Shown here in pieces: positions 1-64,000 of a DNA stretch of 64,000 nucleotides (the first letter of the stretch is position 1; the number at the start of each line of letters is the position of its first letter). Position numbers and translations under genes: made by a program. A model generated the notes under the pieces. It saw nothing but the letters and a program-made list of their open reading frames with translations. It did not search any database and was not told the DNA's origin. Origin of the DNA: Candidatus Binataceae bacterium (GTDB lineage: Bacteria; Desulfobacterota; Binatia; Binatales; Binataceae); the NCBI GenBank assembly GCA_963722605.1, contig CAVRNO010000002.1, forward strand, positions 548,090 through 612,089, written 5' to 3'.

Positions 1-239
1 AGCTTCGAGATGGGGCTTGGGCGTCAATTTCAGCCATGGAACAATTGGGCGCGGTCCCGTGTCGGTAGCTTGAGCCTGCTCAGCCATACAGATCCTCCGA
101 ACGATTCAATGATCGTGCTGCCAGAATGACTAACGCCGCCCCTGCGGCGGCCCGGTCCTTCTTTTCGCCGGAGTTTCCCACAGGGCGCCGGAAGTCGTCA
201 ACCCTCGCGCCCGCACCGCGAATCGAGCGCCTCCGGAGC

Positions 240-1019
240 CTACTTGTGCTGCCACTTGGGCGGGCGCTTCTCGACGAATGCGCTCGTCCCCTCGACTCGA
301 TCCGCGCTGCCGAACACTACCCCGAACGCCTCCTGCTCGAAACGCAGCCCGGCATCCTCTTCCATCGTGAACGCGGCCCGCAGCGCGGCCTTCGCCTGGC
401 GGATCGCGAAAGCGGATTTGGCCGCGAGTTTCTCCGCCAGCTTGCGCGCGCTTTCGATCAGGTCGGCGGGCGCCACGACCTGGTTCAGCGAGGCCCAGTT
501 CAAGCGCCGTCTTCGCGTCGAACATCTCGCCCGTCATGATCAGCTCGCGCGCCTTGTTATGGCCGATTCGATGCGGCAGGCGCTGCGTGCCGCCGAAGCC
601 CGGGATGAGTCCGAGATTTATCTCGGGCTGCCCGAAACGCGCCTTTTCGCTTGCGATGATCAGGTCGCACGCGAGTGCAAGCTCCAGACCACCGCCGAGC
701 GCGAAGCCGTTGACCGCCGCAATCACGGGTATCGGCAGGTCCTCGAAACTTTCCATCACGCGATGGCCCAGGCGCGAAAAATCGAGTCCGTCAGCGGCCG
801 ACATTTTTGACATCGCCGCGATATCCGCGCCCGCGACGAACGCCCGATCGCCCGCGCCGGTGAGGATTAGCACCCGCACCGACGAGTCGTGGCGGACCTC
901 GCGAATTACGCGCGCCATTTCCTCCAGCACCTCGCGATTCAACGCGTTCAGCGCCGCCGGACGGTTGACGGTCAGGGTTGCAATCGCGGCCTTTTCAAAA
1001 ATGATATTTTTAAACTCCA
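240..1019 (-). CDS. enoyl-CoA hydratase/isomerase (crotonase family); apparent frameshift near 495 splits it into ORFs 240..503 and ~495..1019
   Basis: Crotonase motifs (VEFKNIIFEKAAIATLTVNRPAALNALN, VIAAVNGFALGGGLELALACD) lie in the 403 aa ORF. The C-terminal crotonase helix region (ADLIESARKLAEKLAAKSAFAIRQAKAAL) lies in the other frame, ORF 240..503. The GTG start near 1019 was read from the sequence. Confidence 0.7.
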
Positions 1020-1141
1020 CCTGCCGACTCCCTGGGAAATCGCGACGCCCGCGCTGCGGCGCGGGTCCCGCGCCCTTAGTTCTGCCCTGCGCGCTTTGAC
1101 TGTCAACCCCCGCTGGAGCGCGTAGTCTGCCGCGCCGGCGC

Positions 1142-1651
1142 TTGCGCGAGACTCGTCGCGCGCGAAACAATGCGCACGTGCCAGGTAAATTCAGAGTGTA
1201 TGCCCGCGCAAGCATCGGCGCGATCGCCGGCTTGCTCACGTTCGCCGCCGCGCTCGTCGTTGCATCCGGATGCGCTTCGCGGGCGCAGAAATTTGTCGAT
1301 AAGATTCGCGCTGAATCAACCGAGCAATGCAGTGCAGGCAACCAGGCCGCCTGTCATACAATCGTGCAGGTGCTCCCCGACGGCAAGGTCGCGATCGAAT
1401 CCACCGCGCTGGTCGAGACGCAAACCCCCGCTTGCAACGCCGGCAATCAGGACGCATGCCAACAGCTCGCCGTACTGCAAGGCGAGTTGAGTTCATGGTG
1501 CTCGATGGGAAACGGTCAGGCGTGCGCTGCCGTCAACACCGGTCCGTGGCCGGCGAAATGGGACGAGCCCGCGCTGATCGATGCGGCCAAGCTGTCGTGC
1601 CTCGCGGCCGGTTCAAGCCGGATTCAAACACCTGCCAGGCTTTGGAAATGA
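1142..1651 (+). CDS. putative lipoprotein with three Cys-x-AGNQ-x-AC repeats
   Basis: Signal-peptide-like stretch with a lipobox (LVVASGC). Repeats CSAGNQAAC, CNAGNQDAC and CSMGNGQAC. The start codon is ambiguous (TTG at 1142, or GTG at ~1181 or ~1199). Confidence 0.5.
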   Translation: MRETRRARNNAHVPGKFRVYARASIGAIAGLLTFAAALVVASGCASRAQKFVDKIRAESTEQCSAGNQAACHTIVQVLPDGKVAIESTALVETQTPACNAGNQDACQQLAVLQGELSSWCSMGNGQACAAVNTGPWPAKWDEPALIDAAKLSCLAAGSSRIQTPARLWK

Positions 1652-1666
1652 TGTAGCCGCATCCGC

Positions 1667-2458
1667 TCAGGACGCGACGCGCTCGGCCACGATCACCATC
1701 CGCTTGCCGAACAGCAGCGCCGGCGACAGCACGTGGGCGATAATCTCGCGGGTGACCTCGTCGCGCGGCGGGCGATGGCCGGGCCGGCGCGCGTTGCGGG
1801 CGGACGCAGCCGCCGAAAATTTCATCGCCATCCACAGAGCCGGGATGATCGGAGACATCGCCACCGAGGTGGGGCTGAAGCGGTCGGTGTAAACCTCGAG
1901 ATGTCCAAAACCGGCCAGATGCATCATGTAGCGCGCGCGATAGTAGTCGAGCATGAAGGCGTGGCCGTGATAGACGCGGCCCGGATTTCGGCTGCGCGGG
2001 GTCTGAATCTCGTTCATCAAGCCGCGGCGCAGATTGCGCTGCCCGGTGAAAAAAGCGCTGGCCCGGGCCGACAGATGCATGAGGTTGGGCGTGGTCAGCA
2101 CGATCTTGCCGCCCGGCCGGATCACGCGCGCACAATCGCGGAGAAACCCCATCTGATTCTCGAGATGCTCGATGCCTTCGCGGGAGAGCACGTAGTCGAA
2201 GGAGCCGGCGCGAAACGGCAGCGTCTCATTGGCGTCGGCGCAGACCCAAGCGGACGGCGGTGGGCGGCGCGGCGCGGGAAAGAGATCGACCGAGACGACG
2301 CGGTAGCCCAAATCCGCCAGCGCCCGCGACTGGATCGCTCCGCCGGCCGGGATGTCGAGCACAATCCCCGGTTTCATCGCGGCGAACAGTCCGTGGCTTT
2401 GGCCGCGCCGGCGAACGGCGACGTCGCCCTCGATCGGCCGCGATTGCGAATCGGGCAA
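1667..2458 (-). CDS. class I SAM-dependent methyltransferase
   Basis: Rossmann-type MTase motifs (VLDIPAGGG-like, GSFDYVLSREGIEHL, IRPGGKIVLTTPN). The start may be the internal Met (MKPGIVLD, ~2377). Confidence 0.6.
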   Translation of the reverse strand: MPDSQSRPIEGDVAVRRRGQSHGLFAAMKPGIVLDIPAGGAIQSRALADLGYRVVSVDLFPAPRRPPPSAWVCADANETLPFRAGSFDYVLSREGIEHLENQMGFLRDCARVIRPGGKIVLTTPNLMHLSARASAFFTGQRNLRRGLMNEIQTPRSRNPGRVYHGHAFMLDYYRARYMMHLAGFGHLEVYTDRFSPTSVAMSPIIPALWMAMKFSAAASARNARRPGHRPPRDEVTREIIAHVLSPALLFGKRMVIVAERVAS

Positions 2459-2461
2459 GGG

Positions 2462-2653
2462 CTAGTGCCGCTCTTCGAAGCCGAGCGAAATCATCAGCTC
2501 GTGCAGCGATTGATCGACGACAACGTACTCGGTGAGGGAGAAATAGACGTGGCATCCGCGATGCCCCACCGCTTCCGGGCGCTCCACGATTTTCAAGACC
2601 AGGTCGGCGTTAATCATCGCCGGCTTGTCATCCATCGTCACGCGCAGCCACAT
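2462..2653 (-). CDS. small hypothetical protein (63 aa)
   Basis: An ORF immediately upstream of, and on the same strand as, the methyltransferase. I did not recognise a family. Confidence 0.3.
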   Translation of the reverse strand: MWLRVTMDDKPAMINADLVLKIVERPEAVGHRGCHVYFSLTEYVVVDQSLHELMISLGFEERH

Positions 2654-2679
2654 TTACGACTACCTTCCCGCGAACCGGC

Positions 2680-3633
2680 TTAGTACTCGGGCTTGAAATC
2701 GAAATGATGAATCGCTTCGATGAAGCGGATGGTTTGGGTCTTCGAGCGCATCACGACGCTGTTGGTCATCGCGCCGCCGGAGAAAAATCGCACGCCGCGC
2801 AGATAGTCGCCGGTGGTCACTCCGGTCGCCGCGAACATCACGTTATCCCCCGCCAGCTCCTCGAGCGTGTAGCGATGCTTCAAGTCCATGATTCCCATCG
2901 CCAGGCACGCCTCCGCCTCCTCCGGGTTACGCGGCACGAAGCGGCACTGCATCTCGCCACCGGCGGAACGAATCGCGGCGCCGGCGAGCACGCCCTGATG
3001 GGCTCCGCCGATTCCGATCAGCATGTCGATTTCGCTCTCCGGGCGGGTGGTCGCGATCGCGGCGGACAGGTCACCGGCCGAGATCATCTTGATTCCGGCG
3101 CCGGCGCGGCGCACTTCATTGATCAACTTCTCATGGCGCGGGCGATCCAGGATCGCGACGCGCAAATCCTCGACGTAAACTTTTTTCGCTTCGGCCAGCG
3201 CCTTGAGGTTGTCGGTCGGCGACCGGTCGATATCAATCACGCCGCGCCCGGCCGGTCCGCACGCGACCTTGTCCATGTAGGTATCGGGGCAGCGCAGGAT
3301 TCGGCCGCGCTCGGCGAGCGCGATGCACGACAGCGCGTTGGGACCGCCGGTGGCGCAAATCAGCGAACCTTCGATCGCGTCGAGGGCGAGGTCAATTTCG
3401 GTTCCGGCGCCGGTGCCGACGATTTCGCCCTCGTACAAGAACTCGGCGTCACCCTCTTTGCCTTCGCCGATCACTATTTTGCCGTCCATCGCGACCGAGT
3501 TCAGCGTCTTGCGCATCCCGTCGCACGCCGCTCGATCCGCCAACTGCTCGTCGCCCTTGCCGATGAAGCGCGCGGCCGCCAACGCCGCGGCTTCGGTCGC
3601 GCGTACTACTTCAAGCGCAAGATTCCGTTCCAT
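2680..3633 (-). CDS. glpX: fructose-1,6-bisphosphatase class II
   Basis: Full-length similarity to GlpX (MERNLALEVVRATEAAALAAARF..., DGKIVIGEGKEGDAEFLYEGE, C-terminal RFIEAIHHFD). Confidence 0.9.
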   Translation of the reverse strand: MERNLALEVVRATEAAALAAARFIGKGDEQLADRAACDGMRKTLNSVAMDGKIVIGEGKEGDAEFLYEGEIVGTGAGTEIDLALDAIEGSLICATGGPNALSCIALAERGRILRCPDTYMDKVACGPAGRGVIDIDRSPTDNLKALAEAKKVYVEDLRVAILDRPRHEKLINEVRRAGAGIKMISAGDLSAAIATTRPESEIDMLIGIGGAHQGVLAGAAIRSAGGEMQCRFVPRNPEEAEACLAMGIMDLKHRYTLEELAGDNVMFAATGVTTGDYLRGVRFFSGGAMTNSVVMRSKTQTIRFIEAIHHFDFKPEY

Positions 3634-3647
3634 CGCGGGCCTCCAGA

Positions 3648-4877
3648 TCAGTTCGACGCAGTCTTCAACGGGCGTCCGAACAAGGATTCTATCAGGTGAT
3701 AGCCGTCGGCGACGAGCAGGCCGGTGGCAGCACCGTCGCTTTCGGTGTAGCGGCGCGGCGCGCCGCCGGCCGCCTTGAACTCGGCCGAGGTCATCAACGC
3801 AAACGGGACGGGTTCCGGCGAATGAGTCTTGATCCGGCTCGGCGTCGCATGATCCGGCATCAGCAGAATCGCGAAATCGCCCAAGGCGGCCAGCCCCGCG
3901 AGCATCGGCCCGAGGATCAGCTCGTCGATTCGCTCGATCGCTTCCTTCTTGAGATCGGCGCGGCCCATGTGACCGGCCTCGTCAGGGGCCTCGATATGGA
4001 GCAGCAGGAAGTCGCGCGATTTGAGCGATTCGAGACCGTAACGCGCCTTGGCGGCGTAATCGGTATCGAGAAATCCGGTGGCGCCCGGAACCTTGATCAG
4101 TTTGAGTCCGGCCAGCCGGCCGAGCCCGTTGACCAGATCGACGGCCGATATGACCGAGCCCTCGACGCCGAAGCGCTCCTTCAGCGTCGGCACCGCGGGC
4201 CGCGTGCCCTGCCCCCAAAACCACGCCGAGGTCGCCTCGGGTTTGCCGGCGGCGCGGCGCGCCTGGTTGACCGGATGCTCGCGCAAAATCTCCACCGAAC
4301 GCCGCATCAGATCGCGGATCAGATCCGCGCCCGCGCCCTTGGGCAGATAGCCGAAGACCGGCTTGCCGGTGATGTCGTGCGGCGGCGTGAGCTGGGTGTC
4401 CGTGACTCCGCCGCGCCACATCATCAGATGGCGGTAGCTGACGCCGTTGAAGAACTCGATTGGGCCGCCCGCCAGTTTCGCCCGCAGGTCGGCGATGATC
4501 TGGGCGGCTTCTTCGCTGGAAATATGGCCGGCGGTGAAATCGTTCATTATCATCGCGCCGCCGTCACCGGGCTTGAGCGATACGAGATTCATGCGAAACA
4601 CCACGTCGCGCGGCCCCATCTCGATCCCCTGGCTCGCCGCCTCGATCGGCGCGCGCCCGGTATGATAACGCGCGGGGTCGTAGCCCAGCATCGTCATCGT
4701 GCCGACGTCGCTGCCCGGGGGCATACCCTTGGGAATCGTCGCGACCATCCCCAGCGTCCCGCGCGCCGCGATCAGGTCCATGTTGGGCTTGTGCGCCGCC
4801 GCAAGCGGGGTTTTACCGCCGAGTTCCTCGCACGGCCAATCGGCCATCCCGTCGCCGTGTATGATGACGTATTTCAT
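3648..4877 (-). CDS. apgM: 2,3-bisphosphoglycerate-independent phosphoglycerate mutase, archaeal type
   Basis: ApgM family motifs (MKYVIIHGDGMAD, LLLHIEAPDEAGHMG). The ATG at 4875..4877 was read from the sequence; the upstream 29 codons of the ORF are probably not translated. Confidence 0.85.
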   Translation of the reverse strand: MKYVIIHGDGMADWPCEELGGKTPLAAAHKPNMDLIAARGTLGMVATIPKGMPPGSDVGTMTMLGYDPARYHTGRAPIEAASQGIEMGPRDVVFRMNLVSLKPGDGGAMIMNDFTAGHISSEEAAQIIADLRAKLAGGPIEFFNGVSYRHLMMWRGGVTDTQLTPPHDITGKPVFGYLPKGAGADLIRDLMRRSVEILREHPVNQARRAAGKPEATSAWFWGQGTRPAVPTLKERFGVEGSVISAVDLVNGLGRLAGLKLIKVPGATGFLDTDYAAKARYGLESLKSRDFLLLHIEAPDEAGHMGRADLKKEAIERIDELILGPMLAGLAALGDFAILLMPDHATPSRIKTHSPEPVPFALMTSAEFKAAGGAPRRYTESDGAATGLLVADGYHLIESLFGRPLKTASN

Positions 4878-5050
4878 CGAATCAGGCGGTCCTCTTTTAA
4901 TCGCGCCGCTTAACGCGCCGCCGGTCATCCAGCCTCTTGCAGACCACCAGCACTGCACACACAAGGAACACGATCGCCGGATGAGTCCAGCAGAAGTTAG
5001 CCGCTTCGCCTAAGAACCAAGACATACGATTCCTATTACTTAGCCGCCGG

Positions 5051-6154
5051 TTATTCGCGCTCCAGAACTTTCATCACTTTCGCCAGCTCCGGCTCGACCA
5101 CAATCGTGTTGCTCAAGTTCTTGAGCGCCGTGTCGGGATCCTTGAGGCCGTGTCCCGTGAGCGTGCATACGACGACCGAATCCGGCGGGAGCATCCCGGC
5201 ACCCGCGTATTTGAGCAGTCCGGCGACCGAGGCGGCCGAGGCCGGCTCGGCGAACACGCCGCCGCTTGCGATCAAGCGATAGGCCGCGAGTATCTCCTCG
5301 TCGGTTACGATGTCGATAATTCCGCCCGACTCGTCGCGCGCGGCGGTCGCGCTCTTCCAGCTCGCGGGATTGCCGATTTTGATCGCCGTCGCAATGGTAT
5401 GCGGATCCTCGATCGGATGGCCGACCACGATCGGCGCCGACTCGGCCGCCTGGTAGCCCATCATCTTCGGGGTACGCCCGCTCAATCCCTCCGACTTGTA
5501 TTGCCGGTAGCCCGCCCAGTAGGCGGTAATATTGCCGGCATTGCCGACCGGCAGGAAATGATGGGTGGGCGCATCGCGCAATTGATCGCAAATCTCGAAC
5601 GCCGCGGTTTTCTGCCCGGCGATTCGATCGGGATTGACGCTGTTGACCAGCCGAATCCGGACCGGGTCGCGCTCCGCAAGATCGCGCACCAGGTTGAGGC
5701 AGACGTCGAAGTTGCCGATCACCTCGAGCACGCGCGCGCCATGCATCACGCTTTGCGACAGTTTGCCCAGCGCCACCGCACCCTTGGGGATCAGCACGTA
5801 CGCCTTGAGCCCGGCGCGACCGGCGTATGCCGCGGCGGAGGCCGCGGTGTTGCCGGTCGAGGCGCAGATGACGGCACGCGCACCCTCGCCCAGCGCCTTG
5901 GACATCGCCAGCGTCATGCCGCGGTCCTTGAACGAGCCGGTCGGGTTGGCGCCCTCGAACTTAAAGTAAACCTTGATGTTCTGCCCGAGCCGCTTGGCCA
6001 GCGCGGGCACCTGGATAAGCGGCGTGTTGCCCTCGTTCAGGGTGACGACCGGGGTCGAATCCGACACCGGCAGGAAGCGGCGGTAATGCTCGATCAGTCC
6101 GGGCCAGTAAGACAACCGCTGCGGATTGGATCCGTGCCTGGATTCCGACGCCAT
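5051..6154 (-). CDS. thrC: threonine synthase
   Basis: PLP-lysine motif (FEGANPTGSFKDRGM) and whole-length ThrC similarity. Confidence 0.9.
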   Translation of the reverse strand: MASESRHGSNPQRLSYWPGLIEHYRRFLPVSDSTPVVTLNEGNTPLIQVPALAKRLGQNIKVYFKFEGANPTGSFKDRGMTLAMSKALGEGARAVICASTGNTAASAAAYAGRAGLKAYVLIPKGAVALGKLSQSVMHGARVLEVIGNFDVCLNLVRDLAERDPVRIRLVNSVNPDRIAGQKTAAFEICDQLRDAPTHHFLPVGNAGNITAYWAGYRQYKSEGLSGRTPKMMGYQAAESAPIVVGHPIEDPHTIATAIKIGNPASWKSATAARDESGGIIDIVTDEEILAAYRLIASGGVFAEPASAASVAGLLKYAGAGMLPPDSVVVCTLTGHGLKDPDTALKNLSNTIVVEPELAKVMKVLERE

Positions 6155-6156
6155 CG

Positions 6157-7479
6157 CTAAAGCTTCTCCTCGATTCGGATAAACGCGGGCGCCGAACCCA
6201 CGATTTTTTTCCTTCGAATCTCCGCCAGCGCGCGTTTGAGGCTGCGCTCGGGCGTGCCGTGGGTGCGCATGATCACCGGCACCGTGCGCTCGGCTTCGCG
6301 GCCCTTCTGAATCACCGACGCGATCGACAGCCCGTGCCTGCCCAGCACCGACGCGATGGCGCCGAGCACTCCGGGCTTATCGAGCGCCATGAAGCGCAGA
6401 TAATACTCGCATACCACGTCGTCCATCGGCTTTACACGGGCGCTCTTCATCAGGTGGATCGGGAATCCAAAGGCGTGCGGCCGCGCCGAGCCTTCGGCCA
6501 GACGGTGGCGCGCGATATCCAGTATGTCGGCCACGACCGCCGTCGCCGTGGGCATCTCGCCCGCGCCGAGCCCCGAATACATCGTCGCGCCGAGCGCGTC
6601 GCCGTGGATATAGATGGCATTGTACGCGCCGCCGACGCTGGCCAGCAGATGGCGTTGCGGGATCATCGTGGGATGCACGCGGGCCTCGATCGCGCCGTCA
6701 ACATCCTTGCCGATGGCGAGCAGTTTGATCGCATAGCCAAGCTCGCGCGCGTAGGCGATGTCGGCCTGGGTAATCCGGGTGATCCCTTCGGTATAAATAT
6801 CCGCCGGTTTCACCATCACGCCAAAGGCAAGCGTGACCAGCAGACAAAGTTTGTGGGCCGAATCATGCCCCTCGACATCGAGCGCGGGGTTTTGCTCGGC
6901 CAGGCCCTTGCGCTGCGCGTCGGCGAGCGCGTCGGCGAACTCGACGCCGTCCTCGGTCATGGTGGTGAGGATAGAATTGCAGGTGCCGTTGACGATTCCA
7001 TACGCCGAGCGCTGGCGGTCGCCGGCCAGCGCCTCACGCAGGGTGCGGATGATCGGCACGCCGCCGCCGACGCTGGCCTCGTAACCGACGGTGAGGCCGC
7101 GCTTCCCGGCCTCGCGAAAAATCTCGCCGCCATGCTCTGCGAGCAGAGCTTTGTTGGCGGTCACGACGTCCTTACCGGCCGCGAGAGCCTTCATGATCAG
7201 CGCGCGAGCGGGTTGGTGGCCGCCAAACAGCTCGACCACGATATCGATATCGGGACGCGTGACGACCGCGGCGGCGTCGGGGGTAATCGACTTGGCCGGC
7301 ACGCCAAGCGAAGCGGCGAGCTTGACCCTCAGATCCGCCACCACCGCCAACTCGACCGGCGCACCGAGCATCCGCTCGTATTTGTCGCGGTTGTGCAGCA
7401 GCAGCTTGATTACGCCGCCGCCCACGGTACCGCATCCGAGCACAGCAATCCGCACCGGTCTCGATTTGTTCGGTTTCAT
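6157..7479 (-). CDS. hom: homoserine dehydrogenase
   Basis: VRIAVLGCGTVGGGV NAD-binding fold and a C-terminal ACT domain. The ATG at 7479 (MKPNKSRP) is inside the long 863 aa ORF, whose N-terminal part is non-coding readthrough. Confidence 0.9.
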   Translation of the reverse strand: MKPNKSRPVRIAVLGCGTVGGGVIKLLLHNRDKYERMLGAPVELAVVADLRVKLAASLGVPAKSITPDAAAVVTRPDIDIVVELFGGHQPARALIMKALAAGKDVVTANKALLAEHGGEIFREAGKRGLTVGYEASVGGGVPIIRTLREALAGDRQRSAYGIVNGTCNSILTTMTEDGVEFADALADAQRKGLAEQNPALDVEGHDSAHKLCLLVTLAFGVMVKPADIYTEGITRITQADIAYARELGYAIKLLAIGKDVDGAIEARVHPTMIPQRHLLASVGGAYNAIYIHGDALGATMYSGLGAGEMPTATAVVADILDIARHRLAEGSARPHAFGFPIHLMKSARVKPMDDVVCEYYLRFMALDKPGVLGAIASVLGRHGLSIASVIQKGREAERTVPVIMRTHGTPERSLKRALAEIRRKKIVGSAPAFIRIEEKL

Positions 7480-7496
7480 TCTTGCGATTGCCCTTT

Positions 7497-8702
7497 TTAG
7501 GCGCTGGCCGTGCGCACCCTGATCTCGGCTTCGCCGATCCGGAGCGCCTGACGAATTCCCCGTAGCGCCTGGCGGGTGCGATGTTCGTTCTCGATAAGCG
7601 CGAAGCGCACGAACCCGTCGCCGTCCTGCCCGAAGCCGATTCCCGGCGACACCGCGATCTTGGCCTCGGCCAGCAGAAACTTCGCGAACTCGAGCGAACC
7701 CATCGCGCGAAACGGCTCCGGAATCGGCGCCCACACGAACATCGTCGCCTTGGGTTTCTCCACCGGCCAGCCAGCCCGGTTGAGCCCGTCCACCAGCACG
7801 TCGCGCCGGCGCTGGTAGCGGGCGACGATCTCGGCGACGCAGTCCTGCGGTCCGTTGAGCGCCGCGATCGCGGCGACCTGCACCGGCGCAAACATCCCGT
7901 AGTCGAAGTACGATTTCAGCCGCGCCAGCGCCGCGATCATCTCGCGATTGCCGACCGCGAAGCCCACCCGCCAGCCGGGCATGTTGTAGCTCTTGGACAG
8001 GGTGAAGAACTCGACGCCGACGTCCTTGGCGCCCGCCACCTGCATCATCGACGGCGCCTTGTAACCGTCGAAGCACAAGTCGGCGTAAGCAAAGTCGTGC
8101 GCGACCATGATGTCGTTCTCGCGCGCGAACTCGACCACCCGCTGCATGAAGTGCAGATCGACGGTCGCGGTGGTCGGGTTGTGGGGGAAGTTCATGATCA
8201 GGAACTTGGGCCGCGGCCAGCATCGCGTCACCGCCGCCATCAATTCGTCGAAGAATTCCTCTCCGCGCCGAATGGGAACGCCCTGCACCTGCGCGCCCGC
8301 GATGATGCATCCGTACTGATGAATCGGATAGGTGGGCGTGGGTGCGAGCACCACGTCGCCCTGGTCGAGAATCGCCAGCGTCAGGTGCGCGATCCCTTCC
8401 TTCGATCCGATTGTGACGATCGCTTCCGAATCGGGATCGAGATCGACGCCGTAGCGCCGCTTGTACCAATCGCAGATCGCAAGCCGCAGCTTGTACACGC
8501 CGCGCGAGACCGAGTAGCGATGGTTGGCGTTCTTGGAGGCCGCCTCGATCAGCTTGGCCACGATGTGCGGCGGGGTCGCTTCGTCGGGATTTCCCATCCC
8601 GAAATCGATTACGTCCTCGCCGGCCCGCCGCGCCTTCAGACACAATTCTCCGATCGCGTTGAACACGTAGGGTGGCAGCCGTTTTATTCTTGGGAAATCC
8701 AT
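7497..8702 (-). CDS. pyridoxal-phosphate-dependent aminotransferase class I/II (AlaA/AspC-like)
   Basis: [15 protein letters not shown]-terminus, [16 protein letters not shown]-lysine region. It sits directly upstream of hom-thrC on the same strand. Confidence 0.85.
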
Positions 8703-9075
8703 TTGACCCTTGCGGTTGGCGATTATGCGCGGACTTCAGCGTCCGCAAAATACGCGAGCTATAAGTTTTAACGGACGCCCGCCGCCACTGCTAGTGTTGT
8801 GTCCTGCAAAAATCTTCAAAATGTTCTGGTACGACCAGCGAAGGGACTCTCTGGTCCGGTTCCCCCTTTACCGACTCGTGCGGCCAGCCAGGGACTCTCG
8901 GTTCCCCTTTCCGACGCGGAAAGGGGGCCAGGGGGATAGGACGGCGGCTTTCACAGGTGATTTTTGTGTTCCCCTTCCCCATTCTGTTTTGGGGAAGGGG
9001 CCGGGGTTAGGGCTTTGTTCTTCAATCGATTTACGGGACACGACACTAGTGGGCGCGTATCGCCCGCAATCCGGA

Positions 9076-10255
9076 TCAGTTCGCGGCGCTCGCCGGCGCG
9101 GCCTCTTGACGCCGGCGCGTCGCCCAATAGACGGGAGCTGCGCACACCGATATCAGCCCCGCGATCTGCCACGCGAAGGGTATCCCCGCGGTATCCGCGA
9201 TCCGCCCGCCAACCAGCAGCCCCATCGCGCCACCCATCGTCTGGAACGTGCTGTTGAACGACAGCAGCGTCGCGCGATTTCCCGCCTCGATCTGCTCGTT
9301 GAACCAGCTCTGCACCAGCGGCGTCATCGCCCCGGTGAACAGATTCATGACGAACAGCATCGCGAGCGAGACCACCGGCCGCCCGCCGAACAGCCCCGCC
9401 AGGAACAGCATCGCGCTCGTGCCGATAACCAGCATGCTGACGCGCGCGCGGCGCTGCGAATGGCTGGCCGGGATGCGCGCGCTTACCTCCGCGCCGACCA
9501 GCCGCGCCGCCGACAGAGCGCAATAGATCCAGCCGACGATCCACACGCCGACCCCGATGCTCTGGTTGAACATCACCGGCCATTCCATCCAGTACGGCGC
9601 CCACGCCGCAAAGGTGACTGCGCCCGCCACGCTCAGCATCAGGACCGTGTGCGCGCCCAGTCCGGCGCGGATGCCCGTGGCCAACGTTGGCGGCGACCTG
9701 GCGCGGGATCGCGGCGATGCTGACGTTGGTGGCGCGCGGACGCTCGTCGTGCATCAGGATTGCGCCGACCGCACCGCTGACCAGGTAGCCGGCCGCGCCC
9801 AGCAGCCACGGCCATGCGATATTGATGTTGGCGACGTAGGCGCCGATTATCGCCGAGCCCATGAAGCCGATCGTCGTCAGTTGCGAGATTCGCGAGAACA
9901 GGCGGTCCTTGAGCCCGTCGTATCCGGCGGCATCGAGCGCATCGACACCCCAGGCGTCGATCGCGCCGTTGCCGAAAGTCGTGCCGATACCGTCGATGCT
10001 CTCGGCGATGAGGAAGACGTAGTAATGATGCGCGAGGAAGTACAGGACGAAGGCGCAGACGCGCAGCGATGCGCCGAGCACATACGAGCGGCGCCTGCCG
10101 AGCAGATCGGCGAACGCGCCGGTGGGCACATCGGTCAGAAACAGGACGACGAAATACGTCGCCAGCACGCTGTTGGTCTGGAACTGGTTAAGCCCGCGCG
10201 AACGCAGAAAGATCGGATAGACGCTGAACAGAAAGCCGCCGGCGAACGAGTACAT
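9076..10255 (-). CDS. MFS transporter, apparent frameshift near 9690
   Basis: The N-terminal six-TM half lies in the 483 aa ORF frame (MYSFAGGFLFSVYPIFL...). The C-terminal half lies in ORF 9076..9684 (GLGAHTVLMLSVAGAVTFAAWAPYW...). The ATG at 10255 was chosen because a terminator-like hairpin lies at 10352..10390. Confidence 0.6.
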
Positions 10256-10351
10256 GCCCCACACCGCGTAGTAGCGGCGGATGATGTCGCGAATGGTCGG
10301 AGCATGCGGTCGTGCGGTATCCACGGAAATTTTCCACCCATTCAGCCGCGC

Positions 10352-10390
10352 AAAAAGAAAAAGCCCCGGGGCTCTCGCGCGCCCGGGGCT
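10352..10390 (-). terminator. hairpin terminator-like element
   Basis: A 9 bp GC stem (AGCCCCGGGG/CCCGGGGCT). On the minus strand it is followed by a T-rich tract (TTTTCTTTTTG, rc of 10351..10361). It lies in the divergent MFS/ubiB intergenic region. Confidence 0.4.
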
Positions 10391-10621
10391 TTTCGGAGCC
10401 AAGTCTCGATGTCCGTCTCAATTCAGGAGGACCCTCATTGAATTGGGGACGCGACGTACATCACCACTCGGCCTCATGCGCAGAGAATAATCGAGCGGAC
10501 GAACGCCAGTCAAGCCGGTGCTCGACGGAGCAAGCCGGGCGCTCTGTTCTCAGAGCCGCACGCATCGCATAGGATTTAGGCTTCGCGCGACGAGAGTGGA
10601 ACCCGGCGGCGAAATCCTCGC

Positions 10622-12025
10622 ATGAGCAACCCGAGCATCGAGCGCAGCTTCGATTTTCCTGCCGGCGTGGCCGAGCCCGGACTTGCGACGCGGCTGTGGC
10701 GCTTTTGGAACATGGTGTGGCTCGCGGTGCGCGTGTACGCGGGCTACAAAGGCACCCAGCTCTGGACGCGCTTTGTCAGCGATCGCAACAAGGCGGAACT
10801 CTATCGCCGCCAGGATCTTCGCGCGGCGCAAGCTCTCAATCGCACCGCAATCCGGCTGGAAGGCCTGCTGATCAAGGCATGCCAGTTCATCGCAACTCGC
10901 GCCGACGTGCTGCCCGACGAATGGGTATCCACCCTCTCCGGCCTGCACGATCGCGTCCCGCCGCGGCCGTTTGCGATGATCCGCGAACAGATCGAGCGCG
11001 AACTCGGCCGCCCGCTCGCGGCCGTTTACGCCGAGTTCGATCCCGCGCCGATTGCGTCGGCCTCGCTCGCGCAGGTGCATCAGGCGCGCCTTCACGACGG
11101 CCGTCGATGCGCGGTCAAGGTGCAGTATCCGGGAATCGACGGGATCGTCCGCGCCGATCTCCGTAACATGACGATGGTGTTGCGATGGCTCGCGATCCTC
11201 GAGCGTGACTTCGACTATCGGATCCTGATGCGCGAGGCGCTCAAGTACATCCCGATGGAGCTGGACTTCGATCACGAGGCCGGCAACTCGGAAACGATGC
11301 GCCGCAACTTCGCCGCCGATCCCGGCGTGATCGTCCCCGAGGTCTATCGCGAGTTCACCACCCGGCGCGTGCTCACGATGGAACTGGCCGAAGGAATCAA
11401 GGTCACCGATATCGGCGCGCTCGAGCGTGCGGGGATCTCCAAGCACGCGGTCGCGCAGAAACTGATCGAAATTTTCTGCGACCAGGTCCTGCGCGACGGC
11501 TTTTTTCACGCCGATCCGCATCCCGGCAACATCCTGGTTCAGCCCGGCCCGCGGATCGTGCTGCTCGACTTCGGCCTGGCCAAGGATTTCCCGCCCGAGT
11601 TCCGCGACGGCATCGTGCGGCTGACGTTTTCGATCCTTGCGTCGAATCGCGATGGAATCGCCGCCGCGTTTCAAGAGCTGGGCTTTCGCACGCGCAACGG
11701 CAATCCCGACACGCTGCTGGCGTTTTCCGACGCGTTTCTCGGCAGCACCATCAAGTCGAACAAGGCTTACGCGGACAAGGACATGGTCGAGAAATTCTCC
11801 GAGGAGCTTCCGCGCGCGATTCGCGCCAATCCCGTGGTCGAAATCCCGGCCGACGTCTTGCTCGTCGGCCGCATGATGGGTCTGCTGAGCGGACTCGGCA
11901 AGACACTCGACAGCCAGGTCGATCTGTTCGCGACGATCATGCCGTATGCGCAACGCCTCATGCTGGCGCAGCCGGCCCGCGCGAGCGAGCTGCCCGGCGT
12001 GGGCCTGGCCGCAACGCCGCGCTGA
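10622..12025 (+). CDS. ubiB: ABC1/UbiB family atypical kinase
   Basis: ADCK/ABC1 motifs (ASLAQVHQARLHDGRRCAVKVQYPGI, FFHADPHPGNILV, LLDFGLAKD). Confidence 0.85.
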   Translation: MSNPSIERSFDFPAGVAEPGLATRLWRFWNMVWLAVRVYAGYKGTQLWTRFVSDRNKAELYRRQDLRAAQALNRTAIRLEGLLIKACQFIATRADVLPDEWVSTLSGLHDRVPPRPFAMIREQIERELGRPLAAVYAEFDPAPIASASLAQVHQARLHDGRRCAVKVQYPGIDGIVRADLRNMTMVLRWLAILERDFDYRILMREALKYIPMELDFDHEAGNSETMRRNFAADPGVIVPEVYREFTTRRVLTMELAEGIKVTDIGALERAGISKHAVAQKLIEIFCDQVLRDGFFHADPHPGNILVQPGPRIVLLDFGLAKDFPPEFRDGIVRLTFSILASNRDGIAAAFQELGFRTRNGNPDTLLAFSDAFLGSTIKSNKAYADKDMVEKFSEELPRAIRANPVVEIPADVLLVGRMMGLLSGLGKTLDSQVDLFATIMPYAQRLMLAQPARASELPGVGLAATPR

Positions 12026-12125
12026 CAGACGCGAAATCCTCGCGCGCATCGCCGATTGTCGCTTGTCGATTGATCTGCGCCGCGAGGTGGACGGCCCTCC
12101 CCGCCAGTTATATCGTGCCTAGGTT

Positions 12126-12959
12126 GTGAACAACGAAATCGAACAGGTTGCGCTCCGCGCCGCGCGTGCCGCCGGCAGAATCCATCTCAAACGGCTCAGC
12201 CGAATAACGATAAACCGCAAGTCGAACTCGATTGATCTTGTCACCGAGGCCGACCGCGAATCGGAAGCCGCAATTATCGAGGTGATCCACCGCGCCTTTC
12301 CCACCCATGCGATCCTCGCCGAGGAAAGCGGCGCCAGCGCGCATCAAAGCGACCATCGATGGATTATCGATCCGCTCGACGGCACCACCAACTTCGCCCA
12401 CGGCTACCCGCAATTCTGCGTATCGATCGCGTACGAACGCCGCGGCCGCTTGCAATTCGGCGTGGTCTTCGACGCGCTGAGAAAAGAATGCTTCATCGCC
12501 CAGCGCGGACAGGGCGCGCGCTTAAACGGCAAGCCGATTCGCGTCAGCACCACACCGAACCTCTGCGCCGCGCTGCTGGCGACCGGATTCGCCTACGATC
12601 GGCGCGAGCGCCGGCGCTTCTATCTATGCTTCTGGGAAGAAATCATGGCGCGCGTCCAGGGCGTGCGCCGCACCGGGTCAGCCGCGCTCGATCTCGCCTA
12701 CGTCGCTGCCGGACGCACCGATGGATTCTGGGAGTTCGGGCTGCGCCCCTGGGACGTGGCGGCCGGCGCAATCATCGTCGAGGAAGCACGCGGGCGCGTG
12801 ACCAATATGGACGGCTCCGAGCTTGACCTTGCCGGCGGCAATATCGTGGCGACCAACGGCCGGCTGCACGAAGACCTCATCGAAGCGATTGCCCAGGCGC
12901 GCCCGGAAGCCGACCGCCGCCAGGCCGAGATGCTTCGCGAGACCAAGGCCTCAGCCTAG
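12126..12959 (+). CDS. suhB: inositol monophosphatase family protein
   Basis: IMPase motifs (WIIDPLDGTTNFAHG, DLAYVAAGRTDGFWE). The start is GTG (VNNEIEQ). Confidence 0.85.
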   Translation: MNNEIEQVALRAARAAGRIHLKRLSRITINRKSNSIDLVTEADRESEAAIIEVIHRAFPTHAILAEESGASAHQSDHRWIIDPLDGTTNFAHGYPQFCVSIAYERRGRLQFGVVFDALRKECFIAQRGQGARLNGKPIRVSTTPNLCAALLATGFAYDRRERRRFYLCFWEEIMARVQGVRRTGSAALDLAYVAAGRTDGFWEFGLRPWDVAAGAIIVEEARGRVTNMDGSELDLAGGNIVATNGRLHEDLIEAIAQARPEADRRQAEMLRETKASA

Positions 12960-13024
12960 AAATACCTGCTTGATTTTCCGGGCGCGCCTCAGGTGAGCGC
13001 GCAGATTCGCCGCGCGCCCCGCGG

Positions 13025-13825
13025 CTAGCGGCGCGCGATGAGCATCCCGGTATCCTTGCTGATTCGAATTTCGCCGTGCGCCGCGATTTCATTTTCGAGA
13101 TACCGCCGCAGGCCGGCAAGCTGTTCGTCGCTGACTCTGCTGCGCACCCGCATCGAGCAGATATAGTCCATCAACGGCGCAGCTTCGGTTACAACCAGCG
13201 AGTCGGGGTAGCGTTCGATTTGCACATCGCCGAAAGCCGCGCGCATGTACGTCGCGCCGCTCTCCAGCCCGAATCGCGCGATTGCCTCCGTCATTCGCGG
13301 AACCGAAAGAAAGCGCGCCGCAAGCTCGTCGATCTCCCGCATGTTCCCCGCCCCCATCGTGGCCGCATAGCAAAACCCCGACGGCTTGAGCACGCGCCGA
13401 ACCTCGCCAAGCGCGCGTGGAATGTCGGGCACATGGTAGAGCATGTGATTGGCGATCACCGCGTCGAACGATGCGTCGCGAAACGGGAGCGCCTGCGCGT
13501 CGGCCAGAGCGAAGATAAACGGATGGCCCAGCCGCGCGAGATTGGCGCGCGCTTCGCGGATCATCCCGTCCGACATGTCGGTCAGAACAACGCGCCATCG
13601 CGGCGGAACCTGCACCGGGCTGCGCCACAATATGCCGGTGCCGCAGCCGAGCTCGAGTACGCTCGCGTTTTCGGGAATCCGAAAACAATCGAACATCCAG
13701 CGCATCAGCCCGTAGCGATTGGTGCTGAAGCGATGATGCAGCCGTATCCGCGCCGACAGCTTGGAGCCGTCCTTGTATTGCTCGCGCAGGCGCCGTGCGG
13801 AATCGGTATCGTTGTCTGCCGCCAT
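13025..13825 (-). CDS. class I SAM-dependent methyltransferase
   Basis: VLELGCGTGILW motif I and LKPSGF post-II region. Confidence 0.7.
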   Translation of the reverse strand: MAADNDTDSARRLREQYKDGSKLSARIRLHHRFSTNRYGLMRWMFDCFRIPENASVLELGCGTGILWRSPVQVPPRWRVVLTDMSDGMIREARANLARLGHPFIFALADAQALPFRDASFDAVIANHMLYHVPDIPRALGEVRRVLKPSGFCYAATMGAGNMREIDELAARFLSVPRMTEAIARFGLESGATYMRAAFGDVQIERYPDSLVVTEAAPLMDYICSMRVRSRVSDEQLAGLRRYLENEIAAHGEIRISKDTGMLIARR

Positions 13826-13924
13826 CGCCGCGATGCTGGCGCGTGATTACTCTTCCGTCAATCAGTCAGGCTTTCTTGCCAGCCGCGATTCCCTGCTATA
13901 GTGCTTGGCTGTGCCGCACCATTC

Positions 13925-13996
13925 GCCCCGGTAGTGAAAAGGACATCACGGAGGTCTCCGGAACCTCAAGTCCGGGTTCGATTCCCGGCCGGGGCA
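13925..13996 (+). tRNA. tRNA-Arg (anticodon CCG)
   Basis: I folded the cloverleaf by hand. The acceptor stem is GCCCCGG/CCGGGGC with U8 and an A73 discriminator. The D arm is GTGA-AAAGGACA-TCAC. The anticodon arm is GAGGT-CTCCGGA-ACCTC, with U33 before CCG. The variable loop is 4 nt. The T arm is CCGGG-TTCGATT-CCCGG. CCA is not encoded, and a T7 run follows. Confidence 0.85.
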
Positions 13997-14039
13997 TTTT
14001 TTTGAAGATTCGACTCGCGTTTTTTCCCGGTTTCGATGG

Positions 14040-14246
14040 TTGGCCGCTTCGTCCGACGCGGAGACCGCAAGCCGTGCGAGAGTAGAATTTTTCAACGATC
14101 CCACCGCTTTTGAGAGTTGTAAACTTACAGTGGGTAGGTAATCCTTACTGTTTGCTCTATCTATGAGACTCTTTCAGACTGCTTATGCATGTTTTAGTAT
14201 CCTATATATCTCATGGCCCCCCTAGCCTTGCTTCAAGGTGTAATCA
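14040..14246 (+). promoter_or_regulatory. strongly AT-rich (~35-40% GC) boundary/promoter region downstream of tRNA-Arg
   Basis: Sequence composition contrasts with the ~67% GC background. It lies immediately upstream of ORF 14247. Confidence 0.4.
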
Positions 14247-14930
14247 GTGACACGATCTCCTGCGATGAGAGCGGAGACGCAAGACCAGCTGATTCCAGTG
14301 CCGAAAGAGGAGTGCGAGGTCCTCGATCTGATTCGAGAGGATCACGAACTGATCGAGCGCCTCCAGATAACCCCCGACGAGCTGGAAGCGCTATCGAAAT
14401 GCGCGATGTTTGGAACCCTGACCTGCAAGCAGCATATGCTTGCCATCTTGCGCCAGATTCGCGAGGCAGGCGGCCCCGCCGCGGGCGGCCCGGCGATCGC
14501 TCAGACGCCGCTCTTTCCTGAACCGGCTGTTCCGGAGGAAAGGGAAGGAGTTCCCCTTCCAGACTGCCGCCGCATGCTGGTTCGTCTCGCTGGCGACGCC
14601 GTATCCGAGCCGGGTTCGCTGGAGAGTACGGTTCGCCGCCGCGTCCCCGAGCAGTTAGGGATTCATTTCTGGCTGATCGTCCTGGTCGCAGGGCTGGCGT
14701 GGAACTTTATGATCGCGATATCACGCTGGCGCAACAACTTTCTGACCAGCATCGGAATGCCCGGCGCCCAGGCTGCTCCTTCGACTGCGTGGTACAGCAA
14801 CCTCAACCAGACCTATATTCTGCTCTGGGGCGAGGTTCTGATCGTGGTAGGCATCGCGCTTGTGATGTACTTCAAATCCCGCAGAGGCTACCGCCGCCTC
14901 AAAGTCAGACCGCGGCGAAGGTGGCTTTAG
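14247..14930 (+). CDS. hypothetical membrane protein (soluble N-domain, Pro/Ala linker, 2 C-terminal TM helices)
   Basis: ORF with an acidic N-domain (EECEVLDLIREDHELIERL) and hydrophobic segments (FWLIVLVAGLAWNFMIAI, ILLWGEVLIVVGIALVMYF). GC ~58%, below the local average. Confidence 0.5.
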   Translation: MTRSPAMRAETQDQLIPVPKEECEVLDLIREDHELIERLQITPDELEALSKCAMFGTLTCKQHMLAILRQIREAGGPAAGGPAIAQTPLFPEPAVPEEREGVPLPDCRRMLVRLAGDAVSEPGSLESTVRRRVPEQLGIHFWLIVLVAGLAWNFMIAISRWRNNFLTSIGMPGAQAAPSTAWYSNLNQTYILLWGEVLIVVGIALVMYFKSRRGYRRLKVRPRRRWL

Positions 14931-14989
14931 CCGGTCTGCACCTTTTCTTCCATTTCTTCCGGTAGCTACGCGGCGACCGCGCGCGGAAC

Positions 14990-15850
14990 TCACGATAAGC
15001 TGCGCCAAAATTCCTGCAGGAGCACGCTCATCAGCCGGGGATGCTCTTCGGGAAAGAACAGCTTCGCGCGCGGCACCATGATCACCCGCCGCACGCCCCC
15101 GAAATTGTGCTTGAGCCAATCCACCGACTTGAGGTCGAAAAGGGGATCGGCGTCGCCCCAGACAACCTGAGCCGGCACGGTGAGTTGCCGCAGTTGCGGA
15201 GCGATCGAAGCCGTCACCCGCACGTTGGCGAGACTGGCAAAGCGCCGCACATCGAGGCTGCGTTGCTCCGACGACAGCAACGGCTCCAAGTACGTCCTGA
15301 ACGCCTCGTCGGGGATGCGCTCGGGATCTTCATAGACTGAACTGAACGCCTGGCGCGCGGCCGCCGGCGACTCCATCGCCGCGTTCAGCAGCGCGATTAC
15401 CGACGGGTCCGCGAACTGGCCGAGCACCGATTCCAGCATTGCATTGGGCCACAGGTCGTGGACCTCGCAGTTGGTCAAGGTGAGGCTGCGCAGCCGCGAC
15501 GGATATCGCGCCGCGAACACCTGGCTGATACCACCGCCGGTGTCGTTGCCGACCAGGTCCACCTGGGGCAACCCCAGCCGGTCGATAAAAGCGGCTATCA
15601 TCCTCGCCTGATGGTCGAATTCGAGCTCCTGACCGGCGGCGACTTCGGTGTAGCCCAACCCCATCAGGTCCAGCGCGATACATCGCCGCGTCGCAGCGAG
15701 GTCATCCAGCGCGCCGCGCCAGGCGAAGCCGTTTAAGGGAAAGCCGTGAACGAACAGGGCCGCCGGCCCGGCGCCATTTTCGACGTATGCGATTCGGCCG
15801 AACGCGGTCTCGGCGAATTTCCGCGCCTGATGGAACTCCGCTGCCTTCAT
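14990..15850 (-). CDS. alpha/beta hydrolase fold protein (haloalkane dehalogenase/epoxide hydrolase-like)
   Basis: HGFPLNGFAWR and nucleophile-elbow-like VGNDTGGG motifs. The likely start is MKAAEFHQ. Confidence 0.75.
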   Translation of the reverse strand: MKAAEFHQARKFAETAFGRIAYVENGAGPAALFVHGFPLNGFAWRGALDDLAATRRCIALDLMGLGYTEVAAGQELEFDHQARMIAAFIDRLGLPQVDLVGNDTGGGISQVFAARYPSRLRSLTLTNCEVHDLWPNAMLESVLGQFADPSVIALLNAAMESPAAARQAFSSVYEDPERIPDEAFRTYLEPLLSSEQRSLDVRRFASLANVRVTASIAPQLRQLTVPAQVVWGDADPLFDLKSVDWLKHNFGGVRRVIMVPRAKLFFPEEHPRLMSVLLQEFWRSLS

Positions 15851-16294
15851 CGCTGAATTGCCTCCTGCCGCGGCAGGGCTGGACCCTGCCCCGGTATTAA
15901 AACAAATCGGCACCGCCGCGGGATACGGGCGGAGTTTACCCTGAACACTCGGAAGGGACCTGTTAAGTGGAACAGACCGGGATGAGAACCTCGCGGATGT
16001 TGCTTATGCGGAACGGAGTATTGTCAACTGAAAGTGTTGAGGAATGGTTAAGCGCCTGAAGAGACGGCGCTATTGGAGCGTCTGTGGCGAAGACGAAAGG
16101 CAAAACTTGAGGTCGTCGGGAAGTCTCCCGGACTCAAATCTGGGCGTAAACTGTGTGTTTGCAACCCGCATGCCTTGGTGCCAGTATGCACCGGATTTCA
16201 AAATGGAAATTCCGGATTCCGGTTCAGTATGTTGCTCTCGAATCATTCTCGCCGTTTGGCTTGAACGGACACCTGCTTAGAGGAGGACTCATCC

Positions 16295-17911
16295 ATGGCT
16301 GTAGCGAAGGGTATGACCGATCCCGCCACTCCGGCTAGCGTGATGGTGGAGGACAAAGCACCAGAACCCATCTGGGATCCTACGCTTGGGATCTCCGTTT
16401 CCGCTCCGGGACCGGGCACCCCGAAGAATCGGCTGGTCGCGATCGGAGATTCACTCACCCAAGGATTTCAAAGCGGGGCGATCTTCAATACGCGTCTATC
16501 CTACCCGATGATTATCGCTTGGGAGATGGGCTGGGACGCTCAGCTAAGGGTTCCGAGTTATGCCGGGTTCGGAGGGCTCCCGTTCAATATTGAGTATATC
16601 GTTCGTCATCTCGAGCAGCGGTTGGGGCCCGAAACCAAATGGTGGGAGGTACCGCTTGCCTATTTCGAACTACGGCAGATGCTGGCGGAGATAGAAGACT
16701 GGTGGGAACGGGGGCCGGGCTCTCAAGATCCGCGCGCAGTCGGGATCAAGCACAACTTGGCCGTGTGGGGCTGGGATTTGCGTGACACCCTGGCCCGAAA
16801 CTACACCGTCGAGAACGCGCTAATTGTAAAACCTCACGATCCCTTCTTCCTTCCCATGGTTTCGAATGCCAACGAGCGAACGGCCCTTCGTGTGCTCGAT
16901 ACCGCATTCGACAACGGCCAAGCGCTAAATCCTCTGGAAGCGGCGAGAGTGCTGAGTGATGAGGGTTCAGTTGAATCATCCACGGGCGACGGGATCGAGA
17001 CGCTGATTGTGATGCTGGGAGCTAATAATGCGCTGGGCACCGTGGTCCAGCTAAAGGTAAATTGGAGCAAGGCTCCGGCTTACCAGAACCTTCAGCAGAA
17101 ATCCGCGTTCACGGTTTGGGATCCTGACCATTTCGCTGCCGAGTTGAACCTGGTGGTGGCCGAGGTAAAGAAGATCCGCGCCCGACACGTAATCTGGGGG
17201 ACGGTTCCGCACGTCACAATCGCGCCAATCGCGCGAGGCGTCGGCGGAGCAAAGGTGCGGACCGGCTCTCGCTATTTCCCCTACTACACTCGCCCGTGGA
17301 TATCCGACAGCGATTTCGATCCTTCGGACGATCCATATATTACAGGCGCTCAGGCTCGGGCAATCGACAGTGCGGTCGATCAGTACAATCAGCAAATTGT
17401 AAACGCAGTAAGAGCCGCACGAAGCGGCGCTGCGGGAGTACCGCCGCGCGATTGGTATGTGCTCGACGTCGCCGGCTTGCTCGACCGGCTGGCGTCGCGA
17501 CGTTACCTGGACGACCCTGCGGCGCGGCCAGCGTGGTGGACCCCGTACGAATTGCCGCACGCATTGCAGCAGCTGGCGCCGGTGCCTGATTCGCGGTTCT
17601 TCACGTCCGGGCCGCAAGGGAGATTGGCGGGCGGACTGTTTGCTCTGGACGGAGTGCATCCGACGACGATCGGATACGGAATAGTGGCGCAGGAAATAAT
17701 CAACATCATGCAGTTGGCGGGAGTTCAATTCTTCATGGGAGACGGTAACACGCAGCGGCGGGGGCCCGTACGAGTCGATTTTGATCGGCTCATTCGCGAC
17801 GACACTCTGATCAGTAGTCCGCCGTCTTCAGTGAAGTCCGATCTTGCCGTGATTGGGTGGCTCGACGAAAGGTTCGAATGTCTGAAGAACCTGTTCAGCA
17901 AGAAAAGTTGA
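16295..17911 (+). CDS. large SGNH/GDSL hydrolase family protein (538 aa)
   Basis: Block I VAIGDSLTQG and block V DGVHPT. A strong RBS (GGAGGA) sits 7 nt upstream. No signal peptide. GC is lower than the host (~58%). Confidence 0.7.
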   Translation: MAVAKGMTDPATPASVMVEDKAPEPIWDPTLGISVSAPGPGTPKNRLVAIGDSLTQGFQSGAIFNTRLSYPMIIAWEMGWDAQLRVPSYAGFGGLPFNIEYIVRHLEQRLGPETKWWEVPLAYFELRQMLAEIEDWWERGPGSQDPRAVGIKHNLAVWGWDLRDTLARNYTVENALIVKPHDPFFLPMVSNANERTALRVLDTAFDNGQALNPLEAARVLSDEGSVESSTGDGIETLIVMLGANNALGTVVQLKVNWSKAPAYQNLQQKSAFTVWDPDHFAAELNLVVAEVKKIRARHVIWGTVPHVTIAPIARGVGGAKVRTGSRYFPYYTRPWISDSDFDPSDDPYITGAQARAIDSAVDQYNQQIVNAVRAARSGAAGVPPRDWYVLDVAGLLDRLASRRYLDDPAARPAWWTPYELPHALQQLAPVPDSRFFTSGPQGRLAGGLFALDGVHPTTIGYGIVAQEIINIMQLAGVQFFMGDGNTQRRGPVRVDFDRLIRDDTLISSPPSSVKSDLAVIGWLDERFECLKNLFSKKS

Positions 17912-18154
17912 GCGGAGCAGATTTCGGCGATGAGGGAAATGGAGGAAAGGAGAAGCGTCTGCGGAATCCATTGGGAGAATGGCATTCCCGGGCGTTGCGT
18001 GCCCGCGCGAGGCGCGAAACCGACACCTCCCGGCGCTGCTGGAAACACCGTGGACCAAACCCGGCGTCGAACCTTGCGCGAGGCAGCGATTCGATCTATG
18101 CGGGCCGCTAAAATCGGAGAGTTAGAATGGAAATTCCGGTAAAGAAGTTCAGTT

Positions 18155-19090
18155 ATGTCTGGAGCCGTTGGCTTTACGCCTATCTACGCGCCCGGCGGGT
18201 CGACCGGCAAGGGAAGGTTTCCGAGAATGACCTCAGGTAAGCCAAAAACACTTTGGGAACGCATCGATCCTGGAACCATCGTTGCTTTACTCGCTTTGGT
18301 GCTTACGCAGCTACCGTCAGTGAGCGTGATGTGGGTGGCGGTTTTCAAACCACGGCTTGTGACAGTATCCTTTCCGAATAGTTCATTCTATGCGGATCAA
18401 ACGCTCGGCCACAGCTCAGTCGTGATCCAACTTTCGCTTCATAACGATGGTGGGCGGGTCGCAACAATTGGGCAACTCAACGCTATCCTGAGTGGACCCA
18501 ACGGCTTCTTGGTGGCCCTCAAGGCTGATGAGTATGTAGGACTCGAGAACCAAACTTCGATTCCCCTTGCCCATCCGATGTCATCGATTGTACTCAGGCC
18601 TGGCAACCGCTGGGACGCGATGGTCGGTTTCCTAGAGAAGATGTCTGACCAAGCGCAGTCCGACGTCGCTCGACTCCAAGGCGCCATGTTGCAGCCAGCC
18701 TTTAGCGCGCCATCTTTCACACCACAGACGCCAGTACCGCCGGCCAAACCAATTGTGAGCGAGGCAATTGACATGTTTAATCGCTCATTCAAGTGGAAAG
18801 CCGGGACTTACCAGCTATTCGTCCAAGTCAATTCGGAAGACGACGACAAGCAAATCGGACTGAACGGGGTTGAGTTCACGCTATCCCCGGAAGGCGTTGA
18901 GCAAATGCATTCAGTGGTTAATGGATACCAGTTCGGTAGGCTGAACAATCCGGGCAATCCAGCGACCAGCGCGCTGGTGCGCGCGCATGTCCTGAGCGCC
19001 AACGACGCGCTGGCCAAGTTTCGCGCGCTTCCGACGCCTTCCAATGCTGAATCTGGCGATATGCCTCTACAGCCAGCCAGCGGCATGTAA
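18155..19090 (+). CDS. hypothetical protein with an N-terminal TM anchor
   Basis: ORF with a hydrophobic segment (IVALLALVLTQLPSVSVMWVAVF). I did not recognise a domain. ~53% GC. Confidence 0.45.
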   Translation: MSGAVGFTPIYAPGGSTGKGRFPRMTSGKPKTLWERIDPGTIVALLALVLTQLPSVSVMWVAVFKPRLVTVSFPNSSFYADQTLGHSSVVIQLSLHNDGGRVATIGQLNAILSGPNGFLVALKADEYVGLENQTSIPLAHPMSSIVLRPGNRWDAMVGFLEKMSDQAQSDVARLQGAMLQPAFSAPSFTPQTPVPPAKPIVSEAIDMFNRSFKWKAGTYQLFVQVNSEDDDKQIGLNGVEFTLSPEGVEQMHSVVNGYQFGRLNNPGNPATSALVRAHVLSANDALAKFRALPTPSNAESGDMPLQPASGM

Positions 19091-19602
19091 TTACCCTCGC
19101 ATGAGAAACCGCGTTTAGTTGATCAAGGCCGTCCGGGGCGAAGAGGCGCGGGTGAGGGTGGCGACCCTTCAGGAGCCTCGGAGCCGCTCTCCTCAGTAGA
19201 ATAAGGCGCGAGGAATATCCTAGAAGATTGCCTTTCAATGTTTATGTCCATTATTTCCGTGACGCGGGACCCTGCGGCGCTTACTGACGGGCTAGCAGAC
19301 TATGCGGCGGCGTGATTGCCCCAAGCGCTACAGCCTTCACGCTGTTCGCTGCCCACGGGCGAATAGTTCGAGCTTGGGCAGGGCCTGGTACATGCGCTAA
19401 ATCATTTCGTAGAGGAGTTGGGGTCCTTCACTGCGCGCCGCAGAACCCTCGCCTACCGGCCGCAAGGCGGCCGGCCTCCTGTCCCGTGAAGTAACGGGCG
19501 AGGTGAGAATCGGACTCGCACACGGCGTAGAAAAGGATTCGGGGTCGCTGTGCTTCGGTTGGGATGACCCAAGAAACGCAGACCGCGCGGGCGGAGTTAC
19601 TA

Positions 19603-20403
19603 TGGAATATCGAATCACACCGGGCAGATTGGAAATCGGCGAGTTCTCGCTCTACTACGAGCGCGTCGGCGCCGGCCCGCCGATCGTCTTCATGCACGGG
19701 CTGGGCGGCAGCCATCTCTCATGGTGGCAGCAAGTGCCCTACTTCATGCGATCGTTCGAATGTATCACGGTTGACCAGCGCGGCTTCGGCCTTTCGCCCG
19801 ACCCCGACGGCCATTTCAATCGCGCGCATGCCGAGCGATCTCGCCGCCCTGCTCGACCATCTTAAGATCGATACGGCCGTGCTGGTCGGGCAATCGATGG
19901 GCGGATGGACGATCGCCGGCTACGCGCTCGAGCATCCCGAGCGCGTCGCGGCGATGGTGATGGCGGATACACCGGCGGGAATTTTCACGCCTGAGATGAC
20001 GTTCGAACGTCCGCGCGAACCGCTCGCCGTCGATGCGACGCCACCGATCGGGTCGCTGCCGACCTACGCCGCCGATTATTTTTCGCGGAGCCCCGAGATG
20101 GCGTTTCTGTACGACGAAATCCGGATTCATGGCGCGCGGCCTCCGGCCGACGCGGGCATGCGGCTAATCAGCCTGCGCTACGATCTGGACGCGGTGAAGC
20201 GACGCCTGACGATGCCGGTACTGTGCATGGTGGGCGAGGAGGACACGCTTATCAGGCCCCAGATCGTCAAGGCGCTGGCATCGGCGCTCCCGAATTCGCG
20301 ATTGCGCACGGTCCCCGGCAGCGGCCATTCGATCTATTTCGAGAAGGCCGCGGTCTTCAATCAACTGGTGCGCGATTTCCTCGTCGAGATCGGGCAGGGG
20401 TGA
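19603..20403 (+). CDS. alpha/beta hydrolase, apparent frameshift near 19818
   Basis: The N-terminus (MEYRITPG...FMHGLGGSHLSWWQQ) is in ORF 19503..19865. The remainder (GQSMGGW nucleophile elbow, ...PGSGHS) is in ORF 19564..20403. The stop TGA is the centre of a palindromic repeat. Confidence 0.65.
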   Translation, partial: WNIESHRADWKSASSRSTTSASAPARRSSSCTGWAAAISHGGSKCPTSCDRSNVSRLTSAASAFRPTPTAISIARMPSDLAALLDHLKIDTAVLVGQSMGGWTIAGYALEHPERVAAMVMADTPAGIFTPEMTFERPREPLAVDATPPIGSLPTYAADYFSRSPEMAFLYDEIRIHGARPPADAGMRLISLRYDLDAVKRRLTMPVLCMVGEEDTLIRPQIVKALASALPNSRLRTVPGSGHSIYFEKAAVFNQLVRDFLVEIGQG

Positions 20404-20458
20404 CCCCTGCACTCAGTATTAGGGCCGCGCTCCGTTGTCGCGCGCGGCCCCTGCCGCG
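20394..20458. repeat. REP/MITE-like nested palindromic element, copy A
   Basis: GCAGGGGTGACCCCTGC palindrome, then CAGTATTAGGGCCGCGC-TCCGTTGTC-GCGCGCGGCCCCTGCC. Shares core motifs with copies at 22993, 25290 and 54605. Confidence 0.7.
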
Positions 20459-20514
20459 GGCGAGGCATAGATGATGAAACGAAATAGCGCGGAATTCGTC
20501 GATTTGTTGGGTGA

Positions 20515-21326
20515 GTGACGCGGGACTATAATCAAGGCGTTATGGGTCGTATCGCAAATGCCCTGGCGGCCTTCGGGCTGGCGGCGGCTATCGCGGGATT
20601 GGCCTCCTGCGAGCCGGTGCAGAATCCTTATGGAACCGCCGGTGCGGCGAAAGTGGCGCCTGTGGGGATCTCGAGCCGCTCCAATTCGAGTCTGCCGCCG
20701 CCGTCGAGCGCGGGCACAGTTGCCGGCGGCACGATCGATTCGCCGGACAGCCAGGGTCTGTCCGATTATCTCAAGCATCACTCGCTGCCGCTGGTCGGGG
20801 CGCAAGTCGTCACCAGCCCGAGCGGCGGCAAGCAGGTAATTCTGTTCGGTTTCGTCGCAAGCGAGTTCGGCAAGGCTGACGCCGAGCAGAAGGCTCGCCG
20901 CTATCTGAACGATCCGTCGATGGTGGTGGACAACCGGATCAAGATCAGCCCTGAACTGGGCGGGGGCGGATCGACGGGCAACGGAGTTCCGTCCGCGAAT
21001 GGGGCGGCGCTGACGGCTCCGATCCGGGCGACGCGACCGGCTCGCTCCAGGATTATGAGAACAACGAACCGCCCGCCGCGCAGGCCTACCAGCAACAACG
21101 GCAGTATCAGCAGTATCAGCAATACAACAGCGCGCCGCCCAGCATGCTGAGCACCATCCTTCCGCTGCTGCTCGGCGGAGGCGTGTCGATGGGCAGCGGC
21201 GGCTTCGGCGGAGGTACGGGTGGATTCAGTTCCGGTTACGCGCCGGGTTACGGCAGTTACGGCTATCCAACTTATCCGCCGCCGATGCCGGGTTCCGGGT
21301 TCGGCGCGCCGGGATACCCCTACTGA
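20515..21326 (+). CDS. BON-domain lipoprotein with Q/Y-rich and G/Y-rich C-terminal tail; apparent frameshift near 21000
   Basis: Lipobox (LASC). BON-like segment (LKHHSLPLVGAQVV...VILFGFVASEFGKADAEQKARRYLNDPSMVVDNRIKIS). The tail (QAYQQQRQYQQYQQY...GGGVSMGSGGFGGGTGGFSSGYAPGYGSYGYPTYPPP) reads in the +1 frame and joins ORF 21144..21326. Confidence 0.5.
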
Positions 21327-21362
21327 TTGGGCCGCAGGCCGTCGATCGATCGGCCGCTCGTT

Positions 21363-22157
21363 CTATCTCGCCAGCTTGAACCGCTCGCCCAAGAACACCT
21401 GGCGCACTTCGTCGCTGGCGACGATGTCGCGCGGCTTGCCCTCGAACAAAATCTTGCCGGCGTGAATGATATAAGCGCGATCGATGATCGACAACGTCGC
21501 GTGCACGTTGTGATCCGACATGAGCACCCCGATGCCGCGCTCTTTGAGATAAGTTACGACGCGCTGAATCTCGATGACGGTGATCGGATCGATGCCGGCG
21601 AACGGCTCGTCGAGGCATAGGTACACCGGATCGAGCACGAGCGCGCGGGTGATTTCGACGCGGCGGCGTTCGCCACCGGAGACCACGCCCGCCTTGGACT
21701 TGGCCAGTTTGGCGATTCCGAGTTCGTCGAGCAGCGAATGAAGGCGGGCGTAACGCTCCTCTTCGGTAAGCGGCAGGGTTTCGAGCACGGCCAGCAGATT
21801 TTGCTCGACGGTCAGCTTGCGAAAGACGCTTGGCTCCTGCGGCAGGTAGGAAATCCCGCGGCGCGCGCGCTGGTAGAGCGGCAGAGTCGTGATGTCCTCG
21901 CCGCTGAACATCACTCGCCCGTGGTCGGGCTTGAGCAATCCGACCAGCATGTAGAAGGTGGTGGTCTTGCCCGCGCCGTTGGGTCCGAGGAACCCCACCA
22001 CCTCGCCCGGCTTGACGACTACGTTGACGTTGTCGACGACCGCGCGGCCGCCGTATACCTTGGTCAGGCCTTCACCGCGAAGGGCGAGCTTTTCGGCCTT
22101 TTCAGCCGTGGTGTTGTCGCCGATCTCGCCCGATTTAATGCTTCCGACGTTTGCCAT
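21363..22157 (-). CDS. lptB: LPS export ABC transporter ATP-binding protein
   Basis: Walker A (GPNGAGKTTTF), signature LSGGERRRVEI, and an LptB-type C-terminus (VRQVFLGERF). Confidence 0.85.
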   Translation of the reverse strand: MANVGSIKSGEIGDNTTAEKAEKLALRGEGLTKVYGGRAVVDNVNVVVKPGEVVGFLGPNGAGKTTTFYMLVGLLKPDHGRVMFSGEDITTLPLYQRARRGISYLPQEPSVFRKLTVEQNLLAVLETLPLTEEERYARLHSLLDELGIAKLAKSKAGVVSGGERRRVEITRALVLDPVYLCLDEPFAGIDPITVIEIQRVVTYLKERGIGVLMSDHNVHATLSIIDRAYIIHAGKILFEGKPRDIVASDEVRQVFLGERFKLAR

Positions 22158-22337
22158 TTTCGAACACCGCTTGGGTGACCATCCCAGAACTTATCGGCTT
22201 TGATCGGGATTTGGAACGTGTCGGTGCAATTAGCCGCGCGCCGTTCAAACACGATCGGGCGGCGCGCCGCGGCCGCTGTTATCGATGCGATCCAATTGCG
22301 GCTGTGCTAAATTGCGGCGCGATCGAGGAGGATCCCA

Positions 22338-22625
22338 ATGGTCAAAGGATTATGTTTCGCGAGCGGCGCCATCTTCGGAATCTTGCTTAGCTGTGCCGCG
22401 TGCATGCAGAGCCCGGCGTACAGCGGCGCCGGCTATTACGGTCCTCCTCCCGCACCTCCGCCCGGCAGCCATCCCGCAATCTCGCAAGCGATGAACGATC
22501 TGCAGCATGCGCGCTACGTGCTGCAGGCCGAGGCCGCAAGCGATTTCCGAGGGCATAAGGCCAACGCCGTCGGCTTCATCGACAATGCGCTCGGCGAATT
22601 GCAAATCTGCATGACGATGCCGTAG
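22338..22625 (+). CDS. small putative lipoprotein
   Basis: Signal peptide with lipobox (ILLSCAAC), Pro-rich linker. Confidence 0.4.
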   Translation: MVKGLCFASGAIFGILLSCAACMQSPAYSGAGYYGPPPAPPPGSHPAISQAMNDLQHARYVLQAEAASDFRGHKANAVGFIDNALGELQICMTMP

Positions 22626-22699
22626 CCGCGGCGCACGCGGCTGCTCCCGGGCGCGCTCCGAAGCGACCGGCGATCGGCGCTTTTGCGCGGCGCGATGGG

Positions 22700-23002
22700 A
22701 TGCTACTGGATAGGATCGTGGCCAACGAAAACGAATATGACAGCGAGCGCTTTCCCGGAAATTTCTACCAGGGGATGATTCTCACGCTCGACCGCGCCCG
22801 CGGCCGTGGCGTGGTGCGCTCGCATAGCGGCAAGGAGATCCCGTTCGAGTTTCCCTTCGTGGCCGTAGTGGGCGCGCCACTTGGCGGCAAGATGCCGGGG
22901 ATCGATCTGATCCGCGAAGGCGATATCGTGGGCTTCGATGTCGGCTGGACCTCGAAGGGACTGCGCATCACGACGCTCCATCCTCGGCAGGTGCAGGGGT
23001 GA
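22700..23002 (+). CDS. hypothetical protein (100 aa)
   Basis: ORF only. It ends ...RQVQG with the TGA at 23000..23002 inside repeat copy B. Confidence 0.4.
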   Translation: MLLDRIVANENEYDSERFPGNFYQGMILTLDRARGRGVVRSHSGKEIPFEFPFVAVVGAPLGGKMPGIDLIREGDIVGFDVGWTSKGLRITTLHPRQVQG

Positions 23003-23104
23003 CCCCTGGCCGTTGGCGGCGGCAGCGCAGTATTAAGCCGTTGGCAGGGGCCGCGCGCGACAACGGAGCGCGGCCCTAACGGTGGGTGCAGGGCTCAGCC
23101 CTGC
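22993..23104. repeat. REP/MITE-like composite palindromic element, copy B
   Basis: GCAGGGGTGACCCCTG core. It also has CAGTATTAAG, an inverted copy of the copy-A arm (GGCAGGGGCCGCGCGCGACAACGGAGCGCGGCCCTAA), and a terminal GTGCAGGGCTCAGCCCTGC palindrome. Confidence 0.7.
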
Positions 23105-23739
23105 TGCTGCTTGCGCTGGTACATCAGCCACTGCCTGACGCCCAAGGGGTAGAGCTCGCCCATGATTTCGTAGCCCTTGGAACTGTAGAACGCGACGTTG
23201 GCCTCGGTCCCGGTCTCGAGGTAAACGCCGGCTATCTCAGGCCGCACCAGTGCCTCCAGCGCGAGCCGGTCGAGCAACGCCTTTCCGTAGCCTTTGCCCT
23301 GAAAATCCGGATCGACCCCGAGGGTTTGCAGATACAGATGCGGCTCCTTGGGATGGTGCTGTGCAAGCACACCGACCATATTCATCGCGCGGACCATCCC
23401 GCCCCATCCGACTCCCCGAATCAACCGCGGCAACTGTGGCAGCCCGGCGGTGATCAACCCAAGCACGCCTGAATGGCCCACACCTTCGGTGGCCGCGGCG
23501 GCAACCACGCGTCCATTATGGACCACGCCGAAGACCGGCTGTCCGTTCCGACGCTCCACACCCAGCTGCGCGCGAAACATATCCGCCAGGTGCTCGGCGC
23601 GCGCGACCGGCTCGGTAATATCCGGAAGGATCGCCTTGAAGGCCGGGTCGTTGATGAAGGCGCGGCCGAGCGCGACGGCGGCCTGCTCGTGCTGCTCGGG
23701 GTACAGGCTGGTTACGATCGGTTTTCCATTTTCAGGCAT
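23095..23739 (-). CDS. GNAT family N-acetyltransferase
   Basis: Acetyl-CoA binding motif (LQTLGVDPDFQGKGYGKALL). The likely start is MPENGKPIV. It ends ...QQQG with the stop (TCA on +) at the centre of the GCAGGGCTCAGCCCTGC palindrome. Confidence 0.7.
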   Translation of the reverse strand: MPENGKPIVTSLYPEQHEQAAVALGRAFINDPAFKAILPDITEPVARAEHLADMFRAQLGVERRNGQPVFGVVHNGRVVAAAATEGVGHSGVLGLITAGLPQLPRLIRGVGWGGMVRAMNMVGVLAQHHPKEPHLYLQTLGVDPDFQGKGYGKALLDRLALEALVRPEIAGVYLETGTEANVAFYSSKGYEIMGELYPLGVRQWLMYQRKQQQG

Positions 23740-23817
23740 TTCTTTTTTTCCTCGATTCAATCCGACGGCCTGGTGAGAGCGCGCCCGACTGCGTCGCGCC
23801 ATCCGGCGAGCAATTCT

Positions 23818-25261
<1,444 letters not shown>

Positions 25262-25289
25262 CGTCGTATTCTCCCGCGCCAATGTTACA

Positions 25290-25367
25290 GCAGGGGTGAC
25301 CCCTGCACCCAGTATTAAGGCCGCCCGCCGTTGGCGGGCGCGACCCCTGCCAACGGTTTAATACTGC
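25290..25367. repeat. REP/MITE-like palindromic element, copy C
   Basis: GCAGGGGTGACCCCTGCACCCAGTATTAAGG...CCCCTGCCAACGGTTTAATACTG. The CAGTATTAA / TTAATACTG arms are inverted. It lies in the divergent glpK/gshA intergenic region. Confidence 0.7.
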
Positions 25368-25482
25368 GCCGCCGTCGCTCACGGCCCCCCCGCCCGCCTT
25401 GTGCTTGCCTCGTATGTTTGCTGACGCCATTATACCCGCTTGGCGGAGCCTCTTCTCAGGCAGTCGCGCTTGGCTTTGATTC

Positions 25483-26847
25483 ATGAGTGAGTTGCTCGAA
25501 AAGAAAGAGGATCTAATCCGCTACTTCCGGGATGGCGGCAAGCCGCGCGCAAAATGGCGGATCGGCACCGAGTACGAGAAAGTGCTGGTCCGCAGCGCCG
25601 ACGGCACCGCCATACCCTACTCCGGTCCCGCCGGCGTCGAGGAGCTACTGCGCCGGACGGCGGCCGGCTACGGCCTGGAGCCCGAAGACGAGCACGGCCA
25701 CATCATGGCGCTCAAGAGCGCGCGCGCGGCGATCACGCTGGAGCCGGGCGGTCAGATCGAGTTGTCCGGCGAGCAGTGCGACACGATCCATTGCGCCCAC
25801 GCAGAGTTTGCGCTCCACGTGCGCCAGCTAGTCGATGTAGCCGGCCAGATCGGCGCGACCGTGCTTGGGCTGGGGATGCAGCCTTTGAGCCGCATCGACC
25901 AGATCGAGCTGCTGCCCAAGGCCCGCTACCACATCATGTACCCGTACATGAAGCGCACGGGGACGCTCGGCCAGCGGATGATGAAGCAGACTGCGGGCGT
26001 GCAGGCCAACCTGGACTATAGCGACGAGGCCGACGCGATGCGCAAAATGCGGGTCAGCATGGGTATCGTGCCGATCCTCTACGCGATCTTCGCCAACTCA
26101 CCGCTGAGCGACGGCGGCCTCAACGGTTATCACAGTTTTCGCGGACACATCTGGACCGACACCGACAAGCAACGCACCGGGGTTCCCGAGTTCGTGTTTC
26201 GCCCCGGCTGTTCGTTCGAGGATTACGCCGAGTACGCGCTCGACGTGCCGATGTACTTCCTGATTCGCAACCATGAGTACATCGATCTCACCCCGCCGCC
26301 GGGCCTCACCTTCCGCCAATACTTGGCCCGCGGATACGGCGCCGAGCGCGCCACCGTTGACGACTGGACCAATCACCTGACCACGATTTTTACCGAGGTC
26401 CGGCTCAAGCAATACGTCGAGGTGCGCACCGCCGACAGCCAGCCGCCGGAGTTCATGCTCGCGCTGCCGGCCCTGCTCAAGGGGATGCTTTACAACGACG
26501 ATTGCCTCGAGGCAGCGTGGGACCTGGTCAAGGGATGGAGCTATCCGCAGCGCCTGGAAATCACGGACGCCGCTCATAAGATCGGGCTCGACGCCCGTGC
26601 CGGAAAAATCAAGCTGCAGGCGCTCGGCTACGAATTGCTCCAGATCGCGGCCAAGGGATTGGAGCGCCAACAGGCGTTGAACATTAGCGGCCAGGATGAG
26701 AGCATCTATTTGTTGCGCCTGATGGACCTGGTCCGCAGCGGCAATAGCCAGGCCAGTGTTGTAATCGGCCGCTGGAAGGGTGAATGGAACTACGACATGG
26801 GCCGTCTAGTGAAGGGATGCGCTTACAAGGCTGAATCGATCGTCTGA
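25483..26847 (+). CDS. gshA: glutamate--cysteine ligase, GCS2 (plant/proteobacterial) type
   Basis: GCS2 family similarity across ~450 aa (IGTEYEKVLV, HIWTDTDKQRTG, FTEVRLKQYVEVRTADSQ). Confidence 0.8.
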   Translation: MSELLEKKEDLIRYFRDGGKPRAKWRIGTEYEKVLVRSADGTAIPYSGPAGVEELLRRTAAGYGLEPEDEHGHIMALKSARAAITLEPGGQIELSGEQCDTIHCAHAEFALHVRQLVDVAGQIGATVLGLGMQPLSRIDQIELLPKARYHIMYPYMKRTGTLGQRMMKQTAGVQANLDYSDEADAMRKMRVSMGIVPILYAIFANSPLSDGGLNGYHSFRGHIWTDTDKQRTGVPEFVFRPGCSFEDYAEYALDVPMYFLIRNHEYIDLTPPPGLTFRQYLARGYGAERATVDDWTNHLTTIFTEVRLKQYVEVRTADSQPPEFMLALPALLKGMLYNDDCLEAAWDLVKGWSYPQRLEITDAAHKIGLDARAGKIKLQALGYELLQIAAKGLERQQALNISGQDESIYLLRLMDLVRSGNSQASVVIGRWKGEWNYDMGRLVKGCAYKAESIV

Positions 26848-27813
26848 ATGAAACTCAGGTTCACACAAATCCACGTCACGATTCTGAACTTCGTCCTGGT
26901 CGGAGGACTGGCGATCGTTCTGGCCATGTGCGTGCGGGACGTCATCGAGCGCAGCGTTTCAAACGAATCCGACGTTCCCGCCGTGTCGTCGGCCACGCCC
27001 AAGGCCGCGGGCGGCCTACGCGCGCGCGCCTACTACGACGCGATCGTCAAGCGTGACATCTTCAACGAGGTCCCGCAGGAGACCGGACCGGCGCCGGTGG
27101 TGGAAGAGGACCTGAATATCAAGCTGATCGGCACTTCGCTGCTGAGCAAATCGAAACCGTACGCGATAATCGAGGATCAGGCGAACAACGAATCGCTCTA
27201 CCAGGTGGGAGAGGACATCCCGGACGCGGGCAAACTGGTAGGCGTCGAAAACGGCCGCGCGATCATCGACCGCGGCGGCCATCGCGTCGCGCTTGAGATC
27301 CCCGCCGCCGACCTTCCCCAAGCGCCGCCTTCCGTCGTGGGCGGGCCGATTAAGCCGCCCCGGTTCAGAGGCCTTCCCGCTGCCATGCGGCGCGGGTTGC
27401 CCGGATTTCACCATCCTGGGCGCGGTAATAACGACGCCAAAAACGACGACAGCAGCGCCAGCAAGACCAAACTTGAGCTGAAGAAAGTCGGCCCCGGAAA
27501 ATTCCAGGCCAGCCGCGCCGACGTTCAGCAGACGATGGAGAATCCTGCCCAGTTCTTCTCGCAGATGCGCGCGATGCCCCATTTCGTCAACGGCAAGACC
27601 GACGGCTTCTCGATCTCCCAGGTCGCGCCCGGCTCCGTCTTCGACCAGCTAGGGCTGCAAAGCGGTGACCTGGTCACCTCGATCGACGGCAAGCCCGTGA
27701 CCAATCCAATGCAGGCGATGGTCCTGATGCAATCGATGAAAACCCAGTCGGCGCTCGACCTCACGATCAATCGCGGCGGCGCGCCGACCTCCGTTCATCT
27801 CGATCTGCGCTGA
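26848..27813 (+). CDS. GspC-like membrane-anchored PDZ-domain protein (type II secretion protein C-like)
   Basis: N-terminal TM helix, an HR-like segment (KPYAIIEDQANNESLYQVGEDIPDAGKLVGVENGRAIIDRGG) and a C-terminal PDZ-like segment (VAPGSVFDQLGLQSGDLVTSIDGKPV). No other gsp genes are in the window. Confidence 0.5.
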   Translation: MKLRFTQIHVTILNFVLVGGLAIVLAMCVRDVIERSVSNESDVPAVSSATPKAAGGLRARAYYDAIVKRDIFNEVPQETGPAPVVEEDLNIKLIGTSLLSKSKPYAIIEDQANNESLYQVGEDIPDAGKLVGVENGRAIIDRGGHRVALEIPAADLPQAPPSVVGGPIKPPRFRGLPAAMRRGLPGFHHPGRGNNDAKNDDSSASKTKLELKKVGPGKFQASRADVQQTMENPAQFFSQMRAMPHFVNGKTDGFSISQVAPGSVFDQLGLQSGDLVTSIDGKPVTNPMQAMVLMQSMKTQSALDLTINRGGAPTSVHLDLR

Positions 27814-27816
27814 GCG

Positions 27817-28881
27817 ATGGAACTCAGGGCTGCGCACCACGGCGAGCGCGACGAGGTGCTCGACCTGCTCGCGCGATGGTACAACGACCGCGAATTTTTC
27901 GCCCGCTACAACCATAACGATTCCCGCTTTCGCGATGCGTTGTGCATAGTCGCGCGCGACCGCGGCCAACTGGTTTCCACCGCCCAGATTTTCGATCGCA
28001 CCATCAATCTCGACGGGCAAGCGGTTCCGATGGGCGGCATCGGCTCCGTCTTCACCCTCGAGGAGTACCGGCACAAGGGCGTCGCCTCGGCATTGATGCG
28101 CCTGGCGGTCGATACGATGGTGCGCGAGGGCTTCGAAGTATCCCTGCTGTTCGCGGAGCGCCTGACCTTCTACAACCAGTTCGGATGGCGCGAGATCGAG
28201 CGCAAGTTCAGCCTCCTCGGCGGCGCCGCTTCACTGAACGCGCTCAATCGTTTCGTCATCGACAGTTTTGAGATTGGGCGCGACCTTGCCGAAGTTGCCG
28301 CGATCCATCGCGGCTACAGCGGCAAATTCAATGTCACCGCGGTCCGCGACGACGCCGCGTGGCGCGCGAATCTCAAATTCGCCGGCAATCAGCCGCTCGA
28401 TCCCGGCGAAGGCTCCGAGGAGTATTTCGTGGTGTGTCGCGACGGCCCGCGAATCGCGGCGTACGCGCGGGTGACGCGCTTTTACGGCCTCTCGATGGTG
28501 ATGGAGTTCGGATACGCCGCCGGCGCGGGTGACGCGATGCTCGCGACGTTCAAGTGCCTCGGCCAAGAGGCGGCCTGCCTGCCGGTCACGAGCCGGCGCA
28601 TCGGGGACCATCGGCGCGCCGCCCTGCTCCACAGCGCATCCGCGCCCGCGGAACCGTCGACTCTCGTCACCCATACCGCGCACGATCCCGCACTGGAAAA
28701 AGCGCTCGACGCCGCGGGATGCCCGGTCGTGCATCACACCGACAACTTTTACATGTGGCAGGTGCTTGCGCCCGATAAACTCGCGCGCCGGTTCGCGATC
28801 AAGCCGGAGGCGGCGTCAGCGCGCGCGTTCGATATCTTCGCCGATTCGCGATCCGTGTTCTGGACCGCCGACCGCTTCTGA
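27817..28881 (+). CDS. GNAT-domain acetyltransferase family protein (354 aa)
   Basis: GNAT core (GGIGSVFTLEEYRHKGVASALMRLAV) plus a ~200 aa C-terminal extension. Confidence 0.6.
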   Translation: MELRAAHHGERDEVLDLLARWYNDREFFARYNHNDSRFRDALCIVARDRGQLVSTAQIFDRTINLDGQAVPMGGIGSVFTLEEYRHKGVASALMRLAVDTMVREGFEVSLLFAERLTFYNQFGWREIERKFSLLGGAASLNALNRFVIDSFEIGRDLAEVAAIHRGYSGKFNVTAVRDDAAWRANLKFAGNQPLDPGEGSEEYFVVCRDGPRIAAYARVTRFYGLSMVMEFGYAAGAGDAMLATFKCLGQEAACLPVTSRRIGDHRRAALLHSASAPAEPSTLVTHTAHDPALEKALDAAGCPVVHHTDNFYMWQVLAPDKLARRFAIKPEAASARAFDIFADSRSVFWTADRF

Positions 28882-28996
28882 CCAATCATCCCGTCGCTGA
28901 CGGGCTTCCGCAAGCGCGCCGCTCGCCGCGGCACGAGTTGTTGGCTACTATGATTTCGCTCTTTCACTTTTTCACTTTTTTCACCTGGTCGATGGG

Positions 28997-30280
28997 TTGG
29001 GAGGTGGTATGATGCAAGCTTTTTCAGTTTCGTTGTCCAGCGAATCCGTCGCCGGTATTTCCGCCCGCCGCAAATTTCGCGGACGCTTTGGATTGATCGC
29101 AGCGACCATCGCGCTCGCCGCATTGACGTTGCCGCGCACTGCCCTTGCTGCGCGCCGTCGTCATGCAGCCGCCCCGGCCGCCGAAGATGAGAGCGCCGCC
29201 AGCGCGTCGAAGGCCGGCCTGCAGGGGCCTTACACCGAGGCATGCGTGCTCGAGCCCGTCACCGGCACGGTCATCTTCGAGGCCAACGATCACACACCGT
29301 GGCCGACCGCGTCGCTGGCCAAGATGATGCTCATGCTGATTGCCGCCGAAAAAATCCACGACGGCTCACTCAAGCTCGGCGACAATGTAACCACCTCGCG
29401 CAAAGCGGCCGAGATGGGCGGTTCGCAGGTCTATCTCAAGGAGGGCGAGACGTTTTCGCTGGACGACATGATGAAAGCGATCGTCGTCCACTCGGCCAAC
29501 GACGCGTCGGTGGCGGTCGCCGAATATATCGCCGGCTCGACTGACGCGTTCGTAGTGATGATGAACCAGAAGGCCGCCGCGCTCGGGATGAAGGACTCGC
29601 ACTACTACAACGTTCACGGTCTGCCGCCCGCGCGGGGAGAATCGGCCGACGTCGCCAGCGCCTACGACCAGGCAATTCTCGCGCGCGAGCTGCTCAAGTA
29701 TCCCGACGTGATCCGATGGTCGTCGATCGACACCGCGCCGTTTCGCGCCGGAACGTTCGAGCTGCGCAACACCAATCACCTGGTGCGGACGTATCCGGGA
29801 TGCGACGGGCTCAAGACCGGATTCTATGACAAGGCGGGGTTCAACGTGGTCGCAACCGCAAAACGCGGCGGGCTGAGGCTGGTCGCGGTGGTGCTCGGCA
29901 GCCAGCACAAGTTGACGAATTTCAAGGAAGCGGCCGAGATGCTTTCGCAGGGATTTCTCAACTACGAGATGCATTCGGTCGCAAAGAAAGGCATGCCGAT
30001 CGCGCAATCCGTCGCGGTCACCGGCGCCGAAAATCCCAGTATCAAGCCCGTTTGGGGCGCCGACGCAGGCGTCTTCGTCAAGCGTGGCGACGCGAACAAC
30101 GCGATCAAGGTGGATTACAATCTGCCGGCGTCAATCCAGGCACCGGTCAAGGCTGGCCAGCAGATCGGCACGGCCAACGTGACCGCCGGCGGCAAAACGG
30201 TGGCCACGATCGCGTTGCTCGCACCTTCCGACATCGCCAGGAAAGTCTCGCTGACTAAACGGATATTGGGGATATTCTGA
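28997..30280 (+). CDS. dacC: D-alanyl-D-alanine carboxypeptidase (peptidase S11, PBP5/6-like)
   Basis: SxxK (ASLAKMM), SxN (HSANDAS), KTG (KTGF). Signal peptide. Confidence 0.85.
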   Translation: MGGGMMQAFSVSLSSESVAGISARRKFRGRFGLIAATIALAALTLPRTALAARRRHAAAPAAEDESAASASKAGLQGPYTEACVLEPVTGTVIFEANDHTPWPTASLAKMMLMLIAAEKIHDGSLKLGDNVTTSRKAAEMGGSQVYLKEGETFSLDDMMKAIVVHSANDASVAVAEYIAGSTDAFVVMMNQKAAALGMKDSHYYNVHGLPPARGESADVASAYDQAILARELLKYPDVIRWSSIDTAPFRAGTFELRNTNHLVRTYPGCDGLKTGFYDKAGFNVVATAKRGGLRLVAVVLGSQHKLTNFKEAAEMLSQGFLNYEMHSVAKKGMPIAQSVAVTGAENPSIKPVWGADAGVFVKRGDANNAIKVDYNLPASIQAPVKAGQQIGTANVTAGGKTVATIALLAPSDIARKVSLTKRILGIF

Positions 30281-30370
30281 GTCCAAGCTGCCACGCTTTG
30301 CTCCGCGGGGACATTCTCGATTAGTTTCTCAAGCTCGTACCTGCTAGCCTTGAGCCTGTAGTTCCACCTG

Positions 30371-31165
30371 ATGATCCCCAAAGAAAAGTTTTACCGCGCC
30401 TATATGGATTTCTTCGAGATTGCGGAGCGCAAGCGCCGCTGGAATCTCTTCGAGGATGTCCCGTGGGACAAGCTTTCTCCCCGCGCCAATACCGAGGAAC
30501 GAGCGATCCGCATCGAAACCTATTGCGCCGAGGAGATGTACCTGCCGGACTACAACGCGGCCGGCATCAAGCTGGTGCGCGGCGTCTTTGGGCTCTCATG
30601 GTTTCAGACCGCGTGGAGCTACGAGGAATCGCGCCATGCACTCGTGTTCCGCGAGTACCTGCTCCGCTCCGGGATGCGCACGCAGGAGCAATTCGACAAT
30701 TTGGAGACCGACGTATTCTCGCGCTCGTGGAAGCTTCCGTTCACGACGCAGCGCCGGATGAGTTGCTACGGGGCGCTGCAGGAAGCGGCGACCTATCTCG
30801 CCTATCGCGCGCAAAAGGATCGCGCCGAACTGGAGAAAGACCCGACGCTCGAGGCAATTTTCTTCCTGGTCAGCCGAGACGAGGCCGCTCACGCCGGTTT
30901 CTACCGCGAGATGGTCACGATCGAGATGGCTGAAGACCGCACCGGCACGCTGGCGGACCTCGCGCACGTGATCGCGAATTTCAAGATGCCGGGGGACGGC
31001 CTGATTCCGAACTATCACGAAAACCTGAGAATCGGCGGCGGTGGTATCAGCCCGCGCCTGTTCTTCACCCGGGCAGTGCTTCCATTGCTCAAGAATTTGG
31101 GCACCAGCCGCGACGAACTCAAGCGCGCCGGCGCCGCAGCGCTTCCACTGCGGGCTGCGTCTTAG
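30371..31165 (+). CDS. acyl-ACP desaturase (soluble di-iron fatty-acid desaturase family)
   Basis: Two E..H di-iron motifs (WSYEESRHALVF, SRDEAAHAGFYREMV) in a ferritin-like fold, as in DesA-type desaturases. Confidence 0.75.
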   Translation: MIPKEKFYRAYMDFFEIAERKRRWNLFEDVPWDKLSPRANTEERAIRIETYCAEEMYLPDYNAAGIKLVRGVFGLSWFQTAWSYEESRHALVFREYLLRSGMRTQEQFDNLETDVFSRSWKLPFTTQRRMSCYGALQEAATYLAYRAQKDRAELEKDPTLEAIFFLVSRDEAAHAGFYREMVTIEMAEDRTGTLADLAHVIANFKMPGDGLIPNYHENLRIGGGGISPRLFFTRAVLPLLKNLGTSRDELKRAGAAALPLRAAS

Positions 31166-31231
31166 CAGACGCGACCCGGCGCGATATAGTTTGAGCCGGC
31201 AAACTCGCTGCTTGATGCCGACTCCATTGCG

Positions 31232-32155
31232 ATGAACCGAAACCGACTCCTGTATGGCGCCGCGGCCCTGCTTCTCATTTGGGTTGGCGGCAACCTCGCG
31301 CTTCATTTCGGCCAGAAGCGCCACAATCGTCTCGACTACAATATCGACCAACTTTTTCCACCCGACAAATCGCCCCCGCCCGGTGAGATTTACGCCTCGA
31401 CGCTGGCCGCGATCATGGACCATGAGCTGCACACCGGCGTCGGCTGGCGTCCCAACGATTTCTTCCTATGGGGCCCGAAAGTCGCGGCGGACAACAACTC
31501 CGATCGGCAGCTCGGAATCATCCAGGCCGTTCGCGAAACCACGCGCATCTTCAAGGATCACCTGACCAAGGTTTCCTCGAATCAGTACGATCCAAATCTT
31601 GTGATCGCCGACACTGACTTTCGCAACGACGCCGAGCGATGGATACTGCCGTCGGCCGAAAGCAAGTACGACGACGGCATCAAGCATCTGCGCCTGTACG
31701 TCGCCGGGCTGCACACCACGCCGCCGTCGTCGCGCGAGCTCAACACCCGGGCGGTAGAGTTAGTCCGGTTGGTCCAAACGTGGACCGATCTGCTTGGCGA
31801 CGCGCACGCGAACCTGTACCGGTCCACAAAGGACGACGGCAGCCCGGTTCATAGCTGGGACTGCGACCATTATTTCTATCACTCGCAAGGTTACGCGCAC
31901 GTGATGTATCACATGATGCAGGCGCTAGAGCGCGAATACGCGGGGCAGCTCAAGGATGACCCGGTTCTCAAGACGCTGTTCGACGAATCGATCGACGCGC
32001 TGGGCAAGGCCGCCGTCCTGAAACCGTTGATCGTCATGAACGGCTCGCCCGACGGACTGTTCGCGAATCATCGCCGCAACCTCGACGCCTACATCACCGA
32101 GGCGCGCCAGAAGATGTACTCGATACGCGAAGAACTGGAACGCTCCCCGCTCTAG
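31232..32155 (+). CDS. hypothetical membrane-anchored protein (possibly DUF2333-like)
   Basis: N-terminal TM helix (LLYGAAALLLIWVGG). The DUF2333 family assignment is a weak guess made from memory, without a search. Confidence 0.4.
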   Translation: MNRNRLLYGAAALLLIWVGGNLALHFGQKRHNRLDYNIDQLFPPDKSPPPGEIYASTLAAIMDHELHTGVGWRPNDFFLWGPKVAADNNSDRQLGIIQAVRETTRIFKDHLTKVSSNQYDPNLVIADTDFRNDAERWILPSAESKYDDGIKHLRLYVAGLHTTPPSSRELNTRAVELVRLVQTWTDLLGDAHANLYRSTKDDGSPVHSWDCDHYFYHSQGYAHVMYHMMQALEREYAGQLKDDPVLKTLFDESIDALGKAAVLKPLIVMNGSPDGLFANHRRNLDAYITEARQKMYSIREELERSPL

Positions 32156-32163
32156 CAGCACCG

Positions 32164-33982
32164 CTACAGCTCGATAAACGGACAGAGCAGCATCACGCCG
32201 CCGCGCACGAGCATTTCGAGCATCGCGGGCGCCCACCGGCTGGGGATGCCCAGCGCGCCGCCGGCGGCGGCGATCGCCCACGGCGTCGAGGCCTCCGCGA
32301 TCCCGGGCCGAAGCTCCAGCCATCTGCGCTCGGCGCGATAGGTCACCAGTTGGTGGCGCTGATGCTCCGGGATATGCGCGCGCGCTCGCGCGATTGCCAC
32401 CGCGGTTGACAGCCCGCCGACTTCGTCGACGAGTCCGCGCTCCTTCGCCGCGAGCCCGCTCCAGATGCGCCCCTTGGCAACGGCTTCAGCCTGATCGGGG
32501 CTGAGGCGGCGGCCTTGCGCGACCTTCGCGGTGAACGCCGAGTACAGATGACCGAGGGTTTCATTGAGTTGTGCAAGCTCGCCGTCGGTCATCGCGCGCG
32601 CCATCGACATCGCATCGCTGACGGGTGCGCTTTTCACGAAATCAAAATGCACGCCGAGCTCGCCGAGCAGGTTGCCCAGATTGAACTTCGCGTACACGAC
32701 GCCGATGGAACCGGTGATCGTCGCCGGTTCCGCCACGATCGCGTCGGCGCCCGCCGCCACGTAATAGCCGCCCGAGCCCGCCACGTCGCCCATCGAGACC
32801 ACGACCGGCTTGCCGCGCCCCTGCGCCTCGCGCACGGCCCGCCACACCAGGTCCGAGCCGACCGCGGAGCCGCCGGGTGAATTCACGCGGAACACTATCG
32901 CGCTTACTCGTTCGTCGCGCGACGCTCGATCGATTTGCGCGGCCGTCGCGACGCCGCTGATGAATTCGCCGGCCGCAGGCGCCTCGCCCGAAATTACCGG
33001 CCCGCTGGCGTGCACCAGTGCGATTCGCGCGCGCCGCCCGCGCTCACGGGCAAACATTGCGTGGCGCCGGTATCGCGCCGCGGTGGTGAACACTTTGCGC
33101 TTGGCGTTGGGATCGAATTCGGCGCGGATGTCTTCGATATAGCCTTCGCGGTCAATCAGGTGATTTTCGACGGCGAACTTGGCGGTGACGAATCCCGCCG
33201 CAACGAGCTCGCGCGCGCGTTGCGCCGTCAGCTTGCGGGCCGCTGCGATCGTCTCGACCAGGATTTTCTCCCAGTCCGCGACGATCGCCTCCATGCTCTC
33301 GCGCACCGCCGGCGACATCGTGTCGCGGCCAAGAGTCTCGGCGGCGCCCTTGTACTCTTTCCATTGCAGGATTTGCGTTTGAATCTTGAGCTTGGCGAGC
33401 GCGTTCTTCAGATAAACGCCGCCCGTCGCCACCCCGAGCATCGTCAGCATCGTGTCAGGATTGGCGACGATTTCCCCCGCTCCTGCCGCGACCAGGTATT
33501 CGCGCAGCCCCGCGCTATCGCCTCGCAGCAGCGCGATCACCCGTTTGCCGCCCGCCTGCGCGGCGCGCAGGAGGCGATGGATTTCGTGTGCGGTGGCCAG
33601 ACCGGCGCCGAGCTCCGCGATCTCGACCACGATCGCGGCGAACGTCGTCATCGACCGCCGCCGACTCAAGCACGTAGCGGAGATGGTCGAGGCTCTGCGC
33701 GCCGCGGCGCATGAGCAGATCGAGCGGCGAGCCGCTCACGTCCTCTTCTATCGGGCCCGCCAGCCGAACCATCACGACCGCGTCACGCGGGATTTGCGCG
33801 GGCCTGACCACGGCAAACCAGAACGCCGCGACCATCGCCGCCGCAATTCCAAGGATCGTGATTCCCGCCTTCCACTCACCGGTCGCGCAGGCAACCGTGC
33901 CGGCGGCGCTCAAAATCGCGACGACAATTGCGAGCCGAACCTCGCGGCTTATCCACAATCGTTCAATAAACGGATTCTTCAT
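32164..33982 (-). CDS. sppA: signal peptide peptidase SppA (67K type, tandem ClpP-like domains), apparent frameshift near 33660
   Basis: The N-terminal TM plus first-domain start is in ORF 33515..33982. The body is in ORF 32164..33669 (FRVNSPGGSAVGSD, VVSMGDVAGSGGYYVA). Confidence 0.75.
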
Positions 33983-34025
33983 CGGTCGCCTTTTTTAATC
34001 GCGCCTAATACACTACCGTTTTTGA

Positions 34026-35096
34026 ATGTCCAAATCTGTCCTCATCGTGATTCTTGCGTTGGCCGCGGCGAGCCTTGCGTCGTGCTCGACTGCGAACGGG
34101 CGCAACTCCACCCCTCCCCCACTTCCCGCCCGTTCGACCACGCTGGAGGTCACCAAGGGCATCAAGGTGCTGACCAACGTCGAGATGCCGGATGGATTCG
34201 AGCCGATCGCCGCGCGTTCCCCCATCTGGCTCCAGCAGGGCGAGGAGATCGGCGTGATCGGGACCCAGGCGGGGCACACGATTATGTATGGTCTGGGAGG
34301 CGCCGCGTGGCGAACCGGGCGGATCCTCGCAGCGGAGACGGGCCCGGCCGCAGCCGAGACGGGAACTATCGCAGATCTCGCCGTGAACCCGAACGGCTTG
34401 ACGCTGGCGACAGCAATGATCGCGCCGGGCGGCAATCGGGTCGATGTGATTATTCGCGATCTGATCGCTACCGGCCCGGGCAACGTGATCGCCAGCTTCA
34501 ACGACCGGTACGATTCCATCTCGATGAGCTGGCTGAACAACGCGACGATTGCGCTTGCGCTACGACGCCATCCCGAACCGCTCGAAGCCGGCGTCAGCGG
34601 GGAGGCAGCCAAGTCCGAACCGGCCGAAGCTAGCGAGCAACCGCCGCCGAACCGCGCGGACGGATTGCAGTTGATCGTCGTGACCGGCGCCGGCTCCGTC
34701 GCACCGCTGAAGTTCTCGTGCCCGATGTCGGCGCTCAGCTGGAGCGTGCACGGCGTTTATGCGGTCGGCCAGGGCGATGCGGGCGCTTATCCGGTCATCC
34801 TCGATCGGCGCAACTCGACCTGCAGCAGATTTCACGTACGCGAGCCGATCCAGGTGCTCGATTGGGACCCGGACGACGAGGGATCGTTCCTGTACGCCGC
34901 GCATGAAGCCTCGGGCGGCACGATTGGCGTGTTCAAGTACAACATCGCGACCGGCGCCGATAATTTGATGGGCGTATCGACCGGCGCGTCCGCGTTCGCG
35001 GGCAGCAGCCATACGATCACGCTGGGCAACCAGAAGCTCACGTTCAAGCGGCGGTCGAGCATCCCGAGGCGCCGATGCTTGCGCAACTCGCAATAG
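34026..35096 (+). CDS. hypothetical lipoprotein
   Basis: Signal peptide plus lipobox (LASCS). No recognised domain. Confidence 0.5.
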   Translation: MSKSVLIVILALAAASLASCSTANGRNSTPPPLPARSTTLEVTKGIKVLTNVEMPDGFEPIAARSPIWLQQGEEIGVIGTQAGHTIMYGLGGAAWRTGRILAAETGPAAAETGTIADLAVNPNGLTLATAMIAPGGNRVDVIIRDLIATGPGNVIASFNDRYDSISMSWLNNATIALALRRHPEPLEAGVSGEAAKSEPAEASEQPPPNRADGLQLIVVTGAGSVAPLKFSCPMSALSWSVHGVYAVGQGDAGAYPVILDRRNSTCSRFHVREPIQVLDWDPDDEGSFLYAAHEASGGTIGVFKYNIATGADNLMGVSTGASAFAGSSHTITLGNQKLTFKRRSSIPRRRCLRNSQ

Positions 35097-35123
35097 CGCG
35101 ACCCGAACAAAGCGCGGTCGATC

Positions 35124-35414
35124 ATGAAGCCGCTTGGCTTCAACAGTGAGCCGCAGATGTTCGCGCAGAGCACGATGGAGTATTCGAGGAGCGCCAGCGA
35201 GGTCGCGATACAGACCTATGCGCCGAGCCTGCCGATCCCGTGGCGAAAAATCGTCACCTATTCGCTGAAATACGACAGCGCGTTTATCCTGGCCCAGGGT
35301 CCGGCGCGCGGCACCGTCACGATGAGCTGGTCGCCGAGGGGCCGATGGCTGGTGTTTTTGGACGGCGACGCGACGGCGGGCACGGTGATGACGGTGCTAA
35401 CTCCGCCCCGGTAG
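35124..35414 (+). CDS. hypothetical protein (96 aa), possibly co-transcribed with the lipoprotein
   Basis: ORF with an in-frame stop just upstream, so it is not a simple frameshift continuation. No family recognised. Confidence 0.3.
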   Translation: MKPLGFNSEPQMFAQSTMEYSRSASEVAIQTYAPSLPIPWRKIVTYSLKYDSAFILAQGPARGTVTMSWSPRGRWLVFLDGDATAGTVMTVLTPPR

Positions 35415-35448
35415 TTTTTCCACGCCGCCTCGGTCGTGCGCTCCGGGG

Positions 35449-35706
35449 TTATCTATAAACCTCGCGGCGGTGAGCGACGCGGACTACCAATACGACCAGG
35501 ACCTGGTCCCGGATCTGATAAACGATTCGATAATCGCCGGCGCGAATGCGCCACAGGTCGTGCGGCCCCTTGAGCTTCTTTGCGCCAGCCGGACGCGGCT
35601 CGCCTGCGAGCGCGTCGATGCGCGGGCGCAACTTGAGCTGAATTTCGCGCGCGAGTTTGCGGAACTCGCGCTCCGCGCCCGGCGAGAACTCGACCGCATA
35701 GGCCAT
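35449..35706 (-). CDS. relE: type II toxin-antitoxin system RelE/ParE family toxin
   Basis: RelE/ParE-like sequence (LWRIRAGDYRIVYQIRDQVLVVLVVRVAHRREVYR). Confidence 0.8.
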   Translation of the reverse strand: MAYAVEFSPGAEREFRKLAREIQLKLRPRIDALAGEPRPAGAKKLKGPHDLWRIRAGDYRIVYQIRDQVLVVLVVRVAHRREVYR

Positions 35707-35713
35707 CGCGTTG

Positions 35714-35995
35714 TCAGGTGAGGCCGAGTTCCTTTTTTATCCGCGGCCACGGAGTCGTTCCCTTGCGTTTGACCTCGCGGATCGCCGCCCGGGCCGCCTT
35801 CAAGTCGTCGCGGTCCTCCATCTCTTCAAGCAGCGCGATATCCTCGATCGGCACTACCGCCGCCAGCGGCCGGCTGCGGCGGGTCAGCAGAATCCGGTCC
35901 TTGCCGTAAGCAACGCGGTTGATAAGGTCGGCGAAGTGCTGGCGCGCCGCAACCGTAGTGATCGCTTCACTGGAGGATTTTTTCCTGGCTGGCAT
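35714..35995 (-). CDS. phd: type II toxin-antitoxin system Phd/YefM family antitoxin
   Basis: Phd/YefM-like N-terminus (ITTVAARQHFADLINRVAYGKDRILLTRRSRPLAAVVPIEDIALLEE). It is immediately upstream of the toxin with an 8 bp gap. Confidence 0.75.
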   Translation of the reverse strand: MPARKKSSSEAITTVAARQHFADLINRVAYGKDRILLTRRSRPLAAVVPIEDIALLEEMEDRDDLKAARAAIREVKRKGTTPWPRIKKELGLT

Positions 35996-36088
35996 CGGCG
36001 AATTTGCTCCTGTCGCTGAAACTGGCTCAATTGTACATTTGCGCTATTATGTACACTAGGCCCCAGAAAGCTTTGCGGTTGGCGCTCG

Positions 36089-38300
36089 TTAGCTGCCCAA
36101 CTGGGCGCGATTGCTCCAATAGTCGGCCGCGGTCCGGAATGCCGCGGCGGCGCGCTCGAAACTGTCGAACACGACCAGGCCGCGCGCGCGCGCAAGCTCC
36201 TTGCCCCGCGCCACGATCGCCTCGAGGTGGGCCGGATGCATCACGACCGCAAACGGCCTGGCCGAGCGTCCGGCAAAATCGGCCAGCTTGTCGAGCAGGC
36301 CGGTGAGTTCATGCTGGTGCGTGGCCCATCGCGACGCGCGCAGGCCGGTGCCAATCTCCAGCACGACTGCGTCGATCACCGGATCGCGTTCGAGGATATC
36401 GAGCATGCGATCGAGATTGCCCGGATCGTGCCCGAAGCCGATGGTGCCGCCGGCGTCGAGCGGATTGCGGTAGCTGCCGCCGATTATGTTGAAGAACGTC
36501 TTCAGCTCGTCGTAGGAGGACTCCGATAGCGCGGGAATCTCGAGCCCCGCGGCGGCAAAGGTGTCGGTGATTACCACCGATTGGCCGCCGGTCATCGCGA
36601 CGAGCCCCATCCGCCTGCCGCTGAGGCGCTTGGCGCGGGCGAACAGCTCGACCGCATCCAGCATCGCGTCAAGGCTCGCCACTTCGACCGCGCCGCTTTG
36701 GCGCACGACGGTGCGCCAGGTCGCCTGGGGAGTCGCGAGCGATCCGGTGTGGGAAAGCGTCGCGCGCGCGCCCGCCTCGGTCACCCCGCCCTTCCAGATG
36801 ACCACGGGATGACGCTCGGCGGCGTGGCGAACGCTGTCGAAGAAGCGCCGCCCGTCGCGCACGCCTTCGATATACATCCCGATGACGGTGGTCGCCGGGT
36901 CGGCCGCCATCAAGTCGATATAGTCGGCGGCCTCGAGCACCAGCGCGTTGCCGATCGAGGCGGCCTTGTTGACTTTGATTCCGCGGGTTGGCGCCTGGAG
37001 GCAGAAGTTGATCGTGTGGGTGCCGCTTTGCGAGATGAAGCAGACGTCGCCGGCGTCGCCGACTTTTTCCTCGGGAAAATTGCACAGTCCGGCCGCCGGG
37101 CTGTACAGGCCCATGCAATTGGGGCCGACCAGGGCGATTTCCGAGTTGATCGCGATTTCGCGAAGCTCGGCTTCGAGCCGGATTCCGGGCTGCTCGGAGG
37201 TCTCGGAAAATCCCGAGGTAAAGAATCCGATCGAGGCGACGTGATTGGCGACGCAATCCTTCAAAATTCGCGGCGCGATCTGCCGCGGGACGGCGCTGAC
37301 GGCGTAGTCGATTGGCTCGGTGATTTCCGCCAGGCTCTTGCGATTGTCCACGCCCATCGCTTCGATTCCGGCAATCTCGCCCGGATCGATTTGGACCGAG
37401 TAGAGCTTGCCCTTGAGATGCGCCATCGAGCGCAGCCACATGTAGCCGTTCATGAGTTTGTCGCCGATGACGACAACCGCGCGCGGGTTGAAGGCTCCTT
37501 TAAGATTTTTGAGCCGCGCCGCACGATGGGGGTCCGGCTGCGGCGTCTCGCCGGCGGAGACGGCGAGCACGATTCGCGCGTCGAGGATGGCGAGACCGTC
37601 CTCGTACGCGACGACCGGATTGAGATCCATCTCGGAGATTTCCGGATGGGTCGCGGCGATTCCCGAGACGGTCTGGAGGAGCGAGACGATCGCGTCGATA
37701 TCGGCGCCGGGCTGACCGCGGACGCCGCGGAAAATCTGAGCGCCGCGCAGCCGCGCCAGCATCGAGGCCGCCTCGCGCCCGCCAATCGGCGCGAGCGCCA
37801 GCGTGGTATCGTTCATCACTTCGACCAGCACGCCGCCCAGCCCCACCATCACCATCGCGCCGAATCGATCGTCGCGGTAGGTCCCTGCCAGAATCTCGAC
37901 ACCCGGCTTCGCCATCGGCTGCACGGCAACGCCCTCGAAGCGCGCGCCGCCGGCGCGCGCCGCAAGGTTGCGCGCGATGCGCTCGAACGCATCGCGCACC
38001 GCGCCCTCGCTGTCGAGATTCAGCTCGACGCCGCCGACCTCGGTCTTGTGACTCACATCCGGCGACAGCACTTTCAGCACCACCGGGAATCCGATGCGCG
38101 ACGCCGCCCGCGCGGCGTCGTCCGCAGTTGAAGCGGCTTCGGGCACTACCACGGGCAGGCCGAGCGAATGCAATATTCGCTTGCTCTCGATTTCCGTAAG
38201 CACGGTTCGTCCGCTGGAACGAACCGACGATATCAGCGAGGAAACGATGGGTTCAGTCACGCTTGTGGCGTATAGCAGAGCCGAGGAACTATTTGAACCG
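36089..38300 (-). CDS. ADP-forming acyl-CoA synthetase family protein (ATP-grasp + CoA-binding + CoA-ligase domains)
   Basis: ATP-grasp segment (ILHSLGLPVVVP...GFPVVLKVLSPDVSHKTEVGGVELNL). It is followed by a CoA-binding N-cap (FNPRAVVVIGDKLMNGY) and a CoA-ligase/flavodoxin-like region. The true start is uncertain within 38250..38440. Confidence 0.7.
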
Positions 38301-38526
38301 CCGGGGACACCAGCATGGTGCATGCGCCGCCCGGCGGGCTTCGGAGCAGACTCGACTCCGCGCGGCCTCAGTGAAGTCGAAGTGTTTTGCGTAGAGAAAG
38401 ATCCGGGATTCTTCGCGTCGCTCAGAATGACACAAAACAAGAGCGCGCCAGCGCGTATCGCTGCAGCACCGGCATCCGGCTATGCAGAGCGCTCCCTTTA
38501 GGGGAACCGATAGCTGCGCGAACTTT

Positions 38527-39966
38527 CTATTTTGAGAGGCGCAGGAGAATCTTCGACGCGATAATCTGGAACACCGAGTTTAGCTGCGCAGAGGTGGCCG
38601 CAAACACCGCCTGTCCCTGCGGCAGGCTGGGACTGAAGATGGGGCTGGCGGGATCGTTGGCGACCTCCTGGAGGAATTGCTCGGCGGTCGGCTGGCCGGT
38701 GATCGCGCTTCCCATTCCGATCGAGTAAACATAGACATTCTGGGCCAGCAAGCCGGTAACGCCGGCGGTGGACACCTGGACCGAGCGATACATTGCCTCG
38801 CTGTATTGCGATGAGGTGCCGCCACAATAGTTGATATTGCTAAGCGACTCGCTCGCGCCGATATACAGATCCGGAAAAGTCGTCGGGAAAGGCAGCTTCG
38901 TAGATCCCGTAGATCCGCAGTAGGACGATGGTGCGCTACAGCTACCGCTTGCGGTGCAGGTAGTGGGATCAAAGAAACAAACAGGCTGGCTGCTATTTGT
39001 GGCGCATGGCGTGTTCCTGCACAAACCCAGAGCTTCATCGCCCACATCGCAGCCGCAGTATATGAGGTTGGTTTTGTTCGAACCCGCAGGACAGCCTGCG
39101 CTGGTACGCGTAGAGCCGGAACAAAGCAGGCAATCCTGGATTACATTTGGCCAGCCGTCGGTGAAAAATACCAACACCTTCAGCACGTTCTGGCCCGCCG
39201 GCACCAGCGCGAACTGGTTGGCGATCTGAGTCTGTCCGGCCAGCAATCCCGCTTGTGAGTTAGTGAAGTTGGTTGGCCAGCTTATTGAGGAGACCGCATT
39301 GTCAACCGGAGTCTTGAGGGGCTGCGTCATGGCAAGATTGACATGTGAGGATGTTCCAAAAGTGACCACCGAGGCGTAATCGACCGTATCGTTGTTGTCG
39401 GGGTCGAAGTCAGCGATGAAGTTTTCGACGGCGGGCGCGAGCGCCGCCTCTCCGCCATTGGATCCCATGGAAGACGATATGTCGAGCACCAGCGCCATTA
39501 TCATCGGATTGCGCATGGCCGTGGCGCTTTCCGTGATGCTCAACGTCTTGTAGTTGGATCCCAGCACGCCGAGGAAGTAAGTGGGGAGCGCGGCGGTGGC
39601 GGTGACGGTGACCAGCTTGTTGTTGTTGGCGTCTGTGCTGAAGTTCACGACGGCCCCCGAAGTAACCCCGAGGCCGGGCAGTGATTTATAGTTGACGGTG
39701 AACACCGTCTGCGCGACCGTCGTAGCCGTAGCCGTCCCCTCGTTAAAGTTGCGCATCGCCGCAAGTGCGGCAGCATCCACCGATTTGGAGAGGGTCGTCT
39801 TGGTGAGGTAGGCCATGCCAAAGTCGATCGAGAGCCCGATGAACATGATCAGGACAGGAATGGCGAGAGCGAGCACATAAAAAATTTGCCCACGCTCATT
39901 TTTTCTAATTTTCCCTTGATCCAAGAGATTCACCTCATCCTTGTCCCTAAAAATATGTGTAGTCAT
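38527..39966 (-). CDS. TadG-like pilus-associated protein with von Willebrand factor A domain and Cys-rich insert
   Basis: Pseudopilin-like N-terminus (ERGQIFYVLALAIPVLIMFIGLSIDFG). vWA MIDAS motif (VLDISSSMG). A ~70 aa segment holds 16 Cys. GC is lower than the background. Confidence 0.7.
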   Translation of the reverse strand: MTTHIFRDKDEVNLLDQGKIRKNERGQIFYVLALAIPVLIMFIGLSIDFGMAYLTKTTLSKSVDAAALAAMRNFNEGTATATTVAQTVFTVNYKSLPGLGVTSGAVVNFSTDANNNKLVTVTATAALPTYFLGVLGSNYKTLSITESATAMRNPMIMALVLDISSSMGSNGGEAALAPAVENFIADFDPDNNDTVDYASVVTFGTSSHVNLAMTQPLKTPVDNAVSSISWPTNFTNSQAGLLAGQTQIANQFALVPAGQNVLKVLVFFTDGWPNVIQDCLLCSGSTRTSAGCPAGSNKTNLIYCGCDVGDEALGLCRNTPCATNSSQPVCFFDPTTCTASGSCSAPSSYCGSTGSTKLPFPTTFPDLYIGASESLSNINYCGGTSSQYSEAMYRSVQVSTAGVTGLLAQNVYVYSIGMGSAITGQPTAEQFLQEVANDPASPIFSPSLPQGQAVFAATSAQLNSVFQIIASKILLRLSK

Positions 39967-40532
39967 ACAGCATCGAGGGCAAAGCGATCCCGGCGCCTTT
40001 GCTCGGCCAGTTCTGGGTCAGTGTCAGAAGCGGCGTGAGCGGCGTGTATTGGTAGTAATATCTCCGTAACGTACGTGGACTGACTCGCCTGGAGTGTGCC
40101 CGGGGTGAACGCAGCCGGCATAGTGGCCGTATTTTTCGCTCCCGTCGCCGTCGAGTACGTCCCTACCCTGCTTGCTGCCGCAACCCCCCCCGACGATGCC
40201 TGGCCGGTCATCGTGTAGGTTGGGCTTGCGGTGGTGCCCGTGTTGGTGACTTGCGTAATGATTACTTCGCCGGATTTGGCTATATTCAGGCCGGATTCAC
40301 CGGCTATCACGGCTGCCACCGCATTTGGCAAAGTGTCATTGCGTGAGGCCAGATTCGAGCCTTGCCGGGTCAGCTCGGCCATCACCTGCAGCGTGTACAG
40401 CGCGCGGCCGAAGTCGATCGAAGCGGTCACGAGTATGAGGAGCAGGGGCACTATAAGCGCAAACTCCGTCATCGCCTGGCCTGACCCGTTGGCTGTGAGC
40501 CTTTTCCGCGCTGAGCGATAAAACAGTGACAT
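39963..40532 (-). CDS. TadE/TadF-like minor pilin
   Basis: TadE N-terminal domain (GQAMTEFALIVPLLLILVTASIDFGRALY), Thr/Ser-rich C-terminus. Confidence 0.7.
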   Translation of the reverse strand: MSLFYRSARKRLTANGSGQAMTEFALIVPLLLILVTASIDFGRALYTLQVMAELTRQGSNLASRNDTLPNAVAAVIAGESGLNIAKSGEVIITQVTNTGTTASPTYTMTGQASSGGVAAASRVGTYSTATGAKNTATMPAAFTPGTLQASQSTYVTEILLPIHAAHAASDTDPELAEQRRRDRFALDAV

Positions 40533-40544
40533 ATTCTCTATCCC

Positions 40545-41126
40545 CTAGTCGGTCTGGGATGGATTAAACGGCTCGTTGACGAAGGTGGTGCTCGAGGTGA
40601 AGGTGAAAACGCCCCCGGTAAAAAGCTTTGAAAGGCCCGGCGTCATCAACGGCAAGGTGGAGGTGAGCGAGATCGTGACGGTGTAGCCCGGCCCCCCCGC
40701 CGCGCCAATAGTGCCACTTGGGTTCGCAGGGTTGTAGCACGAGGCTGTCACTGAGGCGGGTGGAGTACTGCAAATTGAAACGTTCGAGGCGTTCACGCCG
40801 GGTATGGCGATTTCGTTTTGAATCTGTTGAATGATCGACAATATGCGGTTCCCGCTACCGGTTTCCTGCCCGGTGGACGCATACCGTCCTCCATCATCCA
40901 CCGCCTGCTGCACGTTGAGTTGCGCAAACATGAGCCAACCGAAGTCCATGACCGCAAAGAGCAGGAAAAGGAACAATCCCAACACCATGGCGTATTCCAC
41001 CATGGTCTGACCCTTCGCCAATCCGAACATCGACGCTCCCCGCTTAAGGGGCGCCATCCGGCCAGTCTTGTCCAGCGTGCGGCCGCTAAGCTTACCCATG
41101 CGCTCCCCCAGCGTCAGCATCGGCAC
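40545..41126 (-). CDS. TadE/TadF-like minor pilin
   Basis: TadE N-terminal domain (GQTMVEYAMVLGLFLFLLFAVMDFGWLMF). The start is possibly the internal MFGLAKGQ (~41030). Confidence 0.7.
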   Translation of the reverse strand: MPMLTLGERMGKLSGRTLDKTGRMAPLKRGASMFGLAKGQTMVEYAMVLGLFLFLLFAVMDFGWLMFAQLNVQQAVDDGGRYASTGQETGSGNRILSIIQQIQNEIAIPGVNASNVSICSTPPASVTASCYNPANPSGTIGAAGGPGYTVTISLTSTLPLMTPGLSKLFTGGVFTFTSSTTFVNEPFNPSQTD

Positions 41127-41193
41127 GCATCGGCTGTGCCAGCCGAAATGTCTTTATTTTTAGGCCCTTTTTGCCGGAAATTACTGCGAGTTA

Positions 41194-41227
41194 GCGCCGT
41201 TGCTACGCCGAGACGTAGCAACGGCGC
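41194..41227 (-). terminator. perfect 14 bp stem hairpin between flp and downstream tadE-like genes (attenuator/terminator candidate)
   Basis: GCGCCGTTGCTACG - CCGAGA - CGTAGCAACGGCGC, read from the sequence. No U-tract. A second 10 bp hairpin at 41347..41376 (GGGCTGAGCG/CGCTCAGCCC) lies right after the flp stop. Confidence 0.4.
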
Positions 41228-41397
41228 GACATTCCCGCCAGCTTTAATGCAAGGATGAAGGGCTGTCATGTGCGCTACCCCATGCTTTATACATCTCCGG
41301 CAGGCGAAACGGTAGCTGCGCCCAATATACATTCGCGCCGATCCGGGGGCTGAGCGTCACCCTGTCCGCTCAGCCCTGATCCGGCCGGCACACGCCA

Positions 41398-41568
41398 TTA
41401 GAGTTGGCTGTCCACGCTGTTCAGCACGCTCTTGATGGTCGTACCCATCGTCTGATAGCCGGCAAAGACAACGACCGCAACCGCCGCGAGAATCAGCGCG
41501 TATTCAGTCATCGTCTGGCCCCGGGCAAATTCGTCGGCCTTCACATACAGTTTCCTGATCAGATCCAT
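41398..41568 (-). CDS. flp: Flp family type IVb pilin
   Basis: MDLIRKLYVKADEFARG leader, G/QTMTEY prepilin motif, hydrophobic helix, ~56 aa mature length. It lies inside the longer 90 aa ORF. Confidence 0.75.
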   Translation of the reverse strand: MDLIRKLYVKADEFARGQTMTEYALILAAVAVVVFAGYQTMGTTIKSVLNSVDSQL

Positions 41569-41670
41569 TTTGGTGTCTCTCCGTCCGTTTATTTCGTTCA
41601 AACGACCATCCGCGGGAATAGAAATCCCCGCGCCCTCTGAAAGCTTACTCATTGTAGAAAAACTGCTCAT

Positions 41671-42043
41671 TTCGGCTCAAACGACTAATCCATCGGCAGA
41701 GATTCGCTCTCGACCGATATTTGCTCTTGATTGGTTACGTTTACTTCAGACCATGAACTAACGTCTATGACCAATTGCGTTATTATCCGCACGCTTCGTG
41801 CCTATGTCAAGAGCCTTGCGCCCTCATAAGTTCTACTCAGCTCGAAATTTTACCTATTCACTCTGGTAAAGCGGTTCAAGACGAATAAAGGCGTTAAGGC
41901 GCGTGGTATTATTATTTTCGGCCGTAGTCTGCCGATTAGCGCTACTAAGTGCTGATTTGGTAGCGAGAGAGAAATAGAAAGTAGTGCAGCAATCGTTTGG
42001 ATTGGTGTAGAGTAGCTATAGCGACAGATGTTTCGACGCTTTG
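41671..42043. promoter_or_regulatory. AT-rich (~45% GC) intergenic region upstream of flp
   Basis: Compositional contrast with the background. The likely flp promoter and the hisA-side boundary of the inserted cassette. Confidence 0.4.
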
Positions 42044-42781
42044 CTAGCCGATAGCTGCGGCTAACGCGTCGCTCAGGCTGAAATTTCCTTCGTACAGCGC
42101 CCGTCCCACCACGACGCCCACGACCCCAGCCTCGAATCGCGTCCGAAGAGCGCGAATGTCGTCGAGACTCGCCACGCCACCCGACGCGATGACGGGGATA
42201 CGGACGGCGCCGGCGATTTCCGCCATCCGCGCCGGATCGACGCCCACCTGCGCGCCGTCGCGCGAGATGTCCGTCAGGATCGCAGCCGCGACCCCTGCCG
42301 AACGAAACCGGTTCGCCGCCTCGGCTAGCGTGAGCTGGCTCGTTTCGACCCACCCTTTGACGGCAAGCCGGCCATCGCGAATGTCGATCGAGCCGAAGAC
42401 CCTCCCCGGGAACTCGGCGCAGGCGCGGCGCACCAGCTCGGGATCGAGGAGTGCGGCCGAGCCAATCGAGACCCGGTCGGCCCCGCGCGCGAATGCGGCG
42501 CGAACCGCCTCGATAGCGCGCAGCCCGCCGCTCACGTCGATAGCGCATCGGACGGCCGCGCGGATTTTCGCGATCGCTTCGATATTTTGCGGCGTGCCGG
42601 CAATCGCGCCGTCAAGATCGACGATATGAATCAGCGACGCGCCCGCATCCTCGAAGCGACGCGCGGTCTGGCCGGGATCGGTGCCATAGACGGTCGCCCG
42701 GTTCATGTCGCCGCGCAGCAGGCGCACGACCTGGCCGCGCTTCAGGTCAATCGACGGAATAACGGTGAAGCTATCGAACAA
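42044..42781 (-). CDS. hisA: 1-(5-phosphoribosyl)-5-[(5-phosphoribosylamino)methylideneamino]imidazole-4-carboxamide isomerase
   Basis: HisA (beta/alpha)8 motifs (VIPSIDLKRGQVVRL, IASGGVASLDDI). Confidence 0.9.
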   Translation of the reverse strand: MFDSFTVIPSIDLKRGQVVRLLRGDMNRATVYGTDPGQTARRFEDAGASLIHIVDLDGAIAGTPQNIEAIAKIRAAVRCAIDVSGGLRAIEAVRAAFARGADRVSIGSAALLDPELVRRACAEFPGRVFGSIDIRDGRLAVKGWVETSQLTLAEAANRFRSAGVAAAILTDISRDGAQVGVDPARMAEIAGAVRIPVIASGGVASLDDIRALRTRFEAGVVGVVVGRALYEGNFSLSDALAAAIG

Positions 42782-42786
42782 GCGGT

Positions 42787-43458
42787 CTAGCTGAGCGTGC
42801 CTTTGGTCGAGAGCACGCCTGAGAGCCGCGGCTCGCGCGCCGTTGCCTGATCCATCGCGCGCGCCAACGCCTTGAAGGTCGCCTCGATGATGTGATGCGG
42901 GTTGCGGCCGCTGGCGAGGTTGAGATGCAGGTTCATCCCGACTTCGTCGGTCAGCGCCTTCATAAAATCGTGCACCAGCTCGGTCTGAAAGCTGCCGACC
43001 CGCTCCTGGCTGATCGGGACGTTGTATCCCAGGTAGGCGCGCCCGCTGATATCGACGATCGCGGTGCAGACGGCCTCGTCGAGCGGCACCGTCGCCTCGC
43101 CGAAGCGCTTGATTCCCGCGCGATCGCCCAGCGCCTCGCGAAACGCCCTGCCCAGCACGATCGCAACATCCTCGACCGTGTGGTGGTCATCTACGTGCAA
43201 ATCGCCCTTGGCCTCGACCTTCAAGTCGAAGAATCCGTGGCGCGCGAAGCTTTCCAGCATGTGATCGAGGAAGGCAACGCCGGTCCTTGCCTCGGCGCGT
43301 CCGGTCCCGTCGAGCTTGAGCGCCACCGCGACCGAAGTCTCGCGCGTCTTGCGCTCGACCTCCGCGACGCGCTTGGCCTCGGCCGGGGCGGGTTCCGCGA
43401 CCGGCCGCGCGCGGCTCTTATCCTGATTTTGGGTGCTGGGTTTGCGTTTGTTTTGCAT
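42787..43458 (-). CDS. hisB: imidazoleglycerol-phosphate dehydratase
   Basis: IGPD motifs (RKTRETSV, FLDHMLESFARHG, DDHHTVEDVAI). The start is MQNKRKP inside the longer ORF. Confidence 0.85.
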   Translation of the reverse strand: MQNKRKPSTQNQDKSRARPVAEPAPAEAKRVAEVERKTRETSVAVALKLDGTGRAEARTGVAFLDHMLESFARHGFFDLKVEAKGDLHVDDHHTVEDVAIVLGRAFREALGDRAGIKRFGEATVPLDEAVCTAIVDISGRAYLGYNVPISQERVGSFQTELVHDFMKALTDEVGMNLHLNLASGRNPHHIIEATFKALARAMDQATAREPRLSGVLSTKGTLS

Positions 43459-44785
43459 TTCTATTCCGCCGTCCCCGCGTTTCATCTGCCGCGCCGATTC
43501 GCAGTTCCATCGCGCGCGCATGGCCCTCGAACCCTTCCATCCGCGCCAGATGCGCCACCGCCGGTCCGAGCGCCGCAATCGCGCCCTTCGACGCCTCGAT
43601 TATACTGGTTCGTTTCAGGAAATCGTATGCACCCAAAGGCGACGCGAAACGCGCCGCGCCCCCGGTCGGCAGAACGTGATTGGGGCCCGCAAGGTAGTCG
43701 CCGAGCGGCGCCGGCGTGAGCGGGCCGAGGAAAACCGCGCCCGCCGCCTTGACCTTCGGCACCCATCGCGACGGATTGCGCACCTCGAGCTCGAGATGCT
43801 CCGGGCCTATCTGGTTGGCCAGGTCGAAGGCCTCGTTCAGATCGCGAACGATAACCATGGCGCCCCGTCGGACCAGTGCATTCTCGGCCTGGCGGGCGCG
43901 CGGCAGGCTTTTGAGCGCGACTTCCACCGCCTCGGCGACGCGATGCGCGATGCTCGCCGACGTCGTCAGCAGCATCGCCGTTTCGTCGCCGGAACCATGC
44001 TCCGCCTGCGCGATCAGGTCGGCGGCGATCCATTCGGGACGCGCGCGGTCGTCGGCGATCACCAGCACCTCGCTCGGCCCCGCCATCTTGTCGATATCCG
44101 CAACGCCATAGACCATCCGCTTGGCCGCCTGTACGAATGCGTTGCCGGGACCAACGATCTTGTCCACCGGCTTGATGCTTTTGGTCCCGTATGCGAGCGC
44201 TGCGACCGCCTGCGCTCCTCCGACGCGGTAGAATTCGTCGACGCCGGCAATTTCCGCAGCCGCAAGCACAGCCAGCCGCTCGCCATCCGCCGACGGCGGC
44301 GAGACCATCACGATTTCGGCGACGCCGGCGACCTTGGCGGGAATCGCATTCATCAGCACCGTCGACGGATACGCGCCGAGCCCGCCGGGCACATAAATCC
44401 CCACCCGGCGCATCGGTTGCACCATCTGGCCGAGCCGCATCCCGCAGTTGTCGCGATAGATGAACGATTTCTCCATCGTGCGGCGATGGAAATCGGCGAT
44501 TCGCCGCGCCGCCAGCTCCAGTGCGCTGCGATCTTCAGCCGCGATTCGCTTGAGCGCCGATCGGCGCTCAGCCGGCGTCACCCGGAGCGTGGCCGGGGTA
44601 AGCTTCACCCGGTCAAATTTGGCCGTCAGATCGATAAGCGCGCGATCGCCGCGCTTTCGCACGTCGGCAATAATCTTCGACACGGCCCGGTCGATTCCGG
44701 CGCCGTCGCCGCCTCGGCGCGCGAGTATCGCGGCCAGAAATTTTCTGAACTCCGCCGTCTGAGACTTAAGCACCCGGGGCCGCAT
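43418..44785 (-). CDS. hisD: histidinol dehydrogenase
   Basis: HisD signature (IVGPGNAFVQAAKRMVYG, AQAEHGSGDE). The C-terminal tail overlaps the hisB start, so the exact stop is uncertain. Confidence 0.85.
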   Translation of the reverse strand: MRPRVLKSQTAEFRKFLAAILARRGGDGAGIDRAVSKIIADVRKRGDRALIDLTAKFDRVKLTPATLRVTPAERRSALKRIAAEDRSALELAARRIADFHRRTMEKSFIYRDNCGMRLGQMVQPMRRVGIYVPGGLGAYPSTVLMNAIPAKVAGVAEIVMVSPPSADGERLAVLAAAEIAGVDEFYRVGGAQAVAALAYGTKSIKPVDKIVGPGNAFVQAAKRMVYGVADIDKMAGPSEVLVIADDRARPEWIAADLIAQAEHGSGDETAMLLTTSASIAHRVAEAVEVALKSLPRARQAENALVRRGAMVIVRDLNEAFDLANQIGPEHLELEVRNPSRWVPKVKAAGAVFLGPLTPAPLGDYLAGPNHVLPTGGAARFASPLGAYDFLKRTSIIEASKGAIAALGPAVAHLARMEGFEGHARAMELRIGAADETRGRRNRNAKQTQTQHPKSG

Positions 44786-44816
44786 GCGGTTTCATCCCTC
44801 TAAATTGACTTGCGAT

Positions 44817-46073
44817 TTATTCCTGGGCGCGCTCGATGCGCGCGCCGAGATGCTTGAGCTTGGCGTCGAGCGCCTCGTAGCCGCGGTCCAGATGATAGAT
44901 GCGGCTGAGCTCGGTCGAGTTTTCCGCGGCCAGGCCCGCGATTATCAAGCCCATGCTGGCGCGCAGATCGGTCGCCATCACCGGAGCGCCGCTCAGCTTC
45001 GACGGCCCGCGGACCACGGCGGTGGGACCTTTCATCACTATGTCGGCGCCCAGGCGCGCCAGTTCCTGGGCGTGCATGAATCGATTTTCAAAAATCGTCT
45101 CGGTGATGACGGAGGTACCGCCGGCCTGCGTCAGCATCGCCATCATCTGCGCCTGAAGATCGGTCGGAAACCCCGGGTACGGCAGCGTGCGCAGCTCGAC
45201 CGACTTGAGTTTATCGCCGCGCGTGACGCGGATGCCCTTGCCGACCGCCTCGACCACGACGCCCGCCTCGCCGAGCTTGGCCACGACCGCGTCCAGATGC
45301 TCGATCGGGGCGTTTGAAATCGTAACGTCGCCGCCGGTGATCGCCGCCGCCGCCATCATCGAGCCCGCCTCGATTCTGTCGGCTATCACTTCGTGCTCGG
45401 CGCCATGGAGGCGCTCGACGCCCTCGATTTCCAATACGTGCGTGCCGGCGCCGCTGATTTTCGCGCCCATCTTGACCAGCACTCGCGCGAGATCCTGCAC
45501 CTCGGGCTCGCGCGCGGCGTTTTCGATCACGGTGCGGCCGCGGGCGGTGACCGCCGCCATCAGAATGTTCTCGGTTGCGCCGACCGAGGGAATATCAAGC
45601 CAGATCCGCCCGCCGGACAGTTTTTCGGCGTGCGCCTCGACGTAACCGTGGCGAAACTGGATCTTGCTTCCGAGCGCGCGAATCCCCGAGATGTGCAAAT
45701 TCACCGGCCGCGCCCCGATCGCGCATCCACCCGGAGTCGAAACGCGCGCGCGTCCGGTGCGCGCCAGCAACGGGCCGAGCACGACGAACGACGCGCGCAT
45801 CGTCTTGACCAGTTCGTACGACGCCTCGTTCGAGGTAATTTTTGCGGCGCAAAGCTCGACGCTATGCTCCCCGGTCCAGCGCGCCGCGACGCCGAGCTGG
45901 GACAGAAGCGCGATCGCGGTTTTCACGTCGCGCAGCCGCGGAACGTTGGTGAGATGCAGCGGTTCCGGCGTCAGGATCGACGCCATCATGATCGGCAGCG
46001 CGGCGTTCTTGCTGCCACTGAGCGTGACGGTGCCGCGCAGCGGAACGCCCCCATGAATTATCATTTTCTCCAT
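44817..46073 (-). CDS. murA: UDP-N-acetylglucosamine 1-carboxyvinyltransferase
   Basis: Full-length MurA similarity (IHGGVPLRGTVTLSGSKNAALP, active-site C in TPGGCAIGARPV). The ATG at 46073 is preferred over the TTG at 46079. Confidence 0.9.
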   Translation of the reverse strand: MEKMIIHGGVPLRGTVTLSGSKNAALPIMMASILTPEPLHLTNVPRLRDVKTAIALLSQLGVAARWTGEHSVELCAAKITSNEASYELVKTMRASFVVLGPLLARTGRARVSTPGGCAIGARPVNLHISGIRALGSKIQFRHGYVEAHAEKLSGGRIWLDIPSVGATENILMAAVTARGRTVIENAAREPEVQDLARVLVKMGAKISGAGTHVLEIEGVERLHGAEHEVIADRIEAGSMMAAAAITGGDVTISNAPIEHLDAVVAKLGEAGVVVEAVGKGIRVTRGDKLKSVELRTLPYPGFPTDLQAQMMAMLTQAGGTSVITETIFENRFMHAQELARLGADIVMKGPTAVVRGPSKLSGAPVMATDLRASMGLIIAGLAAENSTELSRIYHLDRGYEALDAKLKHLGARIERAQE

Positions 46074-46079
46074 CGCCAA

Positions 46080-46250
46080 CTACGCCCCGCTTCTTCGCGC
46101 GCGCACGACGCGCGGATGCCCCGCGAGACCGTTTATCACAGAGACGGCCCGCAAGCCCGCTTCCTCGAACAGCTTCGCCACCGCCGCCCCCTGCCCCACC
46201 CCCATTTCCACGATCAGCTCGCCATCGCGCGCAAGGATATCGACGCTCAT
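46080..46250 (-). pseudogene. duplicated remnant of the prmC 3' end (56-codon ORF with its own ATG)
   Basis: 46093..46236 is a near-copy of 47071..47218, with ~4 substitutions plus a divergent ~30 bp stretch that has an 11 bp indel. It translates to ...GELIVEMGVGQGAAVAKLFEEAGLRAVSVINGLAGHPRVVRARRSGA*, and the stop abuts murA. Confidence 0.5.
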
Positions 46251-46251
46251 T

Positions 46252-47052
46252 CTACGGGTGGATTGCGGGCAAACTCATTCCGTGAGCATCAATATGAACT
46301 GTCCGAATGATCGAAAGCAGTGGGAACTTTCCGTCGTGCGGCGGCGGAACAGATTCAGCGTAGTCACTTCCCCCCATGCCCGTGGAAATCCTGCAGGGGC
46401 GAGGCTGCAATATGTTTATCGCCCAGTGCCATGCCGCGCGGCCACAGTCGATCCGCAGCAGAGCCTCATGCCCGTCTAACTGCATGGGGCTGAGCGACGA
46501 GCAGACGGGGCGGCCTGTCTCCGGGGCAGTCTTAATTTCATCTTCGTGAAGTCGCGACTGAAATTCAAACGCCTTCTTGATTTTCTCGGCCGCCACTTCT
46601 GGAGTCGTGCTCTCACTATGGACGAGAACCCGCAGCACGAGCTCGCCCTGGGTGACCGGAGTGTCACCGACCAGATCGACTACCTTGGCCAAGTCTGACG
46701 GCGGATTGTCGAGACCGAAGGGATCCAAGACAGCAGGAGTCCGGAACTCTCTCTCGTTCACCCGCAGCGACGGCGGGTAACGAAATGAAAGCCCTGTGGC
46801 TGGGTCGTGGAACTCTCGCCAACCACTTGTGCCGATCCGCGCCTGTTCGGTGGGAACCGCAGCCGGCATCGCGGTCGCCGCGACCATCTCCAGCGGTTCT
46901 GGGCCCGCGTCAAACCGGATGCCCGTCGGGCCGGGGTATAAGATCAATGCGGCTGGGCGTTCAGCCGCTTCGACTTGCTGCGGACCATTGCACAGTGCCG
47001 CACAAATGGCGATGCAGAGAAAGAAAGCGGCGGATGTGTGTCCAAATATCAT
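46252..47052 (-). CDS. hypothetical secreted protein (266 aa) inserted between prmC and its duplicated 3' end
   Basis: Signal peptide (FFLCIAICAALC). No recognised domain. The 3' part is lower in GC. Confidence 0.5.
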   Translation of the reverse strand: MIFGHTSAAFFLCIAICAALCNGPQQVEAAERPAALILYPGPTGIRFDAGPEPLEMVAATAMPAAVPTEQARIGTSGWREFHDPATGLSFRYPPSLRVNEREFRTPAVLDPFGLDNPPSDLAKVVDLVGDTPVTQGELVLRVLVHSESTTPEVAAEKIKKAFEFQSRLHEDEIKTAPETGRPVCSSLSPMQLDGHEALLRIDCGRAAWHWAINILQPRPCRISTGMGGSDYAESVPPPHDGKFPLLSIIRTVHIDAHGMSLPAIHP

Positions 47053-47063
47053 TGCTTTCGTAC

Positions 47064-47942
47064 TTAAACCCTTCGCGCGCGCACGACGCGCGGATGCCCC
47101 GCGAGATCGTTTATCACAGAGACGACCCGCAAGCCCGCTTCCTCGATCAGCTTCGCCACCGCCGCTTTCGTTGCATCCCCCTCCCCCACTTCCACGATCA
47201 GCTCGCCATCGCTCGCAAGATGCCGCGGCGCGCCCGCTGCAATTCTGCGAAAGATGTCGAGCCCTCCCGCTCCCGCGCTCAGCGCAACGCGCGGCTCGAA
47301 GGCGCGCACCTCGGGTTCCAGCGCGGCGATCTCCGCGTCATCCAGGTAAGGCGGATTGGAGACTATCAGCTCGAAAGACTCAAGCGCCGCTCCGCCGTCC
47401 AGGACGTCGAAGCAGTCGGCGCGCCGGAACGTCACCCGATCCTCGACCCGATGCCGCCGCGCGTTGCGCGACGCGATCGCAATCGCGCCGGCGGAAATTT
47501 CCACTGCCGTCACGCGAACGCGCCGAGCGTTGACCGCGATTGCGATAGCGATTGCCCCCGACCCGGTGCCGATGTCGAGCACGCGCGCGTCCGGCGCTCC
47601 GGCGATAAACTTGAGCGCCGCGTCAACGACTAGCTCGGTCTCGGGCCGCGGAATCAGGACCGCCGGACTTACCTCGAAATCGAGCGAGTAGAATTCCTTG
47701 CACCCCAGGATGTACGCGACCGGCTCGCGTTTTTCGCGCCGCACGATCATCGTCTCGAATTTGTCTAGCGTCGCGGGCGATAGATCGATCGAACCCGTGA
47801 TAGCGGCTTCGCGCGAGACTCCCGCCGCCGCGGCAATCAGAAGTTCAGCGTCGAGCCGCGCCGATTCGATGCCGCTTGCGGCGAGCCTGCGCGCGGCCTT
47901 GTCTATCTCCTCCAACGCGCGCCGCGCGGGCACCCGGTTCAT
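47064..47942 (-). CDS. prmC: release factor glutamine N5-methyltransferase
   Basis: HemK/PrmC motifs (VLDIGTGSGAIAIAIA, IVSNPPY). It immediately follows prfA. Confidence 0.85.
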   Translation of the reverse strand: MNRVPARRALEEIDKAARRLAASGIESARLDAELLIAAAAGVSREAAITGSIDLSPATLDKFETMIVRREKREPVAYILGCKEFYSLDFEVSPAVLIPRPETELVVDAALKFIAGAPDARVLDIGTGSGAIAIAIAVNARRVRVTAVEISAGAIAIASRNARRHRVEDRVTFRRADCFDVLDGGAALESFELIVSNPPYLDDAEIAALEPEVRAFEPRVALSAGAGGLDIFRRIAAGAPRHLASDGELIVEVGEGDATKAAVAKLIEEAGLRVVSVINDLAGHPRVVRARRV

Positions 47943-47949
47943 GGCGATG

Positions 47950-49011
47950 CTACGCGCTGAGCGCCTGCTCCTGATCGTAGGCCGCCAGCGCGTCGATAAT
48001 CGGATCGATTTCGCCGTCGAGAAACTTGTCGAGCTGATGAATCGTCACGTTGACGCGATGGTCGGTCACGCGCGATTGCGGAAAATTGTAGGTGCGGATG
48101 CGCTCGGAACGGTCGCCCGTACCCACCATCGAACGCCGCGTCTGCGCGATCTTCGCCTGCTGCTCCGACTGCGCCGCCTCGAGCAGCCGAGCCCGCAGGA
48201 TCTTCAACGCCTTCGCTTTGTTCTTGTGCTGCGACTTTTCGTCGCGTTGGATTATCACCATGCCGCTCGGGATATGCGTGATGCGCACCGCCGAGTCGGT
48301 GGTATTGACGCTCTGGCCGCCCGGTCCCGACGCGCGCATCACGTCGATTCGCAGGTCCTTGGCTTCGTTGATATTGACCTCGACCTCGTCCGCCTCGGGC
48401 ATCACCGCGACGGTGACCGCGGAGGTGTGGATGCGCCCCGAGCCTTCGGTTTCAGGTACGCGCTGCACGCGATGCACCCCGCCTTCGTACTTGAGCCGCG
48501 AGTATGCGCCGCGTCCGCTCACCAGCGCGATCACTTCCTTGATTCCGCCAAGCCCGGTCTCGCTCAGGCTGAGCGACTCGATCTTGAACCCGTGGCGCTC
48601 GGCGTAGCGCGTGTACATCCGATACAGGTCCCCGGCAAACAGCGAGGCCTCCTCGCCGCCGGTTCCGGCGCGGATTTCGAGGATCACGTTCTTTTCGTCG
48701 TTGGGATCGCGCGGCGTGAGCAGCTCCTTGAGTTTGTCCTCGACCGCGGCAAGATTTTTCTGCAACGCCGGCATCTCGGCCTTGGCCAGCTCGCGCAAGT
48801 CGGCGTCGTCGCCATCGAGGATCGACTTGTGGCCCGCGATCTCGTCGGCGATGCGGATATATTCGCGGGCGCAATGCGCCGCCTCGGAAAGCTGCGCGCG
48901 CTCTTTGGCCAGCCGGGCGTATTCGCGCTGATTGCCGAGCGTGGCCGGATCGCTGAGCTTGCGCTCCAGCTCCGCCACCCGCTCTTCTATCGCGCTTGCC
49001 TTATCCAGCAT
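47950..49011 (-). CDS. prfA: peptide chain release factor 1
   Basis: GGQ motif (RASGPGGQSVN), PxT-region, full-length RF1 similarity. Confidence 0.9.
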   Translation of the reverse strand: MLDKASAIEERVAELERKLSDPATLGNQREYARLAKERAQLSEAAHCAREYIRIADEIAGHKSILDGDDADLRELAKAEMPALQKNLAAVEDKLKELLTPRDPNDEKNVILEIRAGTGGEEASLFAGDLYRMYTRYAERHGFKIESLSLSETGLGGIKEVIALVSGRGAYSRLKYEGGVHRVQRVPETEGSGRIHTSAVTVAVMPEADEVEVNINEAKDLRIDVMRASGPGGQSVNTTDSAVRITHIPSGMVIIQRDEKSQHKNKAKALKILRARLLEAAQSEQQAKIAQTRRSMVGTGDRSERIRTYNFPQSRVTDHRVNVTIHQLDKFLDGEIDPIIDALAAYDQEQALSA

Positions 49012-49192
49012 CGGATTCTTTGCACGCTTGTACTCATCTGGGCGTTAGTCTGTACGTTCGCGTGGCAGTGAGAAGGATCGCCTGGGCGAAATGGGGCAAC
49101 GGTAGTGGAAAGTCCCTGAAAAAGCCGTGCCGGTAGATTCTCCCCCGCGCACCCGGGTGCGTAGCGCACCGCAGGCGGCGGGAGTTGCTATG

Positions 49193-49432
49193 CTACTTCT
49201 CGGCGGCGGTTGCCGCCGTCTTTTCCGCCGGCTTCTTGATGCCGTACTTGCGATTAAACCGCTCGACCCGCCCCGCGGTATCGACCAGGCGCTGCGTGCC
49301 GGTGTAAAAGGGGTGACACTTCGAGCAGACCTCGACCTGCAACTGCTTGAGCGTCGAGCGCGTTTCGAAGGTGTTGCCGCACGCACAGACGACTGTGCAG
49401 CGACGGTATTCAGGATGGATTCCAGCTTTCAT
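49193..49432 (-). CDS. rpmE: 50S ribosomal protein L31
   Basis: MKAGIHPEY start, CxxC...CxxCH zinc ribbon (CACG...[10 protein letters not shown]). Confidence 0.85.
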
Positions 49433-49459
49433 TTTTGCTTCTCGAACTCTGTTTCCTCT

Positions 49460-51058
49460 TGCGTCAGAGGATACCATCGGGAGCTATCGCACACAATTCG
49501 CGCGCCGCGACCGCCCTTTCGGGCTTTTCGGCTCGCAATCGCCGTGGCTGCCTCGACTGCGGTTATTTTAATCACAATATTCCCGATTGCCAGCTTCGCC
49601 GCGCCAGCCGCCACGGCTGCGCCAACGACCGGCTTCGCGCCCGATGATCGAACGCTTTTCGCGCCGATCGTCGATCTCGCGCCGCCCGGCCCCGCGCGCG
49701 CGTCGCGTGCGATCGCAATCCTGAACCGGCAGCTCGATTTCCAGCGCAAGATCTCGTTCCACCCCACGCTTGCCCCGGCGCTCCAGGATGTCCTCGATCT
49801 GCTTCCGCCGCGCCAATCGACGATGATCCGCGCCGCCGCCCTCTACTCGAAACCGTCGATCCCGTGGCGCGACGAGCCGGACGGTACGCATCAGATTTGC
49901 GTCGCCGGACGGCCAAGTGACGGCGAGTATTTGTACACGCTGTCCCCCGGCTGGGATCGGCCGGAGGAGCCCGCGCAATTTTCGGGCGTGTTCGGCCTCA
50001 AGCCCGGCGCCGATTCCTCTCCCACCGACATTTCGAGCGTCACCGGCACGCTCGCCGGCGAGCTGATGATCGATACCTACGGTCTCGGCGGGCTGGTTGA
50101 CGCCGCGGCCGATGCGATCCGCGAGGTTCACGGCGATCTGAGACCGCCGTGGGATTCTTCGCCCGGCGCATTCAACCATCACGACCGAGCCGCGCTCGAC
50201 AAATTCCACCGCCAGATGCCGCATCTTGCGGCGAAGTTCGACCACTACTTCAAATTCAACAACCTGCTCGACGAGTTCAATTCGCCCGCGGGCCCCGTCG
50301 TGCTGCTGAACGTCGATGCCGAAGTTCGCCAGGACGCGCTCAGGAAATATCCGTTGCTGTACGATTTCTATCGCAAAGTCGTACCCGCGGTGACGGCGAA
50401 ATCCGCTATCCTGGATTCGCACGGAAATTTCTGGGTGCGCGAGGGCTTCGACCACGGCCGCATCCACTTCACCATGATGATTCGGGGCGGACTGCTCACG
50501 CCGTTCAACGCCGCGATGCAACCGGCCGGCGACGGTATTGCGCTCAATCGAATCGCGCGCGGCGGTTACCGGACGTTGTCGTCGGCGCAGGTGACCAGTC
50601 TCGCGATGAATTTCGGGCTGGCCAACGTTGGATTTGCAACCGACTACCGCCGCGACCCGGGCTCGGTGACGTTCGTCAACCGGATGGACGCGGTCCCCCA
50701 AATGATCGCGCCACCCGGCGTGCATCAGGTGATGGACTTGATCGCGGGGGACTTTCTGCGCGCGCTGGCTACCGAAAGCGGCGGCATGAACGTAAGCCTC
50801 AGCTCGCGGATGCTCCCCAGCGGGATGTACGATTTCTCGGGCGGCGTCACCGCGCAGTTGAATTACTCGCCCGCGCTGGAGTTGCTCGCGCGAATCGGCG
50901 ATGCGATCGCGAACAGGCACAACGACCAGGTTCGCGCCGAGGAACGCGCATTCGGCGAGGAACTGTTCGACGCCTTCGTCGCCGATTACAATGATGCGCG
51001 TGGGGCAATTGTCGCCCTGGATTCGGATAAAGACAGCCGACAGGAAAAATCCAAATGA
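49460..51058 (+). CDS. hypothetical secreted protein (~530 aa)
   Basis: Signal-peptide-like segment ([29 protein letters not shown]). No recognised domain. The start is uncertain; the ORF opens at 49127, but its upstream part overlaps rpmE. Confidence 0.5.
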
Positions 51059-51756
51059 GCCGCGCACGACGCAAACGGTTTTTCACCGCGATGCTCTTTG
51101 CCGCCGCAATTCTCACCGCGGGATGCGCCGCCGAGGACAAGCCGCCGCCGAGCATGCCTGACGCCGGCCCGCAAGCGAAGCTGCTCAGCGATTTGTCGGC
51201 CGTCTCCGACGCCCCCGTCGGTCCGCTCGTCGCCAATGCGGTTCCTGCCCCCGGCGAAGGACTGTTACACGATCAAGCCGCGGTCTCGGCCGGGCCCCGC
51301 ACCTTTGAGACCGAGCCCGGCATGTCGCGCCAGATCGGCACCGAAAGAACTCCCAGCACGGTGCGCCTGCTGAACGCGAAAGCCGCCAAGTTCGGGATTT
51401 TTTCCACCGCAATACTCGATCGCCTCTATGCGCACCTCAGCATCGCCGAAAAATCCGAGGAGATTTCGCAAACCAGGCTGCCCACCGAAATCAAGCCCGT
51501 CGTCATCACCGCAATCCTTGACAAAACCGGCAAGCTCACCGAACTCATCCTCGAGCAACACTCCGGCAAGGCGAAAATCGATCTGATGATGCTCGAGGTC
51601 TGCAAGAAGGGTCTCTGGTACGAGAATCCTCCCGCCGCCGCGCTTTCAGGCGACGGCAACTACAAGCTGACTATCCGCATGAAGCTCGAGAACTACGGCA
51701 CCGTGGACGAGCGTCATTGGACCTTTATCACCGACCTCGCACTCGGCATCGGCTAG
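51055..51756 (+). CDS. hypothetical lipoprotein
   Basis: Lipobox (LTAGC). Its start overlaps the upstream stop (ATGA), which suggests translational coupling. Confidence 0.5.
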   Translation: MSRARRKRFFTAMLFAAAILTAGCAAEDKPPPSMPDAGPQAKLLSDLSAVSDAPVGPLVANAVPAPGEGLLHDQAAVSAGPRTFETEPGMSRQIGTERTPSTVRLLNAKAAKFGIFSTAILDRLYAHLSIAEKSEEISQTRLPTEIKPVVITAILDKTGKLTELILEQHSGKAKIDLMMLEVCKKGLWYENPPAAALSGDGNYKLTIRMKLENYGTVDERHWTFITDLALGIG

Positions 51757-51768
51757 CCGCGCCCCTCG

Positions 51769-52947
51769 ATGCCATCCACGCAGCAGCCGCCGCCTGCTTC
51801 TGCTACAATCGCCGCCGTGGATTCGCTCGACGACTACATCCCGCGCCCGGGCCTCGCCGTCCCGATCGTCACGATTTTCGACGACCGCGGCCGCATCCTC
51901 GAAGACCAGCAGCGCGCTGTCGTTCGCTTTGCGCTCCAGAATGGCGCCGGCGCCGACATAATTTTTGCCGCAGGCACCACCGGCGAGTGGGACCGCATCG
52001 ACAACCCGCGCCGCCAGGCGGTCGCCCGAATCGCGATCGAGGAATGCCGCCGTGCGCGCGCCTCCGCCGCCAAGAAGATCGAGGCATGGGCCGGCATCAC
52101 CGCGCATACCCGAAGCGACACGCTCGACAATCTCAGCCACGCGCTGAAGGCCGGCGCCGACGCGGCCGTGGTCGCGCCGCTCTCGATCAAGGACGTCGAG
52201 CATCCCGCCGAATTCGTCGAGCGCGACATCGGCGCGGTGTTCGAGCGCGCGGGCCGGATGCTTGCGCTGTTCCTCTACGACAACGCCGGCATCGCCGCGC
52301 CCGGCAAACCGCCGCATCTGCACACGCGCGACGTCAAGGCGATGAGCCGGCTGCCATACGTGCGCGGGATAAAAGTCACCGCCGGCAAAACCGTCATCGG
52401 CAACTACACTCGCGCCGCGTCGCACTTCAAGGCGGGCCACGAATTCGCGATCTACGCCGGCAACCCCTACCTCATCTTCGATTTGTTCGCCCCGCCCGAA
52501 GGCGTCGGCGATCGCATGCGCCATTACTGGAACCGCTACCTGACTCAGCGCACGCGCCCCTACGGCGTCGTTGCCGGCGCGGGCAACGCGATGCCGCGCG
52601 AATGGCAGCGCGCGTGGCAGGTCTGCCGCTCGGGCGACATCGAATTGATGCGGTTGTATGCCGAGGCGCTCGGCGAATTTCGCGTCGCATGCACTTTCAG
52701 GCGCGGCGCGCGGGCATGGCGCCCGACCATCGCATCGCTTAAGGCCTCGCTAAAGGAAATGGGCGTCATCGAGAGCGACGCCGTCGGCGCGGGAACCCCG
52801 GCGCTCAGCGACATCGAACGCCGCGAATTCTCCGCGCGATTCTCGGCCCTGCGCGAGCGCGCCGCCGAGACGCTGGAGCGCGGATGGGTCAGCGAATACG
52901 ATTCGGGGATTCGTGCCGGCGCAAAATCGGTTGGGAGCAATGGCTGA
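51769..52947 (+). CDS. dihydrodipicolinate synthase/N-acetylneuraminate lyase (DapA) family protein with ~100 aa C-terminal extension
   Basis: DHDPS-family GTTGE motif (AAGTTGEWDRI), TIM-barrel-like pattern. Confidence 0.65.
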   Translation: MPSTQQPPPASATIAAVDSLDDYIPRPGLAVPIVTIFDDRGRILEDQQRAVVRFALQNGAGADIIFAAGTTGEWDRIDNPRRQAVARIAIEECRRARASAAKKIEAWAGITAHTRSDTLDNLSHALKAGADAAVVAPLSIKDVEHPAEFVERDIGAVFERAGRMLALFLYDNAGIAAPGKPPHLHTRDVKAMSRLPYVRGIKVTAGKTVIGNYTRAASHFKAGHEFAIYAGNPYLIFDLFAPPEGVGDRMRHYWNRYLTQRTRPYGVVAGAGNAMPREWQRAWQVCRSGDIELMRLYAEALGEFRVACTFRRGARAWRPTIASLKASLKEMGVIESDAVGAGTPALSDIERREFSARFSALRERAAETLERGWVSEYDSGIRAGAKSVGSNG

Positions 52948-54598
52948 AGAAAAACTCGATGTCGTCGGATGTGGGAGCATGGTGGTGGACATGTTCTACC
53001 GCACCCCGCGCATAATCCGCGCCGACGAAAAAATTCTGCTCCGCGCGCATACCGCCAGCGCCGCCATCGAACGCACCCAGGTCGGCGGGCTGGTCCTGAA
53101 TCATCTCGGATGGGGCCGAATCCTCGGGCTGAAAACCGGCGTCTTCGGCAAGATGGGCGACGACCGCAACGGCGAGTTCCTCCGCGACGGGATGGATCGC
53201 CTCGGCATCCGCCATCACCTGACGTTCGACGGCACCGCCAGCGCGTTTGCCAACATCTTCGTGGACGCCGCCGGCGATCGCGCCATCTACATGGCGCGCG
53301 GCGCGACCGGCGAGCTCACTCCCGCCGAGGTTCGCAGCCGCCACGGCGCATTCATCCGCCGCGCCAATCTTGTTTCGACCGAGATTTCGCAACTCCCCAT
53401 TCGCACCGTGCTCGCGATTCTGCTCTTCGCGCGAACCCATTCGATTCCCACCGTGCTCGACGTTGACGTGCCGCCCTCCGACGCGATCGGATCGCTCGGC
53501 ACGCGCACCGAACTCGAACGCGCGCTGAAGCTCGCGACCTACCTCAAGCCCGCCAAAGCCGCCGCGCGCGAAATCGTCGCCGGCAACGGCCGCGATCCGC
53601 TCAAGATGGCCGAGGCGATTCGCGCCCGGTACGGAAATCGCGCGGTCGTAATTACCGAGGGCGACAAGGGATGCTCGATAGCGGCGCGCGAGACTTCCGT
53701 TCGCGTGCCCGCGTTCAAGGTCAAGCAGATCGATTCGACCGGCGCCGGCGACGCGTTTTTGGCCGGCGTCTTTGCCGGCCTTCGGCTGGGGATGCCGTGG
53801 GACAAAATCGGGCGGCTCGCCAACGCCGCCGGAGCGGTCGCGGTCACGCGGCTCGGCGCGTTTCCGTCGGGATTTGAGGTGCGCGAGGAAATCCTCGACT
53901 TGTACGGCGAGCCGATCGCGTTGCCCATTGCGCGGCGCGATAGCGAGCCGCGCGAAGCCGCCATCGTCGATTCGAGCACTGAAGTCGAGAAATTTTTCGA
54001 TCTCGCGATCGGCGAACTCGCCGCGCTTCGCGGTGGATTGAACATCGCCGCCATCTCGCGCACCGTCGAGATTATTCGCACCGCGCTCGGCCGCGGCGGC
54101 CGCGTCCACGTGACCGGAGTCGGCAAGCCCGAGCACGTCGCGCGTTACGCAGCCAGCCTGTTCTGCTCGGTCGGCACGCCCGCCACTTTTCTACACGCGA
54201 CCGAAACCCTGCACGGCAGCCTCGGCCAGGTGCATCCGCGCGACATCGTCATCGCGATTTCAAACAGCGGCAACACCGACGAATTGCTCTCCACCGCCAC
54301 CGCCATTCGCGAACAGGGCGCGCAGTTGATCGCGATCACCGGCAACAAGGATTCCGCGCTGGCCCAACTCGCCGACCTCGTCATCCACGCCCCCGTCCCC
54401 AATGAAGGCGGCGGGCTCGGACTCGTGCCGCGCATCAGCGTGCTCGGCGAAGTCTTCGTGCTCGCGGGATTGTCGGTCGCGCTCGAACTCGCCCACGGCC
54501 TCACGGTCGAGGAGTACAGCCGATGGCATCGAGCGGGCACAATCGGCGAAGCCGCCCGCCGTCTCGCCGAGACCCGCAGCTCCACCCGCCGCGCCTAA
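52913..54598 (+). CDS. bifunctional PfkB-family sugar kinase / SIS-domain sugar-phosphate isomerase fusion
   Basis: PfkB signature DSTGAGDAF and an N-terminal GG-like motif. The C-terminal SIS domain is KpsF/GmhA-like (VHVTGVGKPEHVARYAASLF, AISNSGNTDEL). The probable start is the internal MAEEKLDVVGCG (~52940). Confidence 0.65.
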   Translation: MPAQNRLGAMAEEKLDVVGCGSMVVDMFYRTPRIIRADEKILLRAHTASAAIERTQVGGLVLNHLGWGRILGLKTGVFGKMGDDRNGEFLRDGMDRLGIRHHLTFDGTASAFANIFVDAAGDRAIYMARGATGELTPAEVRSRHGAFIRRANLVSTEISQLPIRTVLAILLFARTHSIPTVLDVDVPPSDAIGSLGTRTELERALKLATYLKPAKAAAREIVAGNGRDPLKMAEAIRARYGNRAVVITEGDKGCSIAARETSVRVPAFKVKQIDSTGAGDAFLAGVFAGLRLGMPWDKIGRLANAAGAVAVTRLGAFPSGFEVREEILDLYGEPIALPIARRDSEPREAAIVDSSTEVEKFFDLAIGELAALRGGLNIAAISRTVEIIRTALGRGGRVHVTGVGKPEHVARYAASLFCSVGTPATFLHATETLHGSLGQVHPRDIVIAISNSGNTDELLSTATAIREQGAQLIAITGNKDSALAQLADLVIHAPVPNEGGGLGLVPRISVLGEVFVLAGLSVALELAHGLTVEEYSRWHRAGTIGEAARRLAETRSSTRRA

Positions 54599-54604
54599 GC
54601 GCAG

Positions 54605-54635
54605 CCTTAATACTGGGTGCAGGGCTCAGCCCTGC
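54605..54635. repeat. REP/MITE-like element, copy D (partial, inverted orientation)
   Basis: CCTTAATACTGGGTGCAGGGCTCAGCCCTGC is the reverse orientation of the GCAGGG..CCCTGCACCCAGTATTAAGG core. An adjacent 11 bp palindrome GCGGAACCCAC/GTGGGTTCCGC at 54645..54668 sits between convergent genes. Confidence 0.65.
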
Positions 54636-54700
54636 CCAAGGAGGTGCGGAACCCACGGTGGGTTCCGCATTGAATAAAATGATTTACCCTTCCCGCCGCG

Positions 54701-55480
54701 TCATTTCCCCTTGAACTTCGGCGAGCGCTTTTGCTGAAGCGCCGCGATGCCTTCCTTGTAGTCGGCCGTCCGCCGCGCCGCGCCCTGCGCCTGCGCCTCG
54801 CATTTCAGAACCGCGAACAGGCCCATCGCCTCTTCGTCGATCCTGCGCACCAAATGCTTCGATTGCATAAACGCCGCGGTCGGACCCAACGCCACCTGCG
54901 ATGCGAGCTTGCGGGTCTCCGCGACCAGCGAGGCCTTCGCGATGCTGCGGTTGACGAGTCCGAGATTGGCCGCCTCCGCGCCCGAGAGCATCCGTCCGGT
55001 GTAGATGAGTTCGAGCGCGCGATGGGTTCCCAGGCGCGAGACGAAAAACGAATGGCCGCCCGAATCCGGCACCGCGCCGATACGCGCGAACGGCGAACCG
55101 ATTTTGGTGTCATTGTCGTCGGCGACATAGACCACGTCGCACGCGAGTGCGAGGCCAAGTCCGACTCCCACACAGGCGCCGTGAACCGCCGCGAAGGTCG
55201 GCGCTGGGAAAGCGACGACTCGTTTGATCAGCGGATTGAATATGTCCTCGATTATAGCTTCGGCGTCCTCGACGCCCGCCGCGCCATCCGCAGGCTCTCG
55301 TCCCACCGAGAATGCCGGTCCCTCACCGCGGATCATCAAAGCCCGCGCGCCCTGCGACGCCGCGCGCTCCAGGCATCCGTTCAGCTCGGCCGCCATCGCC
55401 TCGTCAACCGCGTTCATCTTGTCAGGACGGTTTAGGACAATCTCCGCCAGACCGTTTTCGACCGACAATTCAACGCTCAT
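54701..55480 (-). CDS. enoyl-CoA hydratase/isomerase family protein
   Basis: Crotonase fold motifs (AAVHGACVGVGLGLALACD). Confidence 0.85.
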   Translation of the reverse strand: MSVELSVENGLAEIVLNRPDKMNAVDEAMAAELNGCLERAASQGARALMIRGEGPAFSVGREPADGAAGVEDAEAIIEDIFNPLIKRVVAFPAPTFAAVHGACVGVGLGLALACDVVYVADDNDTKIGSPFARIGAVPDSGGHSFFVSRLGTHRALELIYTGRMLSGAEAANLGLVNRSIAKASLVAETRKLASQVALGPTAAFMQSKHLVRRIDEEAMGLFAVLKCEAQAQGAARRTADYKEGIAALQQKRSPKFKGK

Positions 55481-55704
55481 AATCGTGGCCTCAGAGTTTG
55501 CTGAAACACAGGGATAATGCCTTCGGCGGTGATATCGCCCACGGCAACCCCCTCAATATCAAGTTCCGCAATCGCGGGGAACGGGATGCTCCGTCGCTCT
55601 GCCGTCGAACGTGTGCCGTTTGCCGAGAGCGTTTTCCAGCAAGCCGCCGCGCGATATTATATTTGCGACTGGTTCACTTGAATGCGTATGCGAAGGGCGG
55701 CGTG

Positions 55705-57018
55705 AATTCACCTCTAGCTCTACTCAAAAGCGACTCCCTGAACCGCCGCGAACTGACGTTCAAGGCGCTTGCGGGCCTGGTCGGCGGCGCGATCGGATGG
55801 CTGCCGGTCGAGATGGCCTCGCACAACCACACGCTGACCGAGCAGATGACTTCGGCCCAGGCATTGGCCGCGACCATTTCGATGTGCGTGCTTTCGGGAT
55901 TGATCGGTGGATTTATACTTGCCGCCGAAGGGCAGCGCCTTGATTTCAACCGGGATGCGCAACTTCGCTTTGCCCGCGGTTTCGCCATCTGTGCTTTCCT
56001 GGCCTACTTCGGCAACGGATGGTCCAACGCTTTGTTCACCGCGATGCTGAACGCCGGCGGATGGGGTGTGGGCCACCAAGGGTCGGCGCTCTTCCTGGTC
56101 CTGGGCCGGGTGATGAGCTGGACGGTGCTGGGTGCGGTGCTCGGCGCCGGCGTGGGCATAGCGACGCTTTCCCCGCCCAATATCCTGAAAGGCGGCTTCG
56201 GCGGCGTGGTCGGCGGATTTCTCGGCGGACTCACCTTCGATTTCATCAACCTGATTACCGGCGGCGGCCTGTTCGCGCGGCTGGTGGGGCTCAGTTCAAT
56301 CGGTCTTGCGATTGGATTGTTCATCGGGCTGGTGCAAGAGCTGACCAAGGCGGCGTGGGTCACGGTCGAGCAGGGACGGCTGCGCGGCCGCCAGTACCGG
56401 ATCGAAGGTGCCCGCGCGTCGATCGGCCGCGCCGAGGAAAATCCGGTCGGCCTGTTCGGCGATCCAGCCGTGCAGCCGCGGCACGCCGTAATCGAACGGC
56501 GCGGCGCCGACTACGTGATCAGGAATCTCGCGGTCCAGGCCGGCACCTTCGTCAACGGCAATCGAATCGAAAGCGTTGACCTCCACGACGGCGATCGAAT
56601 CAACATCGGAGGCTACCAAATCCTGTTCCATCTGCGCGCGACGCCGGCGCAGGCCCGCCAACAAGCGTCGCTCGCCGTCGATACGGCGAGTCAAGCGCGC
56701 GTCGCCCCGCGGATGGCCGCGGCCAACGCGCAGATCGAGGGGCCGAGCCTGGTCGATGCGTCGGGGCAGTCCTACCCCGTCCGCACCGGTGCGATTACCC
56801 GCATCGGACGCGCGCTCGACAACGAAATCGTGGTCGGCCATTCCTCGGTCTCACGCCATCACGCGAGTATCGAACATTCGGACGGCGTGTTCGCGGTGAA
56901 AGACCTCGACAGCCAGAACGGAACCTTCGTCGGCAACCGGCGCGTGACCGAGCCAACGCGCGTGAGCGACGGCGACGCGCTCAGATTCGGCGACGCGCAG
57001 TTTACCTTCCGTGGCTGA
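55705..57018 (+). CDS. polytopic membrane protein with two C-terminal FHA domains
   Basis: Multiple hydrophobic helices, then two FHA cores (IGRAEENPVGL...HAVIERRGADYVIRNL...NGTFVNG and IGRALDNEIVV...SVSRHHASIEH...SQNGTFVGN). The GTG start (VNSPLALL) was read from the sequence. Confidence 0.7.
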   Translation, partial: NSPLALLKSDSLNRRELTFKALAGLVGGAIGWLPVEMASHNHTLTEQMTSAQALAATISMCVLSGLIGGFILAAEGQRLDFNRDAQLRFARGFAICAFLAYFGNGWSNALFTAMLNAGGWGVGHQGSALFLVLGRVMSWTVLGAVLGAGVGIATLSPPNILKGGFGGVVGGFLGGLTFDFINLITGGGLFARLVGLSSIGLAIGLFIGLVQELTKAAWVTVEQGRLRGRQYRIEGARASIGRAEENPVGLFGDPAVQPRHAVIERRGADYVIRNLAVQAGTFVNGNRIESVDLHDGDRINIGGYQILFHLRATPAQARQQASLAVDTASQARVAPRMAAANAQIEGPSLVDASGQSYPVRTGAITRIGRALDNEIVVGHSSVSRHHASIEHSDGVFAVKDLDSQNGTFVGNRRVTEPTRVSDGDALRFGDAQFTFRG

Positions 57019-57353
57019 AGCGGATTTCGAGAAACCGAGGTTTTGCTCGCGATGCGGTCAGCCGATCGTCGTCGCCGACGCGAGCTTCTGCAAATCGTGC
57101 GGCGCGCCGGTGACTCGTTTCGCGATGCTGCGGCGCGGTCGCAGGGTTCAGCCCGATGCTGGCGCTCGTGCTAAGCATCGTGCCGGGCGTCGGTCAGATT
57201 TATCGGGGCAAACCGTTGCGGGGAATCTTGTGGTTTTTCGGCGTATCGTTGGCGTACGGCGCGGGACCGCCGTTCGGCTTCCTGATGCATCTGATATGCG
57301 CCGCCAATGCAGCCTTCTCGGATACGATGCGCGGGGACATGCTCGCCCGATAA
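57011..57353 (+). CDS. zinc-ribbon membrane protein, apparent frameshift near 57135
   Basis: The N-terminal CxxC...CxxC ribbon (CSRCGQPIVVADASFCKSCG) is in ORF 57011. The TM segment with GVGQIYRGKPLRGILWFF is in ORF 57156..57353. Confidence 0.45.
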
Positions 57354-57413
57354 ACATGAACACGCCGCCGGCTGCCGCAGAATTGAAGAAATGGTTAGAT
57401 TCCGATTGAACGC

Positions 57414-58925
57414 ATGATTGCGCCCAACACCATCGTCGGCGGCCGTTACCGCGTGACCAAGCCGCTCGGCGGGGGCGGGATGAAGCTCGTCTATCTCGCC
57501 GAGGACTTGCGGCTTGCCGCGCGGCCGTGTGCGCTGGCCGAGATGGTCGATAGTTTCACCAGCCCGGATACGCAGAAACAGGCGGTGGCGGCTTTTCAGC
57601 GCGAGGCCGACATGCTCGCGCAACTCAGCAACGAACACATCCCGCGCGTGTTCGATCGCTTCAGCGACCAGAACCATCACTATCTCGTCATGGAGTTCAT
57701 CGACGGGATCACGCTGGAACAGAAACTCAAAGACGCCGGCGGCAAGCTTCCCGAGGACGCCGTCATCGATGTGGCGCTGCAAGTCCTGGACACGCTCGAG
57801 TACCTGCACAACCTGGAACCGCCGGTGATCTATCGCGACCTGAAGCCGTCGAACCTGATGCTCACGCCGTCGGGACAGGTCAAGCTCATCGACTTCGGTA
57901 TCGCGCGCCTGTTCCAACCACTGCGCAACGCCACGATGATCGGCACGCAGGGCTACGCGCCGCCCGAGCAATATCGCGGCAAGGTCGAGTCCCGCTCGGA
58001 CCTGTACGCGCTCGGCGCCACGATGCATCATGCGCTGTCGGGCCGCGATCCCGCGCTCGAGCCGCCCTTCAGCTTTCCGCCGTTGCGCCCGCTATGCCCT
58101 GGAATTACTCCCGCGCTTGCCGACCTGGTCGATCAGGCGCTCAAGTACGACGTGGTCTTGCGGATGGCCGACGCCGCGGAATTCAAGCAACGGCTCATCG
58201 CGATCAAGTCGGGCGGCGCGCCGGCGGCGACGGCGGAGCGCAGTTCGTCAACCGGAGCGGCGCCACGCCCGCAACTCAAGCTGCCGCTCGTCGGCGTCAA
58301 GTCCAGAGAGCAGTACGCGTCGGCGCCGACGATACTGAGCAACCAGATCGATACGGAATGTCCGCGATGCGGCCGGAATATCCCGGTGGATTCAAACTTC
58401 TGCTCGTTCTGCGCCGCCGACGTAACCGGACGATTGTCGGCGCCGGATCGCGGCGCGCACGAGGCGCGGACGATCGTGCTCGACGACGTTGCTTCGCCGG
58501 GAGATTTTCCGGGTCCGATCTTTCACGAGCGCCGTCACCGGCGGCATACCGCGCGGACGCTGGCGATTGTAGTCGGCGGATTTTTTCTCATCGGGTACCT
58601 CGTGTTCCACTGGTCGCAACCGCAGCCTTCCGACGGCGACACGGGGCCCGGCTTCGGCGCGCCTCCGGGAGTGCCGTACGGCGGCGTTCCCGACGCGGCC
58701 GAGCCGGTGCATACGGAACCACGGGAAATAGCGCTGCGCCGCGTGCTCAACGCGCAGGGCTACACCTCGGTGCATTTCAGGATGGAGGGTGACACGATCG
58801 TCCTGTGGGGCACGGTGCTGACGGAAGCCGATCGCCTCATGGTGCAGACGCAGATTTTCATGTTTGCGCATATTTTCTCGATCGAGGACCACCTCCAGGT
58901 GCGCGACACCTTCGCCGCGCCGTAG
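57414..58925 (+). CDS. serine/threonine protein kinase with Zn-ribbon, TM helix and C-terminal extracytoplasmic domain
   Basis: Hanks kinase motifs (GGGGMKLVYLAED, YRDLKPSN, DFGIAR, GTQGYAPPE), CPRCGRNIPVDSNFCSFCAADV, TM helix (LAIVVGGFFLIGYLVF). Confidence 0.85.
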   Translation: MIAPNTIVGGRYRVTKPLGGGGMKLVYLAEDLRLAARPCALAEMVDSFTSPDTQKQAVAAFQREADMLAQLSNEHIPRVFDRFSDQNHHYLVMEFIDGITLEQKLKDAGGKLPEDAVIDVALQVLDTLEYLHNLEPPVIYRDLKPSNLMLTPSGQVKLIDFGIARLFQPLRNATMIGTQGYAPPEQYRGKVESRSDLYALGATMHHALSGRDPALEPPFSFPPLRPLCPGITPALADLVDQALKYDVVLRMADAAEFKQRLIAIKSGGAPAATAERSSSTGAAPRPQLKLPLVGVKSREQYASAPTILSNQIDTECPRCGRNIPVDSNFCSFCAADVTGRLSAPDRGAHEARTIVLDDVASPGDFPGPIFHERRHRRHTARTLAIVVGGFFLIGYLVFHWSQPQPSDGDTGPGFGAPPGVPYGGVPDAAEPVHTEPREIALRRVLNAQGYTSVHFRMEGDTIVLWGTVLTEADRLMVQTQIFMFAHIFSIEDHLQVRDTFAAP

Positions 58926-58935
58926 TATCCGCCTG

Positions 58936-59592
58936 ATGATCGCCGATCTGCACGTCCACACCCGGCTTTCGTCCGACACCAACGTCGGGCCGGAGCAATA
59001 TCTCGAATTTGCGAAAAGCTCGGGCCGCGCGCTGGGCGCGATTTGCTTCACCGAGCATCGCCTGTTCCCGAGCGATCGCGAAGTCGGCCGGCTCTACGCG
59101 GAACTCGCGCAGCAATTTCAAATCGCCATCTTCAAGGGAATCGAAGCCGACACCGACCTCGGCCATCTGCTGCTATTCGGCGTGACCGACGAAGTGACGC
59201 GCCGATTCGATCTGACGGCGCGGATGCTCAAGAGCGACAGCCTGATCGAAGTGCTGCATGATCAGGGCGGCATCGCAATTCCGGCGCATCCGTTTCGCGA
59301 TTCCGGTTACGGCCCGCGCCTGGACGCGCTGCTCAGCCGCCACGGCGCGGCGCTTGGCGCGATCGAGGCGCTCAACGGCCAGAACTCGATCGAGGAGAAT
59401 CGCCGCGCGCAGGACGCCGCGCTCAAGCTCGGCCTGGCGGCGGTCGGCGGCAGCGACGCTCATTTCGCGACTGCCCAATGGTTCATGACGACCGCGACGG
59501 AATTCGAACGCGACCTGCGCACGGTGGAGCAACTGTGCGCCGAAATCCGCGCCGGACGCGCTCGCCCCTACGTCTTTGCGGGTCCGGACTGA
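58936..59592 (+). CDS. PHP-domain metal-dependent phosphoesterase
   Basis: PHP motif I (MIADLHVHTRLSSD), downstream His/Asp motifs (FTEHR, GGSDAH). Confidence 0.7.
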   Translation: MIADLHVHTRLSSDTNVGPEQYLEFAKSSGRALGAICFTEHRLFPSDREVGRLYAELAQQFQIAIFKGIEADTDLGHLLLFGVTDEVTRRFDLTARMLKSDSLIEVLHDQGGIAIPAHPFRDSGYGPRLDALLSRHGAALGAIEALNGQNSIEENRRAQDAALKLGLAAVGGSDAHFATAQWFMTTATEFERDLRTVEQLCAEIRAGRARPYVFAGPD

Positions 59593-61634
59593 GCCGCGCC
59601 CCGCGCCGCGCCCGGCGGTTGCGCTCTTTCCAACTCGTACGTGAATTGCCGGATGTCTTGCGGACGCCCTGCCGCGATCAGTTCGTCGCCTTCCTTGAGC
59701 GGGCGATCGGGCGTAATCGGCGCAAATCCGCCATCCGAATTGCCCGCTTGCTGAACCCCGAGAACCGTGACGCTGAATCGCGCGCGCGGGTCCAGTTGAC
59801 GCACCGTTTTTCCCGCCGCGTTGGCGGGCACCGTGAGCCGCGTCACTCGATAACCGGTCGCCCAATAGATATTCGGGTCGCGCGTCGCAAGCGTCGAGAT
59901 GGAAACCGTCACGCGGTTGAGCGCCTGCGCGATATGCTGCCCGTTGACCAGACCGAGAAAGCGCCGGGTGGCGCGATCGACGACCGGAACCTCGTCGAGG
60001 CCGTCGTGCTCCATCAATTGGCTCGCCTCATCGAGATTCGCCTCGAGCGGCACGGTGGGACCATGCGCGTTGCAGATGTCGAATGCGTTGACCAGCGGGC
60101 CGAGTTCCTCTCCTCCGCCGATCATGGACAGCAAATCGCGCACCACGATTGTCCCCGCGAGCTCGCCTTCGCTGTTCACCACCGGCAGCGTGGATTGCGC
60201 CGTCTCGCCCGCGGTGCGCAGCACATCCAACAGCGAAGTGTTCTCGGCCACCGTCGTCACGTTCCGGGTTACCACGGCGCTGACCGGTATCAGCGCCAGC
60301 GCCAGCCGCTCGCGGCCGATTTGCAGCGTCTTGCCCGCGCGCGCCAGGCGGAACTCGTCGATCGATTCGGTTTCGATCGCGCGCGCCACCACCAGCGCCG
60401 TAATCGTCGCGATCATCGCGGGCAATGCGATCGTGTCGCTGTGCGTCATCTCCCAAAGCAGGAACAGCGCCGTCAGCGGCGCGTGCGTGGTGCCGGCCAG
60501 AAACGCGCCGAGCCCGACCAGCGCGTACGATCCGCGCGGGCCGGTCAGCGCGGGTATCAGCCTCGCCGACACCCGCTGGAACAACCCGCCCGCCATCGTG
60601 CCGATGAAAAACGTCGGGCCGAAGCATCCTCCCGGCGCGCCGCATCCGAGCGACACGCTGCTGGCGAAGAACTTCGCGCAGGTCAGCGCCGCCAGCATTC
60701 CCATGCCGAACTCGCCCGCCATCGCGCTGTTGATAACCGGATATCCGTCGGACAGGTTTTGCGGCCGCCAGATCGCAATCACACCGACCACCGCAAGTCC
60801 CGCTTCGAGCTTCACCCATACCGGCAGATTCAGCCGGCGAAACCATGCGTCGGTTGCGTTGAAAAACCGGATGTAGTTTGCCGCGAGCACGCCCAGCGCC
60901 GCGCCCATCATCGCGTAGGTGGCCATTTCCCAGTAACTGCGCAGCACGAATTCAGGCACGACGAAGACCGCCGCGTTGCCCACGATCGCTCGCGAGGTGA
61001 TCACGGCGGTGAAGGTGGCGATGATCAGCAATGTGAGGTTGGCGATTTCGGTGTGGCCGAGCAGAACGATTTCCTGCGCGAACATCAAGCCGCCGATCGG
61101 CGCGTTGAACGTCGTCGCGATACCGGCGCCCGCTCCAGCCGCGACCAGCACCTTGGCGCGATCGGGCGACAACTTTCTGAGCTGCGCGATAGTCGATCCG
61201 ATCGCGCCTCCGACCTGGGCGATCGGACCTTCGCGCCCGACCGACGCGCCTGCCCCCAATGAAATCGCGGCGCCCGCAGCCTTGACGAAGATCCAGCGCC
61301 GCTTGAGTCGCGCGGTGCCCAGGTTGACCATCTCCAGGAAATTCGGAAAGCCGTAACCGAGCACGTCCTCGGGAAAGATCCGGTCAAGCAGCAGGATTGC
61401 TGCGCCGCCGCTCAGCAGGATCAACGGGATCAGGGCGCGATGCGGTCCGCCGAGCCCGATTCCGAGCGCGTTCCATTCGAGCACGCGAAACAGCCACGAG
61501 AAGAATTCGATCAGTTTGCGAAAGCCGAGATTTCCAAGCGCCGCAAGCACGCCCACGGTCACCGCGAGCAGGATCAGTTGAACGTATTCGAACTGGTCGC
61601 TGCGCAGCGCAAAAGAAGGTCGTCGCATCAGCAA
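59568..61634 (-). CDS. ClC family H+/Cl- antiporter/channel with C-terminal CBS pair and TrkA-C-like domain
   Basis: ClC selectivity motifs (GREGP, GxFxP-like GIATTFNAPIGG), many TM helices, CBS domains. Confidence 0.85.
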   Translation of the reverse strand: MLMRRPSFALRSDQFEYVQLILLAVTVGVLAALGNLGFRKLIEFFSWLFRVLEWNALGIGLGGPHRALIPLILLSGGAAILLLDRIFPEDVLGYGFPNFLEMVNLGTARLKRRWIFVKAAGAAISLGAGASVGREGPIAQVGGAIGSTIAQLRKLSPDRAKVLVAAGAGAGIATTFNAPIGGLMFAQEIVLLGHTEIANLTLLIIATFTAVITSRAIVGNAAVFVVPEFVLRSYWEMATYAMMGAALGVLAANYIRFFNATDAWFRRLNLPVWVKLEAGLAVVGVIAIWRPQNLSDGYPVINSAMAGEFGMGMLAALTCAKFFASSVSLGCGAPGGCFGPTFFIGTMAGGLFQRVSARLIPALTGPRGSYALVGLGAFLAGTTHAPLTALFLLWEMTHSDTIALPAMIATITALVVARAIETESIDEFRLARAGKTLQIGRERLALALIPVSAVVTRNVTTVAENTSLLDVLRTAGETAQSTLPVVNSEGELAGTIVVRDLLSMIGGGEELGPLVNAFDICNAHGPTVPLEANLDEASQLMEHDGLDEVPVVDRATRRFLGLVNGQHIAQALNRVTVSISTLATRDPNIYWATGYRVTRLTVPANAAGKTVRQLDPRARFSVTVLGVQQAGNSDGGFAPITPDRPLKEGDELIAAGRPQDIRQFTYELERAQPPGAARGAAQSGPAKT

Positions 61635-61672
61635 TACCGCCGCGTGAGCGCGCTATCCGCCACCGGTCGCCG

Positions 61673-62551
61673 CTACACGCCCAGGAAGCGATGCGTGACT
61701 GCCAGGAACTCGTCGAGGCGATCGTGATGCACCCAGTGGCCGGCTTTGTCGATGGTCACCGATTCCGCGTGCTTGAAGGCCCCGATGCGTCCGTCCTTGA
61801 CCCAATCGCCCGCCCACGATTCCGTGCCGCGAACCAGCAGGGTCGGGCAGGCGATGCGGCCCCATATTTCGCGCGCGTCGCGGTTGTTGAACATGTAGGG
61901 CGACGTCGCGTGAACGTAGTTGTCGAACTTCCAGGAGTAAGTGCCGTTTTCGTTGCGGCGAATTCCCCAAATCGTCAGATGGCGCGCCTGCTCGCGGCTC
62001 AACTGCGGATTGGCCTCGATCATGCGCGCCAGCGCCTCCTCGATCGACGGATACTCGCGCACCTTGCGCCGCGCCAGCGTTTGCATCTGGCCGATCCAGT
62101 TGTTCATCCGCTCGTGCGCCGGCGAGTCCTTGATCATTCCGGGCGGCGGACCCATCCCCTCGATCGAAACCACGCGCTTGACCGCGTCGGGATGCGTGCC
62201 GGTGTATTGCAAAACGATCCCGCCGCCGAGCGAATGCCCGATAAGCGTCGCCGGCTCGCTGGCCACCGCGCTCATCAGTTGCGCGAGATCGAGCACGTAG
62301 TCGATCATCGAATAGCCGCTGCCCACGGCCCAGTCGGAGTCGCCGTGGCCGCGAAGGTCGGGGGCGATAATGTGGAAGTGCTCGCGCAGATCGAGCGCGA
62401 CCCAGTCCCAGTTGCGGCAATGGTCGCGGCCGCCGTGCACCAGCACCAGCAGCGGCTTGCCGGGATTGCCCCAATCGACGTAGTGCAGTTTCAGGCGCTG
62501 CGAATAAAAATAATGCGAAGTCGGCCCGATGATGCTATCGGCCATGTGCAT
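61673..62551 (-). CDS. alpha/beta hydrolase fold protein
   Basis: HGGRDHCRNW, nucleophile elbow GHSLGG, C-terminal DKAGHWVHHD. Confidence 0.75.
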   Translation of the reverse strand: MHMADSIIGPTSHYFYSQRLKLHYVDWGNPGKPLLVLVHGGRDHCRNWDWVALDLREHFHIIAPDLRGHGDSDWAVGSGYSMIDYVLDLAQLMSAVASEPATLIGHSLGGGIVLQYTGTHPDAVKRVVSIEGMGPPPGMIKDSPAHERMNNWIGQMQTLARRKVREYPSIEEALARMIEANPQLSREQARHLTIWGIRRNENGTYSWKFDNYVHATSPYMFNNRDAREIWGRIACPTLLVRGTESWAGDWVKDGRIGAFKHAESVTIDKAGHWVHHDRLDEFLAVTHRFLGV

Positions 62552-62587
62552 GCCTCTCCACGAATCCGGTACGGGTTGCGTCAAACG

Positions 62588-63910
62588 CTACAGCTTGGGC
62601 TGGATCTCGTCGAGGGCCGCGCGCGCCGTGCGGATGATGAACTCGATTTCGGCGTCGCCGATGATGAACGGCGGCGTGATCATCATCGCGTCGCCGCCCG
62701 CCTTCCCCGCCATCCCGGTCGCCGGGTAAAAGTACATCCCTTTCCGCACTGACGCGCCCAGCACCCGATTGGTCACTTTTTTCTCAGGCGCAAAAGGTCT
62801 CCGAGTCGCCTTGTCCTGCACCAATTCGATCCCCCAGAACATCCCGGCGCCGCGGATATCGCCGACCATTGGATGCCCCGACAGTTCTTCCTTCAAACTG
62901 GAACCGAGCCTCGCGCCGACTTCTGCCGACCGCTCCACCAGCCGCTCGCGCTCCATGATCGCCAGCACCTCGTCGGCGACCGCGCACGCCACCGGATGCG
63001 AGCTGTAGGTGTAGAACATGAAGTCGGCCTTGGCGCGCTCGAGTTCCTCGACAATCGATTCCTTGACCGCGATCATTCCCATCGGCATGTATCCGCCGGT
63101 CAGTCCCTTGCCGCCGACCAGAATGTCCGGCACCACGCCCCAATGATCGACGCCGAAGCGCCGGCCGGTGCGGCCGAAGCCGGTCATTACTTCGTCGGCT
63201 ATCAGCAGCACGTTGTGGCGCGTGCAGATCTCGCGAATTTTCGGCCAGTATTCCTTGACCGGCGGGACCACGCCGCCGCTCGAGCCCATCATTGGCTCGG
63301 CGATAAACGCGGCGATCGACCCGGCGCCGTTCTTTACAATCTCTTTTTCAAGCGCCGTGGCGCAGTCCAGTTCGCATGACGGGTAGGTTTTCCCCCACGG
63401 ACATCGGTAGCAGTAGCTCGGATCGATCTTCGGCCAGTCGATTAAAACGCGTTCGTAGTCCGCACGCCGCGCGCTCCCGCCTACCGACAACGCCGCGATC
63501 GTGTTGCCGTGATAGGAGAAGCGCCGCCCGATTATCTTGTTCTTCGATTTTTCGCCGCGAGCGTGATGGTAGAGAATCGCGAACTTCAGCGCCGCTTCCA
63601 CCGACTCCGATCCGCCACTGGTGAAAAAGAACCGCGTCATCCCCGCCGGAGTCCACCGCGAGAGCCGCTCGACCAGCCGCTCGCGCTCGGGCGAGGTCCA
63701 GACCGGCACGATGTAATCGAGGTTGGCAATCGTGCGGGCTGCGACCTCGGCAATTTCGCGGCGTCCCTGCCCGACGTTCACCACCACGGCGCCGGCGCCT
63801 GCGTCCAGGAGCTTGAGCCCGTTGGAGGCGTAGAGCCATGGACCTTCGGCGCGCTCGATGCGAAGGGGATCGTGCGTGCCGCGCATGAACATCGGTGGTG
63901 GCTGTGACAT
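62588..63910 (-). CDS. class III (omega) aminotransferase family protein
   Basis: PLP-binding region (LLIADEVMTGFGRTGRRFG), Lys in ...LVGGKGLTGGYMPMG, class III length (440 aa). Confidence 0.85.
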   Translation of the reverse strand: MSQPPPMFMRGTHDPLRIERAEGPWLYASNGLKLLDAGAGAVVVNVGQGRREIAEVAARTIANLDYIVPVWTSPERERLVERLSRWTPAGMTRFFFTSGGSESVEAALKFAILYHHARGEKSKNKIIGRRFSYHGNTIAALSVGGSARRADYERVLIDWPKIDPSYCYRCPWGKTYPSCELDCATALEKEIVKNGAGSIAAFIAEPMMGSSGGVVPPVKEYWPKIREICTRHNVLLIADEVMTGFGRTGRRFGVDHWGVVPDILVGGKGLTGGYMPMGMIAVKESIVEELERAKADFMFYTYSSHPVACAVADEVLAIMERERLVERSAEVGARLGSSLKEELSGHPMVGDIRGAGMFWGIELVQDKATRRPFAPEKKVTNRVLGASVRKGMYFYPATGMAGKAGGDAMMITPPFIIGDAEIEFIIRTARAALDEIQPKL

Positions 63911-64000
63911 AGCCGAATCTTAACCGTGATTCGATGCGGCGGGCAACGCGCGGCCAATCTCGCGCCGCCGCCGGATGACGCGCTACTTGATCGCGCCCGC

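Follow-up and report, generated by a model that had tools for sequence, protein, structure and literature searches.

Organization of the prmC-murA region

In the 64-kb stretch of DNA analysed here as a whole (hereafter, the window), a gene for a small secreted protein lies between prmC and murA, with a copy of the prmC 3' end on each side of it. The question raised by this locus is whether such an arrangement results from a duplication in place, as an earlier note made from the sequence had suggested, from the integration of a mobile element, from recombination between alleles, or from an assembly error.

The genes prfA, prmC, ORF266, a 56-aa remnant ORF and murA all lie on the minus strand, as do all the features whose coordinates are given below. 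The first gene of the operon, prfA (47950..49011), encodes peptide chain release factor 1, with matches to the PCRF (E = 2.8e-72) and RF-1 (E = 4.1e-40) domains and an amino-acid identity of 94-97% with its relatives. It is directly upstream of prmC (47064..47942), the release-factor glutamine methyltransferase gene, which is intact: its 292-aa product ends in ...RARRV* and has, as expected of PrmC, the PrmC_N and MTS domains and an NPPY motif (SNPPYL). A short segment (47053..47070), composed of the end of the prmC tail (G GTT TAA) and of an 11-nt spacer, precedes the start of ORF266 (46252..47052; 801 nt, 266 codons), which was correctly reported to lie between the repeat copies and is not matched in a Pfam scan. 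Between the ORF266 stop and the downstream repeat copy is a 16-nt filler (AATGAGCGTCGATATC, 46236..46251). As read straight from the sequence, this filler supplies the ATG of the remnant ORF (46080..46250), which otherwise consists of the downstream copy followed by the ancestral prmC tail (...RRSGA*), and whose stop abuts the start of murA. The 56-aa remnant matches positions 207-252 of the 253-position PrmC model TIGR03534. murA itself (44817..46079; UDP-N-acetylglucosamine 1-carboxyvinyltransferase, EPSP_synthase domain, E = 5e-105) has its conserved start context (GCGATGGAGAAAATG) right after the ancestral prmC stop, in a junction aligned with 26 relatives.

The upstream repeat copy, R1 (47071..47219, 149 nt), forms the functional 3' terminus of prmC, with a 6-nt AACGAA haplotype; the downstream one, R2 (46093..46235, 143 nt), adjoins the ancestral tail. 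Both are located where the earlier note had seen a prmC-tail repeat. When the 900 nt upstream of ORF266 are compared by BLAST to the 900 nt downstream, they align with 89.3% identity over 149 columns (E = 2e-54) and, apart from a REP-like element elsewhere, the two copies form the sole long direct repeat of the window. Two gap-free blocks, of 95 nt at 97% and 42 nt at 93% identity, are separated by a short patch containing an in-frame 6-nt indel, across which the start-to-start spacing is 978 versus 984. In total, R1 and R2 differ by 10 mismatches and this 6-nt indel, and not by about four substitutions and an 11-bp indel, as first described.

The insert is partly lower in G+C, as had been noticed (0.565-0.61 in 200-nt windows over 46200-46799, versus 0.63-0.69 in most flanking windows). 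A regulatory-signal scan of positions 44500-49500 found no sigma-70-like promoter in this region, and 7 terminator-like sites versus 4.0 ± 2.1 expected by chance; three of these sites are inside ORF266, one of the three being on the coding strand (46968-46949). Judging from sequence, ORF266 is most likely co-transcribed with prfA, prmC and murA, and its product would be exported to the periplasm.

Junction states in related genomes

In 26 of the 27 related Binatus/Binataceae species genomes, prmC directly abuts murA. The arrangement of the window is thus an insertion into the conserved prfA-prmC-murA array, as initially proposed. An alternative allele, in which another secreted-protein gene, here called Y, lies between prmC and murA without any repeat, is present in five other assemblies (L024, L086, L087, L088 and L092). 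As these relatives have a gene at the site but no repeat, recombination between alleles is favoured over a target duplication of the transposition type. The earlier note had considered that the same arrangement, found without repeats in relatives, would speak against a duplicative insertion; the site is indeed occupied in a repeat-free way, by gene Y, so that this objection applies only in part.

When compared to these alleles, the window locus is a three-part mosaic. Its first part, comprising prmC, R1, the 11-nt spacer and ORF266 codons 1-48, is colinear with the prmC-Y-murA allele: positions 48000 to 46908 align with the Y loci L086, L087 and L088 at 85-87%, the C-terminus of prmC is like that of PrmC in L086 and L087, and the 47053..47070 segment, with its prmC tail of Y-allele type, is homologous to the prmC-Y junctions of L024, L086 and L087. 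The second part, codons 49-266, is the core of a family called X, unrelated to Y. The third part, after the 16-nt filler, is colinear from 46235 to 44800 with the insert-free junction, the homology of relatives beginning at 46235 and continuing through R2 into murA. In particular, the stretch from R2 through the ancestral tail into murA aligns colinearly with the L001/L002 junction. The downstream copy therefore does carry the ancestral prmC terminus, as had been suggested, but its ATG is not a part of duplicated prmC, since it is located in the filler.

ORF266 is consequently not a single inserted gene, as had been thought, but an in-frame chimera with its breakpoint at 46908/46909. Codons 1-48 (46909..47052), encoding the signal peptide and the first residues, come from gene Y; P0064 and P0066 have only this N-terminus in common with ORF266. 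Codons 49-266 and the stop (46252..46908), of lower G+C, encode the X core, a secreted PsbP/Mog1-like domain. From 46908 to 46253, this core is colinear at 87.7% with the X gene of L035, found in another context, and the homology stops at the stop codon.

Both novel junctions, from Y codon 48 to X and from X through the filler to R2, recur at 90% identity in L028 and L029, which are independent long-read and short-read assemblies from other samples, including one short-read Logan contig. The L028 copy is located at an unrelated site beside a transposase in another genome, with 38 nt of the repeat attached, and has the 47053..47070 segment as its left end too; the filler and its junction are present in both L028 and L029. 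This recurrence makes it extremely improbable that the locus is an assembly artefact, in which strain variants, or an L028-like X copy and a native prmC-murA region, would have been misjoined via prmC-derived sequence. Admittedly, the window belongs to a metagenome-assembled genome, there is a single record of the exact ORF266 protein (P0001), an exact look-up did not recover ORF266, and an X copy with 38 nt of prmC sequence, as in L028, could in principle mislead a graph assembler. However, the contig bearing the 100%-identical protein P0001 is 2.05 Mb long, R2 has unique substitutions of its own, and the X-R2 junction is non-homologous, with a 16-nt filler, unlike the homologous overlaps where assemblers mis-join. 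Furthermore, on the contig of P0003, the closest type-A homologue, an ORF ends 11 nt before X begins, which is also the distance separating prmC from ORF266 in the window, and an analogous structure at hisG is found in three assemblies (see below).

Origin of the two repeat copies

Over the indel patch, R1 is identical to the prmC haplotype of L005, L087 and L088, and R2 has that of L001-L004, whereas a duplication in place followed by divergence had been proposed. The 6-nt indel and three linked substitutions exactly match two natural haplotypes that already existed. The tails differ in the same way, RRV* in R1 being of the Y-allele type and RRSGA* in R2 of the insert-free type. Over its length, R1 is 92.6-94.6% identical to L005-L007. 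Segment-wise identity to relatives does not tell which of R1 and R2 is the resident copy, because the genome is approximately equidistant from L001-L008.

R2 has 4-5 unique derived changes at sites that are invariant in 11 relatives. All of them are replacements, including VIND to VING, the codon effects in R1 and R2 being taken from the protein alignment. R2 is the displaced copy, decaying at invariant PrmC residues, and prmC is kept intact by R1. About 14 changes would be predicted for R2 under neutrality, from the X divergence between the window and L028 (dS 0.20). As only 4-5 are observed, R2 must either have been refreshed, through gene conversion or recombination, or be under some constraint.

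These results show that R1 and R2 are not one simple duplication that diverged later. A more elaborate duplicative insertion in place can nevertheless be envisaged, with a target duplication of about 145 nt, or a small tandem duplication trapping filler DNA, followed by divergence of the copies in situ and perhaps by later allelic recombination. The topology is that of a direct duplication around an insert, the replacement changes of R2 are as for a decaying copy, and the haplotype difference could result from a subsequent homologous recombination over R1 or R2, which would mimic a two-allele pattern. We consider this scenario unlikely. It has to reproduce exactly, with an indel and three linked substitutions, two natural haplotypes, and the R1 tail, the spacer and ORF266 codons 1-48 are all colinear with an alternative allele that is devoid of any duplication. 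In addition, neither a transposase nor terminal inverted repeats are found, and the duplications are not of fixed length (143-149 nt at prmC, 186 nt at hisG).

Other origins were also considered and rejected. A transposable element is not supported, as there is neither a transposase domain nor a recombinase between the repeats, where ORF266 is the sole ORF of more than 73 aa, and no terminal inverted repeats are present at the insert ends. A target-site duplication does not fit either: 143-149 nt is far beyond the range of transposases, the length is not fixed, and copies identical at birth are not what is seen, since those at prmC carry different pre-existing haplotypes and those at hisG have 22 silent differences. 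As for a diversity-generating retroelement, no reverse transcriptase domain is found, and only five of the ten mismatches are at an A of R1, none of the ten at an A of R2.

A second case at hisG

A scar of the same organization, hisG-X-(186-nt copy of the hisG 3' end)-glyoxalase, is present in three assemblies (L030-L032), while in L089 hisG and the glyoxalase gene are uninterrupted. The two 186-nt copies differ at 22 silent codons and by one replacement, indicating that two functional alleles were recently joined. Such a ratio cannot come from the decay of a non-functional copy, which further argues against duplication in place.

Among the 42 X loci with usable flanks, a true target duplication is found only in the window and in L030-L032. 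A 62-nt flanking repeat at L037 was considered as a third case and rejected, since it is a dispersed short repeat, which L033 and L038 also contain and which recurs at a third site of L037. At L050/L052, a 61-nt repeat spans about 2 kb and adjoins an IS200-like gene.

The recurrence of the same scar at hisG suggests that alleles of core-gene arrays bearing an insert are recurrent substrates for sloppy recombination. In the two duplications known, the cargo belongs to one family and the copied sequence is each time the 3' end of the gene upstream, which could point to a process more specific than random sloppy recombination. One form of this would be that the X family spreads by a dedicated, integrase-free route, in which the cargo would travel together with the 3' end of the upstream housekeeping gene, serving as a built-in homology arm, for instance in the form of a circle of about 1 kb containing the repeat and X; with each insertion, part of a core gene would be duplicated anew, and the remnant ORF would stay open so as to maintain translational coupling into murA. 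We regard this route as very unlikely.

Proposed recombination history

All these results point to the locus probably being a scar of recombination between an insert-bearing and an insert-free allele, through one homologous and one illegitimate crossover. The insert is flanked by a direct duplication of the anchor segment, the downstream copy of which is colinear with the insert-free junction. One junction, from the X stop through the 16-nt filler to prmC codon ~244, is devoid of extended homology. Finally, donor and recipient are distinguishable as alleles, R1 having the Y-type tail and R2 the insert-free tail.

The following history can thus be proposed for this scar. In Candidatus Binatus populations, the junction exists in at least two states, insert-free in most genomes and occupied by the secreted-protein gene Y in some of them. 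In the lineage of the window, the body of Y would have been swapped in frame, past codon 48, for the unrelated X core. DNA of the insert-bearing and insert-free alleles would then have been joined via two crossovers, a homologous one in a flanking core gene, either prmC or murA, and an illegitimate one fusing the sequence 16 nt beyond the X stop to prmC codon ~244. As this illegitimate joint is upstream of the prmC end, the last ~145 nt of prmC are present in two copies, of which R2 is still at its ancestral place against murA, decaying slowly. The process would correspond to homology-facilitated illegitimate recombination (HFIR) or, equivalently, to Campbell-type single-crossover integration of a circularised fragment. 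Neither a prmC-Y::X-murA locus without R2 nor an X-filler-R2 segment beside a type-B N-terminus was found as an intermediate; the order of the events is therefore a reconstruction.

In E. coli, single-crossover integration of circular DNA with one homologous segment gives rise to duplications of 109-950 bp of the homologous locus (PMC3240628), a range which includes the 143-186 nt observed here. For arrays made up of displaced 3' ends and orphan immunity genes, an HFIR-type model has been put forward (PMC5361080, which cites de Vries and Wackernagel, 2002, and Prudhomme et al., 2002, for HFIR and insertion-duplication). The prmC locus has in common with these systems one homologous anchor and one non-homologous joint, a partial duplication of the anchor locus flanking a foreign segment, and divergent donor and recipient alleles. 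It differs from them in being a natural, fixed event in an essential operon of an uncultured phylum, known from sequence only, and in having its scar alongside an in-frame domain swap in the cargo gene. As in the displacement arrays of Rhs, CDI and T6SS systems, with their orphan tips and orphan immunity genes (PMC5361080), fragments of 3' ends are left downstream of a recombined-in module, and the genes concerned are small, fast-moving ones whose products are secreted or periplasmic; indeed, Y is found in such an array (L090, see below). In contrast to these arrays, the duplicated gene encodes a housekeeping methyltransferase and not a toxin, and X is next to no toxin gene at the loci examined.

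Another precedent is icd/e14/icdC of E. coli K-12, where a prophage is integrated in the 3' end of a housekeeping gene and provides a replacement 3' end (Hill et al., 1989, as described in PMC13626634). By analogy, the insert could be a remnant or minimal form of a site-specific integrative element at the prmC 3' end, CIME-like and mobilised in trans by an integrase encoded elsewhere. The layout is that of icd-e14-icdC: the gene is intact, its 3' end being of foreign or alternative origin, and its displaced C-terminal part persists as a pseudogene on the other side of the insert. At the present locus, prmC is intact through the replacement end provided by R1, and R2 is a displaced pseudogene; in the hisG case, the differences between copies are mostly silent, as in the icd system. 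Furthermore, in L037 an X homologue and a large serine recombinase are 600 nt apart within a prophage-like region, and in L033 another homologue comes after a tRNA cluster. Nevertheless, such an element seems quite unlikely. The e14 prophage, of 15 kb, encodes its own integrase and has a defined att core, whereas the window insert is 0.83 kb long, its sole ORF of more than 73 aa, ORF266, has no recombinase domain, and its left part is merely the resident Y allele rather than the end of an element. X is moreover found at unrelated targets, prmC and hisG, with unequal duplications, so that a separate att specificity would be needed for each. Most X loci are without flanking repeats, and the repeat of L037 is a dispersed one and not an att duplication. 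With regard to an att core and to an excisable unit recurring at the same target, R1 and R2 do contain long identical stretches, but these are not diagnostic either way; no second window-like locus was retrieved, the only other copy, that of L028, being at an unrelated site.

Read as a recombination scar, the locus is a natural example of a known process and not a new type of element, and the prmC and hisG scars leave the understanding of recombination unchanged. It nonetheless illustrates cleanly, for a soil phylum that is uncultured, the way in which accessory genes become wired into essential operons: the prmC-murA junction is occupied by two gene families in turn, an in-frame fusion places an existing signal peptide in front of an unrelated domain, and a homologous exchange on one side only leaves part of a core gene in duplicate, as a scar that can be dated. 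For annotation purposes, the 56-aa "ORF" is a prmC pseudogene fragment and ORF266 a chimera, and short methyltransferase-like or HisG_C-like ORFs beside small secreted-protein genes can flag similar events.

The X and Y families

As had been suggested, ORF266 does encode a signal-peptide protein, and a search for relatives of the 266-aa product retrieved 66 homologues. The dN/dS of X, 0.2-0.45, is comparable to that of prmC, indicating purifying selection, so that X is a functional cargo which selection could keep. The family occurs in many contexts, its neighbours being, among others, MFS transporters, BON proteins, tRNAs, an IS and hisG.

Scans of X and Y against Pfam, NCBIfam, PHROGs and PADLOC matched no family, and no relatives of X were found in a viral-contig scan. 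X and Y have nevertheless DcrB/PsbP/Mog1-like folds, which places them in the fold class of the DcrB/DUF1795/PsbP/Mog1-like periplasmic or secreted proteins, with a sequence identity of at most 13% for X and 15% for Y to the fold hits. When their profiles are compared, no homology is detectable between the two families (hhalign probability 1.9%). X resembles TplEi and Tsi3 at the fold level only. With its PsbP/Mog1/DcrB-like fold, ORF266 may be a binding or immunity-type protein. A role of X as an immunity protein of polymorphic toxins (Rhs/T6SS) is not supported by gene context, as no toxin gene adjoins X at any locus whose flanks are readable.

At L090, an Rhs protein ends in a Cys-rich C-terminal tip, Y begins 40 nt further on, and after Y comes an orphan Rhs tip in which the junction motif is found again. 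At this single locus, Y is directly 3' of a toxin domain, in the position of a putative immunity gene.

Organization of the prmC-murA locus

On its minus strand, the window, whose source genome belongs to Candidatus Binatus / Binataceae, carries successively prfA (47950-49011), prmC (47064-47942), an ORF of 266 aa (ORF266, 46252-47052), a 56-aa remnant ORF matching the last 46 positions of the PrmC model (46080-46250), and murA (44817-46079). The end of prmC (R1, 47071-47219, 149 nt) is repeated upstream of murA as R2 (46093-46235, 143 nt), and the two flanks of ORF266 align with each other at 89% identity (BLAST, E = 2e-54), in agreement with an earlier note that had described a prmC 3'-end repeat flanking an ORF. 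The lower G+C content attributed there to the insert is also recovered (0.565-0.61 in 200-nt windows spanning 46200-46799 vs. 0.63-0.69 in most flanking windows). Two details are corrected: instead of about 4 substitutions and an 11 bp indel, R1 and R2 differ by 10 mismatches and one in-frame 6-nt indel, and the ATG assigned to the downstream copy, which is that of the remnant ORF, lies outside the duplicated sequence, in a 16-nt filler separating the ORF266 stop codon from R2.

No other direct repeat comparable to R1/R2 is found in the 64-kb window, except for a GC-rich, 62-99-nt element with internal palindromes, present in three copies of 84-90% identity, one of them inverted (20394-20455, 23008-23106, and 25288-25386). 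This element looks like a REP/MITE-type intergenic repeat.

A polymorphic junction and a chimeric ORF

Among 27 species-representative genomes, 26 have an insert-free junction, with murA starting 0-60 nt after prmC, and the proposed insertion into the prmC-murA array is thus upheld. R2, its 13-nt tail (AAGCGGGGCGTAG) and murA are colinear with this ancestral junction (91% identity over 334 nt with the insert-free locus L002), showing that the ancestral prmC terminus is, as anticipated, the one located downstream of the insert. The site also has a second established state, prmC-Y-murA: in locus L024, a complete gene of about 190 aa encoding another secreted protein, Y, stands between prmC and murA without any duplication, and the same order is found in L086, L087/L088, and L092. 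At the Y loci, an 11-nt spacer follows the PrmC terminus ...RARRV*, just as it does after R1.

The locus is a mosaic of three parts. The first, from 48000 to 46908, aligns colinearly with the Y loci at 85-87% identity and takes in prmC, R1, the spacer, and the first 48 codons of ORF266. The second continues from 46908 up to the ORF266 stop and is colinear, at 87.7% identity, with a gene of another secreted-protein family, X, found in L035 in a different context (BON-X-DUF4168-MFS). Past the filler, homology to the insert-free junction returns. As colinearity switches at 46908, ORF266 is an in-frame chimera, to which Y contributes the signal peptide and first residues, and X the core. Two further N-terminal types exist among other X genes, and homology between X copies of different N-terminal types is limited to the ORF, ending at the stop codon.

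The possibility of an assembly artefact, raised in the earlier note, is unlikely given these joints. The stretch from 47070 to 46199, which takes in the joint between Y codon 48 and X as well as the filler and reaches 38 nt into R2, is present at 90% identity in L028, a 3.66-Mb long-read contig from another sample, and in L029, an independent short-read contig, at an unrelated site adjoining a DDE transposase. Because they recur in independent assemblies, the novel joints appear to be biological and to predate the split between the window and L028, whose X cores diverge by a dS of about 0.20. In L028 (4651-7095), a DDE transposase of 445 aa (DDE_Tnp_1_4) precedes the whole Y::X gene and 38 nt of prmC sequence by 230 nt; the ATG of this Y::X copy has become ACG, and its ORF as called reaches further upstream, to 346 aa. 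Movement of a fragment of a window-like locus by an IS may account for this copy.

The two repeat copies represent distinct alleles, and decay is evident in R2. At alignment positions 44-55, comprising three substitutions and the 6-nt indel, R1 matches the L005/L087/L088 haplotype exactly, whereas R2 carries that of L001-L004; overall, R1 is nearest to L005-L007 (93-95%) and R2 to L002-L004 (90-92%). A simple duplication diverging in place would not yield two pre-existing haplotypes. The difference may date from the joining event itself, or allelic recombination over one copy may have introduced it later. R2 has 4-5 derived states absent from all 11 relatives, every one altering the protein, including VIND to VING in a motif invariant in all relatives aligned, vs. 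two such states in R1. These R2 changes are nevertheless fewer than expected under neutral drift since the window/L028 split, which suggests that R2 is occasionally refreshed by recombination or gene conversion, or is under some constraint.

A second case at hisG and possible mechanism

In three assemblies (L030, L031, and L032), an X homologue lies between hisG and a second, 186-nt copy of the hisG 3' end. Of the 23 codons at which these copies differ, 22 (stop codon counted) leave the product unchanged, indicating that both evolved within working hisG genes and were joined recently. They are about equidistant from L089, where hisI-hisG-glyoxalase is uninterrupted. The spacer past the displaced copy (L030:7098-7230) contains an inverted-repeat element (GTCATTCTGAGCGGAGGCCGCCGTAGCGAAGAATC ... 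GATCCTTCGCTGCGCTCAGGATGAC), absent from L089, that resembles a small MITE/REP insertion.

Among 42 X loci with usable flanks, no true target duplication was found beyond the window and L030-L032. L037 was rejected as a third case, its flanking repeat being a dispersed short repeat of about 55-60 nt (TCGCAAATCTCAAGCCCGCG...GCAGTGCCGCG) that accompanies type-C X genes (L037:5881-5942, 6737-6798, and 7789-7831; L033:6749-6804; L038:1376-1428). In L037, X is bracketed by this repeat, and a large serine recombinase and small phage-like ORFs lie alongside. In L050 (3101-3161 and 5175-5235; same in L052), 61-nt direct repeats of 98% identity enclose about 2 kb in which an IS200-like (Y1_Tnp) ORF accompanies a distant X homologue.

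A transposition-type duplication is rejected for the prmC locus: R1/R2 have no associated transposase, integrase, reverse transcriptase or terminal inverted repeats, and the duplication length varies by case (143-149 nt for prmC vs. 186 nt for hisG). The topology combines a direct duplication of the upstream core gene's 3' end, a downstream copy that follows the insert-free allele colinearly, and a single homology-free joint. It would fit homology-facilitated illegitimate recombination and the single-crossover integration of a circularised fragment equally well. One homologous crossover, anchored in prmC or murA, and one illegitimate crossover could have taken place between insert-bearing and insert-free alleles, the Y::X fusion arising before or after the arrival of R2. 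In E. coli, the homologous locus was duplicated over 109-950 bp by single crossovers of this kind (PMC3240628), and a comparable route has been proposed for arrays of displaced 3' ends and orphan immunity genes (PMC5361080). The closest integrase-based analogue, icd-e14-icdC (PMC13626634), shares the layout of the prmC locus but not the machinery. The prmC locus is best interpreted as the scar of a recombination that joined alternative alleles at a polymorphic site, accompanied by a domain swap within the cargo gene, and not as a new kind of element.

Cargo families and expression

The X family is small, with 66 matches in a search of 5.8 billion proteins and, among 1.84 billion, 395 cluster representatives at E<=1e-3 and 32 at E<=1e-30; its named members belong to Binatia and Terriglobia. 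It is under purifying selection (dN/dS 0.2-0.45, like prmC). Its contexts (after tRNA genes, by IS, by a large serine recombinase, near MFS transporters, after hisG) vary in the way of a mobile accessory gene. Close and distant homologues repeatedly adjoin MFS transporter genes (L054:3-662, L056:1697-3016, and L035:2221-3525), in two cases only 10 nt downstream, and a functional link is possible.

In L090 (15-5324; ENA ERZ25039501 contig_22000), a Y homologue starts 40 nt after an Rhs-repeat protein whose C-terminal tip is rich in Cys, and precedes an orphan Rhs tip repeating the junction motif GKPxFCGxPxWCGxKPL. From its gene order, L090 is a predicted toxin/immunity array in Binatus, and the position of Y between the two tips suggests that Y is a putative Rhs immunity protein, also found as an orphan between prmC and murA. 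No Rhs-tip neighbour of this kind occurs at any X locus examined, and an immunity role for X is therefore a weak lead only.

A scan of 44500-49500 found no sigma-70-like promoter and seven terminator-like sites (vs. 4.0 ± 2.1 expected from shuffles), three of them within ORF266 and only one of these on the coding strand. ORF266 starts 11 nt after the prmC stop, the remnant ATG follows the ORF266 stop by 1 nt, and no gap separates the remnant stop from murA. With such tight spacings and no promoter found, ORF266 is most likely co-transcribed with prfA-prmC-murA. Stop and start codons are chained at 46080-46254: a single base separates the X stop (TAG) from the remnant ATG, and the remnant stop (also TAG) immediately precedes the start codon of murA. 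Translational coupling through the displaced prmC fragment may therefore still deliver ribosomes to murA.
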